Below are positions 1-58,698 of a stretch of DNA of 58,698 nucleotides, piece by piece (the first letter of the stretch is position 1; each line of letters opens with the position of its first letter). The DNA lies in contig DSDU01000015.1 of assembly GCA_011056835.1 (NCBI GenBank), positions 1 to 58,698 on the forward strand, in the 5' to 3' direction. The translations under genes were made by a program, and so were the position numbers. The notes beneath the pieces are model-generated. The model was not told the DNA's origin. It ran no database searches and saw nothing but the letters and a program-made list of their open reading frames with translations. The DNA is from Deltaproteobacteria bacterium (lineage in GTDB: Bacteria > Desulfobacterota > Syntrophia > Syntrophales > UBA6807).

Positions 1-243
1 CGCATACGTTCCGGTATGAACAGCGCACGTTTCACTTCGCACAAAATCATTTCAATTCACACCCCGGAAGTGCCTGGAAATTTCCTTGAGATATCAGTCT
101 CGTTCAGAATATAATCTCATCCGGGATGACATAAACCGAAGCGTTTCAAAGCCATTATGCATGGAAATGAAACATCTATCAAATCAGGTAAGGCATCATC
201 GTTCCATGGTGAGCAAATAAACCATCTGTGGGAGGGATTATTC

Positions 244-1407
244 ATGAGCATCAGAGATAAGTACGCCATTGTCGGTGTCGGTTATACGCCGCAGGGCCGT
301 ATTCCCGGACGGACGGAACTGAGTTTTCATCTGGAGGCAATCATCAATGCAGTTGATGATGCCGGCCTTACAAAGAAAGATGTTGACGGACTCATTTGTT
401 ACCGGCATTTCCCCCCGGCGTCGGATTCTTATGACATCACACCATACATGGTGGCCCAGCATTTGGGAATGACGCCATCTTTCATCAGCCAGGATGCAAA
501 CTGATCGCGAAGTCAACTACAGCTCGCAGTTGGCGCGCTTGAATCAGGTTTCTGCACGTACGTTGTTATCTCCTACGGGCACAATGCCGCATCCAGTGAC
601 AGCATGACGAGGATGCTCATGGCACTCGGCCAGGACGAGGAGGCATTCGGACACTTCGGGGCAACGGGGAGCTACGCCCTGGCGGCACGAAGGGCAATGC
701 ATGAATTCAACACCGGACCGGAGACATGGCAGCACATTGCCGTGGGCCAGCGCAAGTGGGCAAACCTGAACCCTCTGGCCATGACATATAATCGCACCAT
801 GACATATGACGACTACATGAATGCCCGGTGGCTTGTTGAACCCTTCCGGCTTTTCGATAATTGCCTGGTTTCAGACGGGGGCCGGGCGTACATCATCACT
901 TCAGCCGAACGTGCCCGGGATTTGAAACATCATCCCGTCCTCATTGCCGGCCTCGGGCAACACAACCCGGCGGGTTACCCCCAGAGCGCAACCTTTCTCG
1001 CCGGACCGACAGGGGCACGGATCGCCGGTGAAACAGCATTCCGCATGGCCGGTATTACCAGGAATGATATCGATGCATGTCAGATTTACGACTGTTTTAC
1101 CTACACTGTTGAGATTACCCTGCAGGATTATGGGTTCTTCAAACCCGGTGAAGGTGCGGACTGGTTCCGGGGCGGCACCATCGAGCCCGGCGGCAGCATG
1201 CCTGTGAACACCTCAGGAGGACAGCTTTCGGAAGCATACTTCATGGGCCTGACGCCGATTACTGAAGGAGTGATGCAGCTCATGGGACGTTGCGGCAAGC
1301 GACAGCTCGGCCCGCAAACGGGAACGAAGGAACCGGAGATCATCCTGTGCAGCGACAACGGCGGAATCCTGCAGTGCAACACCACCATTATTCTAAGGAG
1401 GGCGTAG
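244..1407 (+). CDS. Thiolase-like protein (SCP-x/Ltp type, DUF35-partnered) with one in-frame TGA at 502-504 (codon 87). Either a selenocysteine candidate or a nonsense pseudogene.
   Basis: SD GGGAGGG lies just upstream of ATG 244. Track ORFs 157..504 and 604..1407 share one frame, and 505-603 has no other stop. The joined 387-aa product has thiolase-like blocks: KYAIVGVGYT at the N-terminus, ...ALESGFCTYVVISYG, NTSGGQLS and SDNGG near the C-terminus. Confidence 0.7.
506..538 (+). other. Stem-loop immediately 3' of the in-frame UGA, in a SECIS-like position
   Basis: Pairs 512-518 with 528-534 (GUCAACU/AGUUGGC, one G-U) and 507-509 with 536-538. There is a small internal loop and a 9-nt apical loop at 519-527. 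The hairpin starts 2-3 nt after the UGA. Confidence 0.35.
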
Positions 1408-1409
1408 CT

Positions 1410-1838
1410 ATGACAACGTATACAAAACCGATCCCGAAAATCAACGACGATTCCCGCCTGTTCTGGGAAGGATGCAGGAATCGCGAACTCAGATTCCAGA
1501 AATGCGGTACTTGCGGCCATGTCCGATGGCCTCCGGCGATGTTCTGCCCCGAATGTCATGAAAATGATACGGTATGGATAACCGCTGCAGGGCATGGAAG
1601 GGTGTACACCTATGCCGTCTACCACGTGCCCTATCACCCAGGCTTCAAGGAAGATCTTCCCTATGTGGTGGCGATTGTCGAGCTTCCTGAAGGCCCCCGC
1701 ATATTCTCAAACATCATCGGATGCACCCCGGACGAGGTGTCCTGTGACATGGCGGTAGAAGTCATGTGGGATGATGTGACGGAAGAACTGACGCTGCCGA
1801 AATTCAGACCGATGACTCTATCGAATAGTGAAACGTAA
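1410..1838 (+). CDS. DUF35 family Zn-ribbon/OB-fold protein (thiolase partner)
   Basis: SD AGGAGG sits upstream of ATG 1410, which is 3 nt after the thiolase stop. Zinc-ribbon motif CGTCGHVRWPPAMFCPEC is followed by an OB-fold-like YTYAVYH...YVVAIVELPEG. Confidence 0.85.
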   Translation: MTTYTKPIPKINDDSRLFWEGCRNRELRFQKCGTCGHVRWPPAMFCPECHENDTVWITAAGHGRVYTYAVYHVPYHPGFKEDLPYVVAIVELPEGPRIFSNIIGCTPDEVSCDMAVEVMWDDVTEELTLPKFRPMTLSNSET

Positions 1839-2110
1839 GAGGATCATTTGAGATATCCATAAGTGAAAAAAGAATCTCGAGGTCCGGGGCTGATGGAATG
1901 TATCGTCATGCCGGCAGTTCGCCGAGGCACATAAAGCTGTTTCTTTGAGATCAACACTGATGACCGTTGTTGCTTTCCGCGGGGATTTTTTATTTTGAGA
2001 TCCATACCGATCAAAGAGATTATAGATCCGTACGGCATGGACGGGGAGAAACCGTCCGGATCATCATGACGTCAAGCTTTTCGATCACTCTGCTCGCTCA
2101 TGTTCCGGCT

Positions 2111-2617
2111 TTATTTCCTGCCGAACTCAGCGATCACTTGATCAACCCATTTTCTGATCCGTTCATCCGTTACATCGGACTGATTTTCCTGATCGATGGC
2201 AAGCCCGACGAACGCACCGTTTTTCACCGCCCGCGACTCGTCGAATCGATATCCGCGAACAGGCCATGAACCGACGACCGTCGCACCCCTCCCGGATACT
2301 TTTTCATAGAGAATTCCTATGCTGTCGACAAAGGTGTCGGGAAAGAGATCCTGATCCCCCAGGCCGAACAGCGCCACCTTTTTGCCTGACAAATCAACCT
2401 GATCTAATCCCGAAATAAAAGCATTCCAGTCATCCGGCAGTCCTCCCTCCCCCCAGGTGGCGGTACCGAATATTATGAGATTATAATCATTTAACGTGTC
2501 AACGGGAGTCGAAGCAACATCATACAGTTTTGTCTTTCCCCTGCCGATGATCTCACGTATTTTTTCTGCAATACTCTCGGTAGCACCCATGGTGGATCCA
2601 TAGAATATGCCTATCAT
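2111..2617 (-). CDS. Long-chain flavodoxin
   Basis: MIGIFYGSTMGATE (FMN phosphate loop), TWGEGGLPDDW and LFGLGDQ motifs. Start chosen at the Met preceded by GGGAGAAG. Confidence 0.9.
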   Translation of the reverse strand: MIGIFYGSTMGATESIAEKIREIIGRGKTKLYDVASTPVDTLNDYNLIIFGTATWGEGGLPDDWNAFISGLDQVDLSGKKVALFGLGDQDLFPDTFVDSIGILYEKVSGRGATVVGSWPVRGYRFDESRAVKNGAFVGLAIDQENQSDVTDERIRKWVDQVIAEFGRK

Positions 2618-2650
2618 CGCTACTTCTCCCTTGGACAGTCCTTGCATTTT

Positions 2651-2863
2651 TCAGTGCTTCCCTGTCATGGTCAGCGTATCGGTAACGATCTGGAGCGGCT
2701 GAAAGGATTGTCCCGTCATCGTGAGCGTTTCCGTGTAGATCTGCCGGGGCTGATCGGCTTTCCCGGTCATGGTGAGGGTCTCCGTGGTCAGCCGTGACGG
2801 AGATCCGCCCTGGGCAAAGCCATACTGAGCTCCCGCCACAGCCGCCAGCGCCGTGACGGGCAT
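2651..2863 (-). CDS. Small protein (70 aa) with three tandem 17-residue repeats carrying T[ED]TLTMTG
   Basis: Repeat cores are ACGGAGACCCTCACCATGACCGGG, ACGGAAACGCTCACGATGACGGGA and ACCGATACGCTGACCATGACAGGG. Differences fall almost only at third codon positions of this frame. The ORF stops 33 nt before the flavodoxin start. No clear SD. Confidence 0.55.
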   Translation of the reverse strand: MPVTALAAVAGAQYGFAQGGSPSRLTTETLTMTGKADQPRQIYTETLTMTGQSFQPLQIVTDTLTMTGKH

Positions 2864-3004
2864 ATTTCATCAGCCCGTATCATACAAATGCTGTTTTTTA
2901 CGTGCCTTGTCGTATCATTGCAGTGTCAACGGTTGAGACTCTTGACACTATCGGCAGCCGGATATCAAGGTACAAGATATTCCAGCCGTGTTTAACCGCC
3001 GGAG

Positions 3005-4192
3005 TTAACTGAAGAGCCCTGACTGTTCATACTCCTCAATCTCGCTGTCGGTGTAGCCCAGCTCTCTGAATACGTCTTTCGTATGGGTTACCGAACCGAT
3101 GGTGGCTCCAATGCTCCGATACTCAGGTTTTGTTTCGGAAAATTTAATAGGGCACGCGATCTGCTCAACCGTTCCGCCATCGGGCAGGGGAAGCTTTACC
3201 ACCATTTCTCGCTCCTTCGCCAGAGAGTCATTGAACATCTCTGTCAGGGTCATGACCGGCTCAACGCAGGCATCGGTTTCGTTGAAGATCGCCACCCACT
3301 CGTCCCGCGTCTTTGTCAGGATGATCTTACGGATTTCTTCTTTCACCGCATTAATGTTTTTGGGAGATACACCTCCCGGGATCAGATCGGGGCGATTGAT
3401 CGCGTTGAAAAAATTGGTGTAGAACTGGGGTTCAAGCCCTCCGAAGCTTATATACCGACCGTCCTTCGTTTCGTAATAATCGTAGAGCGATCCGCCGTTC
3501 AGCAGGATTCCTTCAAGCTCGGGGTCCTTGCCATCCACCAGGGCACCGGCACCATACATGGCATTGAATGCGATCATGCCGTCGGTCATTGAGATATCGA
3601 TAAACTGTCCCTTCCCCGTGACGCCCCGATGGATTACTGCAGCAAGAATGCCGATAACGGCATTATAGGAACCGGACGCCACGTCGGCGATCTGCATCCC
3701 CACGAGACTGGGACCACTGCTTTTCCGTCCCGTGTAGGAGGCGAGACCGGAACGGGCAATGTAATTCATGTCATGACCTGCCCGCATTGCCATTGAACCC
3801 GTCTGGCCGTAACCGGTAATTGAGCAATAAATAACGGCAGGATTCACTGCCTTCAGACTTTCATAATCAAGCTTGAATTTCGCCATCACACCCGGTCGAA
3901 ACTGCTCGATGACGACATCATAATCGTCAAGAAGCCGATGAATGATCGGGATTGCCCGGGGATCTTTGAGATTCAGGGTCAATAAGCGTTTATTCCTCCC
4001 CAGCATGGCCGACGCCGCGGAGATCTTCGTCCCGGGAATAAAAGGCGGGAAAAAATCCACCAGATCGGGACGGGAACCGGAAACGACTCTCAGTACATCG
4101 GCTCCCAGATCGGCAAGAACCATGGTGGCATACGGGCCGGGAAGCAGAGTGGTAAAATCCAATACCTTCAGTCCTTCGAGAGTACCTGACAT
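3005..4192 (-). CDS. Family III CoA-transferase (CaiB/BaiF / alpha-methylacyl-CoA racemase family)
   Basis: N-terminus LEGLKVLDFTTLLPGPYATMVLADLGADV is typical of the family. SD AGGAGGG lies 4 nt upstream of the ATG. Full length, 395 aa. Confidence 0.85.
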   Translation of the reverse strand: MSGTLEGLKVLDFTTLLPGPYATMVLADLGADVLRVVSGSRPDLVDFFPPFIPGTKISAASAMLGRNKRLLTLNLKDPRAIPIIHRLLDDYDVVIEQFRPGVMAKFKLDYESLKAVNPAVIYCSITGYGQTGSMAMRAGHDMNYIARSGLASYTGRKSSGPSLVGMQIADVASGSYNAVIGILAAVIHRGVTGKGQFIDISMTDGMIAFNAMYGAGALVDGKDPELEGILLNGGSLYDYYETKDGRYISFGGLEPQFYTNFFNAINRPDLIPGGVSPKNINAVKEEIRKIILTKTRDEWVAIFNETDACVEPVMTLTEMFNDSLAKEREMVVKLPLPDGGTVEQIACPIKFSETKPEYRSIGATIGSVTHTKDVFRELGYTDSEIEEYEQSGLFS

Positions 4193-4574
4193 AAAACCCT
4201 CCTTTTTGGCTTTTTCGAGTCCTTGAAAGAAATAGTTTTGTTGTGTGATTTAGATAGAAAGGAATACCTGAGCGCCCCCACTCAGGAAAACGATGCCTGT
4301 CGAATTGATACCATCTATTACATTATGCCGTCAATCTCTTACTTTAAATATCGCCCATTTGGTATCCCGGTTTCCTCGATTCGGCAGTCACCTGTTTTAC
4401 GTAGTCACGATTCCGTATACCATAATCAGGCAGGCATCAGTCGATATCTGTCTTTCACGATTTTTCTCTCGGCAACAGCTTATGCGGGAATGTTTTCTCC
4501 GGGAGGTAAACAGGCATGGAATTGAGAAACAGTAACAGTATTGAGCCGTTACTGGTGATCGGCATCGTTCGGTT

Positions 4575-5657
4575 TTATGACGGGTTCACTTCACGAACCG
4601 TCCATAAATGAGGGTAGTATCGTCTTATGAACCCGTCAACCGTCCTGATATCAAATCCCAGAATACCTGCCGCTTTCTCTGCTATTATGAGCAGCAGAAC
4701 CACCGGCAGCATGTAGGATGCAAGGACGATTCGGGAAAAGTTTATTTCCTGTCCCCGAAGAGATGCAAAATTATTCCTAATGAGATTCGGCATCGTTTTG
4801 TATTGGATAAAATAAAGGGAACAGACAAAAATGGAAACGATAACGACTGCCGTTTGAAACAGCATGTTTATGATTTTGTTTCGCCCCATAAGATTCATAA
4901 TATTGGTTTGTGTGTATGTGAACGGCCTGTTCGGCACAAAGGCTTCCTTGAACCATTTCATGATGAGATACGTAACGACGTAGGCCGTGATGGCCGTTGT
5001 ATCGAGGACAGGCCGATAATAACTGCCGCTGTTGCCGTAAATCACTTTAACATCCATACACCGTATCACCGCCCCGGCATCTCCTGCTTTGATTAATATT
5101 TCCGTTTCCGTAACATATTTTCCAGTCGTCAATGTGAGATTCCTGATCAAGGCTATGGGGTACAGTCGGTAGCCGCACTGTGTGTCTTCGATAAACTGGT
5201 TTGCCGCAAGAGAAATATAAAATCGGGCAATATGCATTGAATTATATCGTGCCCGTGGAATCACTTCCTGCTCGTGCATTCTTGATCCTACAATGATATC
5301 GTGAGAATGCTGACGGTGCGTCTCGATGAAGGCGGGAATATCCTCTGTGTCGTGCTGACCATCGGCGTCGATCGTAATGGCGGCATCATAGCCATCTTCG
5401 ATCAATTTCCGAAAGAGCATCTGCAATACATATCCCTTGCCGCGGTTTCCGCCGGTGGCGATGACCGTCGCTCCTGCACGTCTGGCAATATCTGCCGTCT
5501 CATCGGTGGAACCATCATCACCAACGATGACGGTGGGAACATGCTTCAATGCCCCCGTTATCACATCACGTATTGTTCTCGATGCGTTATACGCCGGGAT
5601 GATCACACATAGTTTAGAAGCCAACGACTGCCCCTCCTTTTCATCTATTCCCGCCAC
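4575..5657 (-). CDS. Family 2 glycosyltransferase with C-terminal transmembrane segments
   Basis: VIIPAYNAS...GDDGSTDET...DADGQHD motifs, with a hydrophobic C-terminal third. An internal AAGGAGGGG followed by TTG (about 5624) may be the true start. Confidence 0.8.
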   Translation of the reverse strand: MAGIDEKEGQSLASKLCVIIPAYNASRTIRDVITGALKHVPTVIVGDDGSTDETADIARRAGATVIATGGNRGKGYVLQMLFRKLIEDGYDAAITIDADGQHDTEDIPAFIETHRQHSHDIIVGSRMHEQEVIPRARYNSMHIARFYISLAANQFIEDTQCGYRLYPIALIRNLTLTTGKYVTETEILIKAGDAGAVIRCMDVKVIYGNSGSYYRPVLDTTAITAYVVTYLIMKWFKEAFVPNRPFTYTQTNIMNLMGRNKIINMLFQTAVVIVSIFVCSLYFIQYKTMPNLIRNNFASLRGQEINFSRIVLASYMLPVVLLLIIAEKAAGILGFDIRTVDGFIRRYYPHLWTVREVNPS

Positions 5658-5858
5658 AGTATATATATTTATAAAAACTTGCTTTTACTCGGAAAAGTAT
5701 AGGGAAGTTCCCGGGAGGAGTCAACGTAATTCGGCATTCAAGCGGGCCACCGGCATCGTGGTGAGATTCTCCCGGTGTCGTGTGCAAAGTGAAGGGAATG
5801 AGGGGGCAAAATAATCATTGACGTCTGTCCGTGAATTATTGTATCTAAGCTTTTCGGG

Positions 5859-5887
5859 AACCGGGCTCTGTCGGCCCGGTTTTTTAT
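5859..5887 (+). terminator. Intrinsic-terminator-like hairpin directly upstream of prfC
   Basis: AACCGGGC-TCTGTCG-GCCCGGTT followed by TTTTTAT. It ends about 20 nt before the prfC start, and there is no + strand gene upstream. Confidence 0.5.
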
Positions 5888-5908
5888 ATCGTTAAACGTT
5901 TTGAGGGT

Positions 5909-7501
5909 ATGAATGTGAATAAACACTTTAAAAAAGAAGTGGATCGGCGCCGTAATTTCGGTATCATAAGTCACCCCGATGCGGGCAAAACCACACTGAC
6001 CGAAAAACTTCTGCTTTTCGGCGGCGCCATCCAGCAGGCCGGGGCTGTCAGGGCCCGTAAAGCAGCCCGCCATGCCACAAGCGACTGGATGAATATAGAA
6101 CAGGAGCGAGGCATCTCCGTGACCACGTCGGTCATGAAATTCAACTACGGTAACTATGAGATCAATCTTCTCGACACACCGGGTCACCAGGACTTCTCCG
6201 AAGACACCTACCGTGTGCTCACTGCCGTTGACAGCGCCCTCATGGTCATCGACAGCGCCAAGGGCGTCGAGCCGCAGACGAAAAAGCTCATGGAAGTGTG
6301 CCGCATGCGCAACACTCCTATTATCACCTTTATCAACAAGCTTGACAGGGATGGACTTTTACCACTGGAATTGCTCTCCGACATTGAGGAAAACCTTCAG
6401 ATCGAGTGCGTCCCTCTCTCATGGCCGATCGGCATGGGCAAATCGTTCAAGGGTGTCTACAATCTTTACCGCCGGGAACTGCGCCTGTTCAAAGCCGGAG
6501 GAAACACACACGCTCATGAGGGAGTCACAATTCATGATCTCTCCGACCCCCGCCTTGATCAAATTCTGGGAAGCCAGGCCGGGGAACTTCGCGAAAGCAT
6601 AGAACTGCTGGAGGGAGCAGCCAACCCCTTTGAACTTGACCACTATCTGAAGGGGAATCAGACACCTGTGTTTTTCGGCAGCGCCATCAATAATTTCGGC
6701 GTGAAAGAACTGCTTGATTCATTCGTGGAAATGGCACCCGCTCCTGCCGTCCGTCCGACGCTGACCAGAGAAGTATCGCCATATGAAGAAACATTCTCTG
6801 GATTCGTCTTTAAAATTCAGGCAAACATGGATCCTGCTCACCGTGATCGCATTGCTTTTCTCCGGGTCTGTTCAGGCACATTCCGCCGGGGTATGAAGGT
6901 GATTCATCACCGGACCGGAAAGGAAATCACCATTGCCAACGCAACAATCTTCATGTCTCAGGACCGCACCAATGTCGAAGAGGCCTATCCCGGGGATGTC
7001 ATCGGCATTCACAACCACGGCACTATTAAGATCGGAGATACCTTTACAGAATCCGAGCCGCTGAAGTTCATCGGCATTCCCAACTTTGCTCCGGAAAACT
7101 TTCGCCGCGTACGCCTGAAGAACCCCATGAAGACAAAACAACTCCATAAGGGTCTCGTTCAGCTGTCAGAGGAAGGGGCCGTTCAGGTCTTCCGGCCGCT
7201 GGGGAAGAGTGATTACATCCTGGGAGCAGTGGGAATCCTCCAGTTTGACGTCACCGCCGAACGGCTGAGGTCCGAGTACGGCGCCGACACGGTTTACGAA
7301 CCCGCACCATACAGCATCGCCCGTTGGGTCAGCTGTGACGACACGAAGCGGATGAAAGATTTTGAAGCGGACAACAGAAACTCACTTGCTCACGACTTCG
7401 AGGGACGTCCCACCTTTCTTTCCTCCAGCGAGTGGCGCCTGGAACGGTGCATGGAGGCATGGCCCGAGGTGACATTTCACAAAACACAGGAGCATAGTTA
7501 A
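5909..7501 (+). CDS. prfC: Peptide chain release factor 3
   Basis: [40 protein letters not shown] and [16 protein letters not shown], over a full length of 530 aa. Confidence 0.95.
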
Positions 7502-7753
7502 AAGGGAAACAGTCATCTACCGAGAGGTTGTTGTTACCGCTCATTTTCACTGCCCATGCCATTTTTAATAAATCTACGACGCGACTCAGGCAACTCCACA
7601 CCCCTCCTTCAGTCAAGAAAAATCTTCTTGACAGCAACACAATGAGGCGTATCATCCATCTTGTTGATGGTTTCTCCTTTGAGAGCTCTTCGGCACACGT
7701 ATACATCAGCGAATGACGACCTGTGATTTCGTCAGCCCTGCTTCCTGAAAGGA

Positions 7754-8023
7754 ATGGGGGACATCGTTCCCCCGGAAATGACGGAAGATTTCACTGCATT
7801 CAGACGCTGTATGAAGGGAACAAACCAGAAGCAGCCGAGATGCATCGCCCTCTCCGGTGACGTAGGCAGGTTTGTTTCCTGCACCATTTATGACAATCGG
7901 CCAAGCCCCTGCCGACAATTCGGCATCACATTTCATAACGGCACATGGTACACTGATGTTGCTGACCTGATGAGGTGCAATGAAGCACGGGCTATCAGGG
8001 GTCTGTCGCCTCTCGCTTTGTAG
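7754..8023 (+). CDS. YkgJ-family cysteine-cluster protein, lacking the usual N-terminal CxxCGxCC block
   Basis: RCMKGTNQKQPRCIALSGDVGRFVSCTIYDNRPSPCRQF matches the YkgJ/UPF0153 C-terminal signature. Stops lie upstream in this frame. Confidence 0.5.
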   Translation: MGDIVPPEMTEDFTAFRRCMKGTNQKQPRCIALSGDVGRFVSCTIYDNRPSPCRQFGITFHNGTWYTDVADLMRCNEARAIRGLSPLAL

Positions 8024-8043
8024 AATTCTGAGGAAGCAATCCA

Positions 8044-8313
8044 TTGGAAAACAAACAAGATAACGACTCCATTGTGATAATACCCCATGAGCGGCTTTCC
8101 TCGGAATCTCTCAAATCGCTTATTGAGGAGTTCGTGACCCGCGACGGAACCGATTATGGAGAAACGGACGTACCGCTCCAGCGGAAAATCGATCAGGTAA
8201 TGCGGCAGATCTTGTCAGGCAAGACTGTAATCCTGTTTCACGAATCATCTCAGACTGTCGATATCGTTTCAACCGACGATCATCGAGTGAAAGATCGTTC
8301 CGTCAAGGCATGA
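8044..8313 (+). CDS. YheU family protein (UPF0270)
   Basis: IIPHERLSSESLKSLIEEFVTRDGTDYGE...LSGKTVILFHESSQTVDIV resembles YheU. The start is TTG at 8044, or a nearby GTG. Confidence 0.7.
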   Translation: MENKQDNDSIVIIPHERLSSESLKSLIEEFVTRDGTDYGETDVPLQRKIDQVMRQILSGKTVILFHESSQTVDIVSTDDHRVKDRSVKA

Positions 8314-8589
8314 ACAGGGATGACTGGCTGCCGTCCTTCTTACCTCGTGAGCCACTGTCCAATACGATCCTTTCATGCTGCTGTTCCATTTTATGAATCT
8401 TCGCCGGATAGTTTCGTCATGCAATAAAACGCTGAGCCTGTCTCTGCGAATACATCGGGCCGATGTTTCTTTACACCGGATGTGGGAAAACGAATTTACC
8501 GGGAGATACTCATGCCTTTTACTATGCCTTTGCGTTCCAGCCAGTGATACGCTACAATGCGACCACTGCATATGGAGAGAGGTATAACT

Positions 8590-9000
8590 ATGAGATCGTT
8601 CCTCAGGACAATTTCACTGGCATTCGCCGCAGGAGCACTTGGCGGCCTGGGAAAAGGTTTCGTCGTCTGGCTTTCGGGCCACGTGGGAATCACTGCAGCG
8701 CTGGGTGTCAAAATCGCCCCGGCCTTCACGCCATCGTTTCTCTACCCTCATGTTGTATGGGGCGGACTGTGGGGCTTTCTCTTTCTTCTCCCAATTCTTA
8801 AAAGCCGGTGGTTTGCGAGAGGTCTTCTTTTCAGTCTCGCGCCGACATTGACACAGCTTTGTATCATTTTTCCCTATAAAGCGCACAAAGGGTTTATGGG
8901 GGTTGATCTCGGGCTGTGGACGCCCCTGTTTGTCGTCGCATTCAACATAGTCTGGGGGATTGTAACGGCACTATGGCTTCGATGGACCGGCCGACAGTAA
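8590..9000 (+). CDS. Hypothetical integral membrane protein (about 4 TM segments)
   Basis: SD GGAGAGAGG precedes ATG 8590. The product is hydrophobic, with WGGLWGFLFLLP and VVAFNIVWGIVTALWL segments. No recognisable family. Confidence 0.55.
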   Translation: MRSFLRTISLAFAAGALGGLGKGFVVWLSGHVGITAALGVKIAPAFTPSFLYPHVVWGGLWGFLFLLPILKSRWFARGLLFSLAPTLTQLCIIFPYKAHKGFMGVDLGLWTPLFVVAFNIVWGIVTALWLRWTGRQ

Positions 9001-9050
9001 TGTCTGACGGGGACATTGCATCGTATCAACAGTATAAATCATAATGAGGG

Positions 9051-9500
9051 ATGGGACGGATGAGGCAGGAAGTTTATAAGGCGATTGCCCGAAAGGTTTC
9101 GGATGAACCGTTCGCCCGCATGATGGGCTTGAAGCTGATCTCGATCGACGCGGGTTATGCACTCGTGGAAATGAATGTTACTCCCGAGATGGCGAATATA
9201 CAAGGAACATCACATGGAGGGGCCATTTTTTCCCTCATCGATGAAGCATTTGAAGTCGCCTCAAATTCCCACGGAACAACAGCCGTGGCCCTTAACATGA
9301 ATGTCACCTACGTGGCACCGCCTCTCATCGGTACATGTCTGAGAGCTGAGGCATCTGAGGTAAGCAGAACTTCACGAACGGCGCAATACTCTATCATTGT
9401 TAAGGACGGCAACAACAGCCTCATCGCCACCTGCCAGGCTCTCGTCTACAGGAAAAAGGATAGGCTGCCATTTTTACAGGACCAGGATGGTGGGAGCTGA
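9051..9500 (+). CDS. PaaI-family hotdog-fold thioesterase
   Basis: NIQGTSHGGAIFSLIDEAF...AVALNMNVTYVAP is typical of the PaaI/4HBT type-II thioesterase core. Confidence 0.8.
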   Translation: MGRMRQEVYKAIARKVSDEPFARMMGLKLISIDAGYALVEMNVTPEMANIQGTSHGGAIFSLIDEAFEVASNSHGTTAVALNMNVTYVAPPLIGTCLRAEASEVSRTSRTAQYSIIVKDGNNSLIATCQALVYRKKDRLPFLQDQDGGS

Positions 9501-9663
9501 GAGCCCGCTTTCCCATGTCATTGCATGGCAGTAACCCCCGGTTCAATGTCGGGACACCATGAGAGGAAGCGGAAGGCTGTGAGGTACGGCTATGCCATGT
9601 CGTGTTGTCATATCGACGGCGCGGGATTCACCGCATTACAAAAAAGCATGACTGAATGATTGC

Positions 9664-11544
9664 TCAACCGCCGATGAGGCATAAGCGTATATTAGACCAC
9701 TCTCGGTTTTTCACCCACCGATACTTGTCCCAGAAGAGCAGATCACTTCGATAGTATTCTCCCGTTCTGTTGCGTTTGAGAAATTTATAGAAATCTCTTG
9801 GTCCGCCGTTATACATGGCATAAACGGTACGGGCCAAGGTGTCATCATCGATTTTGCTTTCCAACTGGAGTTTCTCGATTCTCTTCAATGCGTATCTGCA
9901 CAGATAAAGCTCGAGAATTTCGCAACCCGCGGTCATGTTGTATCGGATGTCCCATCGCAATTTCTTCGGGTCATAAATCCCTCTCCACACAATCTCGTTA
10001 ATCTGCATAATTCCCACTGAGGTATTGTTATATGATCGAAGATAGGTAACGGCTCCATCCTTCATCCTGAATTGCCGGAAGCAGCTTTCCTGCCAGGTAG
10101 TGGAAAAAACGATGAGCCGATAGAGATCATGATAGTCTCCAGGAATTTTACCGTTCTTGATGGTCGATTCAGAAATTTGTTTTAGAAGGTCTTTAACCCT
10201 GTCGAGATACGGATCAATATCTTTCCTGGAATAGACCCACCGGTTCATATATTCAGCCGATGGCATTTTCCCGTATTCCGCGGCCCACGCATACGAAGGA
10301 ATGAAAGCTGCAAAGGATATCCCGATCATACGACGTAATGATGACTGGTTCGGCTGCTTCACAGGGTCTGGAAACTGCTGTTTGATATCGAGCACACCTT
10401 TCAACGTTTCATCCACGGTTGACTCGTATTCAAGAGGCACCTCTTTTCCTTTGCATAAAAGAGAAGCCATCATCCTCAGGGTTCTTTCGTTGATCTCGAT
10501 TCCAAGATCTTCAACCAGTCTGTCGAGAACTGCAAGTGCATCGCCGACCGTAAAAAACGCCAGGCAGCTCATGATATCCTGCGAGGAACCGCCGCCGAGA
10601 TGTTTCCTGAACACGGGAGCCGATTCCCGCCATGCCGCAGCTAATTCCGCTCTTACAAGATCTTTCGTAATTATTCCCTGCGACAGCGCAGTCGTAAAAG
10701 AATACCGCGTATCCAGAAGGGTATCCAGAAGGATCTGCTTCTCATCCGCGGTGAGGGTTTCCGGAGCCAGTGTGTGGATCATGAACACGAAGAACGAGTC
10801 CAGCGTCTTCCAGAGTTCCGCTGAGTCTTCCTGCTGTAGAGCTGATCCATGAAGCTTCTGAAGCTCTTTTTTCTTTTTCATGACCTCATCGGTCATGAAC
10901 CGCAGGTAAATTCTCAGTGCATCATTGTCACATACGGGCCTTTCCGCGGTCATGCCGGCAATCATTTTTACCGCTGAAGACTGGAGTTCCGGATGGAATA
11001 CTTCACGTAACAACACCTTGAATTGTTCGAAAGGTGGCAACAGATTGATGGAAATGTGATTCACATAGTCATATGCCCACACGTCAATGAGTTCGCGTAA
11101 TGCTTCAGGAACCACCGCGGGTTTATGATCGGCATCGAGGAGTTGATATTCGACAGCCTTGAACGAGAGAACCCAATCTTGCCGATTGATAACCGGGGTT
11201 TGAAGCACCGAGAGGTATCCATCCCATTCAACAGGCTTGACGCACCCTGTCCGTGAATAATCGCCGGATTTCACCTTCAGCCTGAAATCACCGCGGACAT
11301 GAGATTGTTCCGCCCTGTAGGACGGGTCTGACAAAACGACTGATGTACAGCCATTGTTTAAATACAGAACCTGCACGGTTTGATCCGGATCGGTGAACAC
11401 ACTCGATATGACCATGGACCTCAGAAGGGGGTAATCAATGGTCACCGGTATATGCATGGTCTGCGACGCCGCTTCCCCGGGCATAACACACACCATGACT
11501 GTCATAATGACAAGCAGGATACTTCGTTTGAACTTTTTCATCAT
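9664..11544 (-). CDS. Secreted protein with a C-terminal lytic transglycosylase (SLT/GH23) domain
   Basis: Signal peptide MMKKFKRSILLVIMTVMVCVMPGEAAS follows SD GAGGAA. SLT motifs WQESCF, VGIMQINE and AMYNGGP are present. The N-terminal ~430 aa have no recognisable motif. Confidence 0.75.
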   Translation of the reverse strand: MMKKFKRSILLVIMTVMVCVMPGEAASQTMHIPVTIDYPLLRSMVISSVFTDPDQTVQVLYLNNGCTSVVLSDPSYRAEQSHVRGDFRLKVKSGDYSRTGCVKPVEWDGYLSVLQTPVINRQDWVLSFKAVEYQLLDADHKPAVVPEALRELIDVWAYDYVNHISINLLPPFEQFKVLLREVFHPELQSSAVKMIAGMTAERPVCDNDALRIYLRFMTDEVMKKKKELQKLHGSALQQEDSAELWKTLDSFFVFMIHTLAPETLTADEKQILLDTLLDTRYSFTTALSQGIITKDLVRAELAAAWRESAPVFRKHLGGGSSQDIMSCLAFFTVGDALAVLDRLVEDLGIEINERTLRMMASLLCKGKEVPLEYESTVDETLKGVLDIKQQFPDPVKQPNQSSLRRMIGISFAAFIPSYAWAAEYGKMPSAEYMNRWVYSRKDIDPYLDRVKDLLKQISESTIKNGKIPGDYHDLYRLIVFSTTWQESCFRQFRMKDGAVTYLRSYNNTSVGIMQINEIVWRGIYDPKKLRWDIRYNMTAGCEILELYLCRYALKRIEKLQLESKIDDDTLARTVYAMYNGGPRDFYKFLKRNRTGEYYRSDLLFWDKYRWVKNREWSNIRLCLIGG

Positions 11545-11660
11545 TGCGGATTCCTCATTCAATAATAAGCGGGTGCGCTGTCTGTCCTCTGCCGCGAACT
11601 TTTCCCTATGATGAACGGCAGTCAGCGATGCATCGTAAAAACAAAGAACCACATCTTGAT

Positions 11661-14633
11661 CTATGAGAGTGAAAGCACTGTCCTGGCTGAAGTGCCTGAC
11701 GGCTTGTCGTCAATCTGAACATCAAGCAGGTACAATCTTTCACTCTCTATCTTTCCATGACGAATGAGATATCCCTTGATGCGTTGCGCCCGTTCACGGG
11801 CCAGCTGCGTCAGGTCAATCTCTTCAATGTGGAAAGTTTCGATCAGCTTCATTGTCAGCGCTTCCGTCAAATTGACTTTTTCTCCCTTTTCGCCATCCGC
11901 CGCCACCGGTTTATCACCCACTCTGTTCCGGTATGCCATCATCAGAAGACGTTCATAATCACTGTCTGAAAGTTCCATATCATCAAGAGAATCGGGAACT
12001 TTCTTTTTTGCCTTTTGAAGTTCTTCAGCCTTTAGTTCCCTGAGGTGACGGACCAGTGCTTTTTCCGCCAGCGCCGCCCGATCCGCTTCCCGTTCCGCAG
12101 TTCCCCTGATTTCAAGTTTCACTGCCGGACGCTCATACAACGCCTTTGCCAGCGTATCGAGCTTTCCAACCTGCTGTGGAGGTAACCCGGCATCGCCGTA
12201 CGCAAACTCTATGTAGCTCAGCTCTTCACCGCCGCCCACCAGGCCGGCCAGCGCCGCAAAGGGAGCGGTGACGATCCTGGTAAGCAGGTTGACCAGCGCT
12301 CTCCCGATAAGACGGCCGTAACTGAATTCGGGATCTGCGAGATCTCCCTGAACCGGCAGGTCGATATCAATGTTTCCGGCTCGATCTTTGAGCAGGGCTA
12401 TGGCAAGCCTTATCGGCAGATTCAGCGCGTCGGAACTGTCGACGCGTTCCCCCAGCGTCAACTGGTTGAGAAAGATTCTATTCTCTCCATTGAGGCGGTT
12501 TCCCAGAATCTTGTAACGGAAATCGAGGGACATCTTGCCTTTATCGATTTTATATCCTGCAAATTTGCCAGAATAGGGCGTGAGTGATGCCAGTTCCATA
12601 TTTTTGAAGGACAGTGTTACATCGGCATATTTGGAAAGGCTCAGAGGATTGATCTTCCCGGTTATCTTCACGGGAGCATATCTGTCGACTGCACCCTCCA
12701 GTGCAACATCAGCTCGTGCGGCAGGATCTGACGACAACCCCTTTATTGTGCCGTTGAGCCTCTGAATTCCGGTGGCAAAATTCGGTTTGAGCGAATAATC
12801 TGAGAAGTTCATCGAACCGTTCTTTATACGAATGATATCGATTTTTACGGGCATCGCCTCTTGACCGGACGCCGATTCCACTCCGGCAGGCTTTCCTGCA
12901 GGCTGATCGGCGTCAGCTGTTTCTTCCGTGTCTTCCTTCGGCACAATCACACGGGCAAGATTTGTCGTGCCATCCTGCCAGACGGCTACCCTGATGTATG
13001 GTTGAACCGCTGCTATTTCTGCAATACTGACTTTCATCGGTTGCATGTCGACAGCGATATTGTTCAGTGCGAGGGACTTCCACTTCAGAATATCCTCGGA
13101 ACGCATCGGATCATTGACTTGAAGCTCATCGATACGAAAGTTGCCGCGGTAGCTCATTTCAGGGTTTTCAGGTGTAACGGCATCAAAGCGAACGCGGCCG
13201 TCAATACCCGCGGTGCCCCGGATAACTGCAATTTTTGCAAAAGTGCCGGCATACTGCTGAAAAGGCCTCAAAGCGAGGGTCCTTACCTTGATGGCGAGGT
13301 CTGCAATCTGCGGGTTCATTCCAACGGTACCGTCAACTTCCACCATACCCGTTTCATTCACGGTCATGCCAAGGGCGATCTCTGCGTTTGTATCTTTCCG
13401 GTTGCTCGCCTTTTTTATGCTCAGGCTGATCGGATCAAGATTGATGTGCACCGGGGTTGCCTGCGTCCGGTCTTCAAAGTATACGCTATAATTTTTCAGT
13501 GACAGATCATGAACATCGATCAACCACTCTTTCTGAGGCGGTGTTTTCCCATTCGACACTGTTGGGGAGAGGGACTCCCTCGTTTTCGCCGGAGACGGAG
13601 CAAATAATGCCTGATAATTCAAGTTACCGTCCCGGGAACGCCACCCGACAATCTTGGCATCAACGGTACTGATCGACTCAATCGATACTTCATTGGCGGG
13701 GTAGTTTACTGCAATCCCCCGGCAGTCCACGAGCGGCACTGACATGATCGGTTCTGTGCCGTCCTTCTCAGTCAGGATGAAGCCCATCAACTTCAGAGTC
13801 CCCTCACCCAGATAGATCATGATGTCATTGCCCTCAACACCGACATCATACTGAGCCGTCATGTCCATTGACCCATCAGTCACTTCAAAATTGACCTGAT
13901 CACTGATATACTCCCAGAGCGTCCGCACGATCAGCCCCTGCATTGCAATGCTTCCCCGCGAACGGATCGGATTAACCGATACAGTGCCCTCCCAGCTCAG
14001 AGTTCCGCCTTTGCCCAGGGATGCGGTAAAACTGTGGAGGCCATGACGTTCCCGTTGTGTCGTGAAATTCTTCAGCGATATGTTGATCGGGAAAACACTT
14101 TCCTCGAAAGATGTCGGCCGTGACAGATCAGTGAAATCAAGGCGGGCGTTTTCAATGTTTAATTCGTGTATCACGACAGGGACCAATTCGGTTTCGACAT
14201 CGGTTTCAGCTTGCTGCGACTCAGTCGGGGGTACAAGCGTGGCCCAGTTCAGGGTACCGTCCGGCTGAACCTTTATGAGACCTTCCGGCTCAGTCAAACG
14301 AATTTCACTGAATGTGTATGCCCATCGAAAAAGAGATGACAGTTGAAAATTAACATAGAGTTCCTCGAAGCCTGCGAACAGTTCACCGGCGGAGTCGGTC
14401 AGCCTGAATCCTTTCACCGTCGCTGACAGCGCAAAGGGATTCATCGCCACGTCCGTCACCGTCGCCTGCGCGTTCAACCTTTCGGATATGCCTTTTTCCA
14501 TCTGTGATTTTATGATCGGTGGTATGATGAGAAAACCGACAATTGCATACAGCACGATCAGACCCGCCATGATTGCGGCGGGTTTTTTTAATCGGGAAAG
14601 TTTCTTGCTACCTGTTTCAGCACTTTCATTCAT
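11661..14633 (-). CDS. DUF748 domain protein (AsmA-like large membrane-anchored protein)
   Basis: N-terminal TM anchor, then ...VTDVAMNPFALSATVKGFRLTD...LSSLFRWAYTFSEIRL..PDGTLNW. A C-terminal DLADPEFSYGRLIGRAL block is characteristic of DUF748. Confidence 0.75.
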   Translation of the reverse strand: MNESAETGSKKLSRLKKPAAIMAGLIVLYAIVGFLIIPPIIKSQMEKGISERLNAQATVTDVAMNPFALSATVKGFRLTDSAGELFAGFEELYVNFQLSSLFRWAYTFSEIRLTEPEGLIKVQPDGTLNWATLVPPTESQQAETDVETELVPVVIHELNIENARLDFTDLSRPTSFEESVFPINISLKNFTTQRERHGLHSFTASLGKGGTLSWEGTVSVNPIRSRGSIAMQGLIVRTLWEYISDQVNFEVTDGSMDMTAQYDVGVEGNDIMIYLGEGTLKLMGFILTEKDGTEPIMSVPLVDCRGIAVNYPANEVSIESISTVDAKIVGWRSRDGNLNYQALFAPSPAKTRESLSPTVSNGKTPPQKEWLIDVHDLSLKNYSVYFEDRTQATPVHINLDPISLSIKKASNRKDTNAEIALGMTVNETGMVEVDGTVGMNPQIADLAIKVRTLALRPFQQYAGTFAKIAVIRGTAGIDGRVRFDAVTPENPEMSYRGNFRIDELQVNDPMRSEDILKWKSLALNNIAVDMQPMKVSIAEIAAVQPYIRVAVWQDGTTNLARVIVPKEDTEETADADQPAGKPAGVESASGQEAMPVKIDIIRIKNGSMNFSDYSLKPNFATGIQRLNGTIKGLSSDPAARADVALEGAVDRYAPVKITGKINPLSLSKYADVTLSFKNMELASLTPYSGKFAGYKIDKGKMSLDFRYKILGNRLNGENRIFLNQLTLGERVDSSDALNLPIRLAIALLKDRAGNIDIDLPVQGDLADPEFSYGRLIGRALVNLLTRIVTAPFAALAGLVGGGEELSYIEFAYGDAGLPPQQVGKLDTLAKALYERPAVKLEIRGTAEREADRAALAEKALVRHLRELKAEELQKAKKKVPDSLDDMELSDSDYERLLMMAYRNRVGDKPVAADGEKGEKVNLTEALTMKLIETFHIEEIDLTQLARERAQRIKGYLIRHGKIESERLYLLDVQIDDKPSGTSARTVLSLS

Positions 14634-15159
14634 GTCAGGTACCTCCCGTTACTGTTTCGCAACAGATTATTCATTTGCATCAGTCAGCCATAACAGACTA
14701 TCCCTCGGCAGTATCTCACATTAAACGACAGAATACATGTGGTGATAGTGGGCGAAAGATGACTATGATCAATGTCGACTGCTTATTTAAATTTCCTGTG
14801 TTTAAAAAATTATTTTTTTTCAGATTGAAAAGAAAAATCCGTAGATCGTATGAAATCGGAAAAGATATCTGATTTCATTATGTGCATTCATTTGATGAGG
14901 AGTAGATTCCCCTGATCTTTTCCCTTTACACCGTTTTCTACAGTTATTGAATCGGTAACGATATCAACTCTGGAACAGTCTGTATGCTTCGATGGAAAAT
15001 TTTACATCGCCCGCACATACATCCATATGGTCCATCCCGTGCCGATTTTTCAGCACTATAACAGGTTTTATCGGACTTTCACAATTGTTTTGTCCCCTCC
15101 AGGTAAATCTATGGCATGAAACCACACAGGCACCCACACAGCTTTTCATGTCATTACGG

Positions 15160-16494
15160 TCACTTAATTCTACACAATTTTCGCGATTTCGCCCGGGAAG
15201 ACTTGAAGAGGGGTGTCTTCCGTGACAATGAATGTGATCCGGTCAGGCAATCCGCCATTGGTGAAGCGACAATCCCCTGTTGCGCCGGGAACTGTTCAAT
15301 GGACCGCGTCAGCCTCTGCTGCCTCACAGGTCGCCGCGGGGGAGCAAATCCGACGGTTTTCGCGGGAGCCGGCACGGTGTAATCGAAATCCTCCACTGTT
15401 CGCCGTTCGATTTTCTCACCGAGAACATTCTCGATAGTCCACACAAAAGCCCGATCTTTGCTTGTCACGAAGGTAAATGCCTCTCCGGTCCGGGCGGCAC
15501 GGCCCGTGCGACCGATACGATGGGTGTACGCATCAACGGTATCGGGCATGTCATAATTGATCACATGAGATATTCCGTAAACATCGATGCCACGAGCAGC
15601 GATATCGGTGGCTACAAGTATCTTATACTTACCGCTTCGAAATCCTTTGAGTGCGGACTGTCGTCTTTGCTGAGAAAGATCCCCCTGGAGCGATGCTGCG
15701 AAGAAACCGGATTTCTTCATTTCCTTCGCGAGACGAGTTGCCCTGACCTTTGTGCGGGTGAATATGAGCACCGATTCAGCATCCATATGTTTCATCAGTC
15801 TCATTAAAAGATTTCTTTTGAGATGGGATTCCACAGGATAGAGGGCATGAGATACCGTGGATACGGGCGCGGTGTTTCCGATCTGTATGGTAACGGGATC
15901 GCAAAGAATGTCCTGCGCCAGTCCCCGGATATCATCGGGCATGGTTGCTGAGAACAGTAACGTCTGGCGCTTTACCGGCAGACGCTTCATGATCTTCCGG
16001 ATATCCGGCAGGAAGCCCATATCAAACATTCTGTCCGCTTCGTCAAGAACAAGCACGTCAAGACAGGACAGGTTGATCACCTTCTGGTCCATAAGATCCA
16101 AGAGACGTCCCGGGCATGCCGCAACAATCTCAGCTCCTTCACGAAGTTTTTTAATCTGAAGTTCTTTTTTCATGCCTCCATAAACGGCAACGCTCGTCAG
16201 TTTCGTCTGCTGACCGAGCTGACACACTGCGTTGTGTATCTGTTCAGCCAGCTCCCGTGTCGGAGCAATGATGAGCGCTCGAATGCTTTTCGGCGGACCA
16301 TTTATGAGACGCTGCATGACGGGAATCACAAATGCGGCGGTCTTCCCTGTACCTGTCTGGGCCAGACCCATGACATCCCGTTCCCGGAGAATGTGAGGAA
16401 TGCATTGCATCTGAATCGGCGTAGGCTCTCTGTATCCGAGGGCTTCGATCCCCGATTCGATTGATTGGTGTAAATTAAACGATTTGAAATTCAT
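15160..16494 (-). CDS. DEAD-box ATP-dependent RNA helicase (RhlE-like)
   Basis: Q-motif PTPIQ, AQTGTGKTAAF, PTRELA, DEAD, SAT and HRIGRTGRA, with a basic C-terminal tail. Confidence 0.95.
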   Translation of the reverse strand: MNFKSFNLHQSIESGIEALGYREPTPIQMQCIPHILRERDVMGLAQTGTGKTAAFVIPVMQRLINGPPKSIRALIIAPTRELAEQIHNAVCQLGQQTKLTSVAVYGGMKKELQIKKLREGAEIVAACPGRLLDLMDQKVINLSCLDVLVLDEADRMFDMGFLPDIRKIMKRLPVKRQTLLFSATMPDDIRGLAQDILCDPVTIQIGNTAPVSTVSHALYPVESHLKRNLLMRLMKHMDAESVLIFTRTKVRATRLAKEMKKSGFFAASLQGDLSQQRRQSALKGFRSGKYKILVATDIAARGIDVYGISHVINYDMPDTVDAYTHRIGRTGRAARTGEAFTFVTSKDRAFVWTIENVLGEKIERRTVEDFDYTVPAPAKTVGFAPPRRPVRQQRLTRSIEQFPAQQGIVASPMADCLTGSHSLSRKTPLFKSSRAKSRKLCRIK

Positions 16495-16591
16495 TACATA
16501 TCCTTTTGTTTTAGTAAGGACTCAGGAATAATCCCGGCCTTTCCGCCCTATGGCGGATAATTAACTCTTCATTGTGAAAAATGGAAAGATG

Positions 16592-16738
16592 TTATGGCTG
16601 ATCCACTATTACGGTTTCTTTCGACTCTTCCGTTTTATTTTTCTTGCCTTGTCGCCGTTCCATTTTTTCGTTCGCTTTTCGCATGCGATCGAGTTCCTTT
16701 TGTCGCTTGATGAACTTGTTTTGACTTTGTCGTGCCAT
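16592..16738 (-). CDS. Small, highly basic 48-aa protein (below the ORF-track length cutoff)
   Basis: AAGGGGAGAAAC immediately precedes the ATG. The product is MARQSQNKFIKRQKELDRMRKANEKMERRQGKKNKTEESKETVIVDQP. It stops 97 nt upstream of the helicase start on the same strand. Confidence 0.5.
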   Translation of the reverse strand: MARQSQNKFIKRQKELDRMRKANEKMERRQGKKNKTEESKETVIVDQP

Positions 16739-16994
16739 GTTTCTCCCCTTATATCATTCGGTAGTATCCACAAATTTCAGCACATCATTTATGGTGATTC
16801 CGCCCTTCCCCTCTTTTTCCGGACACATCACAACCGCGTCTGGAAAGAGACTAAAGACCCGCGGTGTTACTCTTCTCATTATTTGATGTTGTAATCACGA
16901 ATTTTAGCTTTTCGGCAAGGAGACATGAACAAAGATGCACTGGTTCCCAGCGGAGAAAACTGACTTATGGACAACCGTCTTTCTATGAAATTCT

Positions 16995-17031
16995 AAAAAA
17001 ACCCCCAGCAACCTTTCATAGGCTCTGGGGG
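16995..17031 (-). terminator. Rho-independent terminator
   Basis: On the minus strand: CCCCCAG-(16 nt)-CTGGGGG followed by TTTTTTT. Confidence 0.7.
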
Positions 17032-17063
17032 CATGGACCAAAACCGACTTAAAACGTGCTTGA

Positions 17064-17092
17064 ACCATATGCTTCTCTGCCGGCTATGTCAA
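17064..17092 (-). promoter_or_regulatory. Sigma-70-like promoter (TTGACA-17 nt-TATGGT)
   Basis: On the minus strand: TTGACA at 17092-17087, a 17-nt spacer, and TATGGT at 17069-17064. It lies about 30 nt upstream of the terminator stem at 17031. Confidence 0.4.
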
Positions 17093-17400
17093 GGATTATT
17101 CGGGCAAGCGTGGAATTACTCTTTATATAACATGTTTTATAATCCATCGGAGGTGAAGTCTGTCCGACCCGCTCACTCCCGCCGATTATTTAAACAATGG
17201 ATCCCCTTCCCTTTCATATCGGGGTGAAACACTTATTGTCGGAGATGCAGTATACCCGGCGCCGATCCCGGCTTCCCACCGATTTATCAGATCGGGCTTC
17301 CGGATAAATGGACGGCCTCACCACATGCATGCATCCTTTCGCATTATTCTGTTAGAACCTTCATTTTCCCCGATACGACTCATAGTTCCCTCAATAACCC

Positions 17401-17955
17401 TCACGGATACGCATTCAGCTCAGCACGAAGTTTTCTTGCATTACCCACATACATATCCAGTTCCAACCAGAATTCAACGCTGTGGTTCCTGATCCGCGTA
17501 TGAACCAACTCGTGCAGCAGCACATAGTCTATCAAGTGTCGGGGCAATCGTATGAGGTTCATATTAAGGTTTATGTTGTTACGAACGGAACAACTCCCCC
17601 ATCTTGTTTTCTGGTTTTTAATAAAAACTCGCCCATAGGTAAATCCATGCATCCCAGCGAGCTCATTGAGCCGGGTAATGAGGGTTGTCCTCGCATGGGT
17701 GCGGTTGATATCCCCTGCCCTATCTGCAACCGGTGCATTCTGCGCTTTTTTCGACTGCTGTGCGGTCAGATGCTTTTGCACCCAGTAACGTTTGGCATAG
17801 ACAAAATGCTCGGCCTGCGTGAATAACACCCCCCGCGGAACGGCAACTCTCACGTTTCCTCCGGGTCTCACCGAAATGTTCATTCGCCGTGCTTTTGCGC
17901 TCCGTTCAAACAGGACGGGGCCGACGCCGTCAATCACGATAATGATCGATTTCAT
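17401..17955 (-). CDS. YgjP-like metal-dependent hydrolase (DUF45 / M48-like, HExxH)
   Basis: WGSCS...NINLNMNLIRLPRHLIDYVLLHELVHTRIRNHS is the DUF45 signature with HELVH. Confidence 0.85.
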   Translation of the reverse strand: MKSIIIVIDGVGPVLFERSAKARRMNISVRPGGNVRVAVPRGVLFTQAEHFVYAKRYWVQKHLTAQQSKKAQNAPVADRAGDINRTHARTTLITRLNELAGMHGFTYGRVFIKNQKTRWGSCSVRNNINLNMNLIRLPRHLIDYVLLHELVHTRIRNHSVEFWLELDMYVGNARKLRAELNAYP

Positions 17956-17958
17956 CCC

Positions 17959-18183
17959 TTAGTTTCTCCGCGTCCTGAGTAACGTCATGTTGACACCACC
18001 CGGGAAATTCACTGTCGCACTCCTTATCGGTACGTCGGCATGACTGAGAATCCGGTGACTCAAGGCGCTGATCAACGACTGTCTCTCTTCACTGCTCTCC
18101 GGCCTCCACAGCAGCCCACCTGCAAAGACAAGGATATAGTGAACAGCACTCGCCGTGTCTCCCGCCGATAGGTGGTTCATCAT
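17959..18183 (-). CDS. Hypothetical 74-aa protein, translationally coupled to the YgjP-like gene
   Basis: Strong SD GGAGGGGG lies 8 nt upstream of the ATG. Its stop TAA is 3 nt before the YgjP-like ATG. No recognisable family. Confidence 0.5.
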   Translation of the reverse strand: MMNHLSAGDTASAVHYILVFAGGLLWRPESSEERQSLISALSHRILSHADVPIRSATVNFPGGVNMTLLRTRRN

Positions 18184-18640
18184 GAAACACCCCCTCCATG
18201 CCGTCAGTTATGCCGCCGCCCCAGCAAGCTTCCTCCTCCATACCTTTACAAAACATCAACGGTATTTCTGCCGTTATGTCCATCACAACAGCGATTGTCC
18301 ACTTTTTTAAAAAATTACAGCACTTCCCTAACCACCATACCACATGCACCTCTCTGCAATGGGTATTTGATTTCAATAGTTTGTGACCGCCATCAGCAAT
18401 CGGCATTTCACAGGGGAATTCGGAAATTTACCACGATAAAACCGGGTGGATACAATTCGCATCGGAATAACCAGCGCTGCGATTCCGAGCGCTCGGGATA
18501 AATGACCACCCGCATGTTAGAACAACCTGACTGTGCGTGATGTCTCACATGTGAATATAAAAATGGGAACAGCGGGGACCCCTCAAGTTACATTTTTCAC
18601 TGAATCGGGCCGCAGGAACGTCTTCTCTTACATCCACATT

Positions 18641-18660
18641 CACTGCAGTATACTGCAGTG
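18641..18660. repeat. 20-bp perfect palindrome CACTGCAGTATACTGCAGTG
   Basis: The two 10-bp half-sites are exact reverse complements with no spacer. It sits in an ~0.8-kb non-coding stretch upstream of the 74-aa/YgjP-like operon. Confidence 0.9.
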
Positions 18661-19003
18661 TTCTTCAGAACTGGTTTCTCGCAGAAGTTCGGTCCTGCAC
18701 CGTTCACATGTTTTTTATTCGCATGATCAGTGGTGTAATAGCATCGGGGACATATACAATACGGTATGATTTTTCTCCAACGTCACGAATAATATATCCC
18801 TTTTTAGAATCATTAACGAAGTTGCGTAAAGTTTCAAGACGGCACTAAATGAGTCGGCTTCGTTAAATACTTCGGAGGCATTGCGCACGAATCAACACGA
18901 TCGAACCTTGCTGCTAGACTACACCATACGTCTGCCACCGTGAAAACAGTGAAGGGGGCATTCTATCATGTGACTGAAAATCAAATTGGCATCAACCGCA
19001 TAT

Positions 19004-20385
19004 TCACATCTCCTTTTTTACAAGCTTTACTTTGCCCATCATACTCGAATCCCTGACAATCCGATGAACAAACACTACATAAATATCAGGACATACCAAT
19101 TTATACGATTTAAATTCTCTCCTCATCTTTTTCTTTATACTTTCCGCCACCGTCTTTTTTTCAGTCCCTTGCTTCAGAACAATTCGGAAATGGAGTCCGT
19201 CTTTCTTCTGAATTATCTGATATTCCCGGACCCGACTGAGCTTCGCCATTGGCCCATGGAAAAAATATGGAGGAATCGAAACTATCTTTCCACGCGCATC
19301 GACCATGGTAATAATATCATCATTCCTTCCCTCCATGAAGACGATGCGGCGAAAGGAACAGCCACAGGGGCATGGCGCATCGGTAACGGTCATCATGTCG
19401 GACATCTCATAACGGATGACGGGCTGAACATATTGATACAGGTTGGTGAATAAGATCTTATAACCGGGCATTCCATCGGGCACCGGACAATCATGATCAT
19501 CGACAACTTCAAAAATGCCGAGATCCTCGAACAGATGCATCCCCGTGCGATGCGCACATTCAATGGCAAGCGCACCTTCTGTCGTACTGTATGAATTGAA
19601 GGGTTCGATGTGCCAGGCCTGCCGGATCAGTTCTCTTGCTGTATCGGTCAGGACCTCGGCACTTGTAACAACAGTTGACGGTTTTATGCGCAAGCGTCCT
19701 TCCTGCTGCTCGGATGCAAGGAGAGATGCGATCGTTGCATATGCATGGATATAGCCCGGCTGAAAGTCATTCAATGCGTTTACGAGTGCATCTATTCTGT
19801 CCTTTGCTTCAAAACGCCTGTAATCATGAGATCCCATATCCATGCTTACAGCCCGGCGATAGCTGAGGTGCAAGGGAGTGTTTGCACCAATCGAGGCAAT
19901 CTTCATTCCCTCGATCGCAGAAGACCCATTAACGATGATGCCCTGTTCACGGCAGCAAGAATAACACTCCATGCCTCGCGACCATAAACAAAAACTCCGC
20001 GAAGGCCGGTACTGCCGGTTGTCGTAAGGACCCGATATTCTCCGAAGTAGTAATCATCAAAGGAAAGATTCTCAATGTAATCATTGATATCGTCTATCTT
20101 CAACCGTTGGTCAGTGATAACCCCATCAAAATTTTTCATAATACTCTGTTTGTTGATCACCGGTAGATCTTTCAGATTCACTGGGTGATCGAACGATATT
20201 TCATTGTATAAATCCCGGTAAAATGAAGAGTGCGCAACGGCATACCTGACCAGCCTATCGAGTTGTTGTTTTTGAAAGCGGAGCAATACCCTTCGGCTCC
20301 ATTTTTCTCGTTTTTTAAACTCTGACGAGAGAGCACGAGCCCTTTCAAAATCCTTCCGTCGTTTTCGATCTAACGCGGTTTCCAT
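19004..20385 (-). pseudogene. Phenylacetate-CoA ligase / coenzyme F390 synthetase-like adenylate-forming enzyme, split by one frameshift
   Basis: The N-terminal part (19903..20385) carries the TTGSTG P-loop. The C-terminal part (19004..19972) continues with ...YSTTEG...EVVDD... The two frames overlap at 19903-19972. Confidence 0.75.
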
Positions 20386-20822
20386 GGCCTTATTTTCTCA
20401 AAGCAAACCTTGTGTAAAAATACCCTGTCACAACCTTTCAGCACATCGCCCATAATCGGATTGCAACAATCGTTTGCTGCATGCGGTATAAGATTTTACG
20501 ACATAAACTTCGATGGTCCATCTCTTACCGAAAAGCAACGGTCGAAGCAAACGCGGCAGCAGGCATGGATTTCTTGCTCGGTTATTACAATTGTATGATT
20601 TCTCAATCAGCAGAGGGAAGGGTATCAAGAGGGACCATCCGCACCGTTCCTTCTTTCTCGTGGCAAATGATCCCTCTTGCGGACAGAAGGACTTCTTTAC
20701 TCACTGACGGCAAGAAATGACATCAATATTTCCCATGGCGGGAATACGGAAAATCGAATATTCATTGTCTATATGGAAAAGATTCATATCAAGAGGGAAA
20801 TGGTTATTCGATCCGTATCGGT

Positions 20823-21032
20823 TCAATCCTCAAGTCTAAACGACACGCTGACTCGCGCCCGATAACTGTTGACTTTTCCGTCCTCTATTGTCATATCCAG
20901 TTTTGTAATTTCCGCAATTCTCAACTCTGTCAGGCTTTTACCGGCTGTTTCCACGGCCTTTCTTGCCGCATCTTCCCATGAAATCGAACTTGTTCCCACC
21001 AGATCTATAAATTTATATACTCTTTCCGGCAT
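20823..21032 (-). CDS. Dodecin family flavin-binding protein
   Basis: The 69-aa product VYKFIDLVGTSSISWEDAARKAVETAGKSL..LRIAEI...YRARVSVSF fits dodecin. SD GGGAGGTG. Confidence 0.85.
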   Translation of the reverse strand: MPERVYKFIDLVGTSSISWEDAARKAVETAGKSLTELRIAEITKLDMTIEDGKVNSYRARVSVSFRLED

Positions 21033-21141
21033 AGTACACCTCCCTAACCATTTTTATACAAATTGCGTTTGATGGAATCGCAAAGAACTCACATATCGGA
21101 GCATATGGAGATCACGCATCATCCATGGTCGTTCCATACAT

Positions 21142-22059
21142 TTACAACCGCATTAATGCCTCGAACACAGTCATTCCTTCTCCCTTCTTTTTTACCGCCA
21201 GCAGCGGCATCGAAGTCGAATCGATAAGCTTTTCCGTCACACTTCCCAGGACGAACACAGCACCGCTTCTCCTCCCTCTTCCTCCGATGATCAAAAGGTC
21301 CACATAATGTTCACGCACATATTCATCAATGGCCTTACATACACTTCGTCCCAACTTATACACAGGACTTACGGTAATATTCCGGCGATTAATCCTTTCA
21401 ATAAATTTTGCAAAGTGGGTTTCGGCATGACCTTTCATAATTTCGGCAAACTGTTCGTAACTTTTGCCACTTTTATGATAACCGCTCGGGACGTCGTAAA
21501 TGTTGATACACCGGACAGTATCGAGATTCGCCGCTGATGCAAGTGAAAGGGCGATATCCAGCGCGTCACGGGATATTTCTGAAAAGTCAATCGGCACAAG
21601 GATGTTTGAGAATTCCGGTTTCATTCCTTCCGGTATGAATAAAACCGAACAGGGCGCCTTCCTGGCAATTTTCGCCGGGATGGTTCTTTTTGTCAGTTCG
21701 CTCCGTATTTTCCCAAGCACGAGCAAGTCTATATCCATATCTTTGAATTTACGCAGGAGATCAATATGGATTAACGGTGCATCTTCCATGATCATATATT
21801 CTTGTTTGGTTTCAGGTGATCCTTCAAAATATTTCGCCACAAGTTCCTTCATCCGCTCGTGAACGGCATCACCGGTAACACCTTGTATACCTTTATACTC
21901 ATTTTTTGTTTCTTCCTTTCCATCGGAACTGCCGATTACGTGAAGAAAATAGACCGTTTCTGTTGAAGCCAGTCGGCTGACCATGCCGGTATATCGCAAT
22001 TTCGCTTCATCCTGATCCCCTAAGGTTATGCTGACTACAATACGTTTAAATCGGTACAT
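21142..22059 (-). CDS. Tandem universal stress protein (two UspA domains)
   Basis: Two Usp-like halves, each ending in a ...LLVLG/LLIIGGRGR..G...LGSVTEKL type motif. ATG 22059 is preceded by AGGAGG with 5-nt spacing. Confidence 0.85.
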   Translation of the reverse strand: MYRFKRIVVSITLGDQDEAKLRYTGMVSRLASTETVYFLHVIGSSDGKEETKNEYKGIQGVTGDAVHERMKELVAKYFEGSPETKQEYMIMEDAPLIHIDLLRKFKDMDIDLLVLGKIRSELTKRTIPAKIARKAPCSVLFIPEGMKPEFSNILVPIDFSEISRDALDIALSLASAANLDTVRCINIYDVPSGYHKSGKSYEQFAEIMKGHAETHFAKFIERINRRNITVSPVYKLGRSVCKAIDEYVREHYVDLLIIGGRGRRSGAVFVLGSVTEKLIDSTSMPLLAVKKKGEGMTVFEALMRL

Positions 22060-22782
22060 AAGCACCTCCTCTTACTATTATGACAATTGTCGGAAAGATT
22101 ACCGGGAATGGTTATTCACCTGAAAAATACGTAGGGCATTGAGCATACATCCGTGAGAACAGAAATGCTGTCCCACCAGGAGGATTTATCCACTCAGGAT
22201 GCCGCCACATGATCACTTGCAGACTTGCTTATATTAAGCTATTATGCACCCCATTGCGTTTGGCATTAAGCGGCAGTGAATCACACTAAATGGATTTGAC
22301 CTTGGGGGTGACGTTCATTGATGACGTGGTATCAGTAGAAGCAACATTTACGAACCCTTCGCCGGTTGGAGTGCAGATTGAGTACCCGGGACATTTCCAG
22401 CAGCAGACTTCTGATAATTCACTAATTCTCATTTTACTGAAAGAGCTCGCTTTCAGAATTACTGAAAATCACATTATTGTCAACCCATTTTCACCAGTCT
22501 CATAATGATGTCTCACGCGGTCACAGTGTGCGATCTCAGCATAACGGTCAAGACAAAGCAATAATACCGAACGGGTTACCCGTAATCAATACAATACATC
22601 ACCATGATTCGTTAAAAGGACACGAGCAACGGCAAAGACGGAACAGACAGGAAATGCAATTCGTCATCATGGTGGAATTCTCTTCCCCTGCCGTGTTAAA
22701 AGTGATAGTTTTAAACATTCAAAAAGAATGCGGCTGCTTTCCGAATTCATTCATACTAAAAGCTGCAGAGTGATGAAGGCGC

Positions 22783-23481
22783 ATGTATGACTTGGTAGCA
22801 GATCACAAGGATTTCATCATTATCGACAAATCCCCCGGTGCCGGGTTTCACCGGGAAAACGATTCACCGGGCTTGGCGGCATCAATCAGAGGGAAACTCT
22901 CTATAAAAGGACTCTATCCTGTACATCGTCTCGACAGAATGACGTCGGGATTACTCATGTTCGGCAAGAACAAAAATACCGCCCGGCAGTTGGCCGATGA
23001 ATTTCACAGCCGGTCGGTGGAAAAATATTACATTGCGGTTTCCGACCGTCGTCCCAGGAAAAAGCAGGGACTGATTGCAGGGGACATGGATCGAACCCGG
23101 AGGGGAATGTGGAAGATGCTTCACAGCATGGCAAACCCTGCCGTCACTCAGTTTTTCAGCCGTTCCTTCGGTGACGAATTTCGAATGTTCATCATGAAAC
23201 CCCATACCGGCAAGACTCATCAACTCCGGGTCGCGTTAAACAGCATCGGCTCACCCGTTCTCGGAGATCCGCTTTATTATAAAACAAGCACCCACAGGGA
23301 CAACGTCGACAGAGGATATCTCCATTCGTACGCTCTCATCTTCAGTCTGCATGACGAAACCTTTCGGTTTGTCTGTAAGCCCCGTGTGGGACTGTTCTTT
23401 ACATGCGAATCTTTCAGAACAGCAATAAAAGAATACGAAAAACCATGGGATCTGCCATGGCCCCGCATGCCCTTTCGATAG
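22783..23481 (+). CDS. RluA-family pseudouridine synthase (no S4 domain)
   Basis: Catalytic motif VHRLDRMTSGLLMF, KYYIAV and HQLRVAL. Confidence 0.85.
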   Translation: MYDLVADHKDFIIIDKSPGAGFHRENDSPGLAASIRGKLSIKGLYPVHRLDRMTSGLLMFGKNKNTARQLADEFHSRSVEKYYIAVSDRRPRKKQGLIAGDMDRTRRGMWKMLHSMANPAVTQFFSRSFGDEFRMFIMKPHTGKTHQLRVALNSIGSPVLGDPLYYKTSTHRDNVDRGYLHSYALIFSLHDETFRFVCKPRVGLFFTCESFRTAIKEYEKPWDLPWPRMPFR

Positions 23482-23624
23482 GCCGTATATTCGGCTTTCT
23501 TACAACCATATGATCATCCTCAGCGCACGGCCCCTCAAAACTGATACCACACATACGGACCTCATCTTCATTTACACCCGTGTTTCAAACACCCCTCACT
23601 GATCATCATAGTCGCTCTTTTTGC

Positions 23625-23653
23625 TTGCTTTTCCCTTCCCGTTTTTTTATACT
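23625..23653 (+). promoter_or_regulatory. Sigma-70-like promoter (TTGCTT-17 nt-TATACT)
   Basis: TTGCTT at 23625-23630, a 17-nt spacer, and TATACT at 23648-23653. It lies in a gene-free interval. Confidence 0.45.
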
Positions 23654-23659
23654 GAAAGC

Positions 23660-23742
23660 GAACTTGCAAGTTGTTGTGACGTTGTTGGGTTCACCTGAAT
23701 AACTTAACCTCAAACTGCGGGCCTCCGAGCCCGCATTTTTAT
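23660..23742 (+). ncRNA. Candidate small RNA (~80 nt) ending in a strong intrinsic terminator
   Basis: No SD-led ORF. It contains the AACTTGCAAGTT palindrome and a duplicated GTTGTTG. The terminator GCGGGC-CTCCGA-GCCCGC (23717-23734) is followed by ATTTTTAT. Confidence 0.35.
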
Positions 23743-24069
23743 ACGGATCTCCTTACGCATCCCCTCCCCATCATTTGTCATTTTCTAAATTCATGGCAGC
23801 AGGTTTCAGTACTGATAATGTTTCATGGAAGGGATTGAATCGATTATCAAACCGTTATGGAGTCGGCAATCCTTCAGAATTGAAATGACATTCATACATT
23901 TCCAAGCGCAGATGCCTGCAATGCGGCACACGGAGCGATATCTTCACGCCTCTCTCCTTAAAAGAAAAACACCATGAAGAATTGTTAACGGGATATCACA
24001 CCCTGACATTTTCTTACCCGCAAATGCTGCTAAACCACCGAAGAGGTTCGAAACGCCCAAGAATCCAAA

Positions 24070-24264
24070 TCACCGTCGGCCGTGAGCAGCCGCGTCGGCC
24101 AGTTGACCGGATCTTTTCCGTGCATCCTGCTCAAGGTGACATCGTTTATACTTCTTTCCGCTTCCACACCAGCAGAGGTCATTTCTACCGAGCTTTGTAT
24201 TTTCCGGCGGTTTTTTTTGTGAAAAGAAAGTCCGTACAATATCGAGCATAAAATTTACTCCCAT
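24070..24264 (-). CDS. Small SEC-C motif (metal-binding) protein
   Basis: [13 protein letters not shown] is the SEC-C zinc motif. The start may be the internal Met at 24249. Confidence 0.6.
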
Positions 24265-24732
24265 GTGATAATAAAATCATTTGTTTCCTTCACTGAGGCA
24301 TAAAGTTGTTTTATCTATCGTCAATCATTATGATTGTCAAGGCAATTCCTGGAAGTCGAACATGTCATATTGATTTATTCAAAAAGTCATGAAAACGTCG
24401 TTGTCCCGTCACAGAAATCTAAATACATTCATGATCAATAGTATCGCATTGGGTACAAACTGGTTGATCAATGCTTTGTATTTTATATTTGTCATATTTC
24501 ATTATAGCCCGGCATGATTGCTTGTTGCCAAGGTACTCAATGCCGACCGATAATATGATATTACCAATTGAATGGTTATGTGTTATTAATGGCTATTCCG
24601 GAACGGTGAATCATGATGTAACAAGTCGGAGAGGAGATGACCCGTGATGAGCGGTTTTCGATGTGACAATGCTTCCCGACCATGGAGATACTATGAAAGA
24701 AGCCCCCATACCTCGTTGACAGTGAGGAATAT

Positions 24733-26745
24733 ATGATTGATGAAACAATTGAGTCTCTCGTTGAGATCGATCCGTATCTTGCACCATATCGGTCTGAGCT
24801 GAAACGGAGGATCACAGCACCGTTGCATCGTGAAAAGCAGTTGACCTGCGAAGAAAAAAGCCTTTCTGATTTTGCCGCGGGCCACGAATATTTCGGACTG
24901 CATTTCAGGAATGACGAATGGATTATCCGTGAATGGGCACCCAATGCCACATCGATCTGCCTTATCGGCGATATGACCGCCTGGCGGGAAACCGACACCT
25001 TTCAACTGGATCGGATCGATGACAACGGCGTATGGGAAATTCGCCTGCCCTCGGGAAGAATGGATCATGGTGATCATTACCGGCTGCGACTTCACTGGCC
25101 GGGCGGCGAAGGCGATCGAATCCCTGCATATGCCCGTCGGGTGGTGCAGGATCCGACAACACTCATTTTCAATGCACAGGTCTGGTCTCCGCCATCACCC
25201 TACGAATGGAAATGCCACGACGATTACAGTCAGACAGCTCCCCCGTTTATCTACGAAGCCCACGTCGGCATGGCCCAGGAAGAGGAAAAGATCGGTACCT
25301 ATAGAGAGTTTACAGACCGAATCCTCCCGAGAATCGTGCAAGCAGGGTACACTACGATTCAACTCATGGCCATGCAGGAGCATCCTTACTATGGATCATT
25401 CGGTTACCAGGTATCAAATTTCTTTGCGGCATCGTCCCGCTTTGGAAGCCCGGAAGAACTGAAGGAACTTGTCGACACGGCCCACGCAATGGGCCTCAAG
25501 GTAATCATGGACATCATTCATTCGCATGCGGCATCAAATGAAATTGAAGGTCTGAGCAGATTTGACGGTACATTATATCAGTATTTTCATGGGGGTGCCC
25601 GGGGAATGCATCCCGCCTGGGACTCACGGTGCTTCGACTATGGGAAATACCAGGTACTGCATTTTCTTCTTTCGAATTGCCGGTTCTGGCTCGACGAATA
25701 TCATTTTGACGGCTTCCGCTTCGACGGAATCACGAGCATGCTCTATCTTCATCATGGTCTTAACAGGATTTTTGCCTCCTACGAAGAATACTTCGGCAAC
25801 AGTGTTGATAAGGATGCCCTTGTCTATCTGACACTGGCAAACAAGCTTATTCATGAAATAAAACCAAACGCGATCACCATTGCTGAAGATGTCAGCGGTA
25901 TGCCCGGCCTTGCCATTCCCATATCCCAGGGCGGAATGGGTTTTGATTACCGGTTTGCCATGGGTGTTCCTGATTATTGGATTAAGCTGACCAAGGAGAT
26001 CCCGGATGAAAACTGGCCGATGGGGCACGTTTGGTTCGAACTGAACAACTATAGAAGAAGTGAGAAATCAATCAGTTATTCCGAATCTCATGATCAGGCC
26101 CTTGTAGGGGATCAGACGCTGATTTTCAGGCTCATCGGCCCACATATGTACGATCACATGAACGTCGACGACAACCACCTTGATGTTGCACGAGGGATCG
26201 CCCTGCATAAACTCATACGACTCATTACGCTGGCCACTGCCGGCGACGGCTACCTGAACTTTATGGGAAACGAGTTCGGCCACCCCGAGTGGATTGATTT
26301 TCCGCGGCCGGGGAATAACTGGTCTTATCGATACGCACGGCGTCAATGGCATCTCGCTGATGACGCCGGCCTGAAGTATCACTTTCTCGGTCGGTTCGAT
26401 CACGACATGATCGACCTCGCGAAACAATATGACCTATTAGAATCACCGGCCCCTCACCTCATGCATGAACACAATGGTGATAAAATTATCGCCTTTGAAC
26501 GGGCAAATCTCCTCTTTGTCTTTAATTTTCATCCATCGTCATCTTATACGGACTATCGGTTCGATGTGCCCCCGGGGAAATATGAAATAATTTTTGACAG
26601 TGACGCTCCAAAATACGGGGGACATGGCCGTATTGATACGTCGCAACATCATTTTACCATGACGGCAGGGAACGAAAGTAGAATTCTGAACAATATCAGC
26701 CTCTATATTCCCACGCGAACCGCACTGGTCCTCAAGCGTGTATAA
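24733..26745 (+). CDS. glgB: 1,4-alpha-glucan branching enzyme (GH13, eukaryote-like subfamily)
   Basis: IYEAHVG, VIMDIIHSHAASN, DGFRFDGITSMLY, ITIAEDVSGMP and YSESHDQALVGD are GH13 catalytic regions. 670 aa. Confidence 0.9.
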   Translation: MIDETIESLVEIDPYLAPYRSELKRRITAPLHREKQLTCEEKSLSDFAAGHEYFGLHFRNDEWIIREWAPNATSICLIGDMTAWRETDTFQLDRIDDNGVWEIRLPSGRMDHGDHYRLRLHWPGGEGDRIPAYARRVVQDPTTLIFNAQVWSPPSPYEWKCHDDYSQTAPPFIYEAHVGMAQEEEKIGTYREFTDRILPRIVQAGYTTIQLMAMQEHPYYGSFGYQVSNFFAASSRFGSPEELKELVDTAHAMGLKVIMDIIHSHAASNEIEGLSRFDGTLYQYFHGGARGMHPAWDSRCFDYGKYQVLHFLLSNCRFWLDEYHFDGFRFDGITSMLYLHHGLNRIFASYEEYFGNSVDKDALVYLTLANKLIHEIKPNAITIAEDVSGMPGLAIPISQGGMGFDYRFAMGVPDYWIKLTKEIPDENWPMGHVWFELNNYRRSEKSISYSESHDQALVGDQTLIFRLIGPHMYDHMNVDDNHLDVARGIALHKLIRLITLATAGDGYLNFMGNEFGHPEWIDFPRPGNNWSYRYARRQWHLADDAGLKYHFLGRFDHDMIDLAKQYDLLESPAPHLMHEHNGDKIIAFERANLLFVFNFHPSSSYTDYRFDVPPGKYEIIFDSDAPKYGGHGRIDTSQHHFTMTAGNESRILNNISLYIPTRTALVLKRV

Positions 26746-26989
26746 TGCGATGTATCATCAATGCGCGTCATCCAACCCCGGCAACGAACATTTACCGCAC
26801 TTCACCACGACATCCCGCCACAGTCAGTCATCATAAAAAGTCATCCCTCTACAAATACTCCTACAAATTTTGTTGTTTGCAGAATCTTCCCTTGATTTCT
26901 TTTCTTCTTTTCCCTATAGTAGCGCTCATCCTTGCCCCGTGCTCAATATATATAGTTAATATCATTGATTATTCAAGCGCCTTCGCCTA

Positions 26990-27005
26990 TGGCACGCCTT
27001 ATGCT
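26990..27005 (+). promoter_or_regulatory. Sigma-54 (-24/-12) promoter candidate
   Basis: TGGCACGCCTTATGCT compared with the consensus TGGCACG-N4-TTGCW. GG and GC have the correct spacing. It lies about 55-60 nt upstream of the ORF at 27056/27065. Confidence 0.55.
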
Positions 27006-27064
27006 TATTCTATTCACAAAGAGAGCATGAAAAAAATTTCATTTTCTATGAGAGGATGGGAGTC

Positions 27065-27298
27065 ATGGCAGTATTGACACATTATGACATGAATGAAAAT
27101 GAACTGTCGGAAAGATTGAAATTCATCAGAGGGGCTGAAGATATTTTATCCCGGGCGGTCAAAGAATACTCGCGGTTAACAGGAATCGGGGTGCAAGAGA
27201 TACGAAATCATCTGTCAATTCGACATATTGATCAGTCGCTGGCCTGGGTCGAATTTGAATATCGGGATTCATACTTTTATTATCGCAAGCATGAATAA
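27065..27298 (+). CDS. Hypothetical small protein (77-80 aa)
   Basis: ORF 27056..27298. GGGAG precedes ATG 27065. No recognisable family. It sits downstream of the sigma-54-like element. Confidence 0.4.
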   Translation: MAVLTHYDMNENELSERLKFIRGAEDILSRAVKEYSRLTGIGVQEIRNHLSIRHIDQSLAWVEFEYRDSYFYYRKHE

Positions 27299-27565
27299 CT
27301 CATCAGTGTCCCCATGTCCTTACGTTGCTTATCACCACAAGTAAGATGACACCCTCTGCACTGGAGAGTACCTCGCTCAGCACCGATCACAACGGAAGTG
27401 CGATCCCGCCATATGCGCCCCCGAAGGAATATGTAGATTCGCTTCTGTGCTGATCCATATCTCCGGGGTACCGTTATTTCATCACCGATTTGATCAATGA
27501 CTTCCACATCCTGTCTGCTGAAATCGAAAACGATCGTATGGCAATAGTCTGAGGTAAAAAATTCA

Positions 27566-29236
27566 TCACCAATCCAATGACTCCCCGCAGAGCACCGAAT
27601 AGAGAGAATCATCCCGTTCATAAATGTCATGGCGAAAATGGACCACGTCATCAAAATCCGTCCAGGCGGTCCGGTACAGCAGATTCACCGGAATTTTCCG
27701 AGGAAGGTGGATGACCCGTCGTTCACCTGATACAATTACATTCCGTATCGCCGCAGGCGTCCACTCTTCATATTCACGAAGGACGTATGCCGCGAGTTCA
27801 ATGGGTTTTTCGATTCTGATGCACCCGGCGCTGAAGCCGCGACTGTTCATGGCAAAGAGCTCTTTATGGGGGGTATCGTGAAGATAAACGGCATACTTGT
27901 TGGGAAAAACGAACTTAATCCGACCGAGGGAATTCTGCGGGCCTGGATCCTGTCGTAATTTGTAATAAAAAGTTCCTCTCTCAAGGCGGGACCAGTCTAC
28001 AGTGGCCGGATCAATTTCCGGTGCGTCCCACCCCCAGTGTTTGAACACGCGGATCTTCTGAACGGTCAGAAAGTTTCTCTTCTTTTTGATCATGGGATAT
28101 ATGTCTTTTTCAACAAGCTTCGTGGGAATGTACCAATATGGATTGATTACCAGGTAGCTCATCATGCCGCTGAAGAGGGGGGTTTTCCGGTAGTTGCTCC
28201 CGACAACAACCTTCATAGTGAAAACAGATCTTTCATCCTCCACGGCGTCGAGCTGGAAATCAGCGATATTAATCATAATGGAAGACCAGGCCGCTTCGCG
28301 GGGAATCCAGCGCAATCGTTCCAGATTTACGACAATCTTTCGAATCCATTCACTGACCGGCACATTAATACAGGCTACGGTATCGGGACCGACAACACCG
28401 TCTACGGTAAGTCCGTGTCGCCTCTGATATCGTCGGACGGCTCGGCGAAGGTTATCATCAAACAAATCCGAATCGATACTATGCTGTGAAGGAAGATCAC
28501 CTGTAACAATCAGATGACGCCGCAGCAGTCTGACCCGATCATCGATCGTTCCGCTCCTCATTTTCAATCCCGGCGGCATCGCCGGCCACTCTCCCCGGCT
28601 TTCAATATCGCGATACTGTTTCAATGCGGCCCGAAGGCCGTGATATACTCGATGGGGAGGTCGAAGCGATTCCAAGGTTGATTCGACGGACTTTGCGACA
28701 AGCGCCACATGAAGGTGCCGAACAACATCCGTATGCCGGTGATCGATCATTTTCCGACGGCACATTGTATCTGAATCGATCAGTCCCGATGATATATGAC
28801 TGGCATACATGAGAAAAGCATTGGTCAGAAGCATGTCGATGTCGGCAAGCAACTCGGGATCATCATGCGGGGAAACGCCCTCTTTCATGTTTCGGATCAG
28901 TTCCTCAACGGTTGCCGTATGGTAATCACCGGGATACAGACCTTCCAGATAAGCGGCACGGATAACCCGAATAAGATCCTCTGCCTGGAAGCTGATTCCG
29001 GTTTCCTCGATCCACGCGGGACGGAAATCCCGTTCCTCATAAAATGGAGGCACAATGGATGACGCGCCGAGGAATTTCTGCCGACAGTATTTTAATTCGT
29101 TGACGGAACTGTTCTCAATCCTTTCTTTCAGGTGCCGGGCAACCATGGTGGTCACGGGACTTTCGGCAGCAACAGCCCACGAGAAGAACGCCGACGATAC
29201 GATGATAATGACCGTGATTGAAGCCCGTTTTAACAT
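27566..29236 (-). CDS. L,D-transpeptidase (YcbB-like: PG-binding domain plus YkuD domain)
   Basis: Signal peptide MLKRASITVIIIVSSAFFSWAVAA, PG_binding_1 motif RRYQRRHGLTVDGVVGPDT, and YkuD motif YLHDTPHKELF...SAGCIR. Confidence 0.9.
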   Translation of the reverse strand: MLKRASITVIIIVSSAFFSWAVAAESPVTTMVARHLKERIENSSVNELKYCRQKFLGASSIVPPFYEERDFRPAWIEETGISFQAEDLIRVIRAAYLEGLYPGDYHTATVEELIRNMKEGVSPHDDPELLADIDMLLTNAFLMYASHISSGLIDSDTMCRRKMIDHRHTDVVRHLHVALVAKSVESTLESLRPPHRVYHGLRAALKQYRDIESRGEWPAMPPGLKMRSGTIDDRVRLLRRHLIVTGDLPSQHSIDSDLFDDNLRRAVRRYQRRHGLTVDGVVGPDTVACINVPVSEWIRKIVVNLERLRWIPREAAWSSIMINIADFQLDAVEDERSVFTMKVVVGSNYRKTPLFSGMMSYLVINPYWYIPTKLVEKDIYPMIKKKRNFLTVQKIRVFKHWGWDAPEIDPATVDWSRLERGTFYYKLRQDPGPQNSLGRIKFVFPNKYAVYLHDTPHKELFAMNSRGFSAGCIRIEKPIELAAYVLREYEEWTPAAIRNVIVSGERRVIHLPRKIPVNLLYRTAWTDFDDVVHFRHDIYERDDSLYSVLCGESLDW

Positions 29237-29575
29237 GAGACACCTCGAAAACACACCCATTGAACAGTAAGCGGCTTGACATGAACTCACGATCACCCTC
29301 TCAGCACGCACTGTTCATTCGGCATCATAACCGTCCGGCAGTATCTTATCAACGGAAAAACATAAAGAGACACATTACTTTATCGTTAATTCTCATAAAC
29401 ATCGTTCAGTAACCAACGTCTGACACCATTTTCCCCGGCGCTCTTACGCCAAAAGATATTACAATACAACACTCTTTTCTGTCTTTTTTCAGAAAATATG
29501 ATATAAGCTCATCCCTTTCAGCACCGGAACTTAGCGCCGGGTTCAAATTATCCGGTATGGGAGCAACAAATAGTC

Positions 29576-31387
29576 ATGATAAAAGAACACTTCAGAAATA
29601 TCGCCATCATTGCCCATGTGGATCACGGGAAGACGACCCTCGTGGACGCCATGCTGAAACAGACGGGCACCTTTAGAATGAACCAGGAAGTTCAGGAACG
29701 AGTCATGGACTCGATGGATCTTGAGCGGGAACGGGGAATCACCATCATGGCGAAGAATACCGCCATCCGCTACGGGGATGTAAAAATAAATATTGTGGAT
29801 ACGCCGGGCCATGCGGACTTCGGCGGTGAAGTGGAACGGAGCCTTAACATGGTGGACGGAGCCATTCTTCTCGTAGATGCCAGTGAAGGCCCTCTCCCGC
29901 AGACGCGATTTGTAGTAAAGAAAGCCCTGGCCAAAAGACTGCCCATCATCCTGATTATTAACAAGATAGACCGTCGTGATGCGAGAATCGATGAAGTGAT
30001 CAGCATGGTCTATGATCTTTTCATTGATCTTGATGCAACGGAGAAACAGATCGATTTTCCTATTCTTCTCACCAACGCAAAACTCGGCATCGCTCATAGA
30101 ATAAAGGGAGATGATTCAACCACTCTCACACCGCTGTTTGAGACCATTATTCATGAAATACCGGCGCCGGTAGCGGATGACCATGCAGTACCGCAATTTC
30201 TCGTAACCAATATCGATTACGATTCCTATGTGGGCCAGATTGCCGTGGGACGTCTCTTTAATGGTTCTCTCGCAATGAACTGCCCCTATTCGCTCTGTGA
30301 TGCCGACGGCAATGTAATTCCAGTGAAGTTCTCGGCATTGTATACGTTTGAGGGATTACAGAAAGTACACGTCGAATCAGTTGAAGCGGCGGACATAATT
30401 GCTATCGCCGGGGTCGAAAATGTAAGAATCGGTGACACCATTTCTTCACTGGAAGATCCCAGCCCGCTGCCTCGCATCCATGTCGACGAACCTACTGTAT
30501 CAATGATCTTCTATGTCAATAACAGTCCGACTGCGGGAAAAGAGGGAAAATTCCTGACCTCCCGTCACCTGCGATACCGCCTGGAAAAGGAAACCATGGG
30601 AAACGTGGCTATTCAGGTCAAGCTACTGGATCGTGCCGACGCATTCGAGGTCTGCGGACGAGGAGAATTACAAATGGCCGTCCTTATCGAAACGATGCGC
30701 CGGGAGGGATACGAGTTTATGGTATCCAAACCACGGGTCATTACAAAAGAAGAAAAAGGACAGATCCTTGAACCGGTGGAGCGGGTTTTCATCGATGTTC
30801 CGGAAGAATTCGTCGGCGTAGTGACGGAAAAGCTATCGGAACGTAAGGGGCGCATGATGAATCTGGCAAACAAGGGGAGCGGTCGGATCAACCTTGAGTT
30901 TGTCATTCCGTCCAGAGGTCTTATAGGATTCAGGAGCCATTTTTTGACTGACACGAAGGGGGCCGGAGTCATGAATACAATATTTGACGGCTATATGCCC
31001 TGGTTCGGCATGATTCCCCAACGGACCAGCGGTGCCATGGTGGCCGATCGGGCCGGCAGGGTTACGACGTATGCAAGCCTGGCCATGACCGACCGCGGCG
31101 AGCTCTTCGTCAGTGTCGGCACGGAAGTATATGGCGGTATGGTCATCGGCGAACGGAATCGGAGCGGTGATCTCAACGTGAATATAACAAAGGAAAAACA
31201 GCTTACTAATATCAGAAGTTCCACAGCCGAGGCAACGGTAACGCTCCGTCCACCCCGCCCTCTCTCGCTGGATCAGTCCATTGAATTCATCGCTGAAGAT
31301 GAACTGGTGGAAGTTACCCCGAAAAGTATCCGTCTTCGTAAAATGGAACTCGATGCGAGCAAACGTCCTGCCAAGCAACGGAGCTGA
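29576..31387 (+). CDS. typA: Translational GTPase TypA/BipA
   Basis: [45 protein letters not shown] and INKIDR. 603 aa. Confidence 0.95.
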
Positions 31388-31647
31388 TCAGCGCACCGAC
31401 CTGATTTCTCCATGAATGATACAGAACTATGGGAGACATGAATTTTCAGTGTTTCCCCTGCTCTTTCTTTTCAGCATACACATGGATGCGTTGTAGTCAA
31501 TAAGTGTCAGGAACCGAAGTGTTATAAAATGTATCCATTTCGCAACTGTTGAAATAAAAGTGGTTCAACGGCGTCAGCCGACGTTTCATGGACATAATTG
31601 AGAAACATGGTTGGGACACCTTTATGCAGAACACCAAGCCGATACTT

Positions 31648-31896
31648 TTATACCCGCTTCATGGCACAAAATGTTCCCAGACTGTTTCCCCCTGCAAAAG
31701 CAAGGATATTAAAAATGCCGTTCATGGCATTATCCTTGAGGATCACTGTCAAGAGTACGAAGTTTACAACAGTGATCACACCGCTTAAAACCGTCGCACC
31801 TGTTATCTTTTTTTCGGCAATGGCTCTCGTGTATCGAGTTACCAGCAAATCGACAATGAAACCCGCGATAAATATCAATATAATTTTAAGAATCAT
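31648..31896 (-). CDS. Small membrane protein resembling the DUF5698 / UPF0316 N-terminal region
   Basis: The 82-aa product has three hydrophobic segments, with MILKIILIFIAGFIVDLLVTRYTRAIAEKK resembling the UPF0316 N-terminus. From recall only. Confidence 0.4.
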   Translation of the reverse strand: MILKIILIFIAGFIVDLLVTRYTRAIAEKKITGATVLSGVITVVNFVLLTVILKDNAMNGIFNILAFAGGNSLGTFCAMKRV

Positions 31897-32335
31897 ACAA
31901 ACCCCTTTCCGCCCGAATAAACACTACTGATAACAAATAGTTACAAAGATTAATCTATCACGGTCACCAACACATACATGTGACGACAGATCAGGGCATT
32001 TCTCCTGACATGGTAAACACGCACAGCATACCCTGGGAAATCTGCCGATTCACTTAGGTATGATTGATCTTTTTCTTGTGGGTTTAAGGAGGTGGTTAAC
32101 CCAAGATTAAAGCTTTAAAGGAGAGATAAAGCAGGGGTAATCATCGGGCTCCACGTTAACCATAACCCGAAGGATCATCAGCAGTGTCCATCGCAACTCC
32201 TTCCATTATTATTATCATTAAAGATACCCTTGCTGAACCGTGACGGCGTGTATCATTTCGTGATCATAGCCCACAACGACATGAAAGTCAACACCGCTTC
32301 AAGTGCCGGGGCGCACAACAACGATTAGTTGTATT

Positions 32336-33814
32336 CTACGAGTATTCAGCCAATCCGGACTGCAGGTACTCGGACCGGATTATTGTTTCCCACTCTGCGG
32401 GAGTCACCTCCCGTCGTTTTGAATTTTCAGTTATACCGCTTACAGCGAACGTTCCGCCACTGTCGTTGTTTGTAAAGTCATTGCAGAGAATCTGCCTGCA
32501 GAAACGATTGATGTCACCACCGGTAAGCACGATTTCACGACAGGCGGGACCTCGTTCGATCACCACTTTCTTTTTTTCATTCAGATAGATCTCCCGATAG
32601 AGGTTTCGATAGGTTAAAAAAGAACGGAGCGTTGTGACGTGATAGGATACGACCAGTGACAGCCCGTCCATGTCGATGAGCGGGCTGACTTCTTCATTGA
32701 AATAGAGCCGTTCCCGGGAACTGTCGAGATGCCACATTTCATCAGTATCGTGTCTCGACCTGAGATGTGCCGCACAACGGTCGATTGTTTTCAGATTCCC
32801 CCGGACAGAAAGGCTGCGGATCAAGCCTGCGGCGGTGATATCTTCATAGGGCCGTTTAATGCAGAGCGCAGCCCGCCGACGCACGCCCGCAGTTTGAAAT
32901 CTGTTTCTGTAAACGAGAGAACAATAATTCACGGGAAGTTTGATATTTTCGGCTATGACGTAATTCAACAGCTTGAGGGCCGTCAGTTCCGACTCAAGAA
33001 TCGAAATGGCCGGGCCATGGAGAAAGGTATAATTCCGATCAAGCAACTTTTTATAGTTATAGGGCGTGCATCGGATCTGGTGGAGGTTGAAAAAATCGAC
33101 CCCGGTGTCCTCCATTTCTCTCACTTTCTGCTTCAGCAGATCATACCGTTCGGGTACGGCGGGAATCTCGACGGTAACATGATTAATGACATTGACGGCT
33201 TTTCGCACGTGGTCGAGCCGGTAACCGGTGGCACCGATGTTAAAGCGAATTTCGTCAACCCCGGCGTCTCCGAGTTGAAGAAGCTTATCGTTTGATGTCA
33301 GCATTCCGTTCGTATAGAGCCACAGATATATTTTATCGCCAAAATGTCTCTTAATAGCGGAAATAAACTGCATGGTACGGTCAAAGGTCAAAAAAGGCTC
33401 ACCCCCGCTGATACTTACCCCTTTAAAATCGAATACCCTGAGATAATCGACATAATCACGTGGATGTTTGAACTGTATACTGCTTGTAGTCGGTATATCG
33501 GGAGATGTCTGCTCCGTCGGGCAATAAAAGCATTCGGCATTGCATATGCCGTTAACAAAAAGGCAGGACCATGCTCCGCTTCCGCACATTCGGCATCCGG
33601 GAGAGAGATTAAGGTAGTATGGCTTGGTCTCATTATGTGTCCATGATATCCGATGATGCGCCTGTTTCAGAAGTTCCGCCCGTTCGTCTGCGGCATGATC
33701 GGCCTCAGCAGACGTAATCCACCGCAACGTATCATAGATAGATGCGAAATCCTCTTTATTACGCTGTAGAATTGCGCTGAAATCTGATCCCGGAAACTGC
33801 ATATACGGTACCAC
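32336..33814 (-). CDS. Radical SAM protein with an extra N-terminal Cys motif and an uncharacterised C-terminal ~200 aa
   Basis: CNAECFYCP (CxxxCxxC) is preceded by CRMCGSGAWSC. GGEPFL follows. The start is GTG 33814 or ATG 33802. Confidence 0.8.
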   Translation of the reverse strand: MVPYMQFPGSDFSAILQRNKEDFASIYDTLRWITSAEADHAADERAELLKQAHHRISWTHNETKPYYLNLSPGCRMCGSGAWSCLFVNGICNAECFYCPTEQTSPDIPTTSSIQFKHPRDYVDYLRVFDFKGVSISGGEPFLTFDRTMQFISAIKRHFGDKIYLWLYTNGMLTSNDKLLQLGDAGVDEIRFNIGATGYRLDHVRKAVNVINHVTVEIPAVPERYDLLKQKVREMEDTGVDFFNLHQIRCTPYNYKKLLDRNYTFLHGPAISILESELTALKLLNYVIAENIKLPVNYCSLVYRNRFQTAGVRRRAALCIKRPYEDITAAGLIRSLSVRGNLKTIDRCAAHLRSRHDTDEMWHLDSSRERLYFNEEVSPLIDMDGLSLVVSYHVTTLRSFLTYRNLYREIYLNEKKKVVIERGPACREIVLTGGDINRFCRQILCNDFTNNDSGGTFAVSGITENSKRREVTPAEWETIIRSEYLQSGLAEYS

Positions 33815-33850
33815 TGCCAGCTAATATGGATTCAACACATTGGAGCTGGG

Positions 33851-33879
33851 ATAATAATGAAATCGAAAGTCCCTGTCAA
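33851..33879 (-). promoter_or_regulatory. Sigma-70-like promoter for the radical SAM gene (TTGACA-17 nt-TATTAT)
   Basis: On the minus strand: TTGACA at 33879-33874, a 17-nt spacer, and TATTAT at 33856-33851. It lies about 35-50 nt upstream of the start codon. Confidence 0.5.
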
Positions 33880-34170
33880 CACGAAACAGCGGAGCTGCAG
33901 GCAGTGTATACTATAAACCTGACAAATGCCGAGCATTATTTATGATTGCATAATCCTTGATGCGTGGCGAAGATTGAAGCATTGCTCAGTGAATCTTTAC
34001 CATCAGGCTGTTGAAAAAATGACCCCGGGGCTGTTCCAAAGCGTTCGGATGCACGGCACCTGAAACGGAAGTAACGCCACGGTTTTCATATCATCAATAA
34101 AAATAATTTGAAACAGCCCGACCTCTTTATGTATAGTTATCATCATAGAACATTCTCAAGGAGGATTATC

Positions 34171-34738
34171 ATGGATAAGAGGCTGTTCGGGGTTGCGGCG
34201 GTTATCACCATAATCATCTTCCTGATCGGTTGTGCCAAACCAGGTTCGAAATCCTATGATGAAAAAGTTCAGCATTTTGCAGATTCTCACTATGTCCGGT
34301 CATCATCGACATCAGGAACATTGTCTGCAGGTTCCAGGATGTGCGTTATGCCGTTCGACTGCACGACCCCCCCGAATAGGTGAAACGGTGAGCAACCATA
34401 CTGTGAGCAATCTCAAGGATTCCGGTTTCATTTTTATCGATCCGTTCGAGATTCCCCAGTTGCTTAAACAGGGGAACGCGAACTTCGTCGCACTTTCAAG
34501 AGACAAGGATTATACAATAATTATGCGACTGGCCCGACTGGATTACCTCATGGTCGGCTCGGTTGATATTGCATCTGTTACACACCGGAGAATCGTGAGT
34601 GCGGAGGCTCATATCCTCGACACAAGCGGATCCGCGGTGGTGAGGGCAGAATTTACGCCTCCGAGCGGGAAGATGACTAAGATGCCTGCGGTCGGTGCCG
34701 TTCTTGCCGCTGCCATCAGGGGTGAAGTAGAGAAGTAG
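34171..34738 (+). pseudogene. Lipoprotein gene disrupted by a frameshift at a C7 tract
   Basis: SD AAGGAGG, then MDKRLFGVAAVITIIIFLIGC (lipobox). This frame stops at 34381-34383. The text continues in the next frame as IGETVSNHTVSNLKDSGF... to 34738. The switch point is at CCCCCCC, 34367-34373. Confidence 0.7.
34367..34373 (+). repeat. Homopolymeric C7 tract at the frameshift point
   Basis: The sequence gacCCCCCCCgaat is read directly. Removing one C would fuse the two lipoprotein frames. Confidence 0.9.
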
Positions 34739-34999
34739 GGAATTTGCCGCTGGTGCTTCTTTGTTCGCGCCGATTCCAGACCCTCATTAATCAGAAAACA
34801 CAAGCATCGACAGGGGGTGTCGCAACGAGTGGACCTGCACATGGCGGCATCGAAGAGTATTACAGTACTGTTTCCGCAGATCGAAAAAACGTGCGGCGAA
34901 ATCCCGGTCCACCCAAACACCATACGCAGACGGCCCTGCTGTGAATGAAGCTGGGACATTACACTGGTTACCACCTGAAAAGCATGGAGGAGAATAGTT

Positions 35000-35548
35000 A
35001 TGGCACAATGGAAGCGCACAAGAATCGTTTTTTGGGGAACCGCATTACTTCTTCCGGTGATGCTGTCGGGATGCTCATTGTTGGGAAAGACATTCCATAG
35101 CTACGGTACGATTCAACCGAACGGCGATGTAACGGCGGCATTCGAACATTACGAAATCAAATCGGAACTCAATTACTACATCAGCGGCGCCGAAAGCGAA
35201 CCGAACGTCATCATAGGAATTGATAAACGATATACCCTCGTTTCCGATCTCTGGAAGCTCCCAACGCTTAAACCGGGGATTCCTCAGGGAATTCCGGAGA
35301 AGGGAACGCTTCGGTACTACGTTGACGGAATGAACAGGAAAGCTTCTCGCTTCACCATGATCCTCCAGGGATTCGATATCATCGACAATCAGGGAAATGA
35401 TATCGGGGATTGGTATTCGATCCTGATCGCACCGACATGGGTAAGAATGCTGGAAGACAACAAAATAGCAATTGTTCCCCCACCGCTTGATATATACGAA
35501 CGATATGAGAGAGAAGGCTCAGCCCGGGATCCTCTTATTATCCGATAA
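35000..35548 (+). CDS. Hypothetical lipoprotein
   Basis: MAQWKRTRIVFWGTALLLPVMLSGCS is a signal peptide with a lipobox. No recognisable family. Confidence 0.6.
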   Translation: MAQWKRTRIVFWGTALLLPVMLSGCSLLGKTFHSYGTIQPNGDVTAAFEHYEIKSELNYYISGAESEPNVIIGIDKRYTLVSDLWKLPTLKPGIPQGIPEKGTLRYYVDGMNRKASRFTMILQGFDIIDNQGNDIGDWYSILIAPTWVRMLEDNKIAIVPPPLDIYERYEREGSARDPLIIR

Positions 35549-35874
35549 AAAGAAGGCTATTGTCCGCGTCGATTATACAGGCGCATGAACGGTTCAGCGC
35601 AAAATCGCACATATGAGTCGGGCAATTCAAACACGGCGGCTTTTCCTTCAGACAATCAACATCTCATGCAATCAGTGGATAATTTGACAGGTCACCCCCA
35701 TGACACTATTGAGCCATCGAGCAGATAACCCGGAATCGTTTTCACGCGATCGTACTTGTACACCGCCGATTATTAATATGTCACCAGAAAATGGAGAACC
35801 GGTCAGTGGAACATCGAGCAATCGCTTACTGCCGGTCATAGCATAGGTCATATGGATTACAAAGGAGGAATGCC

Positions 35875-36693
35875 ATGTCATTGATCACGATAACATCAGG
35901 CATCGGGTGCGGCGCACCTGAAATTGCACGGCTTCTGAATGAGAAGCTGAATCTTGAGGTGTATGATGATGGGAAACTCCAGGAAGAGGCTCTCTCCATG
36001 GGGATTTCTCGGGAAGAACTGAAGGATTTCAATGAAAAGGCCCCGGGGCTCTTCAATCGACTCTTTCGTTTGAAACCACAGACATATCTCGAAGTGATGG
36101 AAGCAGTCATTTATAAAATATCGGGGAAAGACGACGCTGTCATTCTGGGGTATGGAGCGTCTTTTCTTCTTCGAGATTTCGGATGTGCCTTTCACGTGCG
36201 CATTTATGCATCCGAACCGTCTCGTATTGAGTACCTTGTCGCTCAACAGGGATTCAGCACCGAGGCAGCGAAAAAATTAATCGACAAAAGCGACGACGAA
36301 CGAAATGGATTCATGCGGTTCGCCTTTCGCATGAATTGGGATGACCCCTCTCTGTACGACCTTATCATCAACACAGACAAGATTGGCGTGGACGGAGCGG
36401 CAGAGATGATTATTGCCGCCCGCGATGTTGATGCAATCAAGGAATGCAGTCTTGCCGCCCTGGAGTCGATGGAACGGCTTTCCCTTGCCAAGAGGGTGGA
36501 AGCGGAACTTATCAAAAACGTTCTCAATCCCGGGAATTATAATGTCTTTATACCCGAAGCGGGAATCGTGCATCTTTCAGGCATCATCAATCCTCTTGAG
36601 TCGAAAGACAAGTTGATAGGCTATGTGAAAGGGGTTTCGGGTGTGAAAGAAGTAATCGCGGATCTTCAGACCGAACGGATTCACGATATATGA
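35875..36693 (+). CDS. Cytidylate kinase-like family protein fused to a C-terminal BON domain
   Basis: The N-terminus MSLITITSGIGCGAPEIARLL...VYDD resembles the cytidylate-kinase-like family. The C-terminus GIVHLSGIINPLESKDKLIGYVKGVSGVKEVIADL is BON-like. Confidence 0.6.
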   Translation: MSLITITSGIGCGAPEIARLLNEKLNLEVYDDGKLQEEALSMGISREELKDFNEKAPGLFNRLFRLKPQTYLEVMEAVIYKISGKDDAVILGYGASFLLRDFGCAFHVRIYASEPSRIEYLVAQQGFSTEAAKKLIDKSDDERNGFMRFAFRMNWDDPSLYDLIINTDKIGVDGAAEMIIAARDVDAIKECSLAALESMERLSLAKRVEAELIKNVLNPGNYNVFIPEAGIVHLSGIINPLESKDKLIGYVKGVSGVKEVIADLQTERIHDI

Positions 36694-36803
36694 TACATGG
36701 AATGTTCTCAGGAATGTGCTGGGCGGGCATATATCCTTTTTTCACCACGAGGGAGTAAAGAAAGTTTCGAACACCGCTGTTTATACTTGTCCTCTCGCTG
36801 CGA

Positions 36804-38009
36804 TCACTCTAATCGGGAAAAATCAAACGCGGGATCGGAAAGCGAGGATCCGTAGGAACCGACATCAGCCTTCTTCTTTATGGCATGCTCCAGCTCCCGA
36901 CCGCCGCGGACATCTCCCATCAAAAGTGCACCGATGATCCTGCTGCCGGAGATAACGATCTTTCGATAGATATGAGCGGCATCATTTCTGAAAATGATCC
37001 CATCCCCCGGGCCGGCATCGCTGATTTCTCCCGCAGAAAACACTTGAATTCCCGTGACTTTGAGGCTGTTGGACGGAACAGTGCCCTCATACGTCTGTTC
37101 GTCGCCCGCCATATTGAAACCGGCGATCCTCCCCTGTTCCATCGATGCCGGCCAGATACCGTAGAAAAATTCCCTGTGCTCGATGAGATCGCCTGCGGCA
37201 TAGATATCTTCCACCCCGGCCTTCATCATATCGTCCACCTTGACCCCCTTATCGACAGTGAGTCCCAAACGCTGTGCCAGCGTTATTTCAGGCCGGACCC
37301 CCGCAGAGATAAGCACCATGTCGCCATATAGATCCTCGCCGTTATCGAGACAAACACACAGACGATTTTTGCGGGATACGATTTCTCTCGTCGTGCACCC
37401 GAGACGGAAGATGAATCCCCTGTCTTCTAATTGTTGCCGAAGCATTCCGCCGCCGACATGATCCACCTGCCGCGGCAGCAATCTTGATGATCTCTCTACG
37501 ACAGTCACCGTCATCCCCGCTTTCCGCAGCCCGTTGCTTGCTTCGAGACCGAGCAGGCCACCGCCCAAGGTGATCAGCTTTTTCGATTTCATCGCTCGTG
37601 ACCGTATCGTCACAGCATCCGCAAGTGTCCGAAGCGTATACACACCCTCGGACTCGATTCCGGGTATGGGAGGCACATAACTTTGCCCTCCCGTTGCAAG
37701 GAGAAGTCTGTCATAGCGGTAGGAGTCGCCACCCTTTGTCATGACGCACTTTTTTTCAGGATCGACATGAATAATTTCGGTCTCCAGGTGGAGGTCGATG
37801 TCGTTCTTCCCGTACCATGAACGATCATGAATGATACAGGTTTGAATCTCTTTCTCCCCCGCGAGATACTCGGGAAGCGCAGGGGTATAGTAAAAGGGAT
37901 ACGATTCCCTTGAATACATGCGAATGACACCTGAACGATCATTTTTTCGAATGCTCGTCGCCGCCGTATTCGCAGCTACCCCATTACCGACAATAACGTA
38001 GCGTTTCAA
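36804..38009 (-). CDS. NAD(P)/FAD-dependent oxidoreductase (rubredoxin-reductase-like pyridine nucleotide-disulfide oxidoreductase)
   Basis: RYVIVGNGVAANTAA (FAD fold), LITLGGGLLGLEAS (NAD fold) and AAGD. Start chosen at TTG 38009, preceded by GGAAGG. The longer ORF would overlap the rbr gene. Confidence 0.8.
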   Translation of the reverse strand: MKRYVIVGNGVAANTAATSIRKNDRSGVIRMYSRESYPFYYTPALPEYLAGEKEIQTCIIHDRSWYGKNDIDLHLETEIIHVDPEKKCVMTKGGDSYRYDRLLLATGGQSYVPPIPGIESEGVYTLRTLADAVTIRSRAMKSKKLITLGGGLLGLEASNGLRKAGMTVTVVERSSRLLPRQVDHVGGGMLRQQLEDRGFIFRLGCTTREIVSRKNRLCVCLDNGEDLYGDMVLISAGVRPEITLAQRLGLTVDKGVKVDDMMKAGVEDIYAAGDLIEHREFFYGIWPASMEQGRIAGFNMAGDEQTYEGTVPSNSLKVTGIQVFSAGEISDAGPGDGIIFRNDAAHIYRKIVISGSRIIGALLMGDVRGGRELEHAIKKKADVGSYGSSLSDPAFDFSRLE

Positions 38010-38077
38010 TGGGTATACCTTCCGCGATAGGGAAAGTACAGCCGTGGGCACGGCCGTACTTCGAATACTATGAACAA

Positions 38078-38575
38078 TCAGTCGATGCGCTTGAAGAGAC
38101 TTCCATTCGCACCGCATACAGGGCACTGCTCGGGAGCTTCCTCCTCCACCGTGTACCCGCAGACAGGACAGACATAATAGGGGTATTCCTCCTGTGGTGA
38201 ATCAAGAGACTCCAGAGCCATCTGGTATAACCGGGCATGGACCTTCTCCACTTCATTCGCATAGCGGAACGTTCTTTCGGCAACTTTATTCCCCTCTGTC
38301 ACGGCGGCTTCGATCATTCCCGGGTACATGGTTTTAAATTCATAGATCTCACCGGAAACGGCATCCGTGAGATTCTCTCTGGTACTTCCAACTCCTTTAA
38401 GCGCTCGCAGATGGTTGTGGGCATGAACTGTTTCCGCCTCCGCTGCCGCTCTGAAAAGCCTTGCCACCTGGGCATAACCGTCCTTATCAGCCTTTTCCGC
38501 AAAGGCAAGATATTTCCTGTTGGCCTGTGATTCGCCTGCAAATGCTTCCTTGAGACAATCTTCCGTTTTCGACAT
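38078..38575 (-). CDS. rbr: Rubrerythrin
   Basis: Diiron ExxH repeats (AGESQANRKYLAFA, EAETVHAHNH) plus a C-terminal rubredoxin-like CPVCG...CPVCG. Confidence 0.95.
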   Translation of the reverse strand: MSKTEDCLKEAFAGESQANRKYLAFAEKADKDGYAQVARLFRAAAEAETVHAHNHLRALKGVGSTRENLTDAVSGEIYEFKTMYPGMIEAAVTEGNKVAERTFRYANEVEKVHARLYQMALESLDSPQEEYPYYVCPVCGYTVEEEAPEQCPVCGANGSLFKRID

Positions 38576-38592
38576 TATACAGTCCCCTTTCC

Positions 38593-38609
38593 TTGATTCA
38601 TTGAATCAA
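38593..38609. promoter_or_regulatory. 17-bp perfect palindrome TTGATTCATTGAATCAA (8-1-8) just upstream of the rbr SD. Candidate Fur-family (PerR-like) operator.
   Basis: The half-sites are exact reverse complements around a single central base. It lies 18-34 nt upstream of the rbr ATG, in the divergent rbr/maoC-like intergenic region. Confidence 0.45.
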
Positions 38610-38778
38610 TGTCTCTGCACCATCATCATCCTGGGCAGTATACCCGATAATGACTCATCACGCGAGCCTGAAAACATACTTGTGCTGCTGCAGCGAGTAG
38701 CGTATGTTGGAATCTGTATTGTCCGCCGGCACGGAGTTCGGACATGTATTATTTATTCATAACAAAAGGAGGAACCTC

Positions 38779-39612
38779 ATGGCGTTGGATATGAAGGCAA
38801 TCGGTCGCGCGATTGGTCCGTTGAATCATTCGTATACCGTGAGAGATGCGATACTCTACGCCCTGGCCGTCGGGGCCGGCGCTTCAGAGCTTGAATTCTG
38901 TTATGAAAAATATCTGAAAATTCTCCCGACGTTTCCCATGGCAACAACATTCGACTTTTTCTGGCACATCGCCCGCGAGGCACATATCGATGTGGCGGGA
39001 ATTCTCCATGGCGAGCACGAATTGATTTTCCATAACCCGATTCCCCGTGAAGGAACATTTATTACGAACGGAACCATTACAGACTATTTCGACAAGGGAA
39101 AAGACAGGGGCGCCCTTGTGGTCGGCAGAGCAGATACATTTCATTCAAACGGGGAGAAGATCGTCACGAATGTGTACACGCTTTTTGCCCGCTTTGACGG
39201 AGGATTCGAAAGCAACCCGGCACCAAAACAATCGATTTCATTCCCCGCCCGCAATCCGGATTTTATCGTCGATGCCGCACCATCTCCTGATCAGCACCTT
39301 CTTTACCGGTTGACCGGTGATTACTTTGAACTTCACGTGGATCCCGAGTTTGCCCGAAAATCCGGCTTTGACAGGCCCATCATGCACGGCGCATGTTTTC
39401 TTGGTTATGGATGCAGGGCGCTCATCAGAAAGCTGTCACCGGGGAAACCCGAAAAGTTACAACGGCTTGCATGCCGTTTTTCCCGCCCTCTCTACCCGGG
39501 AACCCCCATACAGACACACATCTGGAAAACCGCCGCGGACGCCGCATTCTGGCGTGTTGTAAATCGTGAAACGGGAGAAATCGTCATCGATAACGGAATC
39601 GCTGAGTTTTAA
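38779..39612 (+). CDS. MaoC-family (R)-specific enoyl-CoA hydratase, double hotdog
   Basis: SD AGGAGG precedes ATG 38779. YRLTGDYFELHVDPEFARKSGFDRPIMHGAC is the hydratase-2 motif region. Confidence 0.8.
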   Translation: MALDMKAIGRAIGPLNHSYTVRDAILYALAVGAGASELEFCYEKYLKILPTFPMATTFDFFWHIAREAHIDVAGILHGEHELIFHNPIPREGTFITNGTITDYFDKGKDRGALVVGRADTFHSNGEKIVTNVYTLFARFDGGFESNPAPKQSISFPARNPDFIVDAAPSPDQHLLYRLTGDYFELHVDPEFARKSGFDRPIMHGACFLGYGCRALIRKLSPGKPEKLQRLACRFSRPLYPGTPIQTHIWKTAADAAFWRVVNRETGEIVIDNGIAEF

Positions 39613-42600
39613 CTGAGCACCTCTATTATTTTTTGACGCAACTCATCTATCTGGTAAGGTTTCTGGAGAAATGCATTGCATCCCCGTTCCATAATTTCCC
39701 GGGCCTTTCCATCGATGCTGTATCCGCTGGACAGAATGACTTTTATCTTGGGATTGATCTTTCTCAGCATGTCGAATGCCTGACCGCCGCCCATTCCCGG
39801 CATGATCATGTCGAGGATTACAAGGTCAATGATTTTATACTTCTCCTTATACATTTCGACGGCTTCGCTTCCACTCCGTGCGACAAGAACGTCATAGCCG
39901 AGGGCAGTCATGATTTCGCCGGTTACATCAATAATGATATCTTCATCATCCACAAGGAGTATGGTTTTTCGGGCATCAAAATCTATTGTCTCCTGAACAT
40001 GTTTCAGAACGATTTTATTTGCCGAGACAGGCAGATAGATGCGAAATGTGGTTCCACGATTCTGTTCGCTTTCAACGGTTATGGTCCCGCCGTGCCCTCT
40101 GACGATACCATAGACGGCGGCGAGACCGAGTCCGGTACCCCGTTTCATTTCCTTTGTTGTAAAGAACGGCTCGAATATTCGCTGCTGGGTCTTTTCATCC
40201 ATTCCAATCCCTGTGTCTCGCACGGAAATTTCAACATAGCGCCCGGGCTTGATGCCATGCCATGTAATATCATTGTGACGGAGCGTTACATTTTTCGTCT
40301 CAACGTGGATTTCACCCCCCTTCGGCATGGCCTGCCAGGCATTGATGAAAAGATTCATGATCACCTGTTCAATCTGTCCACGATCCGCATCTACAGTCCA
40401 GAGTGAATCCTGGTAACTGCGGCAAATAAGAATTTCTTTTCGTGTCCGGCTGAATACGACGGCCGCCTTTTCCACTGATTTATTCATATCCAGAGGTGTG
40501 ACTTCATATCGTCCGCTTTGGGCGAATCCCAGTAGCTGCCGGGTGAGATCGGCGCCACCGGCTACATTGGCCTCAATCTTTCTGAGCTTCTCATAATGGG
40601 GATGATCGGGCTTGAGGTTGAGAAGCAGCAAAGACGTATATCCCTGTATCGCCATGAGAAGATTGTTGAAATCATGCGCAATGCCCCCCGCCAGCGTTCC
40701 GATGGCTTCCATCTTCTGAGCGTCACGGAGTTGTTCTTCCATTTTTCTGAGATCCGTAACATCCCGGGCGATCCCGCAGAGACCGATAACATGTCCCCCA
40801 TCGTCGGACATGGGTGTTTTGATGACATGAAATATTTTCGGTTCTCCCTGAATTGAAAGGGTATGTTCCTCCTCAACGATTTCACCGTTCAGGACTCTCA
40901 AATCCACCGCACGAATATGGCGATCCACTTCTTTGACGAATAACTCTCTATCGGTTTTACCCACGACATCGGAGACTGACTTCCCTAGTAACGAAGCCAC
41001 GGCGGTGTTGGCAAGAGTATACGTCAGTCTTTGATCTTTGATGAAAATTGAATCCCTGGCTGAATCAATCAGCGTTCTGAAACGGGCTTCACTTTGCCTC
41101 AATGCATTTTCCACCCGCTTCGATTCGGTAACATCGATAATGATCCCCCGGATACCCCGGGGCTCTCCATCCGCCACTATGGGGGTTGAATAGACAACAA
41201 CAGGGAAGAAACTCCCGTTCTTCCGCATGACCGTGTACTCCGTTGCCCCCCGCTTATCGCCCCGGAAAACCATTTCGATATTCTCGGCAGCCCGCAATCT
41301 TTCATGCGGAGCGATCAGATCAAGGACGTTAACACCCTCCATAAAGTCACTCTCACTATAGCCGAACGTTTCCAAAGCATGATGATTGGCAAATGTAAAA
41401 ATTTTGTTACAACCGAATTCGAAAACGCTTTGGGGCAGAAATTCCACGAATTCCCTGTACTTTTTCTCACTCTCCCGTAAAGCATCCCCGACCCGCACAA
41501 GTTCCGTGACATCTTCATAGGTCAGAAGATGCTTTCCGTTTTCCAGAATGCTCCCCCTGAACTGAATATGTTTTTCCACTCCATCGCTACAGCAGACCCT
41601 GAATGTCCTGTTCCGCAATGCCCCTTTTTCATGCATCTCCACATAATCAAGGACCCATGCCTTCATAACCTTCTCCCGATAAACGGGATCGGGGTATGCC
41701 TTTTCGAACCATGTTTGTTTGTCGGGAAGATCGCCGGGCTTATATCCGAAAATTTTGTTAAAGGAAGGATTGAAGTATTCAAATGTTCTGTCGGATCTCA
41801 TCAGAGATATTCCGATTGGAGCATACTCCGCCAATAAACGAAAACGTTCCTCGCTTTCACGAAGGGCGGCATCAATTCGCTTGATTTCGGTGATATCGGT
41901 TATTGTGGCGAACGCTCCGGCATATCGACCGCCGGAATCAAAGACGCCCATCGGTGATACGAGCGTGATCACGCGCTTCCCGCCTCTGCCGACCCACACC
42001 ATTTCATACCGATCCGATATTCCCTGCCTCCTCAGTGCCATTTGATCGGCCATTAGTTCGTGATAATCTTCAGGAATTATTTCTATTATGGAACGCCCCA
42101 TCATCTCGTCCGGTGTGTATCCGAACATATCGGCCAATTTCTGATTCACGTAAGTCCAGCGATAGCTGCTATCGACGGAACCAAACCCTTCGTTCATGGT
42201 TTCAACAAGGGTTCGATATTTCTCTTCACTGAGTCTGAGCGCTTCTTCCGCTTTCCGTCGCTCTGTGACGTCGCCGGCAAAACACAGGATGGCCGGCTGG
42301 CCCTCCCAGGTTATGACAACCGTGTTGATTTCCATCCACCTTACAGACCCGCAGGCATCGACAGCCCGAAACGCATACATCGACGGAAGATTTTCACCGC
42401 TTATCCGCTTCATATGGTGCTCTATGACAAAATTTCTGTCATCGGGGTGGATGAATTCCACAAATGATTTATTTGTAAGGTCTTCTTCACTATACCCGGA
42501 TATTTCAACCATTCGCGAATTGGCAAACTTCAGGAATCCGTCCTGGGCCACAAAAATGGCTTGACCGACATTATCGATGAGGAGACGGTATTTTTCTTCC

Positions 42601-43523
42601 GATTCCTGCAGTGCAGTCTCGATCTGCTTCTTTTCCGTAATATCCCTGATGAATCCCCCGATCCCTACCATTCCGGAATTCAACGTGACAGGGAATTTCA
42701 ATGTTTCAAATATTTTTCCTCCACCATGTTCCTCACAGACGACAACCGTTTTCTCATCAATGGATCTCATATCGGATTGTCTGCAGTTCTGCGCGGCATC
42801 CTTTGTCATCAATTCGAAATCCGTTTTGCCGATTATTTCGGCTTCCTCTTTGCCGAAAAAGCAGGAAAGCGCTTTATTCACGATAAGATACCGGTACTCA
42901 TCATCTTTCAGAAAAATCATGTCCGATGCCGAATCAACGAATGTCCGGTACCGGTCCTCACTTGCCCGAAGTTTATCTTCCATATTCTTTTTTTCGGTAA
43001 TATCAACAAACGACGCAATGCTCATTCTTGTCTCAGGGATATATGCAACCGTTACATAGGCGCATTTTTCGAGACCATTTCGATCAAAATACGCAAATTC
43101 GTAACTTCTTGGCGGCAACGTGGGATCGGCCATCCGCAACTCGTGATATTCCGACATCCGCTTCAAATCATCGGAGGAAATGAATTCGGACATGTCCCTG
43201 CCTTCCACTTCACGACGACTGTAACCACTGATGGTCTCCACCTCCGAATTCACCCGACGTATGACCATGTTTTCATCAATGATAACCATGGCGGTTCCCG
43301 TGGACTCAAAAACGGCCTGATACAGATGATCAGCAATCATGAACGGATCATCACCATGCTGTGTGGTTTTGGTTGTTGGAAGTAAAATCTCCTCATCGCC
43401 ATCGCGCAGACGTTCGATTTCTTTTTGCTGAGTCTCCGACAAGCCTTCCAGTTCGGTGATGCGCTGGCGGAGCGCCGCCACCTCATCTGCAAGTTGCTCT
43501 CTCGTTTTTGCCGATTTTTCCAT
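39609..43523 (-). CDS. Multi-PAS hybrid sensor histidine kinase with a C-terminal receiver
   Basis: Repeated PAS/PAC modules separated by ...ITE(R)KxxEEAL linkers, H-box IAHDFNNLL, HATPase DTGIGMD / GTGLGLA, and REC ILLVDDE...DLVILDMIMPGMGG. Confidence 0.9.
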   Translation of the reverse strand: MEKSAKTREQLADEVAALRQRITELEGLSETQQKEIERLRDGDEEILLPTTKTTQHGDDPFMIADHLYQAVFESTGTAMVIIDENMVIRRVNSEVETISGYSRREVEGRDMSEFISSDDLKRMSEYHELRMADPTLPPRSYEFAYFDRNGLEKCAYVTVAYIPETRMSIASFVDITEKKNMEDKLRASEDRYRTFVDSASDMIFLKDDEYRYLIVNKALSCFFGKEEAEIIGKTDFELMTKDAAQNCRQSDMRSIDEKTVVVCEEHGGGKIFETLKFPVTLNSGMVGIGGFIRDITEKKQIETALQESEEKYRLLIDNVGQAIFVAQDGFLKFANSRMVEISGYSEEDLTNKSFVEFIHPDDRNFVIEHHMKRISGENLPSMYAFRAVDACGSVRWMEINTVVITWEGQPAILCFAGDVTERRKAEEALRLSEEKYRTLVETMNEGFGSVDSSYRWTYVNQKLADMFGYTPDEMMGRSIIEIIPEDYHELMADQMALRRQGISDRYEMVWVGRGGKRVITLVSPMGVFDSGGRYAGAFATITDITEIKRIDAALRESEERFRLLAEYAPIGISLMRSDRTFEYFNPSFNKIFGYKPGDLPDKQTWFEKAYPDPVYREKVMKAWVLDYVEMHEKGALRNRTFRVCCSDGVEKHIQFRGSILENGKHLLTYEDVTELVRVGDALRESEKKYREFVEFLPQSVFEFGCNKIFTFANHHALETFGYSESDFMEGVNVLDLIAPHERLRAAENIEMVFRGDKRGATEYTVMRKNGSFFPVVVYSTPIVADGEPRGIRGIIIDVTESKRVENALRQSEARFRTLIDSARDSIFIKDQRLTYTLANTAVASLLGKSVSDVVGKTDRELFVKEVDRHIRAVDLRVLNGEIVEEEHTLSIQGEPKIFHVIKTPMSDDGGHVIGLCGIARDVTDLRKMEEQLRDAQKMEAIGTLAGGIAHDFNNLLMAIQGYTSLLLLNLKPDHPHYEKLRKIEANVAGGADLTRQLLGFAQSGRYEVTPLDMNKSVEKAAVVFSRTRKEILICRSYQDSLWTVDADRGQIEQVIMNLFINAWQAMPKGGEIHVETKNVTLRHNDITWHGIKPGRYVEISVRDTGIGMDEKTQQRIFEPFFTTKEMKRGTGLGLAAVYGIVRGHGGTITVESEQNRGTTFRIYLPVSANKIVLKHVQETIDFDARKTILLVDDEDIIIDVTGEIMTALGYDVLVARSGSEAVEMYKEKYKIIDLVILDMIMPGMGGGQAFDMLRKINPKIKVILSSGYSIDGKAREIMERGCNAFLQKPYQIDELRQKIIEVLS

Positions 43524-44185
43524 TAAAATCACTCCGACGTGGTAGTGCATGCATTCGATGAGAGGTTACGGATCCGTCTTTCGTCACACAACAATATCTT
43601 GAAAAGGACAAAGCGGAACAGTAATAGAAACAAGATCCATTCTGAGAGAAAAGTTTTTATGATAATCCACGGGGCACACTTATTATGAGAAACGGCCTGG
43701 GACACGATGTATGTAACCTGAGTAAACCGCACAATAAAAAAACCTCTCACACGAATCAAGAGGAATATGCCACATACCATGGCAGATCCTACTTATCAAA
43801 TGATTTTTCAGAGACGATGCACCGGCTGCAGGTATTCCAAAGCAATATGGCCCCTGAACCTGTTATGGTGAAACACCGACAATGTACAGCATTTCCAAGG
43901 CATTTCATTCACACCATTGAAAAAGCGACGTTATGAGGTGGAGTCATTACGACACCAAACATCGAAAACGTATTCATGCATCAAGAGGAAACCGGTGGCC
44001 GACGAGGCGGAACAATAGATTGACATGATCCTAAGAATCCTCAATATCCGCAGGGGGCAGAAGCTGTCACATTGGAATTTGAGAGAAGAATGAATGTCAT
44101 GCGACTTCGCATCACCGGCTTTGCAGCGGGAAGACCGCCTCGTAAATTGTAAAGCTCATGACTACGTGTGAATCGACAACATATT

Positions 44186-44520
44186 TCACAACTTCGTTAC
44201 CGTTTCTTCAAGTACCTGCACAGTAAAATCCATCTCCTCCTGCGTTGTATCTTTCCCGAGGAAAAAACGTAATGTTTCTTGGGCGCCGATATCGCTGCAA
44301 CCCATGGAGCGAAGCACATGTGACGATTCAGGCAAACCTGTGGCACAGGAAGAACCGGTTGACGCACATATTCCCTGAGATCAAGGTGAAGAAAAACAGA
44401 TTATCCGTCTATGGCTTAAAAGGTAATGTTTGACATGTCAGGAATGCGGGCTGCTTTGAATCTCATATCTATCGTTTATCCTGAATCCAGAGCGAACCAA
44501 AGAAGCTCGCTGACGAGTGG
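44186..44520 (-). pseudogene. Decayed C-terminal remnant of a cysteine desulfurase (NifS/IscS family)
   Basis: The minus strand reads ASTGSSCATGLPESSHVLRSMG...ETLRFFLGKDTTQEEMDFTVQVLEETVTKL*. Upstream is RIPDMSNITF*AIDG*SVFLHLDL, with in-frame TAA stops and a frameshift before GICAST. Confidence 0.7.
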
Positions 44521-44756
44521 TACGTATGGCTACGTCGCAGTGACTAAGAATAAGGGTGACGCCGCAGATGGGTGTTTTTCAGCAGTTTCTTTATCATTGA
44601 CTTGTAATGGATCTTTTCTGTATTATTTCTTGAAAAAGGACACGTCGCCATCAACAAAGCCGACAAAACTCAGCCTATGGTCTTATAAGTTCCGGGATTG
44701 ATCCGATGTGTTATGTGTCTGAGATACCAGGTCACGAAGGAGTGAAAAGACAACAG

Positions 44757-45785
44757 ATGGATGAGATCAAACCGATTGGAGAGAGCTACGGTTACGTCCG
44801 TCTCGCCCTCCCGCTCATGTCGCAATACAACATACCTGTAACGCCTCAGAACTACACGGTCTGGTACCGGTATGTCTCCGGTGCGGACGCGGAACTTGCC
44901 GGAGTGATTGATGAGTTGCTCAAAAGTGAAACACCTTTCTCAGATGAGACGAACGAAGCCCTTTACAAACGCTGCTGCCGGGACAAAGACGAGGGCGAAC
45001 TGAGGAAGATCCGTGACGACCTGCGCAACATCCTGCTTACAATTCTGAAGGAAGTCACGGAGTTGACCGGTCAATCTGAAGAGTACGAGTCTTTTGTGAC
45101 CCGGTCCGTGGACACCTTGACGGAAGATGCATCAGCTGAAGAAATCCGGACAGTGATCGGTCAGATCATCGAAAAGACGAAAGCACTGGGGAGCTTCGGA
45201 AAGAACATACGGCGCAAGCTCAATGAGACAACAGAGGCGCTGCAGGCGCTGCGAGAGGACTTCGAGCGGGTAAAAACAGAGGCTTCTGCCGATTTTCTCA
45301 CCGGGTTGGCCAATAGAAAGGCCTTTCACGACGCACTGACCGAACAGATGGATGAAGCCATATCCCAGCAGAAGGAGTTGTCGCTTCTCCTCGTAGATAT
45401 AGACCACTTCAAACAGTTCAACGATGAATACGGACATCTCATCGGCGATGAGGTATTAAAGTTTGTGGCAAAAAAGATAAAGGAAATTGTGCGGGGAAGA
45501 GACTTTCTTGCCCGTTTCGGCGGAGAAGAATTTGCCGTCATATTGCCGCAAACTCCACTCGAGGGTGCGCAGGTCGTGGCAGAGAGTATCAACAGGCTTT
45601 TCGCCCAGACAACGCTCAAAGCCGTGAATACGTCAACAACTTTCGGCAAAGTGACCGTTTCCGTAGGGGTGGCCCGTTACCGCCCTGGTGAACCGCCGGA
45701 TAATCTCATCAACCGTGCTGACCGTGCGCTTTACCGGGCCAAACAGACCGGGAGAAATCGTGTGGTGACGGAGCGGAACAGTTGA
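44757..45785 (+). CDS. Diguanylate cyclase (GGDEF) with an N-terminal coiled-coil region
   Basis: DFLTGLANRKAF, DIDHFKQFNDEYGH, RFGGEEFAVILP and RADRALYRAKQTGRN. An alternative upstream start exists at 44706. Confidence 0.9.
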   Translation: MDEIKPIGESYGYVRLALPLMSQYNIPVTPQNYTVWYRYVSGADAELAGVIDELLKSETPFSDETNEALYKRCCRDKDEGELRKIRDDLRNILLTILKEVTELTGQSEEYESFVTRSVDTLTEDASAEEIRTVIGQIIEKTKALGSFGKNIRRKLNETTEALQALREDFERVKTEASADFLTGLANRKAFHDALTEQMDEAISQQKELSLLLVDIDHFKQFNDEYGHLIGDEVLKFVAKKIKEIVRGRDFLARFGGEEFAVILPQTPLEGAQVVAESINRLFAQTTLKAVNTSTTFGKVTVSVGVARYRPGEPPDNLINRADRALYRAKQTGRNRVVTERNS

Positions 45786-45827
45786 GTGTATGATTTGTTC
45801 CAGCGCGAAATTTTCAGTATAATGAAT

Positions 45828-45850
45828 TACCCCGTCCACAGGACGGGGTA
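45828..45850. terminator. 10-bp GC-rich hairpin between convergent genes (possible bidirectional terminator)
   Basis: TACCCCGTCC-ACA-GGACGGGGTA. The flanking T-tracts are weak on both strands. Confidence 0.45.
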
Positions 45851-46272
45851 TTCTGCGGCGGATTTCATAAACATTCGAGAAAACATGGCGGACACAACCG
45901 CTCATGTATGATTGCCGCACATAATATATTTCTCAACCCGGCGATTAAACGCATCGTTACCGTAACCCGATTGGTCTGCACAGCCATGGAGATTTGACAA
46001 CGGCACCGGCACAACAAGCCCGTCCGGCGGATAAGACCGGCACTGCTCCAGCTGTTAAAAAGTACATCATTACGATCCACAACGTCTTTCTTGACTGGAA
46101 TCGCCCTTCTATCGTGCGCCTCTTTGTCCGACAATGATTTGCGGTCATGAAAAAAGGAGCATACCGGCGCCTTGTAAACATAAAGTCACAGGACAACGTC
46201 ACGGTAAATGAAACCCGGGGACGGGGACTCCGGTAACGATCACTATCACGTCATGCGATCATGGCGCACCGT

Positions 46273-47214
46273 CTATAATCGCTCAATTGCCCGCACCAGT
46301 TCCGGCACCACGCTTTTCATGTCCGCCACCATACGGTAATCCGACATGGTCATGATGGGGGCATTCTCGTCGGTGTTTACCGAGATGATGGTTTTTGCAT
46401 CCCGTATGCCCACGACAAACTGGACCTGTCCCGAAACTCCCAGGAGCAGGGCAAGATCGGGCTTACATTTCCTGCCGGAAAGCCCGACAATCCTCTCTTC
46501 AGACAACCATCGTTTGTCCGTAGCCACCGGTTTCGTGCAGGCGACTGCTCCCTTCAGATGACCTGCAAGTATTTCCACTATTGGCAAATCATCCCGGCTT
46601 CCCATACCCTGCCCGACGACCACCAGTACCTCAGCAGCCTCGATATCGACGGAATCCTTCACCTTGGGCATGACCTCAACAACCTTTATAACCGAAAGTT
46701 CCGCTTCTACGGCAATATCGGTGATCGCCCCCTTTTCCCCCTCTTCCATCGTGTCATAGACTTTCGGGACAACGGCGATAACCTTATGATCCGATTCAAT
46801 TGCCTGCGTCACAACAGTTGCCCCGCCGAGGGTGTTCCGCCGGCAGCAGAGTCTGCCGTTATCGATTGTCATGCCGCTCACATCGGTAAGACATCCGCCG
46901 TGGGTGAGGTGCGCCAGTCTGCCGGAAATTTCTTTCCCTCTGCGGTTTGAAGAAAGTAAAACGACCGGCGCGTTTTTTTTCTTCGCCACCTCGCTGATTA
47001 CCAGTGCAACAGCTGCCGCATCCGCCATCAGTATCGCTTCATCCCGTATTCGGTATATCGTGCCGCATCTCAAGGCGAGTTTTTCTGCCTGGTCATCATT
47101 ATTGATCGTCAGGGCCGTGACGCCATACCCTATTTCACCAGCAATGGTATGCGCCGCCGTTAAAAGTTCGCAGGCATAATCGGTATTGTCGCTGTATATA
47201 AGAATATTCCTCAT
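46273..47214 (-). CDS. etfA: Electron transfer flavoprotein alpha subunit
   Basis: Typical EtfA C-terminal FAD domain ...VVVGQGMGS...AVACTKPVATD..W......VGLSGRKCKPDL.LLLGVSGQVQ. Overlaps the etfB stop by 4 nt. Confidence 0.9.
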   Translation of the reverse strand: MRNILIYSDNTDYACELLTAAHTIAGEIGYGVTALTINNDDQAEKLALRCGTIYRIRDEAILMADAAAVALVISEVAKKKNAPVVLLSSNRRGKEISGRLAHLTHGGCLTDVSGMTIDNGRLCCRRNTLGGATVVTQAIESDHKVIAVVPKVYDTMEEGEKGAITDIAVEAELSVIKVVEVMPKVKDSVDIEAAEVLVVVGQGMGSRDDLPIVEILAGHLKGAVACTKPVATDKRWLSEERIVGLSGRKCKPDLALLLGVSGQVQFVVGIRDAKTIISVNTDENAPIMTMSDYRMVADMKSVVPELVRAIERL

Positions 47215-47975
47215 TGTGCTTGCCTGTCCGGCTTTCGGTCATTTTTGAGAATCTTTGCCAGTTCATCGACGGATGTGATGACAATACCCTTCCGCCTGCT
47301 GACGGGCGCCAGATTACTGATCGTCGTAATGTTCTTTTCAGCGGGAACCTCTACGCACAACTCATTGAGGTGATACACTGCTGTCGGTTTTTTTCTCGCC
47401 TTCAGGATATTTTTGACTGATGGAATCCTCGGCTCTTTAATCTCGGAGACGACGCTGATAACAGCGGGAAGCGGCACCTCGATGATTTCATCAGAGTCCT
47501 CCAGTGAACGGGTAACCCGGGCAAGAGAGTCATTCAACTCAATCCGTTTGGCATACCCTACCTGGGGATAACCCAGTATTGCCGCTACGGCGGAAAAGAC
47601 CCGACCCGAATAGTTATCGGCGCTTCCTTCTCCGAAGACGACGATGCCCACGTCACCGATTCTTTGTATGGCGGCTGCCAGCACACCTGCAATGACGGAA
47701 CTGTCCTCATCAGCAAGATCATCATCCTCAATCAGTATGGCCTCATCTCCACCGGCCGCCAGGGCTTCCTTGACGGTGTCCCTGATCTTTCTATTCCCCG
47801 CCGACATGATGATGACACGTCCCTGGGTGGTTTCCTTTAACTCGACGGCCGCCGCCAGGGCGCTTTTGTCGATGTCACCGAGAACCATGGGAATATCGTC
47901 GAGAACGGGTTCGCGGTTACGTATCCGAATATGATGTAAATCAGGCACTTGTTTCATTGCCACGATTATATTCAC
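47211..47975 (-). CDS. etfB: Electron transfer flavoprotein beta subunit
   Basis: MNIIVAMKQVPD...ALAAAVELKE...VVFGEGSADNYSGRV is typical of EtfB. Confidence 0.9.
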   Translation of the reverse strand: MNIIVAMKQVPDLHHIRIRNREPVLDDIPMVLGDIDKSALAAAVELKETTQGRVIIMSAGNRKIRDTVKEALAAGGDEAILIEDDDLADEDSSVIAGVLAAAIQRIGDVGIVVFGEGSADNYSGRVFSAVAAILGYPQVGYAKRIELNDSLARVTRSLEDSDEIIEVPLPAVISVVSEIKEPRIPSVKNILKARKKPTAVYHLNELCVEVPAEKNITTISNLAPVSRRKGIVITSVDELAKILKNDRKPDRQAQ

Positions 47976-48056
47976 GGCTTCATTTCTCCCTGTCCATCCG
48001 ATTTCAAAAAGTCACTCTTTCGCTGATTCTCACCTTTTCCATAAGCGCACCGTATT

Positions 48057-49196
48057 CTACTCCCGCAGGATCGTTCCGGCGACGATCATCTTCTGCATGT
48101 CTCCCACGCCTTCTATCTGGGGACCGATGATGGCATCACGATACAGACTCTGGACTTTATAGTCACTCATGACCCCGTAAGATCCGTGAATATCCACGGC
48201 GACGCGAGTAACATCGACGGCATTTTCGCATACGAAACTTTTCGTCAACGCCGCCTCCCTGGCAAACGTCATGGGGTCTTTCACATTATTGGCAAGACAG
48301 CCGAGGCGGTAGGTGAGCCATCGAGCCGCTTCCAGTTTTATTGCAAGTTCTCCGACCCGGAGCTGCATGGCCTGAAACTTGGCGATGGACTGCCCCCTGT
48401 GTTTCTTTTCCATGGCATATTTCACAGCCTCCTCATAGGCACGAAGTGTGATCCCGAGATAGGTGGAACTGATCCCTATTTTGCCGTAGGCAATGCCGGA
48501 AAGAAGAATATTGAATCCACGGCCGACCTTCCCGAGCATATTTTCAGCGGGAATTCTCACATTCTTCAAATAGACGTCGACAATCCTGTTGCCCTTCAGC
48601 CCGATTTTATCCCACGCTTCGGAGATGGAATACCCCGCGCAGAACTTGTCCACAATAAATGCCGTTACTTCATCACTTTCGCTTTCACGGGCAAAGACGA
48701 CGATTGGACCGTGGAAATTCGCATTGGAGATAAACCGTTTCGTTCCATTGATGACGTAGGAATCACCCTCCCTGATTGCCATCGTGGTTATCTGCCGGGG
48801 ATCGGAACCGGTTCCCGGTTCGGTAAAAGCGAATGAAGCCAACAGTTCGCCCGTCAGACCCGGTTCCATGTATTTTTCCTTCTGCTCTTTCGTTCCGTAT
48901 GTGCAGATCGCACCGAGCCCGAGTCCGTTTACCGACAGAATCATGGAAACACCGGAAGATACGCGTGCTATCTGTTCCATGGCAAGGACATATCCGTCAT
49001 ACCCACCGTCGGAACCGCCCCATTCTTCGGCAAACTGTATCCCAAAGAGTTCCAGCTCCGCCATACGATCTATGATTTGACGGGGCACATCGTTTTCATC
49101 CTCAATCCGCCGGACAAGTGGTTCTATATACTTCTCAGCAAAATCCCGGGCCGTGTTCCGTATCAATAACTGTTCCTTGCTCAAGGTAAAATCCAT
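48057..49196 (-). CDS. Acyl-CoA dehydrogenase
   Basis: FAFTEPGTGSDP, INGTKRFISNA and QIHGSYGVMSDY..QSLYRDA...QIEGVGDMQ are ACAD hallmarks. It is the first gene of the acd-etfB-etfA operon. Confidence 0.9.
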   Translation of the reverse strand: MDFTLSKEQLLIRNTARDFAEKYIEPLVRRIEDENDVPRQIIDRMAELELFGIQFAEEWGGSDGGYDGYVLAMEQIARVSSGVSMILSVNGLGLGAICTYGTKEQKEKYMEPGLTGELLASFAFTEPGTGSDPRQITTMAIREGDSYVINGTKRFISNANFHGPIVVFARESESDEVTAFIVDKFCAGYSISEAWDKIGLKGNRIVDVYLKNVRIPAENMLGKVGRGFNILLSGIAYGKIGISSTYLGITLRAYEEAVKYAMEKKHRGQSIAKFQAMQLRVGELAIKLEAARWLTYRLGCLANNVKDPMTFAREAALTKSFVCENAVDVTRVAVDIHGSYGVMSDYKVQSLYRDAIIGPQIEGVGDMQKMIVAGTILRE

Positions 49197-49585
49197 ATTC
49201 CCGTCCCTCCTTTGACTATTTTCGACAGTGAATTACCCCGCCCGCAGGGTGGTATCCAAGAAACTTGAATGGGTGATACTACACTCTCTTCACAACCACA
49301 TTGCATCCATCCCCGTCTCAGGGATGGTTTATTCTGCCGAGGATCCGACAATATGCCTGATTATACATAACAAATGCACAAGGTAAAACAGAAAACCGCT
49401 TAGAGATACAGTCAATGATTTCAAATGGTCTTTGCCGATGGGAAATAGGTGAAATAGTAACCACTTACCTGAAGACATCCAGAAGCATGCATCCGGTCAT
49501 TTATCGAAAGCATTTCTCAGATATTTAATGGACGATTTCGAAAAACAGCAGGAAATGTTTAGCCGTGGTTCTGGTAAAGATTTTG

Positions 49586-49622
49586 TAAAGAAAACGGGGA
49601 GCCAGCCTAATACTAACTCCCC
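49586..49622 (-). terminator. Rho-independent terminator downstream of tRNA-fMet
   Basis: On the minus strand: GGGGAG-(15 nt)-CTCCCC followed by GTTTTCTTT. Confidence 0.6.
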
Positions 49623-49640
49623 GAAATCTTAGTTATATTT

Positions 49641-49717
49641 TGGTAGCGGGGGCCGGATTCGAACCGACGACCTCTGGGTTATGAGCCCAACGAGCTACCT
49701 GACTGCTCCACCCCGCG
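49641..49717 (-). tRNA. Initiator tRNA-fMet (anticodon CAT)
   Basis: The minus strand reads CGCGGGGTGGAGCAGTCAGGTAGCTCGTTGGGCTCATAACCCAGAGGTCGTCGGTTCGAATCCGGCCCCCGCTACCA. It has an unpaired 1:72 (C:U), three G:C pairs closing the anticodon stem, an encoded CCA, and is near-identical to E. coli tRNA-fMet. Confidence 0.95.
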
Positions 49718-49818
49718 TCATATTTATTATAAGAGCTGACTTATAGACCAATAATTCAGAGATGTCAAGGACATTCTCTCGTTGTGATGTCGTCATTGTG
49801 ACGGCACAGGGGATGTTC

Positions 49819-52800
49819 TTATTTTTCCAATGTTGACAACAGGTTTTGTGCCTGCATGAAATAGGCATGGGCGTCGCACTGATGAAAGAGTGTCATCGCT
49901 TCCCGGATGCATCGCTTCGCCTGCTGAGTCCGCCCCATTTCAATGAATAATATGCCCAGATCAAGATTAACCTGAGCAATGATACCTCTGGCCCCTATCT
50001 CACGTGCCACGGTTCGGGCTTTTTTGAAATGCCTTTCAGCCAATACGCCTGCAAAAGGCGCATTTTTCATCATAAACCAGATATTTTTGATAAACAGAAA
50101 CAGTTTGCTTTGCTGCCTCCCCCTTGCAATTTCAAGATAGATCTTTCCAAGCAAATGCTTCACCGTGGCATAGCGATATTTGCTGCCTTTGACAAGCCAC
50201 GCCTGCAAGGTATTTTCAGTTATCGTAATCCCCTTTCGCAAATCTCCCCGGGCAATACAGACAATTCCTTTGAGTGCTTCAGCAGAGGTTCCTATAATTT
50301 CCAGGCCAGAATTTCCATTAAACGCAATGACTTGCTCAAATGTTTTTTCCGCATCCTGAAGTCGCTTATCCAAAAGGTAGCTCATGCCGAGCAGAAGCAT
50401 GGAAAGGCATGAAATCATCGGATCCAATGCAATTTCAATTGCCGACTTAAACTGATCCACCGCCGCGGTGAAATCACCGGCAGAATAATACGAAAGCCCG
50501 ACCATATTGTATCCCATGGCAGACGATCGTATATCCGCCTTACGGCTACCATATGCATGGAGTATCTCTCCGATTTCATGTGTCTTGGATACCTCGCCCC
50601 TGAAAAAATATGCCACCCCAAGGCTGACCATGCAAAATTGGAAAAACAACTGTTCATTTTCCAGGAGATCGGTGAATCCACGTGCCCTTATGCCGAACAC
50701 AACGGCTTCATCCAACCGCCCCATATCGGTATATACGTGAGTCAGCCAGGCACAGGCATATCCGACAACGCGCCTGCTGCCGGTCTCTTCACCGAGAGCA
50801 AGCGCCTTTGTCACGTAATGGAGCGCATCATCAAGGTTCTCCCTCTGGCGAAGCGACCATCCGAGCCAACCGTAATACATTGCGATCCGTTCCTTATCTC
50901 CGAGAGCCACAGCATCATTTTCATGTTCCTTGAAGAGATCGATCAGCGTGCCGTAATCGCCTCGCTGATTGTAGACCACCGCCCATCTGATCAACAGATC
51001 AATCAGAAGAACTTTCTCATCTTCCGATGCATTACTTTGCTGCACCAAAAGGGCATAGGCGGCTTGAAAATTCTTATGGGATTCATCAAGAGAATTACGC
51101 CGGAGGTTCTTTTCTCCCGATTTCATCAGATAATCAACGGCACGCAATCCCGACAGACCCCGTGTAAAGTGATAAGCAAGCATTTCGTAAAATTCGGGTT
51201 GCCTCTCCCGGAATACTTCTTCCATGACAAGCGCAATCTTTTCATGAATGATCCGTCGCTCCGCCTTGAGAAGCCCGCTGTACACGACTTCCTGCGTCAG
51301 TGCATGTTTGAAGAAATATTCGAGGTCGGGGAAGAATGACCCCGTGGTAATCACATTGCGTCTCTCCAGGTTTGTAAGGCACTGATCAACATGGGTACTT
51401 AATTCGGTAACCCGGGACAGAATATCGTAAGGAAATGTTCTTCCGATAACCGATGCCTCCTGAAGCACTTTTTTTGTTTCCTGTTCGAGACGATCGATCC
51501 GCGCTGAAATAACGCCGTGAAGAGTAGAAGGAATCCGTGTTTCATCAACATCACCGGAAAGCGTCCATGCATCCCCATCACAGGTAAGCGCCTCAGAGTC
51601 TATAAGGGCATTGATTACTTCTTCGATATAAAAAGGATTCCCCTCAACCTTCTCACGAATGTAGCGCCTCAGACCGTCAGGCACCTCTCCCGTTTGCAGC
51701 ATGGATTCAATCATATGCTGTGCTTCTGACGGTGGAAGATCATTGAGTCGTATCTCGTGCCCGATATGGTCGAAACCATCGTATCCGGGCAGGAGGCTGA
51801 ATGATGGTCGATAAACACACAGGAAAAGGGCCTTGTCTTTGAAAGCCGTAAGAACGGATCGAAGAAATTCCAGTGATGCGTTGTCAGCCCAGTGGAGGTC
51901 CTCAAGAAAAAAAATAACCGGTCCCTGATCGACAAGGGCCGCAACGATGGTATGAATTGCCTTGAGGAGACCGGTTTTCCACAATTCAGGACTCATGTTA
52001 CGCATATCAGGGTGGTTCAGATCGTAAAGTCTTTCGATATAAGGCATAACATCATTTCCGCATCCCGGAAGATCTTGGATACCCGACGCTATTTTGTGAC
52101 GCAGTGTTTTCAATGAGTCGCCTTCTTCTATGTTAAGCGTCCTGTTGAGAATGTCAATGATCAAATAATAGGGCATGTTTTGAGAATATGCATAAGCGCG
52201 GCCCTCCAGCCACCGCACGACCTTTCGATCCATAGTAGACTTGAATTCGTCGATGAGCCTGCTTTTCCCCGTTCCCGCATCACCACAGACGGCTACGATG
52301 GAACCGTTCCCCTCTCTCAACTGAGCACAGGCTTCAACAAGACGACTCATTTCGGTGTCTCTTCCGATCAGATCAGCCCGCAGGCCTGTGTAGCGGGATA
52401 CCTTCGACGGTTTCTTTTTTATAGACCGAACTCTATATATGGAAATGAGCTCTGTTTTGCCCTTCACTTTCACCGGGGCAAGCCTCTCGAAATCGACATA
52501 CCCCCGGGACCGATAATACGTGTCGGAACCGACGATTACTTCTCCGGGTCGAGCCAAGGCGGTCAGACGCGATGCTATGTTGATAGTGTCGCCGGTCATA
52601 CCATGTTTGCCTGCCTTGACATCCATCTCGTCCGTCACAATGATGCCCGTGTTGATTCCGGTATGCATCGAGATCGGCCTGCCGATTTTCTTTTCGACCT
52701 GGGGGCTGGCGGCATCCACGACAGTGTGAATTTCCAGGGCTGTCATGATGGCCCGGAACGGATCATCCTCATGGACTTTCGGTACACCGAAGATGGCCAT

Positions 52801-53232
52801 AACGGCATCTCCGATGAATTTATCGATGTACCCCCCGTATTTTCCGACAATCCGGGAAACATCAGCAAAGATGCAATTCATAACTTCTTTGACTTCTTCG
52901 GGATCCAGTCGTTCAGACATGGAGGTATAACCTGTGAGATCGGAGAAAAGAACGGTTACATATTTTCGTTCGATTTCAATCGTCACCCTTGCCGATGGTG
53001 CCGCATGATTTGAAGGTGTCGCGTTGGAATGCCGGAGAGAATCCCCGGGGATTGATTGACTCTGAGACTTGACTGCCGCCGCCAGCTTACTGCCGCAGTC
53101 ACTGCAATATGGATCGGTAAGAGGATTGATTCTACCGCATACGGCACAGACTGTTCGCCTCAATCTGGTACCACATTGGCTGCAGAAATTCGCACTGCTT
53201 TGATTCTTGACGTGACACGTGGGACATCGCAC
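49819..53232 (-). CDS. Double zinc-ribbon / class III nucleotidyl cyclase / STAND-type AAA ATPase / TPR protein
   Basis: GTG start preceded by GGGAGG. CPTC..CSQCG and CAVCG..CSDCG ribbons, cyclase core VTVLFSDLTGYT...KFIGDAVMAIFG, P-loop VCGDAGTGKSRL, and a long TPR-like C-terminus. Confidence 0.85.
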   Translation of the reverse strand: MRCPTCHVKNQSSANFCSQCGTRLRRTVCAVCGRINPLTDPYCSDCGSKLAAAVKSQSQSIPGDSLRHSNATPSNHAAPSARVTIEIERKYVTVLFSDLTGYTSMSERLDPEEVKEVMNCIFADVSRIVGKYGGYIDKFIGDAVMAIFGVPKVHEDDPFRAIMTALEIHTVVDAASPQVEKKIGRPISMHTGINTGIIVTDEMDVKAGKHGMTGDTINIASRLTALARPGEVIVGSDTYYRSRGYVDFERLAPVKVKGKTELISIYRVRSIKKKPSKVSRYTGLRADLIGRDTEMSRLVEACAQLREGNGSIVAVCGDAGTGKSRLIDEFKSTMDRKVVRWLEGRAYAYSQNMPYYLIIDILNRTLNIEEGDSLKTLRHKIASGIQDLPGCGNDVMPYIERLYDLNHPDMRNMSPELWKTGLLKAIHTIVAALVDQGPVIFFLEDLHWADNASLEFLRSVLTAFKDKALFLCVYRPSFSLLPGYDGFDHIGHEIRLNDLPPSEAQHMIESMLQTGEVPDGLRRYIREKVEGNPFYIEEVINALIDSEALTCDGDAWTLSGDVDETRIPSTLHGVISARIDRLEQETKKVLQEASVIGRTFPYDILSRVTELSTHVDQCLTNLERRNVITTGSFFPDLEYFFKHALTQEVVYSGLLKAERRIIHEKIALVMEEVFRERQPEFYEMLAYHFTRGLSGLRAVDYLMKSGEKNLRRNSLDESHKNFQAAYALLVQQSNASEDEKVLLIDLLIRWAVVYNQRGDYGTLIDLFKEHENDAVALGDKERIAMYYGWLGWSLRQRENLDDALHYVTKALALGEETGSRRVVGYACAWLTHVYTDMGRLDEAVVFGIRARGFTDLLENEQLFFQFCMVSLGVAYFFRGEVSKTHEIGEILHAYGSRKADIRSSAMGYNMVGLSYYSAGDFTAAVDQFKSAIEIALDPMISCLSMLLLGMSYLLDKRLQDAEKTFEQVIAFNGNSGLEIIGTSAEALKGIVCIARGDLRKGITITENTLQAWLVKGSKYRYATVKHLLGKIYLEIARGRQQSKLFLFIKNIWFMMKNAPFAGVLAERHFKKARTVAREIGARGIIAQVNLDLGILFIEMGRTQQAKRCIREAMTLFHQCDAHAYFMQAQNLLSTLEK

Positions 53233-53405
53233 CGTTTTGTCCTCCCAAGCCGAATCCCATGACCATGGGATGTTCTCGATCCCATACGAAACTAGTGGGA
53301 AGGAAACAAAAACGGAATGACGAATCCGCGCAGACTTCAGTCACACCTTTTTCTAACCCTCTTATCATTAAGAGGTAACGTATGATCTAAACCATTCCTT
53401 TGCTA

Positions 53406-53954
53406 TTAGAAAAGAAATACCGCCGCAGCCACAACGGATGTATACCCTTTATTCTTTACGATGGCTGATTGGGTGATTTCCGCTGTCCTTACGATTTTAC
53501 CGCTGATCTTGAATATTTCTTCCTTTTCATTCCATGCGGCATCGATATCAAAGTCAATACCCAGCGTTGAGGCAAGCATGGCAGCGGCAAGGTCTTCCGC
53601 ATACTCCCCCGACTGTCTTGCCGTCTGACCATAAGAATGATGCTCACTGATATATCCATAGGTGCTCTTGTCGGCTGGTATGGCACATCCGATCGATGCC
53701 GAAATAAGCCGCCTGGGTTCATTGCTGCAATTTCTGCTCATAACACAAAATGTAATCGCACCGGGCCTTAATTCTCTCATCCCCTGGTTTTTAGAAACAA
53801 TCTTGCAACTGGGGGGAAGAATGCTCGACACCTGTACAAGGTTGCACTTTTCAATCCCCGCATCCCTCAAGGCGAGCTCGAAAGAATGGAGTTCCTCCTT
53901 ATGGGAACCGACACCTTTTGTTAAAAAACATTTTTTTGGTACGAAATCTTTCAA
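53406..53954 (-). CDS. pdaD: Pyruvoyl-dependent arginine decarboxylase
   Basis: [37 protein letters not shown], including the SS self-cleavage site typical of PdaD. Confidence 0.85.
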
Positions 53955-53975
53955 TATAGTAACTCCTTTTACTGG

Positions 53976-54830
53976 CTATCGTTTGGATGTTATGTACCCC
54001 ATAATCCGATAAATCAGCTTGGCCGCCGTGAAGTCGGGTGCAACCATCCCCGGAATAGGGGCAAGTTCAACAACATCGAAGCCCCGTATGATGCAGTTTT
54101 CCGAAACCTCCCGCATGAGACGAATGACGTCCTTCCAGTATACACCGCCGGGTTCGGGTGTGCCCACGGCAGGCATAATCGACGGATCAAACACGTCCAG
54201 ATCAATTGAAATATAAACTTCATTCGTCAATTTACCACAGATTTCCTTTTCCCATCCCTCATGCTCGTGGACAAATTCAGAAGAATACGAGGGGATACCC
54301 TTGTTCCTTATAAACATCGGCTCTTCGCTGCTCATACTCCTGATGCCGACTTGAACGACGGGACATCGTTCGAAGATCCTGCGACTGACGCAGGCATGAC
54401 TGTATGGAGTGCCTTGGTATGAATCTTTCATGTCGGCATGAGCATCAAGATGAAGGACCGTCATAGAAGGATATTTTTCTATCAGTGCCTGAACCACCCC
54501 AAGGGAGATGCTGTGTTCGCCGCCGAGAACCACGGGCACCTTATCATGTAAAAGGATGTCGGCTACTTTCATCCGAACCGATTCCACCATTTCGCCGGGG
54601 CCGCCCGCTTCGATTTCCAGAGGGTCAACGGTATGTATCCCCGTCAGGTATGTTTCCATACCGAGTTCCTCGTCGTAGAGTTCCATCTGATATGATGCGT
54701 TGATAATCGCCGCAGGCCCGTTTCTCGTTCCGGCCTGGTATGTCGTCGTAAGATCATACGGCACGGGAACCACAACAAATGTGGCTGTTTCAAATGATGC
54801 ATAATCCTTACTTATTCCGCCGTATATCAT
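53976..54830 (-). CDS. speB: Agmatinase (ureohydrolase family)
   Basis: GGEHSISLG, LHLDAHADM and SIDLDVFDPS are manganese-ligand motifs. It lies directly upstream of pdaD. Confidence 0.9.
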   Translation of the reverse strand: MIYGGISKDYASFETATFVVVPVPYDLTTTYQAGTRNGPAAIINASYQMELYDEELGMETYLTGIHTVDPLEIEAGGPGEMVESVRMKVADILLHDKVPVVLGGEHSISLGVVQALIEKYPSMTVLHLDAHADMKDSYQGTPYSHACVSRRIFERCPVVQVGIRSMSSEEPMFIRNKGIPSYSSEFVHEHEGWEKEICGKLTNEVYISIDLDVFDPSIMPAVGTPEPGGVYWKDVIRLMREVSENCIIRGFDVVELAPIPGMVAPDFTAAKLIYRIMGYITSKR

Positions 54831-54901
54831 GGCGACTCGCTCCTCAAAAATATGGATGATGTTGCTATCACATATGATCGCCCCTGTCCATATTTTTTAT
54901 C

Positions 54902-55624
54902 TTATTCCGAGGGGATTCTCGAGTGGGTAAAATCCCCATCAACATATTGAATATACGAGCAATGATCGACCCAGTCACCGGGGATTGCAAATGTCCGTTT
55001 TCTCCCATCGATCATATACTGTTCCAGCACCGGTTGATGACAGTGTCCCAGGATAACCGCATCATATCCCTCTTCGAACTTCCTCATTGAAAAATTTCTC
55101 ATGGTATCGGCCAGGCCTTCCGGCGACCTTGCCAGGTGGTCCTTGCTCATTTTTGAACTGATCCGGGCTACCCGCCAGAGCACGGCAGACGGCATTCCCT
55201 TTTGCATCAGATAAAAGATCCTGCTCCTCAGGAAACTCCGAAGAAGGAGATATGGCCTGTTGGACAGATCGACAGTATCACCATGCGATACAAATATTTT
55301 CTGATCGTCCAGCTTAAAGGTGGCTCCGTCCTGAAATATTCTGACACCGAACGTTCCGAAGAATTCATCAAGATAAAAATCATGATTCCCTTCAAAATAA
55401 TTTATGGCAACACCGTGGTTTCGTAGATCAAGCAGTTTATCGATCATAATCCTAAACTCCGGATATATGTTCCCGTTGTCACAGAACCAGAAATCGAAAA
55501 AGTCACCGACAATAAACAACGCATCGATGGTGTCTTTTACTGCATCGAGAAGACTGAGAAGATTATGATATCTTTTACTTCCCTCATCTTTCAAATGTGC
55601 ATCCGATATGAAGACTGCTTTCAT
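54902..55624 (-). CDS. lpxH: UDP-2,3-diacylglucosamine diphosphatase (LpxH-type metallophosphoesterase)
   Basis: FISDAHL, FIVGDFFDFWF, EGNHDF, SHGD and GHCH motifs. Confidence 0.8.
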   Translation of the reverse strand: MKAVFISDAHLKDEGSKRYHNLLSLLDAVKDTIDALFIVGDFFDFWFCDNGNIYPEFRIMIDKLLDLRNHGVAINYFEGNHDFYLDEFFGTFGVRIFQDGATFKLDDQKIFVSHGDTVDLSNRPYLLLRSFLRSRIFYLMQKGMPSAVLWRVARISSKMSKDHLARSPEGLADTMRNFSMRKFEEGYDAVILGHCHQPVLEQYMIDGRKRTFAIPGDWVDHCSYIQYVDGDFTHSRIPSE

Positions 55625-55881
55625 GGTATATTTTCAAAAACCTTATTTTTGGGATACTTTTATCGACATAATCAAGTCATTGGTTGTCGTTTTTCACGGT
55701 GAGCAGACCTGTGATATTCACGGAATGGCTACCGTTATTCGGCTATGATCCATAGAAGCGGAAAGGAGGAACTGAACATCATGGATCTGCAAGCAGTGTG
55801 TGCCTGTTTTCCTATCGATCTTTATCCCTGTTCCCGTCGCATCTGATATCTGTCTCCCGACCGGGGCGTTCTCGGTCGTCT

Positions 55882-56526
55882 CTACTCACGATTTGCCAGA
55901 TATTCGGAATTATGAAACATTTCTTCGATCTCCCTATCGTTCATTCCTGCCCCGGCCGCAATGAGTCGGGCCTTTTCCCTGGACACCAGATCTTCCGGTG
56001 CATGACTGTCCGTATTCAACACAAGTTTTGCTTTATATTTTCGGGCGGACTGCACAACATGTCCGTTGGTCAGGCTGTGTCCTCTTCGCGCTGATATTTC
56101 AAGATATATTGAATTCTCGGCAGCGCGCATCGCTTCCTCGTCGGACAGCAGCCCCGGGTGGGCAAGGATATCAATGGGAGAATTAACAGCCGCCATGTTG
56201 GTACCGGGCATGACCGGCTCCACAATCGTTTCACCGTGAACGACAATAATTTTGGCACCCAATGACCGTGCCGTCTTCGACAGTTCGTTTATATGATCCG
56301 GATGGACATGGGTCAGTTCGATACCCGGAATGGCCCTGATCGAAAAGGCTGATGAGATTTTTTCACAGACCTTGACGATACGGGGGATTATAAAATCGAG
56401 ATTCGAATGGTCCGCATGGTCGGTAATGGCGATGACTCGACAGCCGGCCATCTCCGCCCGCCGAGCCAATTCAGTCGGAATCAGAACGCCATCGCTGAAG
56501 ATGGAATGGGTATGAAGATCAATCAC
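55882..56526 (-). CDS. PHP-domain phosphoesterase
   Basis: MIDLHTHSIFSDG, ITDHADH, HGE and TDSHAP are PHP metal-binding motifs. Confidence 0.8.
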   Translation of the reverse strand: MIDLHTHSIFSDGVLIPTELARRAEMAGCRVIAITDHADHSNLDFIIPRIVKVCEKISSAFSIRAIPGIELTHVHPDHINELSKTARSLGAKIIVVHGETIVEPVMPGTNMAAVNSPIDILAHPGLLSDEEAMRAAENSIYLEISARRGHSLTNGHVVQSARKYKAKLVLNTDSHAPEDLVSREKARLIAAGAGMNDREIEEMFHNSEYLANRE

Positions 56527-56734
56527 ACGGCATCTCCTGATATTTAGTGTAATTCGTTATTTTCGTAATTGGTTCCAACGATGTAGCAGATTTGAACTGC
56601 CAGGTCAACATCGTTCGATTCATTTCACCACATGGCATAATCCGTTCGATCTCAATTATTGAACAATTGCAATATTATCACAGGTGGTATATGGTTGGTC
56701 GGTAATAAAGAGACGGGACCCATGACGTGTTTAA

Positions 56735-57922
56735 ATGGTAAGAATCATTGACAGATACATCTTAAGAGAAATATGTTTCCCGTTCATTATGAGCCTGTTT
56801 ATCCTGACGTTTGTTTTGCTCATGGGAAGAATTCTGCAGTTGATGGACCTGATGATCAACAAAGGGGTGGGAGTTATCGACATCTCACGGCTCGTGTTGT
56901 ATCTCATGCCGCCTTTTTTACTGATCACCGTGCCTATATCGCTTCTTATCGCCATACTGATCGGCGTCGGACGGTTGTCGGCAGATAACGAGATTACCAC
57001 ATTGAAATCGGCGGGAATGAGCATTTCACGAATCATGCTCCCTATAATGGGCGCATCGATTATTGCTGCCATAATAACCGCCTTTATAGGATTATACTTT
57101 GTCCCTTACGGTAATACGGCAACGAGAGATCTGCTGTTTACCATTGCCAAGCAAAAGGCCAGTATCGGCATTAAGGAAAAGGTATTTAATGATGACTTTA
57201 AGGGACTTGTGCTCTACGCCGACAAGATACCCCTTCATGGCGATTATATGGAGGGAGTTTTTATATCGGACAATCGCCTTGTGAAAGATCCGACAACGAT
57301 CGTAGCTGAAAAAGGTTATCTCGTATCAAATCCCGCGTCGATGACGGTGACATTGCGCCTGAGAAACGGCAGCACCCACAGCGTCGATTCAAATCTCAAA
57401 ACTTACAAACGCATGGATTTCAGCTCATATGACATTAATCTCGATTTATCAAGCCCGATGGAAAAGGAAGGGACAGGCACGGATAAGAAATCACGCGAGA
57501 TGAACATTCAGGAGTTGCTGGAACGATCGAAAAAGCTTGATTCGTCAAGCGCCCTAAAACGGGAACTCGTGATCGAAATCAACAAGAAGTTCTCAATTCC
57601 CCTGTCATGCATCGTATTTGCGATCCTGGGACTCCCTCTCAGTATCGGTCAGGTCCGATCGGGAAAGTCTCGAGGTTTTACTGTCGGTCTTCTGGTCATC
57701 ATGATTTATTATGTCCTTCAACTCGGTGGTGAAGGTCTGGGGGAAACGGGCAGAATTTCTCCGGTCATCGGCACCTGGGCTCCGAATATCATTCTCGGAA
57801 TCACCGGCATAGCCCTGTTTCTCATGGCGGTCAGGGAAAAACCGATCACCTTTGATTTCATTATAAAGCCCATTGAGAAAGGAATCGCAACGATTAAAAA
57901 CCGGTGGAGAAGAAATTCTTAA
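56735..57922 (+). CDS. lptF: LPS export ABC transporter permease LptF (YjgP/YjgQ family)
   Basis: RIIDRYILREICFPFIMSLFILTFVLLMGRILQLMDL is the typical LptF/G N-terminus. The fold is a periplasmic middle domain flanked by TM segments. Confidence 0.85.
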   Translation: MVRIIDRYILREICFPFIMSLFILTFVLLMGRILQLMDLMINKGVGVIDISRLVLYLMPPFLLITVPISLLIAILIGVGRLSADNEITTLKSAGMSISRIMLPIMGASIIAAIITAFIGLYFVPYGNTATRDLLFTIAKQKASIGIKEKVFNDDFKGLVLYADKIPLHGDYMEGVFISDNRLVKDPTTIVAEKGYLVSNPASMTVTLRLRNGSTHSVDSNLKTYKRMDFSSYDINLDLSSPMEKEGTGTDKKSREMNIQELLERSKKLDSSSALKRELVIEINKKFSIPLSCIVFAILGLPLSIGQVRSGKSRGFTVGLLVIMIYYVLQLGGEGLGETGRISPVIGTWAPNIILGITGIALFLMAVREKPITFDFIIKPIEKGIATIKNRWRRNS

Positions 57923-58076
57923 CAAACCTGAAGAGTGACGCGTGAATTTGTATCCGAACCTCGTCTTCATCCTATTGACGCATGTGAAAAAGGGACTGCC
58001 ATCAGTCGGGGATCTTATCTTTTGTATGGACACATAATAGAGACAGGCACTAATCAATAATGGAAGTACTGCCGAC

Positions 58077-58698
58077 ATGAAAACGCTTGACCGCTACGTT
58101 ACCGGAACATTTTTAAATATATTCATACTGATTGTCATCTCTCTCATCGGTTTATATCTCATCGTAGATTTTTTCGAACGGATACGCATGCTTCTCAGTA
58201 ACGATGCCACGTTGCGTCAGATTTTACTCTATTTTTTGTACCAGATCCCCATGATCCTTTCGCTAATGATTCCGATCGCCGTTTTACTTTCATCGCTTCT
58301 GACATTCGGAATCCTTTCCAAAAACAGCGAAATCATTGCCATGAAGGCAAACGGCGTCAGTCTTTATAGAACATCCTGTCCAATCATCATTTTTGCCGGT
58401 CTTATGTGTCTCGTTTCCTTTTTTCTGAATGAATTTGTCACCCCCTATACCAACCAGCGTACAAAGTACATAAAACTTGTCGAAGTTCAAAAAAAAGAAC
58501 AGATCGGTGTATTTAAACAAAATCAAATATGGTACAGAGGTCGGGACGGCATATACAATTTCAACATGTTCGATTCCATGGCCGGCACACTCAAGGGAAT
58601 ACGAATCACCTATCTCGACCGCACAATGAACCCGACAAAACGGATCGACGCTGCAAGAGCCGTATGGCTTAATGACACGTGGGTATTTTATGAGGGGC
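58077..58698 (+). CDS. lptG: LPS export ABC transporter permease LptG (5' partial, runs off the window)
   Basis: ATG 58077, MKTLDRYVTGTFLNIFILIVISLIGLYLIVDFFERI..., open to the window end. It is absent from the ORF track because no stop lies within the window. Confidence 0.8.
   Translation, partial: MKTLDRYVTGTFLNIFILIVISLIGLYLIVDFFERIRMLLSNDATLRQILLYFLYQIPMILSLMIPIAVLLSSLLTFGILSKNSEIIAMKANGVSLYRTSCPIIIFAGLMCLVSFFLNEFVTPYTNQRTKYIKLVEVQKKEQIGVFKQNQIWYRGRDGIYNFNMFDSMAGTLKGIRITYLDRTMNPTKRIDAARAVWLNDTWVFYEG

Follow-up and report, generated by a model that had tools for sequence, protein, structure and literature searches.

A conserved in-frame UGA at the catalytic cysteine column points to a selenoprotein family in the thiolase superfamily

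A thiolase-like gene at one end of a 58.7-kb stretch of deltaproteobacterial DNA (the window, i.e., all of the DNA that was analysed) contains an in-frame TGA. Does this codon mark a gene that was recently lost, is it an error in the sequence, or is it decoded? A preliminary description had put forward a candidate selenocysteine (Sec) thiolase, and this proposal is supported by the conservation of the TGA, by purifying selection on both sides of it and by a conserved SECIS-like hairpin. UGA 502-504 almost certainly specifies selenocysteine at the catalytic Cys position of a thiolase-like enzyme. For the prediction that the gene at 244-1407 is functional and that its product is a selenoprotein of the thiolase superfamily, we estimate a probability of about 0.9.

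Reading frame and conservation of the UGA

The gene (positions 244..1407, forward strand) belongs to the SCP2/Ltp-like part of the thiolase superfamily and has 387 codons plus a stop when read through the UGA. A Shine-Dalgarno sequence, GGAGG (231..235, forward strand), lies 8 nt upstream of the ATG at 244, and 106 of 136 orthologues have a Met start at the aligned position. The TGA at 502-504 (forward strand; proposed selenocysteine codon 87) is in frame with this ATG and with the stop TAG 1405-1407, and there is no other stop between them. Translation of the frame confirmed the earlier observation that ORFs 157..504 and 604..1407 share one frame, with TGA 502-504 as the sole interruption from ATG 244 onwards. 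Gene callers split the gene into ORFs of 115 aa and 267 aa. In public databases the orthologue is present only as a truncated fragment; mis-annotation takes the form of two fragments or of a truncated hypothetical protein, such as SHJ87351.1 in D. alkenivorans.

Solved proteins of the thiolase superfamily align with the 387-aa read-through product over its full length, including the region around the TGA. The alignment with 4u4e (E 5.7e-67) spans residues 4-386, in agreement with the family-like sequence that had been noticed on both sides of the stop, and 7yvy is matched with an E value of 1.2e-30. The thiolase fold extends over the whole length, with Pfam Thiolase_C_1 at 5.9e-39. The column of the UGA is occupied by Cys in 120/120 of the closest full-length homologues (motif DAN-C-SRS). 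It aligns with the catalytic Cys in the AACASG motif of the acetyl-CoA acetyltransferase 7yvy, and this alignment does not require the 1-2 residue indel that the preliminary description had allowed for when it placed the UGA on the acyl-enzyme Cys column. When all sequences are combined, column 87 contains 136 U and 120 C and no other residue (256/256).

In order to follow the TGA through related loci, genomes and metagenomes were scanned with a degenerate DNA pattern of ~42 bits in which TGA was required at column 87. Matches were obtained in 76 GTDB species-representative genomes and in at least 119 metagenome contigs, with ~0.3 chance matches expected in the genome scan by our own estimate. 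Almost all of the matched genomes are Desulfobacterota, and two are cultured isolates, Desulfatibacillum alkenivorans DSM 16219 (locus NZ_FQZU01000013.1) and Desulfatitalea alkaliphila M08but. By tblastn, a stop ('*') was found at position 87 in 197 HSPs from orthologous loci. At least 85 open codons before the TGA and at least 290 after it are present in 151 loci, and nearly all untruncated matches continue for ~300 open codons. The comparison of related genomes that had been proposed at the outset thus finds the TGA retained at this column. The codon serves as an ordinary stop for 7/26 genes in the window, and TGA is therefore not reassigned genome-wide.

In comparisons with TGA-bearing orthologues, the parts of the gene before and after the TGA both have a dN/dS of 0.04-0.06, at dS values of ~0.7-1.7; the relaxed selection that a decaying 3′ part would display is not seen in this comparison. 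A strain variant (L003, 98.5% identical) also carries the TGA and differs by 14 synonymous and 3 non-synonymous changes distributed over both sides of it, a pattern with a probability of ~1e-6 under neutrality according to our binomial estimate. Two codons past the UGA, Arg89 is 100% conserved and is encoded by AGG, CGC, CGA or AGA. Together with the low dN/dS, this shows that translation of the frame runs through the UGA without a break.

These data bear directly on two accidental origins of the codon. One transversion is enough to turn a Cys codon into TGA, and a recent TGC/TGT-to-TGA nonsense mutation that inactivated the thiolase gene would fit the split gene calls. Such a pseudogene is, however, hard to reconcile with a TGA that is shared by at least 76 species, recurs in no fewer than 119 metagenome contigs and has ~300 open codons behind it, with a dN/dS of ~0.05 downstream as well as upstream, or with the few amino acid changes in L003. 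Neither frameshifts nor dN/dS values near 1 were found downstream of the TGA in close relatives, and the comparative data refute this reading, which we regard as extremely improbable. A sequencing or assembly error in a true TGC or TGT codon has nothing in its favour beyond the prior of single-base errors, while an identical TGA was recovered from three metagenome assemblies that are independent of each other, one of them representing the diverged strain, with ENA, JGI and Logan samples as sources, and the TGA recurs in hundreds of independently assembled orthologues from the 76 genomes and the contigs; its probability is practically negligible. A dN/dS of ~0.05 before and after the TGA rules out both a pseudogene and a sequencing error. 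By its conservation, the UGA almost certainly marks out a widespread selenoprotein family that is absent from current catalogues.

A hairpin downstream of the UGA

Two overlapping hairpins can be drawn just downstream of the UGA. The one favoured in the preliminary description (507-538) exists in the predicted MFE fold of the window, with a stem 512-518/528-534 and an outer stem 507-509/536-538 (hairpin 512..534, forward strand), but it is not a family-wide structure. It is preferred in silico in the window over the alternative at 521..539 (−12.0 versus −10.5 kcal/mol, P 0.62 versus 0.03); among 117 distinct orthologous sequences it reaches P>0.5 in 12 only, and its pair 516/530 forms in 12/117. 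The hairpin at 521..539 (forward strand; stem 521-527/533-539, loop 528-532 AGUUG) is conserved throughout the family and reaches P>0.5 in 100/117 sequences. It is our candidate for the SECIS element. The 3′ arm AGUUGGC is common to both hairpins.

Core stem pairs of the conserved hairpin are kept in 116-117 of the 117 sequences. The upper stem has 6-7 bp. The loop begins 23 nt past the UGA and has 5 nt (NGUNR), and all 117 sequences have G as its second and U as its third nucleotide. The bSECIS model describes a loop of 3-9 nt, an upper stem of 4-16 bp, a spacing of 16-37 nt between UGA and loop, and a G, followed by G or U, within the first two loop positions (PMC13188914). The conserved hairpin matches this geometry in loop, stem, position of the G and spacing, and the loop of hairpin 512-534 does not fit the rule for the G. 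The stem of the window has a U.C mismatch at 524/536 that is unique in the family and is due to the change of His94 to Leu in the protein. No other hairpin in the family is as weak as that of the window (local MFE −7.1 kcal/mol; family mean −9.8, typical member −11.6), the threshold of the model being −7.5 kcal/mol or lower. An Rfam scan of positions 400-700 at E values up to 10 gave neither a SECIS nor any other relevant family.

Folding stability was also tried as a test for a SECIS element, and both hairpins were no more stable than shuffled sequences (z = 0.33 for 512-534, z = −0.31 for 521-539); for so short an element, stability alone is uninformative. Covariation is too rare to be counted since the stem is almost invariant, and we therefore relied on synonymous-site entropy. 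Over codons 93-99 synonymous variation has collapsed, with GGC in 129/129, GTG in 82/82 and GCA in 112/136 sequences, and GCA is chosen for Ala within the hairpin although Ala elsewhere in the gene prefers GCC. Codons of the hairpin have the first, third and fifth lowest synonymous entropy of 136 comparable columns. As far as sequence comparison goes, the support for the hairpin is thus conservation, not covariation. All 136 Sec forms have Val at residue 96, which supplies the GU of the loop; among the 120 Cys forms, Leu (54) is the commonest residue at this position, followed by Ile (42). This pattern indicates that the RNA structure constrains the protein, with Val96 obligatory in Sec forms only.

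None of selA, selB, selC and selD was found within the window, where a comparison of 20 large ORFs to Pfam gave no SelA, SelB or SelD and the sole tRNA is a tRNA-Met. A scan of the window for TGA-split ORFs yielded noise in non-coding frames and adjacent separate genes, and no other selenoprotein gene. Because the window has no sel genes, the Sec competence of the source organism is deduced from relatives. In the Syntrophales genome L191 a tRNA-Sec gene precedes the TGA by ~2.4 kb, and in the metagenome contig L090 one is located ~2.3 kb away from it. The lineages that carry the gene are those Deltaproteobacteria that are the classic example of richness in selenoproteins (PMC1794560).

A conserved UGA could also be something other than a Sec codon. 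It might act as a stop in a two-piece enzyme, with translation of the second piece reinitiated, or a near-cognate tRNA (Cys or Trp) might insert its amino acid there, and the hairpin would then stimulate read-through or reinitiation instead of binding SelB. That the Sec identity is based on sequence comparison, with no sel genes in the window and a thermodynamically unremarkable hairpin, is compatible with this explanation. Reinitiation is nevertheless difficult to envisage, as there is no conserved start codon past the UGA and the amino acid sequence of the 33 codons from the UGA to the next ATG is strongly conserved while their synonymous sites, including those of Arg89, are free. For read-through in general, the bSECIS geometry with its invariant loop GU, the restriction of carriers to Sec-rich lineages with tRNA-Sec nearby in two of the loci, and the exchange of the UGA with Cys alone, which is the signature of a selenoprotein, all argue against a decoding other than Sec. 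We consider a non-Sec UGA very unlikely.

Enzyme class, DUF35 partner and proposed mechanism

The next question is what kind of enzyme carries this residue. The motif Y282-D283-C284-F285 (positions 1087-1098) is invariant in 256/256 sequences and supplies the acid/base Cys position of the xDCF motif; Y332 (1237-1239) is likewise invariant. Both active-site histidines of thiolases are missing: Tyr282 replaces the His of HDCF (motif as defined in PMC12329534), and SEAY replaces GHP of 7yvy in our alignment. A thiolytic mechanism is for this reason not assured. NCBIfam has no model specific for this family or for a selenoprotein, and every thiolase model scored below its cut-off. YDCF and SEAY in place of HDCF and GHP put the protein between true thiolases and the branch of Ltp2, Sal and the trypanosomal SCP2-thiolase-like protein (SLP), and judged from these residues it is a non-canonical thiolase. 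The initial assignment as thiolase-like therefore holds for the fold and for the nucleophile column, but not for a canonical active site.

Considering these replacements, the protein could be a genuine selenoprotein and yet a retro-aldolase of the Ltp2/Sal type, or another non-thiolytic enzyme of the thiolase fold, in which Sec87 would have, e.g., a redox or regulatory role instead of that of a nucleophile. The missing histidines would be in line with this, as would the alignment of the invariant Y282 (YDCF) and Y332 (SEAY) with the catalytic Tyr294 and Tyr344 of TcLtp2, and the match of YDC to the Tyr302/Cys304 dyad of CtSal, with C284 aligned. The characterised aldolases and SLPs, however, have no nucleophile: in our alignments the column is Ala in Ltp2 and Ser in CtSal, and the CtSal paper gives Gly at the position equivalent to the thiolase nucleophile (PMC12329534). 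The clade studied here retains Cys or Sec at this column in all 256 sequences. A non-thiolytic role of this type appears unlikely, though it deserves more weight than the other alternatives.

Immediately downstream lies a DUF35 partner gene (1410..1838, forward strand), which encodes a C4 zinc ribbon (CxxC-x10-CxxC) and an OB fold (PF12172 and PF01796, zf-ChsH2 and OB_ChsH2_C). It starts at 1410, 2 nt past TAG 1405-1407, and its Shine-Dalgarno sequence AGGAGG (1396..1401, forward strand) is embedded in the thiolase codons R385-R386; a DUF35 partner preceded by such a sequence had already been pointed out. Where codon 386 specifies Arg, it is AGG in 120/127 orthologues, and it has the second-lowest synonymous entropy in the gene. 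The DUF35 gene is translationally coupled to the thiolase gene. It was found immediately downstream in 116 loci and was the sole conserved neighbour when ORFs of 136 loci were clustered; among these 136 loci, no other general neighbour gave a clue to the substrate. A crotonase gene is present in 10/136 loci, and a family III CoA-transferase gene occurs in the window and in L090 but is not general.

We propose that UGA 502-504 would be decoded as Sec by SelB and tRNA-Sec, with SelB recruited by the putative intragenic SECIS ~20 nt downstream (stem 521-527/533-539, apical loop AGUUG). Sec87 would take the position of the acyl-accepting nucleophilic Cys of thiolases, and C284 of the invariant YDCF could serve as acid/base. 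Cleavage or condensation of acyl-CoA would then proceed via an acyl-enzyme intermediate that is a selenoester, not a thioester, and the enzyme may work in a complex with the co-translated zinc-ribbon/OB protein.

Cysteine forms, implications and comparison with known systems

Orthologues with Cys (e.g., P0001 from Thermodesulfobacteriota and P0042 from Smithella sp. SDB) are 65-92% identical to the Sec form and equal in length, and share with it the DUF35 neighbour and the invariant residues. In place of the TGA of the window they have TGC or TGT, and residues 94, 96 and 98 are free to vary in them. A search for Cys-type paralogues within the fetched loci as DNA controls gave only two, both distant, and eight Cys orthologues were therefore used as controls. 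The hairpin sequence is kept as a fossil SECIS in 4/8 of these closer Cys orthologues and is lost in the other 4/8, including the closest, P0009. Sec is probably ancestral in the clade, with repeated reversions from Sec to Cys.

We lean towards the full reading, in which this is the first selenoenzyme of the thiolase superfamily, using Sec as an acyl-accepting nucleophile with a selenoester acyl-enzyme, a non-redox use of Sec, in a widespread uncatalogued family of syntrophic and sulfate-reducing Desulfobacterota, where an ancestral Sec was repeatedly lost to Cys and left fossil SECIS hairpins behind. The majority of the prokaryotic selenoproteins known so far catalyse redox reactions and typically have thioredoxin-like folds (PMC13188914), and Sec chemistry would, if this holds true, be extended to the carbon-carbon bond metabolism of acyl-CoAs. 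The natural pair of Sec and Cys forms, up to 92% identical, would allow a test of the benefit of selenium in acyl-enzyme catalysis. A family-specific SECIS together with its fossils in Cys forms would also represent a clear case of an RNA structure that dictates protein sequence. As the gene is mis-annotated, an intact thiolase is overlooked and the number of selenoproteins underestimated when the metabolism of syntrophs, alkane degraders and sulfate reducers is reconstructed. Since two cultured isolates have the gene, the prediction is directly testable.

A 2026 catalogue of 119 prokaryotic selenoprotein families and subfamilies contains no thiolase, in keeping with the early remark that such a family would be new if real. 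Our search for literature on a Sec thiolase, which did not cover a groundwater-MAG selenoprotein study cited in a 2026 review, gave nothing relevant. The 'selenium-containing thiolase' of Clostridium kluyveri (Hartmanis and Stadtman 1982) reportedly contains its selenium as non-specifically incorporated selenomethionine; it shares the presence of selenium in a thiolase with the protein described here, but not a UGA-encoded selenocysteine in the active site.

Bacterial selenoprotein genes with an intragenic SECIS, for which E. coli fdhF is the archetype, resemble the present gene in several respects (bSECIS model of Zhang and Gladyshev, PMC13188914). The UGA stands at the Cys column of homologues, and a stem-loop with a small apical loop, in which G is followed by U, lies just downstream inside the coding region. 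The hairpin GCACGC-AGUUG-GCGUGC is, in contrast, specific to the present family and has no match in Rfam. With thiolases of the SCP2/archaeal branch the protein has in common the thiolase fold, an occupied nucleophile column, the Cys in xDCF and an adjacent separate gene for a DUF35 zinc-ribbon/OB protein, while it differs by YDCF instead of HDCF, by SEAY instead of the GHP of 7yvy, and by Sec as the predicted nucleophile. Ltp2-ChsH2(DUF35) (6ok1, E 7.7e-52) and Sal-Shy(DUF35) (9myr, E 3.2e-49) are among the closest solved structures. Ltp2, Sal and the trypanosomal SCP2-thiolase-like protein (YDCF) share the Tyr of YD[HC][FY] with the present protein, all have a DUF35 partner, and the Tyr of GEAY in Ltp2 is conserved in the present clade. 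Ltp2, Sal and the trypanosomal SLP lack the nucleophilic Cys, which makes enzymes of the Ltp2/Sal type incapable of thiolysis (PMC12329534), whereas the clade described here invariably has Cys or Sec at this position.

UGA codon in a thiolase-like gene

The thiolase-like gene extends from ATG 244 to TAG 1405-1407 on the plus strand (244..1407) and is preceded by a Shine-Dalgarno sequence (GGAGG, 231-235). The TGA at 502-504 is its sole interruption, and gene callers divide the frame into ORFs 157..504 and 604..1407. The read-through product comprises 387 aa, its C-terminal part matches Pfam Thiolase_C_1 (5.9e-39), and it aligns across the TGA with 4u4e (E 5.7e-67, residues 4-386), Ltp2 (6ok1, E 7.7e-52), Sal (9myr, E 3.2e-49) and the acetyl-CoA acetyltransferase 7yvy (E 1.2e-30). 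A DUF35 gene on the same strand (142 aa, zinc ribbon and OB fold according to domain matches) begins 2 nt past the thiolase TAG, and its Shine-Dalgarno sequence (AGGAGG, 1396-1401) lies inside the end of the thiolase gene. The preliminary description of the split gene was thus correct as to the frame, the lone TGA and the Shine-Dalgarno-led DUF35 partner directly downstream. Where thiolase codon 386 encodes Arg, it is kept as AGG (120 of 127 orthologues) because the Shine-Dalgarno sequence for the overlapping-coupled DUF35 gene runs through it; among the sites of the thiolase gene it ranks second in synonymous constraint, behind the SECIS candidate.

The UGA had been placed on the column of the acyl-enzyme cysteine, and the alignments bear this out. 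The UGA column is Cys, within a DAN-C-SRS motif, in each of the 120 best full-length homologues (65-74% identity, about 386 aa each), and in the pairwise alignment with 7yvy the column falls on the Cys of AACASG without an indel. The structurally closest proteins have Gly (4u4e), Ala (Ltp2) or Ser (Sal) at this position in these alignments; Cys or Sec is therefore a feature specific to this clade.

Relatives with the same TGA were searched for with a degenerate DNA pattern (A-Q-x-L-G-x-x-P-x5-[DE]-A-N-TGA-x-R, about 42 bits), which constrains one residue only downstream of the TGA and gave one match in the window and none in shuffles. As seen from 76 matching stretches in 596 Gb of species-representative genomes (about 0.3 expected by chance) and at least 119 in JGI metagenomes, the TGA is conserved in relatives. 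The genome matches are nearly all from Desulfobacterota or 'Deltaproteobacteria', including Syntrophales, Smithella, Syntrophus, Desulfobacteraceae, Desulfatitalea, Desulfatiglandales, Desulfomonilia and Desulfarculaceae, and comprise two cultured isolates, Desulfatibacillum alkenivorans DSM 16219 and Desulfatitalea alkaliphila M08but. In tblastn, '*' faces residue 87 in 197 HSPs. At 151 loci at least 85 open codons lie ahead of the TGA and at least 290, nearly always exactly 300, behind it; most of the other loci are broken by contig ends. Pairwise identity among the 136 distinct full-length Sec genes is 63-99% (median 72%), and among named relatives the one nearest to the window gene (L155, 92% identical) is from an uncultured Syntrophaceae MAG.

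Two other explanations of the TGA had been considered, a base-call error and a pseudogene arising from a nonsense mutation. Independent assemblies with the same split gene were located via look-up of the DUF35 protein. Two of them (ENA ERZ27245514 and JGI 3300022547) contain a 100% identical split gene, and a strain variant (ENA ERZ27252301, 98.5% identical) retains the TGA. The presence of the same TGA in independent assemblies, a diverged strain and the orthologues excludes a sequencing or assembly error. Within the thiolase frame the strain variant differs from the window at 17 nt, 6 upstream and 11 downstream of the TGA; 14 of these are synonymous third-position changes (neutral probability of at least 14 of 17 about 1e-6 in a binomial estimate with about 1/4 of sites synonymous), and the remaining ones yield M76I and H230S. 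In comparisons with seven orthologues that carry the TGA (84-92% identity to the window protein), dN/dS was 0.04-0.06 upstream and downstream of the TGA alike (dS about 0.7-1.7), so that decay by relaxed selection is not seen behind the TGA. Low dN/dS on both sides and the wide conservation of the TGA exclude a recent pseudogene. Arg89, two codons past the UGA, is invariant, yet AGG, CGC, CGA and AGA are all used for it, which argues that ribosomes read straight through in frame.

SECIS candidate downstream of the UGA

Synonymous-codon entropy, determined for 136 genes at 136 conserved four- or six-fold-degenerate columns (mean 1.74 bits), collapses at codons 93-98. In the Sec genes Gln93 is encoded by CAG (99/101), His94 by CAC (130/133), Ala95 by GCA (112/136, Ala elsewhere favouring GCC), Val96 by GTT (115/136), Gly97 by GGC (129/129) and Val98 by GTG (82/82), while the codon for Leu99 is CTN without exception. 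Codons 97, 96 and 95 have the first, third and fifth lowest entropy of the gene.

Codons 93-99 fold as a hairpin, A-GCACGC-[AGUUG]-GCGUGC-U, with an MFE that averages -9.8 kcal/mol across the family for the 23-nt segment. Pairing was counted in 117 distinct sequences (offsets from the T of the TGA): 21/35, 24/32 and 25/31 are paired in all of them, 23/33 in 116, 20/36 in 111 and 19/37 in 93, and position 22/34 is A-U in 74, A.C in 42 and U.C in one, the window. The loop reads AGUUG (91), GGUCG (11), CGUGG (6), AGUUA (4), CGUUG (3) or CGUGA (2), so that its second and third positions are always G and U, and it starts 23 nt past the UGA. The bacterial SECIS consensus has a 3-9-nt loop with G, then G or U, in the first positions, a 4-16-bp stem and a spacing of 16-37 nt (PMC13188914), and the conserved hairpin satisfies it. 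Residue 96, whose codon gives the loop GU, is Val in 136 of 136 Sec forms; in 120 Cys forms Leu (54) and Ile (42) are commonest, and residues 94 and 98 are likewise freer. Judged from these substitutions, the putative SECIS RNA constrains the protein sequence at residues 94, 96 and 98.

In the window the conserved hairpin has its stem at 521-527/533-539 and its loop at 528-532 (plus strand). Residue 94, His in the rest, is Leu (CTC) in the window lineage, together with loci L003 and L064, which puts a U524.C536 mismatch at a position that is A.C in 42 other sequences; the window hairpin has a local MFE of -7.1 kcal/mol. The preliminary description had assigned the SECIS role to another hairpin on this strand, 512-518/528-534, which shares the 3' arm AGUUGGC with the conserved one. 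A hairpin does follow the UGA, but the family-wide candidate is that at 521-539, not 512-534. In silico the window prefers the hairpin at 512-534 (-12.0 versus -10.5 kcal/mol; pair probability 0.62 versus 0.03), which is perfectly paired here because Gln91 is encoded by CAA. Across the 117 sequences it is predicted to form in 12, as is its central pair, compared to 100 for the conserved hairpin. Low dN/dS among the three Leu94 strains argues that a gene with the weakened hairpin still works.

A comparison of the DNA of eight Cys orthologues revealed that four of the closer ones (P0011, P0007, P0015, P0001) keep the hairpin sequence CAGCACGC[A/C]GTTGGCGTGCT at codons 93-99, downstream of TGC/TGT (loci L200, L201, L202, L205). 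It is lost in P0009, P0035, P0023 and P0042, P0009 being the Cys form nearest to any Sec form. The retained hairpins look like fossil SECIS elements from recent Sec-to-Cys replacements. The Sec forms are interleaved with the Cys forms: the closest Sec/Cys pair shares 92% identity, and Fitch parsimony on a crude NJ tree requires at least 18 switches. Such interleaving and the one shared SECIS suggest, on this rough tree, an ancestral Sec in the clade, with Cys taking its place many times over.

The Cys/Sec column, the conserved TGA, the selection and the SECIS-like hairpin support the proposed selenocysteine thiolase, and on sequence grounds we give a probability of about 0.9 to a functional gene in which the UGA is decoded as Sec.

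Selenocysteine decoding and known selenoprotein families

Neither selA, selB, selC and selD nor other recognisable selenoprotein genes were found within the 58.7-kb window. TGA terminates 7 of its 26 ordinary genes and is therefore not globally reassigned. In the Syntrophales MAG AMR_MDS_2927, ARAGORN detected a tRNA-Sec gene (anticodon UCA; L191, 491-588, minus strand) that lies about 2.4 kb upstream of the TGA, and it detected another about 2.3 kb from the TGA on a metagenome contig (L090, 4350-4447, minus strand). Seen from the thiolase, an ISL3 transposase fragment and a gene for a family III CoA-transferase lie just past the tRNA-Sec gene of this contig. Deltaproteobacteria are a classic selenoprotein-rich group, and the 19 selenoproteins listed for Syntrophus aciditrophicus do not include a thiolase (PMC1794560).

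That thiolases are not an established selenoprotein family agrees with a May 2026 inventory of 119 prokaryotic families and subfamilies, which has no thiolase, acetyltransferase, lipid-transfer or SCP entry (PMC13188914, Table 1). Nor is a Sec thiolase mentioned in a 2022 review, a 2016 survey, the Olavius study, Haft's eight families, deep-Sep or BSepDB, and NCBIfam release 20 holds no model of the family. In a collection of 5.8 billion proteins the D. alkenivorans orthologue is represented solely by a fragment of 290 aa, which is called 'hypothetical protein' (SHJ87351.1), in UniRef 'Thiolase C-terminal domain-containing protein' and in IMG 'acetyl-CoA acetyltransferase', and no full-length Sec form was among the best matches of two protein searches. 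From these absences and the open-access literature, the family appears to be unrecognised so far. The thiolase of Clostridium kluyveri contains selenium as selenomethionine, and we know of no other link between selenium and thiolases.

Genomic context and enzyme type

The DUF35 gene is the sole conserved neighbour of the thiolase-like gene. A family III CoA-transferase gene lies near the pair in the window (3005-4192, minus strand) and at the unrelated locus L090 (2067-3401, minus strand), but the context analysis of 136 loci does not show it to be conserved near the pair in general. The window also encodes an acyl-CoA dehydrogenase with ETF alpha and beta subunits (46273-49196, minus strand) and a MaoC/MFE-2-type hydratase (38704-39612, plus strand); with the CoA-transferase, this gene content fits acyl-CoA metabolism but is unspecific. 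Together with rubrerythrin and an adjoining pyridine-nucleotide-disulphide oxidoreductase with a rubredoxin-reductase C-terminal domain (36804-38575, minus strand), the dehydrogenase and hydratase groups point to oxygen defence and beta-oxidation-type metabolism, typical of syntrophic Desulfobacterota. A 70-aa ORF (2651-2863, minus strand) stops 3 nt upstream of a flavodoxin gene (2111-2647, minus strand), with which it is in frame across a TGA. The motif [E/D]-T-L-T-M-T-G-[K/Q] occurs three times in its peptide, which has no Pfam match. Most differences between the DNA copies of the motif fall on third codon positions, and a repeat was not detected at the DNA level, which suggests a translated small repeat peptide.

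The clade has invariant Y282-D283-C284-F285 and Y332 (in SEAY). SCP2 thiolases have an HDCF motif with Cys as acid/base, trypanosomal SLP has YDCF, and catalysis involves Tyr302 and Cys304 of YDCY in Sal, and Tyr294 of YDHF and Tyr344 in Ltp2 (PMC12329534); the two Ltp2 residues align with Y282 and Y332. True thiolases have two histidines, whereas this clade lacks both and retains the nucleophile and the acid/base Cys, which would make the protein an atypical enzyme of the thiolase fold. Most likely, a thiolase-like acyl-enzyme would form as a selenoester on Sec87; a non-thiolytic role of the Sec87 enzyme is unlikely. Unlike the aldolases and SLPs, in which the nucleophilic Cys is lost, this clade has Cys or Sec at this position without exception.

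Follow-up and report, generated by a model that had tools for sequence, protein, structure and literature searches.

The 70-codon open reading frame (ORF) at positions 2651..2863 is a degenerate representative of a family of hypothetical secreted proteins that is so far uncharacterised, and not a new kind of element. It lies on the minus strand of a 58.7-kb stretch of DNA (58,698 nt) from a Deltaproteobacteria bacterium, which was analysed as a whole and is referred to here as the window. In our preferred reading, to which we assign a probability of about 0.6, the ORF represents a decaying, 5'-truncated relic of a small Sec-exported repeat protein, located on a transcript upstream of a flavodoxin gene. 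The divergence of its repeat cores exclusively at third codon positions is a fossil of the selection that acted on the intact ancestor. A possible but clearly less probable alternative is that the truncated ORF still works. In that case it would be translated from the ATG at 2863 without an SD and co-transcribed with flavodoxin, and it would yield either a weakly exported protein with a mature part of 52 residues and three strands or a cytoplasmic one, acting independently of the partner protein described below.

The ORF and its repeats

The 70-residue translation of 2651..2863 given in a preliminary description of the window was reproduced exactly. It comprises three units with an exact spacing of 17 residues and T[ED]TLTMTG cores (Table 1). 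At the DNA level these units form one tandem array at 2658..2786 with a period of 51 nt and 2.5 copies, which is the only tandem repeat detected in the window by Tandem Repeats Finder. Pairwise comparison of the 8-codon cores gives 5, 5 and 6 differences in 24 nt, while codon positions 1 and 2 are identical throughout. All seven distinct variable core sites are third codon positions, for which the chance expectation is (1/3)^7 = 4.6e-4.

No curated family covers the peptide, in agreement with its earlier placement in no known family. Searches of Pfam, NCBIfam and PDB sequences with the peptide, the family profile, the partner protein and about 20 members of the repeat superfamily described below returned no model for either the repeat or the partner. 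Rfam yielded nothing relevant, neither for 2000..3600 at E <= 10 nor for the whole window at the gathering threshold.

Table 1. Coordinates of the ORF, its relic 5' region, its neighbours and the intact loci used for comparison. Positions refer to the window unless a locus is named.
Feature	Position	Strand	Description or basis
70-codon ORF with stop codon (2651..2653)	2651..2863	-	Shortened copy of a small secreted TxTLTMTG repeat protein; homologues P0001-P0006
Codons 1-18 (MPVTALAAVAGAQYGFAQ)	2810..2863	-	Leftover h- and c-regions of the ancestral signal peptide; alignment to intact proteins
Repeat unit 1 (TETLTMTGKADQPRQIY)	2735..2785	-	Ancestral units 1 and 2, fused via an in-register 51-nt deletion
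Repeat unit 2 (TETLTMTGQSFQPLQIV)	2684..2734	-	Orthologue of ancestral unit 3
Partial terminal unit 3 (TDTLTMTGKH)	2654..2683	-	Orthologue of ancestral unit 4
Tryptic peptides expected from the ORF			LTTETLTMTGK, QIYTETLTMTGQSFQPLQIVTDTLTMTGK, ADQPR
Relic of the ancestral start region and first 13 codons	2864..2912	-	DNA alignments against five intact genes
Flavodoxin gene	2111..2617	-	Pfam Flavodoxin_1, E 8e-25; own strong SD; downstream of the ORF
CoA-transferase family III gene	3005..4192	-	E 6e-95; upstream of the ORF, where intact loci have the 164-176-aa partner
Perfect 8-bp inverted repeat AGTGTCAA-N12-TTGACACT	2922..2949		Intergenic DNA between CoA-transferase gene and ORF
Partner gene	L014:7412-7906	+	Ahead of the repeat gene
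Partner gene	L001:5409-5906		Ahead of the repeat gene
Partner gene	L009:1233-1730		Ahead of the repeat gene
Partner gene	L020:5001-5504		Ahead of the repeat gene
Partner gene	L024:5001-5531		Ahead of the repeat gene
Intact repeat gene	L014:8001..8306		

Intact homologues and their partner gene

A protein search with HMMER identified six homologues (P0001-P0006) with E values from 1e-24 to 7e-34. In the reverse direction, the intact homologue P0004 matched the window at 2654..2848 in a tblastn search (E 3e-24). P0002 is 93% identical to the window ORF and originates from a syntenic contig, where it was predicted by a gene caller in an ENA assembly; this call is a point in favour of a working gene. 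The other homologues comprise 101 aa, or 121 aa with an over-called start, and end in ...MTGKR. Homologues with a named source come from a 'Deltaproteobacteria bacterium' MAG and from an uncultured Syntrophaceae MAG, and the window sequence itself recurs in sludge and biogas-fermenter metagenomes.

The intact precursor has 84-101 aa and three to four units. Its N-terminus reads MKKxSARxRLMVCISALALLxAAxGVQYGFAQ↓SGYPxRVT (the arrow marks the cleavage site), followed in the 101-aa forms by four 17-residue units of the pattern T-[DE]-T-[LM]-T-M-T-G-x-S-x-Q-P-h-x-h-x. This is a Sec-type signal with a charged n-region, a 17-residue hydrophobic core and the small-x-small site AQ↓SG.

Fourteen intact loci were read, and the upstream side was readable in 12 of them (L001, L003, L009, L011, L012, L014, L017, L018, L020, L022, L023 and L024). 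In all 12 the repeat gene follows, at a distance of about 95 nt, a gene for a secreted partner of 164-176 aa. The partner has a signal peptide as well (MKSxIKIIxCLVxxIPxVAFA↓G), and no relative of it was found in Pfam, NCBIfam or the PDB. A search with the partner returned eight hypothetical proteins without any functional name, and the two-gene arrangement was found wherever the context was read. Beyond this pair no gene is conserved around the intact loci. Partner and repeat gene are a conserved two-gene secreted module of Syntrophaceae-type MAGs.

The number of repeats varies from three to four within the family, which answers a question raised in the preliminary description. L018:4001-4255, which has the partner gene upstream and encodes a full signal peptide, is intact with 84 aa and three repeats, while its close relative L017:1063-1368 encodes 101 aa with four. 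The comparison of the two indicates an independent loss of one 51-nt unit, and hence a change of repeat number by unequal recombination within the family. Since L018 is intact, in-register loss of a unit occurs, is tolerated and is not damaging in itself. The three repeats of the window copy are therefore compatible with a working gene.

The window copy shares 53-69% identity with the intact family over the common part. It resembles the unnamed 84-101-aa family, represented by JXC33_01300 from MAG Zod_Metabat.781 (the P0004 protein), in its T[DE]T[LM]TMTG 17-residue units, the xSxQP[LM]x[VI] linker, the FAQ↓(S/G)G junction and the C-terminal ...MTGK(R/H). In contrast to this family, the window copy is devoid of the first 13 codons, the SD, the start codon, one repeat and the partner, and it is found in another neighbourhood.

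Damage at the 5' end

In DNA alignments with five intact genes, homology extends beyond the ATG at 2863 to about 2912. In the intact family the SD is GAGAGGA, 5-7 nt ahead of the start codon. The corresponding sequence in the window relic is GACAAGG, and no start codon follows; depending on gap placement, the ancestral ATG is aligned with GTA or TAA. In addition, 1 nt has been inserted in the relic and 2 nt have been deleted. Two TGA codons, at 2870..2872 and 2867..2869, are in frame with the present ORF, and because the codons just upstream of the ORF are TGA TGA AAT (2872..2864), a longer reading is impossible. The ATG at 2863 arose at the 2-nt deletion, within the former hydrophobic core.

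The lack of a clear SD had been named as a weak point of the ORF, and rightly so: the ATG at 2863 is preceded by ACGGGCTGATGAAAT, which contains none. This argues against a working gene, since both the intact homologues and the neighbouring flavodoxin gene have strong SDs.

The segment MPVTALAAVAGAQYGFAQ has no Lys/Arg n-region, comprises 11 moderately hydrophobic residues and retains the cleavage-type sequence FAQ↓GG. Only the last 18 residues of a complete Sec-type signal are left, without any positive charge and with about half of the hydrophobic core missing, which is a further argument against a functional product. Judged from its sequence, however, the remaining 11-residue hydrophobic stretch with the FAQ↓G site may still permit weak export. 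The short Ala-rich N-terminus, which had been taken as a feature of the peptide, is thus what remains of a longer signal peptide after the destruction of its start, SD and charged n-region. The same damaged 5' structure is present in the syntenic contig L002 and in six to eight sludge and biogas metagenome assemblies and is therefore not an assembly artefact.

Two other readings of this region were rejected. The overlapping 105-codon frame at 2553..2870 of the minus strand is present, as had been described, but has no homologues and runs into the start of flavodoxin. It begins at the surviving ancestral Met11 codon, which is retained as an out-of-frame ATG at 2868..2870. Owing to the 2-nt deletion it is out of the ancestral frame, and it stays open only because the repeat DNA contains no stops in that frame. 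A programmed +1 shift joining MKY to PVTAL... found no support: an SD is likewise missing ahead of the ATG at 2870, and two more lesions are located upstream.

Window and L002 show no differences in about 160 nt of upstream sequence or in a stretch of about 145 nt spanning the repeats. Between these segments (window 2822-2849, minus strand) six substitutions and one 3-nt in-frame indel are clustered within about 25 nt of the signal remnant; GCGCTGGCGGCTGTG and GCGGGAGCT, separated by a gap of three positions, are aligned with GCCCTGACGGCGGTAGCTGCGGGAGTT. Slippage in GC-rich low-complexity sequence, a small conversion tract or relaxed constraint are possible causes.

Genomic neighbourhood

The true start of flavodoxin is most likely 2617 (MIGIFYGS, preceded by an AGGGAGA SD; 168 aa as called in syntenic L002), which leaves a gap of 33 nt from the stop codon of the ORF. 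L002 is syntenic with the window at 98% DNA identity, in the order RF3, glycosyltransferase, CoA-transferase, ORF and flavodoxin. The preliminary description had placed the ORF directly upstream of flavodoxin and suggested examining whether this position is conserved in relatives. Outside the window, the ORF adjoins flavodoxin only in L002, which belongs to the same near-identical lineage, and none of the 14 intact loci shows this adjacency. Flavodoxin is a neighbour, not a conserved partner, and the adjacency is a local accident.

The partner gene is absent from the whole 58.7-kb window (tblastn, nothing below E 1.6). A working window gene would therefore have to dispense with a partner that lies upstream in every readable intact locus.

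Further features of the window were recorded. The inverted repeat in Table 1 is positioned just upstream of the point where homology to the intact loci ends, and its second arm includes TTGACA; an operator, a weak hairpin and a scar left by a rearrangement are all conceivable. Two overlapping ORFs are located at 604-1838 on the plus strand (overlap 1290..1407), the first encoding 267 aa and the second 182 aa with a CxxC...CxxC pattern. They seem to resemble the pairs of thiolase-like and DUF35/OB-fold proteins of syntrophs degrading fatty acids or aromatic acids. The only RNA gene found in the window by Rfam or ARAGORN is a tRNA-Met (CAT) at 49641-49717 on the minus strand.

Selection on the intact genes and on the window copy

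The six more divergent pairs of intact genes show pairwise dN/dS values of 0.16-0.30 (Nei-Gojobori); the near-identical pair L011/L014 has a value of 0.5. The low values identify the family as a real, constrained protein, and the intact homologues keep the frame. The checks of dN/dS and of frame conservation that had been proposed earlier thus came out in favour of a protein-coding family. Accordingly, the earlier conclusion from the third-position divergence, namely a protein repeat under purifying selection and not a DNA repeat, holds for the family. It does not extend to present selection on the window copy, because the pattern was inherited from the intact ancestor and carries no information on this point. 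Orthologous repeats in L009 and L001 use the same repeat-specific synonymous codons as the window, e.g. ACG..CTC ACG ATG ACG GGA CAA in unit 2 and ACC GAT ACG.TG ACC ATG ACA GGG in the last unit. Hence, these codons predate the truncation and record past, not present, selection.

Compared with its closest intact relative, the window copy shows a dN/dS of 0.56-0.65. Changes on the window branch were polarised by parsimony with five other sequences, which is a crude procedure. By this count the branch carries 15 nonsynonymous and 5 synonymous changes, small numbers to be compared with a neutral expectation of about 2.8:1 from the site counts. The ratio departs from an omega of 0.2 (p = 4e-4) and from the 35 nonsynonymous to 44 synonymous changes between pairs of intact genes (Fisher p = 0.02). 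Among these changes are Y35S, S33G and L71R (the last in QP[LM]Q), at positions that are otherwise invariant or always hydrophobic; Y35S and L71R are non-conservative. Both the ratio and the non-conservative exchanges argue against a working gene.

The distribution of the changes points in the other direction, with 14 changes in the 75 nt of the signal remnant against 6 in the 135 nt of the repeat part. This difference could mean that the repeats are still under some constraint. Fast evolution is usual for signal peptides and is a caveat on the count for the window branch. The 70 codons downstream of the lesions are open in every strain compared and the single indel between window and L002 is in frame, which speaks for a gene in use. 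As the strains of this lineage are about 98-99% identical, however, the open frame is a weak test. Eight sludge and biogas assemblies show substitutions only, and these strains are too close for a test of frame decay.

Possible traces of transcription are in line with a working gene as well. Contigs from the only RNA-labelled run with the locus cover 2555..2798, at low depth and with the strand not distinguishable, so that the repeat part may be transcribed.

Taken together, we infer that the window copy is no longer exported or selected, because it has lost the initiation signals, the n-region and the partner and shows a neutral-like ratio of nonsynonymous to synonymous changes. The decaying relic would have originated as follows. 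A rearrangement may have placed the repeat gene, without its partner, between the CoA-transferase gene and flavodoxin. SD and start codon would have been mutated away, indels would have disrupted the first 13 codons, and one 51-nt unit would have been lost in register. The remaining frame would then begin at the ATG formed by the 2-nt deletion in the old hydrophobic core. Most likely, the relic is carried passively on RNA reading into flavodoxin.

A superfamily of 17-residue repeats

A search of 1.84 billion representative sequences with the family profile (A3) returned 100 proteins at E <= 1e-3, 26 of them at E <= 1e-10, with lengths from 74 to 4240 aa. The window ORF is placed in this superfamily by the strict 17-residue spacing of its x-L-x-M-T-G core and by the match of P0002, its near-identical homologue, to the profile (E 4e-28). 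Cores are spaced by exactly 17 residues in 312 cases, the next commonest spacing accounting for 22. A consensus built on 354 units reads T-[DGE]-x-L-x-M-T-G-x-R-F-x-P-V-x-[IV]-x; in it G8 is invariant and T1, L4, M6 and T7 are 80-93% conserved. Each protein contains 3-21 copies, and the array is often located at the extreme C-terminus and ends in MTGxR.

Most of the members inspected have an N-terminal signal peptide. Some also contain PG_binding_1, PASTA, EF-hand or Kre9/KNH Ig-like domains, and these fused domains point to the cell envelope or the exterior. The Syntrophaceae subfamily differs from most of the superfamily by Thr at positions 3 and 5 (TxTxTxT), S10 and Q12, in contrast to R10, F11, P13 and variable positions 3 and 5. 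Moreover, many superfamily members are large, multi-domain proteins, unlike those of the subfamily. The repeat has no match in Pfam, NCBIfam or PDB sequences, and a literature search for an LxMTG, TLTMTG or MTG repeat gave nothing. As far as these sources show, the superfamily of 17-residue repeats is undescribed.

Predicted structure and resemblance to known repeat proteins

AF2 prediction with a 42-sequence alignment of four-unit segments (pLDDT 68, pTM 0.52) gave four strands of 10-11 residues. Each starts at position 14 and extends to position 7 of the following unit, and 6-residue G-x-R/S-x-x-P loops connect them. The same topology was obtained with the 7-sequence family alignment at a pLDDT of 57. 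In the predicted strands V14, V/I16, T1, T3, T5 and T7 lie on one face, and x15, I17, E2, L4 and M6 on the other. Each unit would therefore contribute one beta-strand (from position 13/14, where 13 is the P13 of the superfamily consensus, to T7 of the next unit) and a G-x-[R/S]-x-x turn. On the basis of these models the intact protein may be regarded as an extracytoplasmic beta-sheet repeat module with a Thr ladder accompanied by V/I on one face and L/M on the other. Such a module probably forms assemblies, either on its own or together with its constant partner, or attaches to a surface. The best Foldseek hit in the PDB had E 0.58, which is not significant, and we therefore assign no fold; among the non-significant hits at the end of the list, beta-solenoids and functional amyloids are enriched.

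Small size, secretion, a few imperfect repeats of about 17-23 residues, richness in T, Q and G and a predicted all-beta structure are features shared with curli CsgA, Pseudomonas FapC and bactofilins, to which neither sequence nor fold gave a significant match. In contrast to curli and Fap proteins, the AF2 models, which are of moderate confidence, show long antiparallel strands and not a strand-turn-strand solenoid. No genes of the csgEFG, csgG or fapF type were present at any locus read. A second resemblance concerns the TxT-ladder ice-binding (antifreeze) beta-helices and the 16-residue repeats of bacterial ice-nucleation proteins, which have a short strict period, alternating Thr residues in the strands and a flat Thr-rich face. 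Among the 17-residue repeats, by contrast, a single subfamily, from bacteria of anaerobic sludge and sediment, has Thr at positions 3 and 5, and there is neither a fold match nor a link to a cold habitat. The likeness to the TxT ice-binding ladders is a resemblance only.

A far-reaching interpretation would treat T-x-x-L-x-M-T-G as an undescribed extracytoplasmic beta-sheet repeat (about 100 representative clusters) and the Syntrophaceae pair as a new self-assembling or surface-binding system, with the window form live, partner-independent and co-expressed with flavodoxin. We consider this combination doubtful.

Peptide precursor or regulatory element

The preliminary description suggested a repeat-core precursor or a small secreted or structural peptide. 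The latter fits the intact family. The former, a RiPP-type precursor whose three repeats would be core peptides cut out and modified by an enzyme, is very improbable. Its only support is the appearance of repeated cores and the small size. The intact homologues begin with a classical Sec signal and not with a leader. A modifying enzyme, the lack of which had been noted for the window, was found neither in the window neighbourhood nor at the homologous loci, where genes for radical SAM, YcaO, lanthipeptide, protease or ABC-export functions adjoin in 0 of about 14 cases. Instead, the sole constant neighbour is the secreted 164-176-aa protein without a Pfam match. Furthermore, the occurrence of the 17-residue unit in up to 21 copies in large PG-binding, PASTA or EF-hand proteins is the pattern of a structural repeat.

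Equally remote is a role as a regulatory element of flavodoxin, be it a Thr-rich leader peptide (attenuator) or a structured or protein-binding 5' UTR RNA with repeated GGGA: the position on the same strand, 33 nt upstream, the 13 Thr codons of the ORF and the repeated A(C/N)GGGA would suit it, but there is no terminator-like hairpin between ORF and flavodoxin (2618..2650), the folding energy is no better than that of shuffled sequences (z = -0.73), Rfam gives no match even at E 10, the intact homologues never adjoin flavodoxin, and the variation is structured by codons.

Implications

For annotation, the window ORF is best labelled a probable pseudogene or a truncated homologue of a hypothetical secreted repeat protein; neither a flavodoxin-linked peptide nor a RiPP precursor would be an appropriate reading. 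For descriptions based on sequence alone the case contains a caution. Repeat divergence restricted to third codon positions documents past selection, and it can persist after start codon, SD and export signal have been destroyed.

Two findings reach beyond the window copy. The 17-residue repeat is widespread in secreted bacterial proteins and is so far without a Pfam or NCBIfam model, which makes it a candidate for curation and structure determination. The same applies to the two-gene secreted module, which is tightly conserved in syntrophic Deltaproteobacteria from anaerobic digesters.
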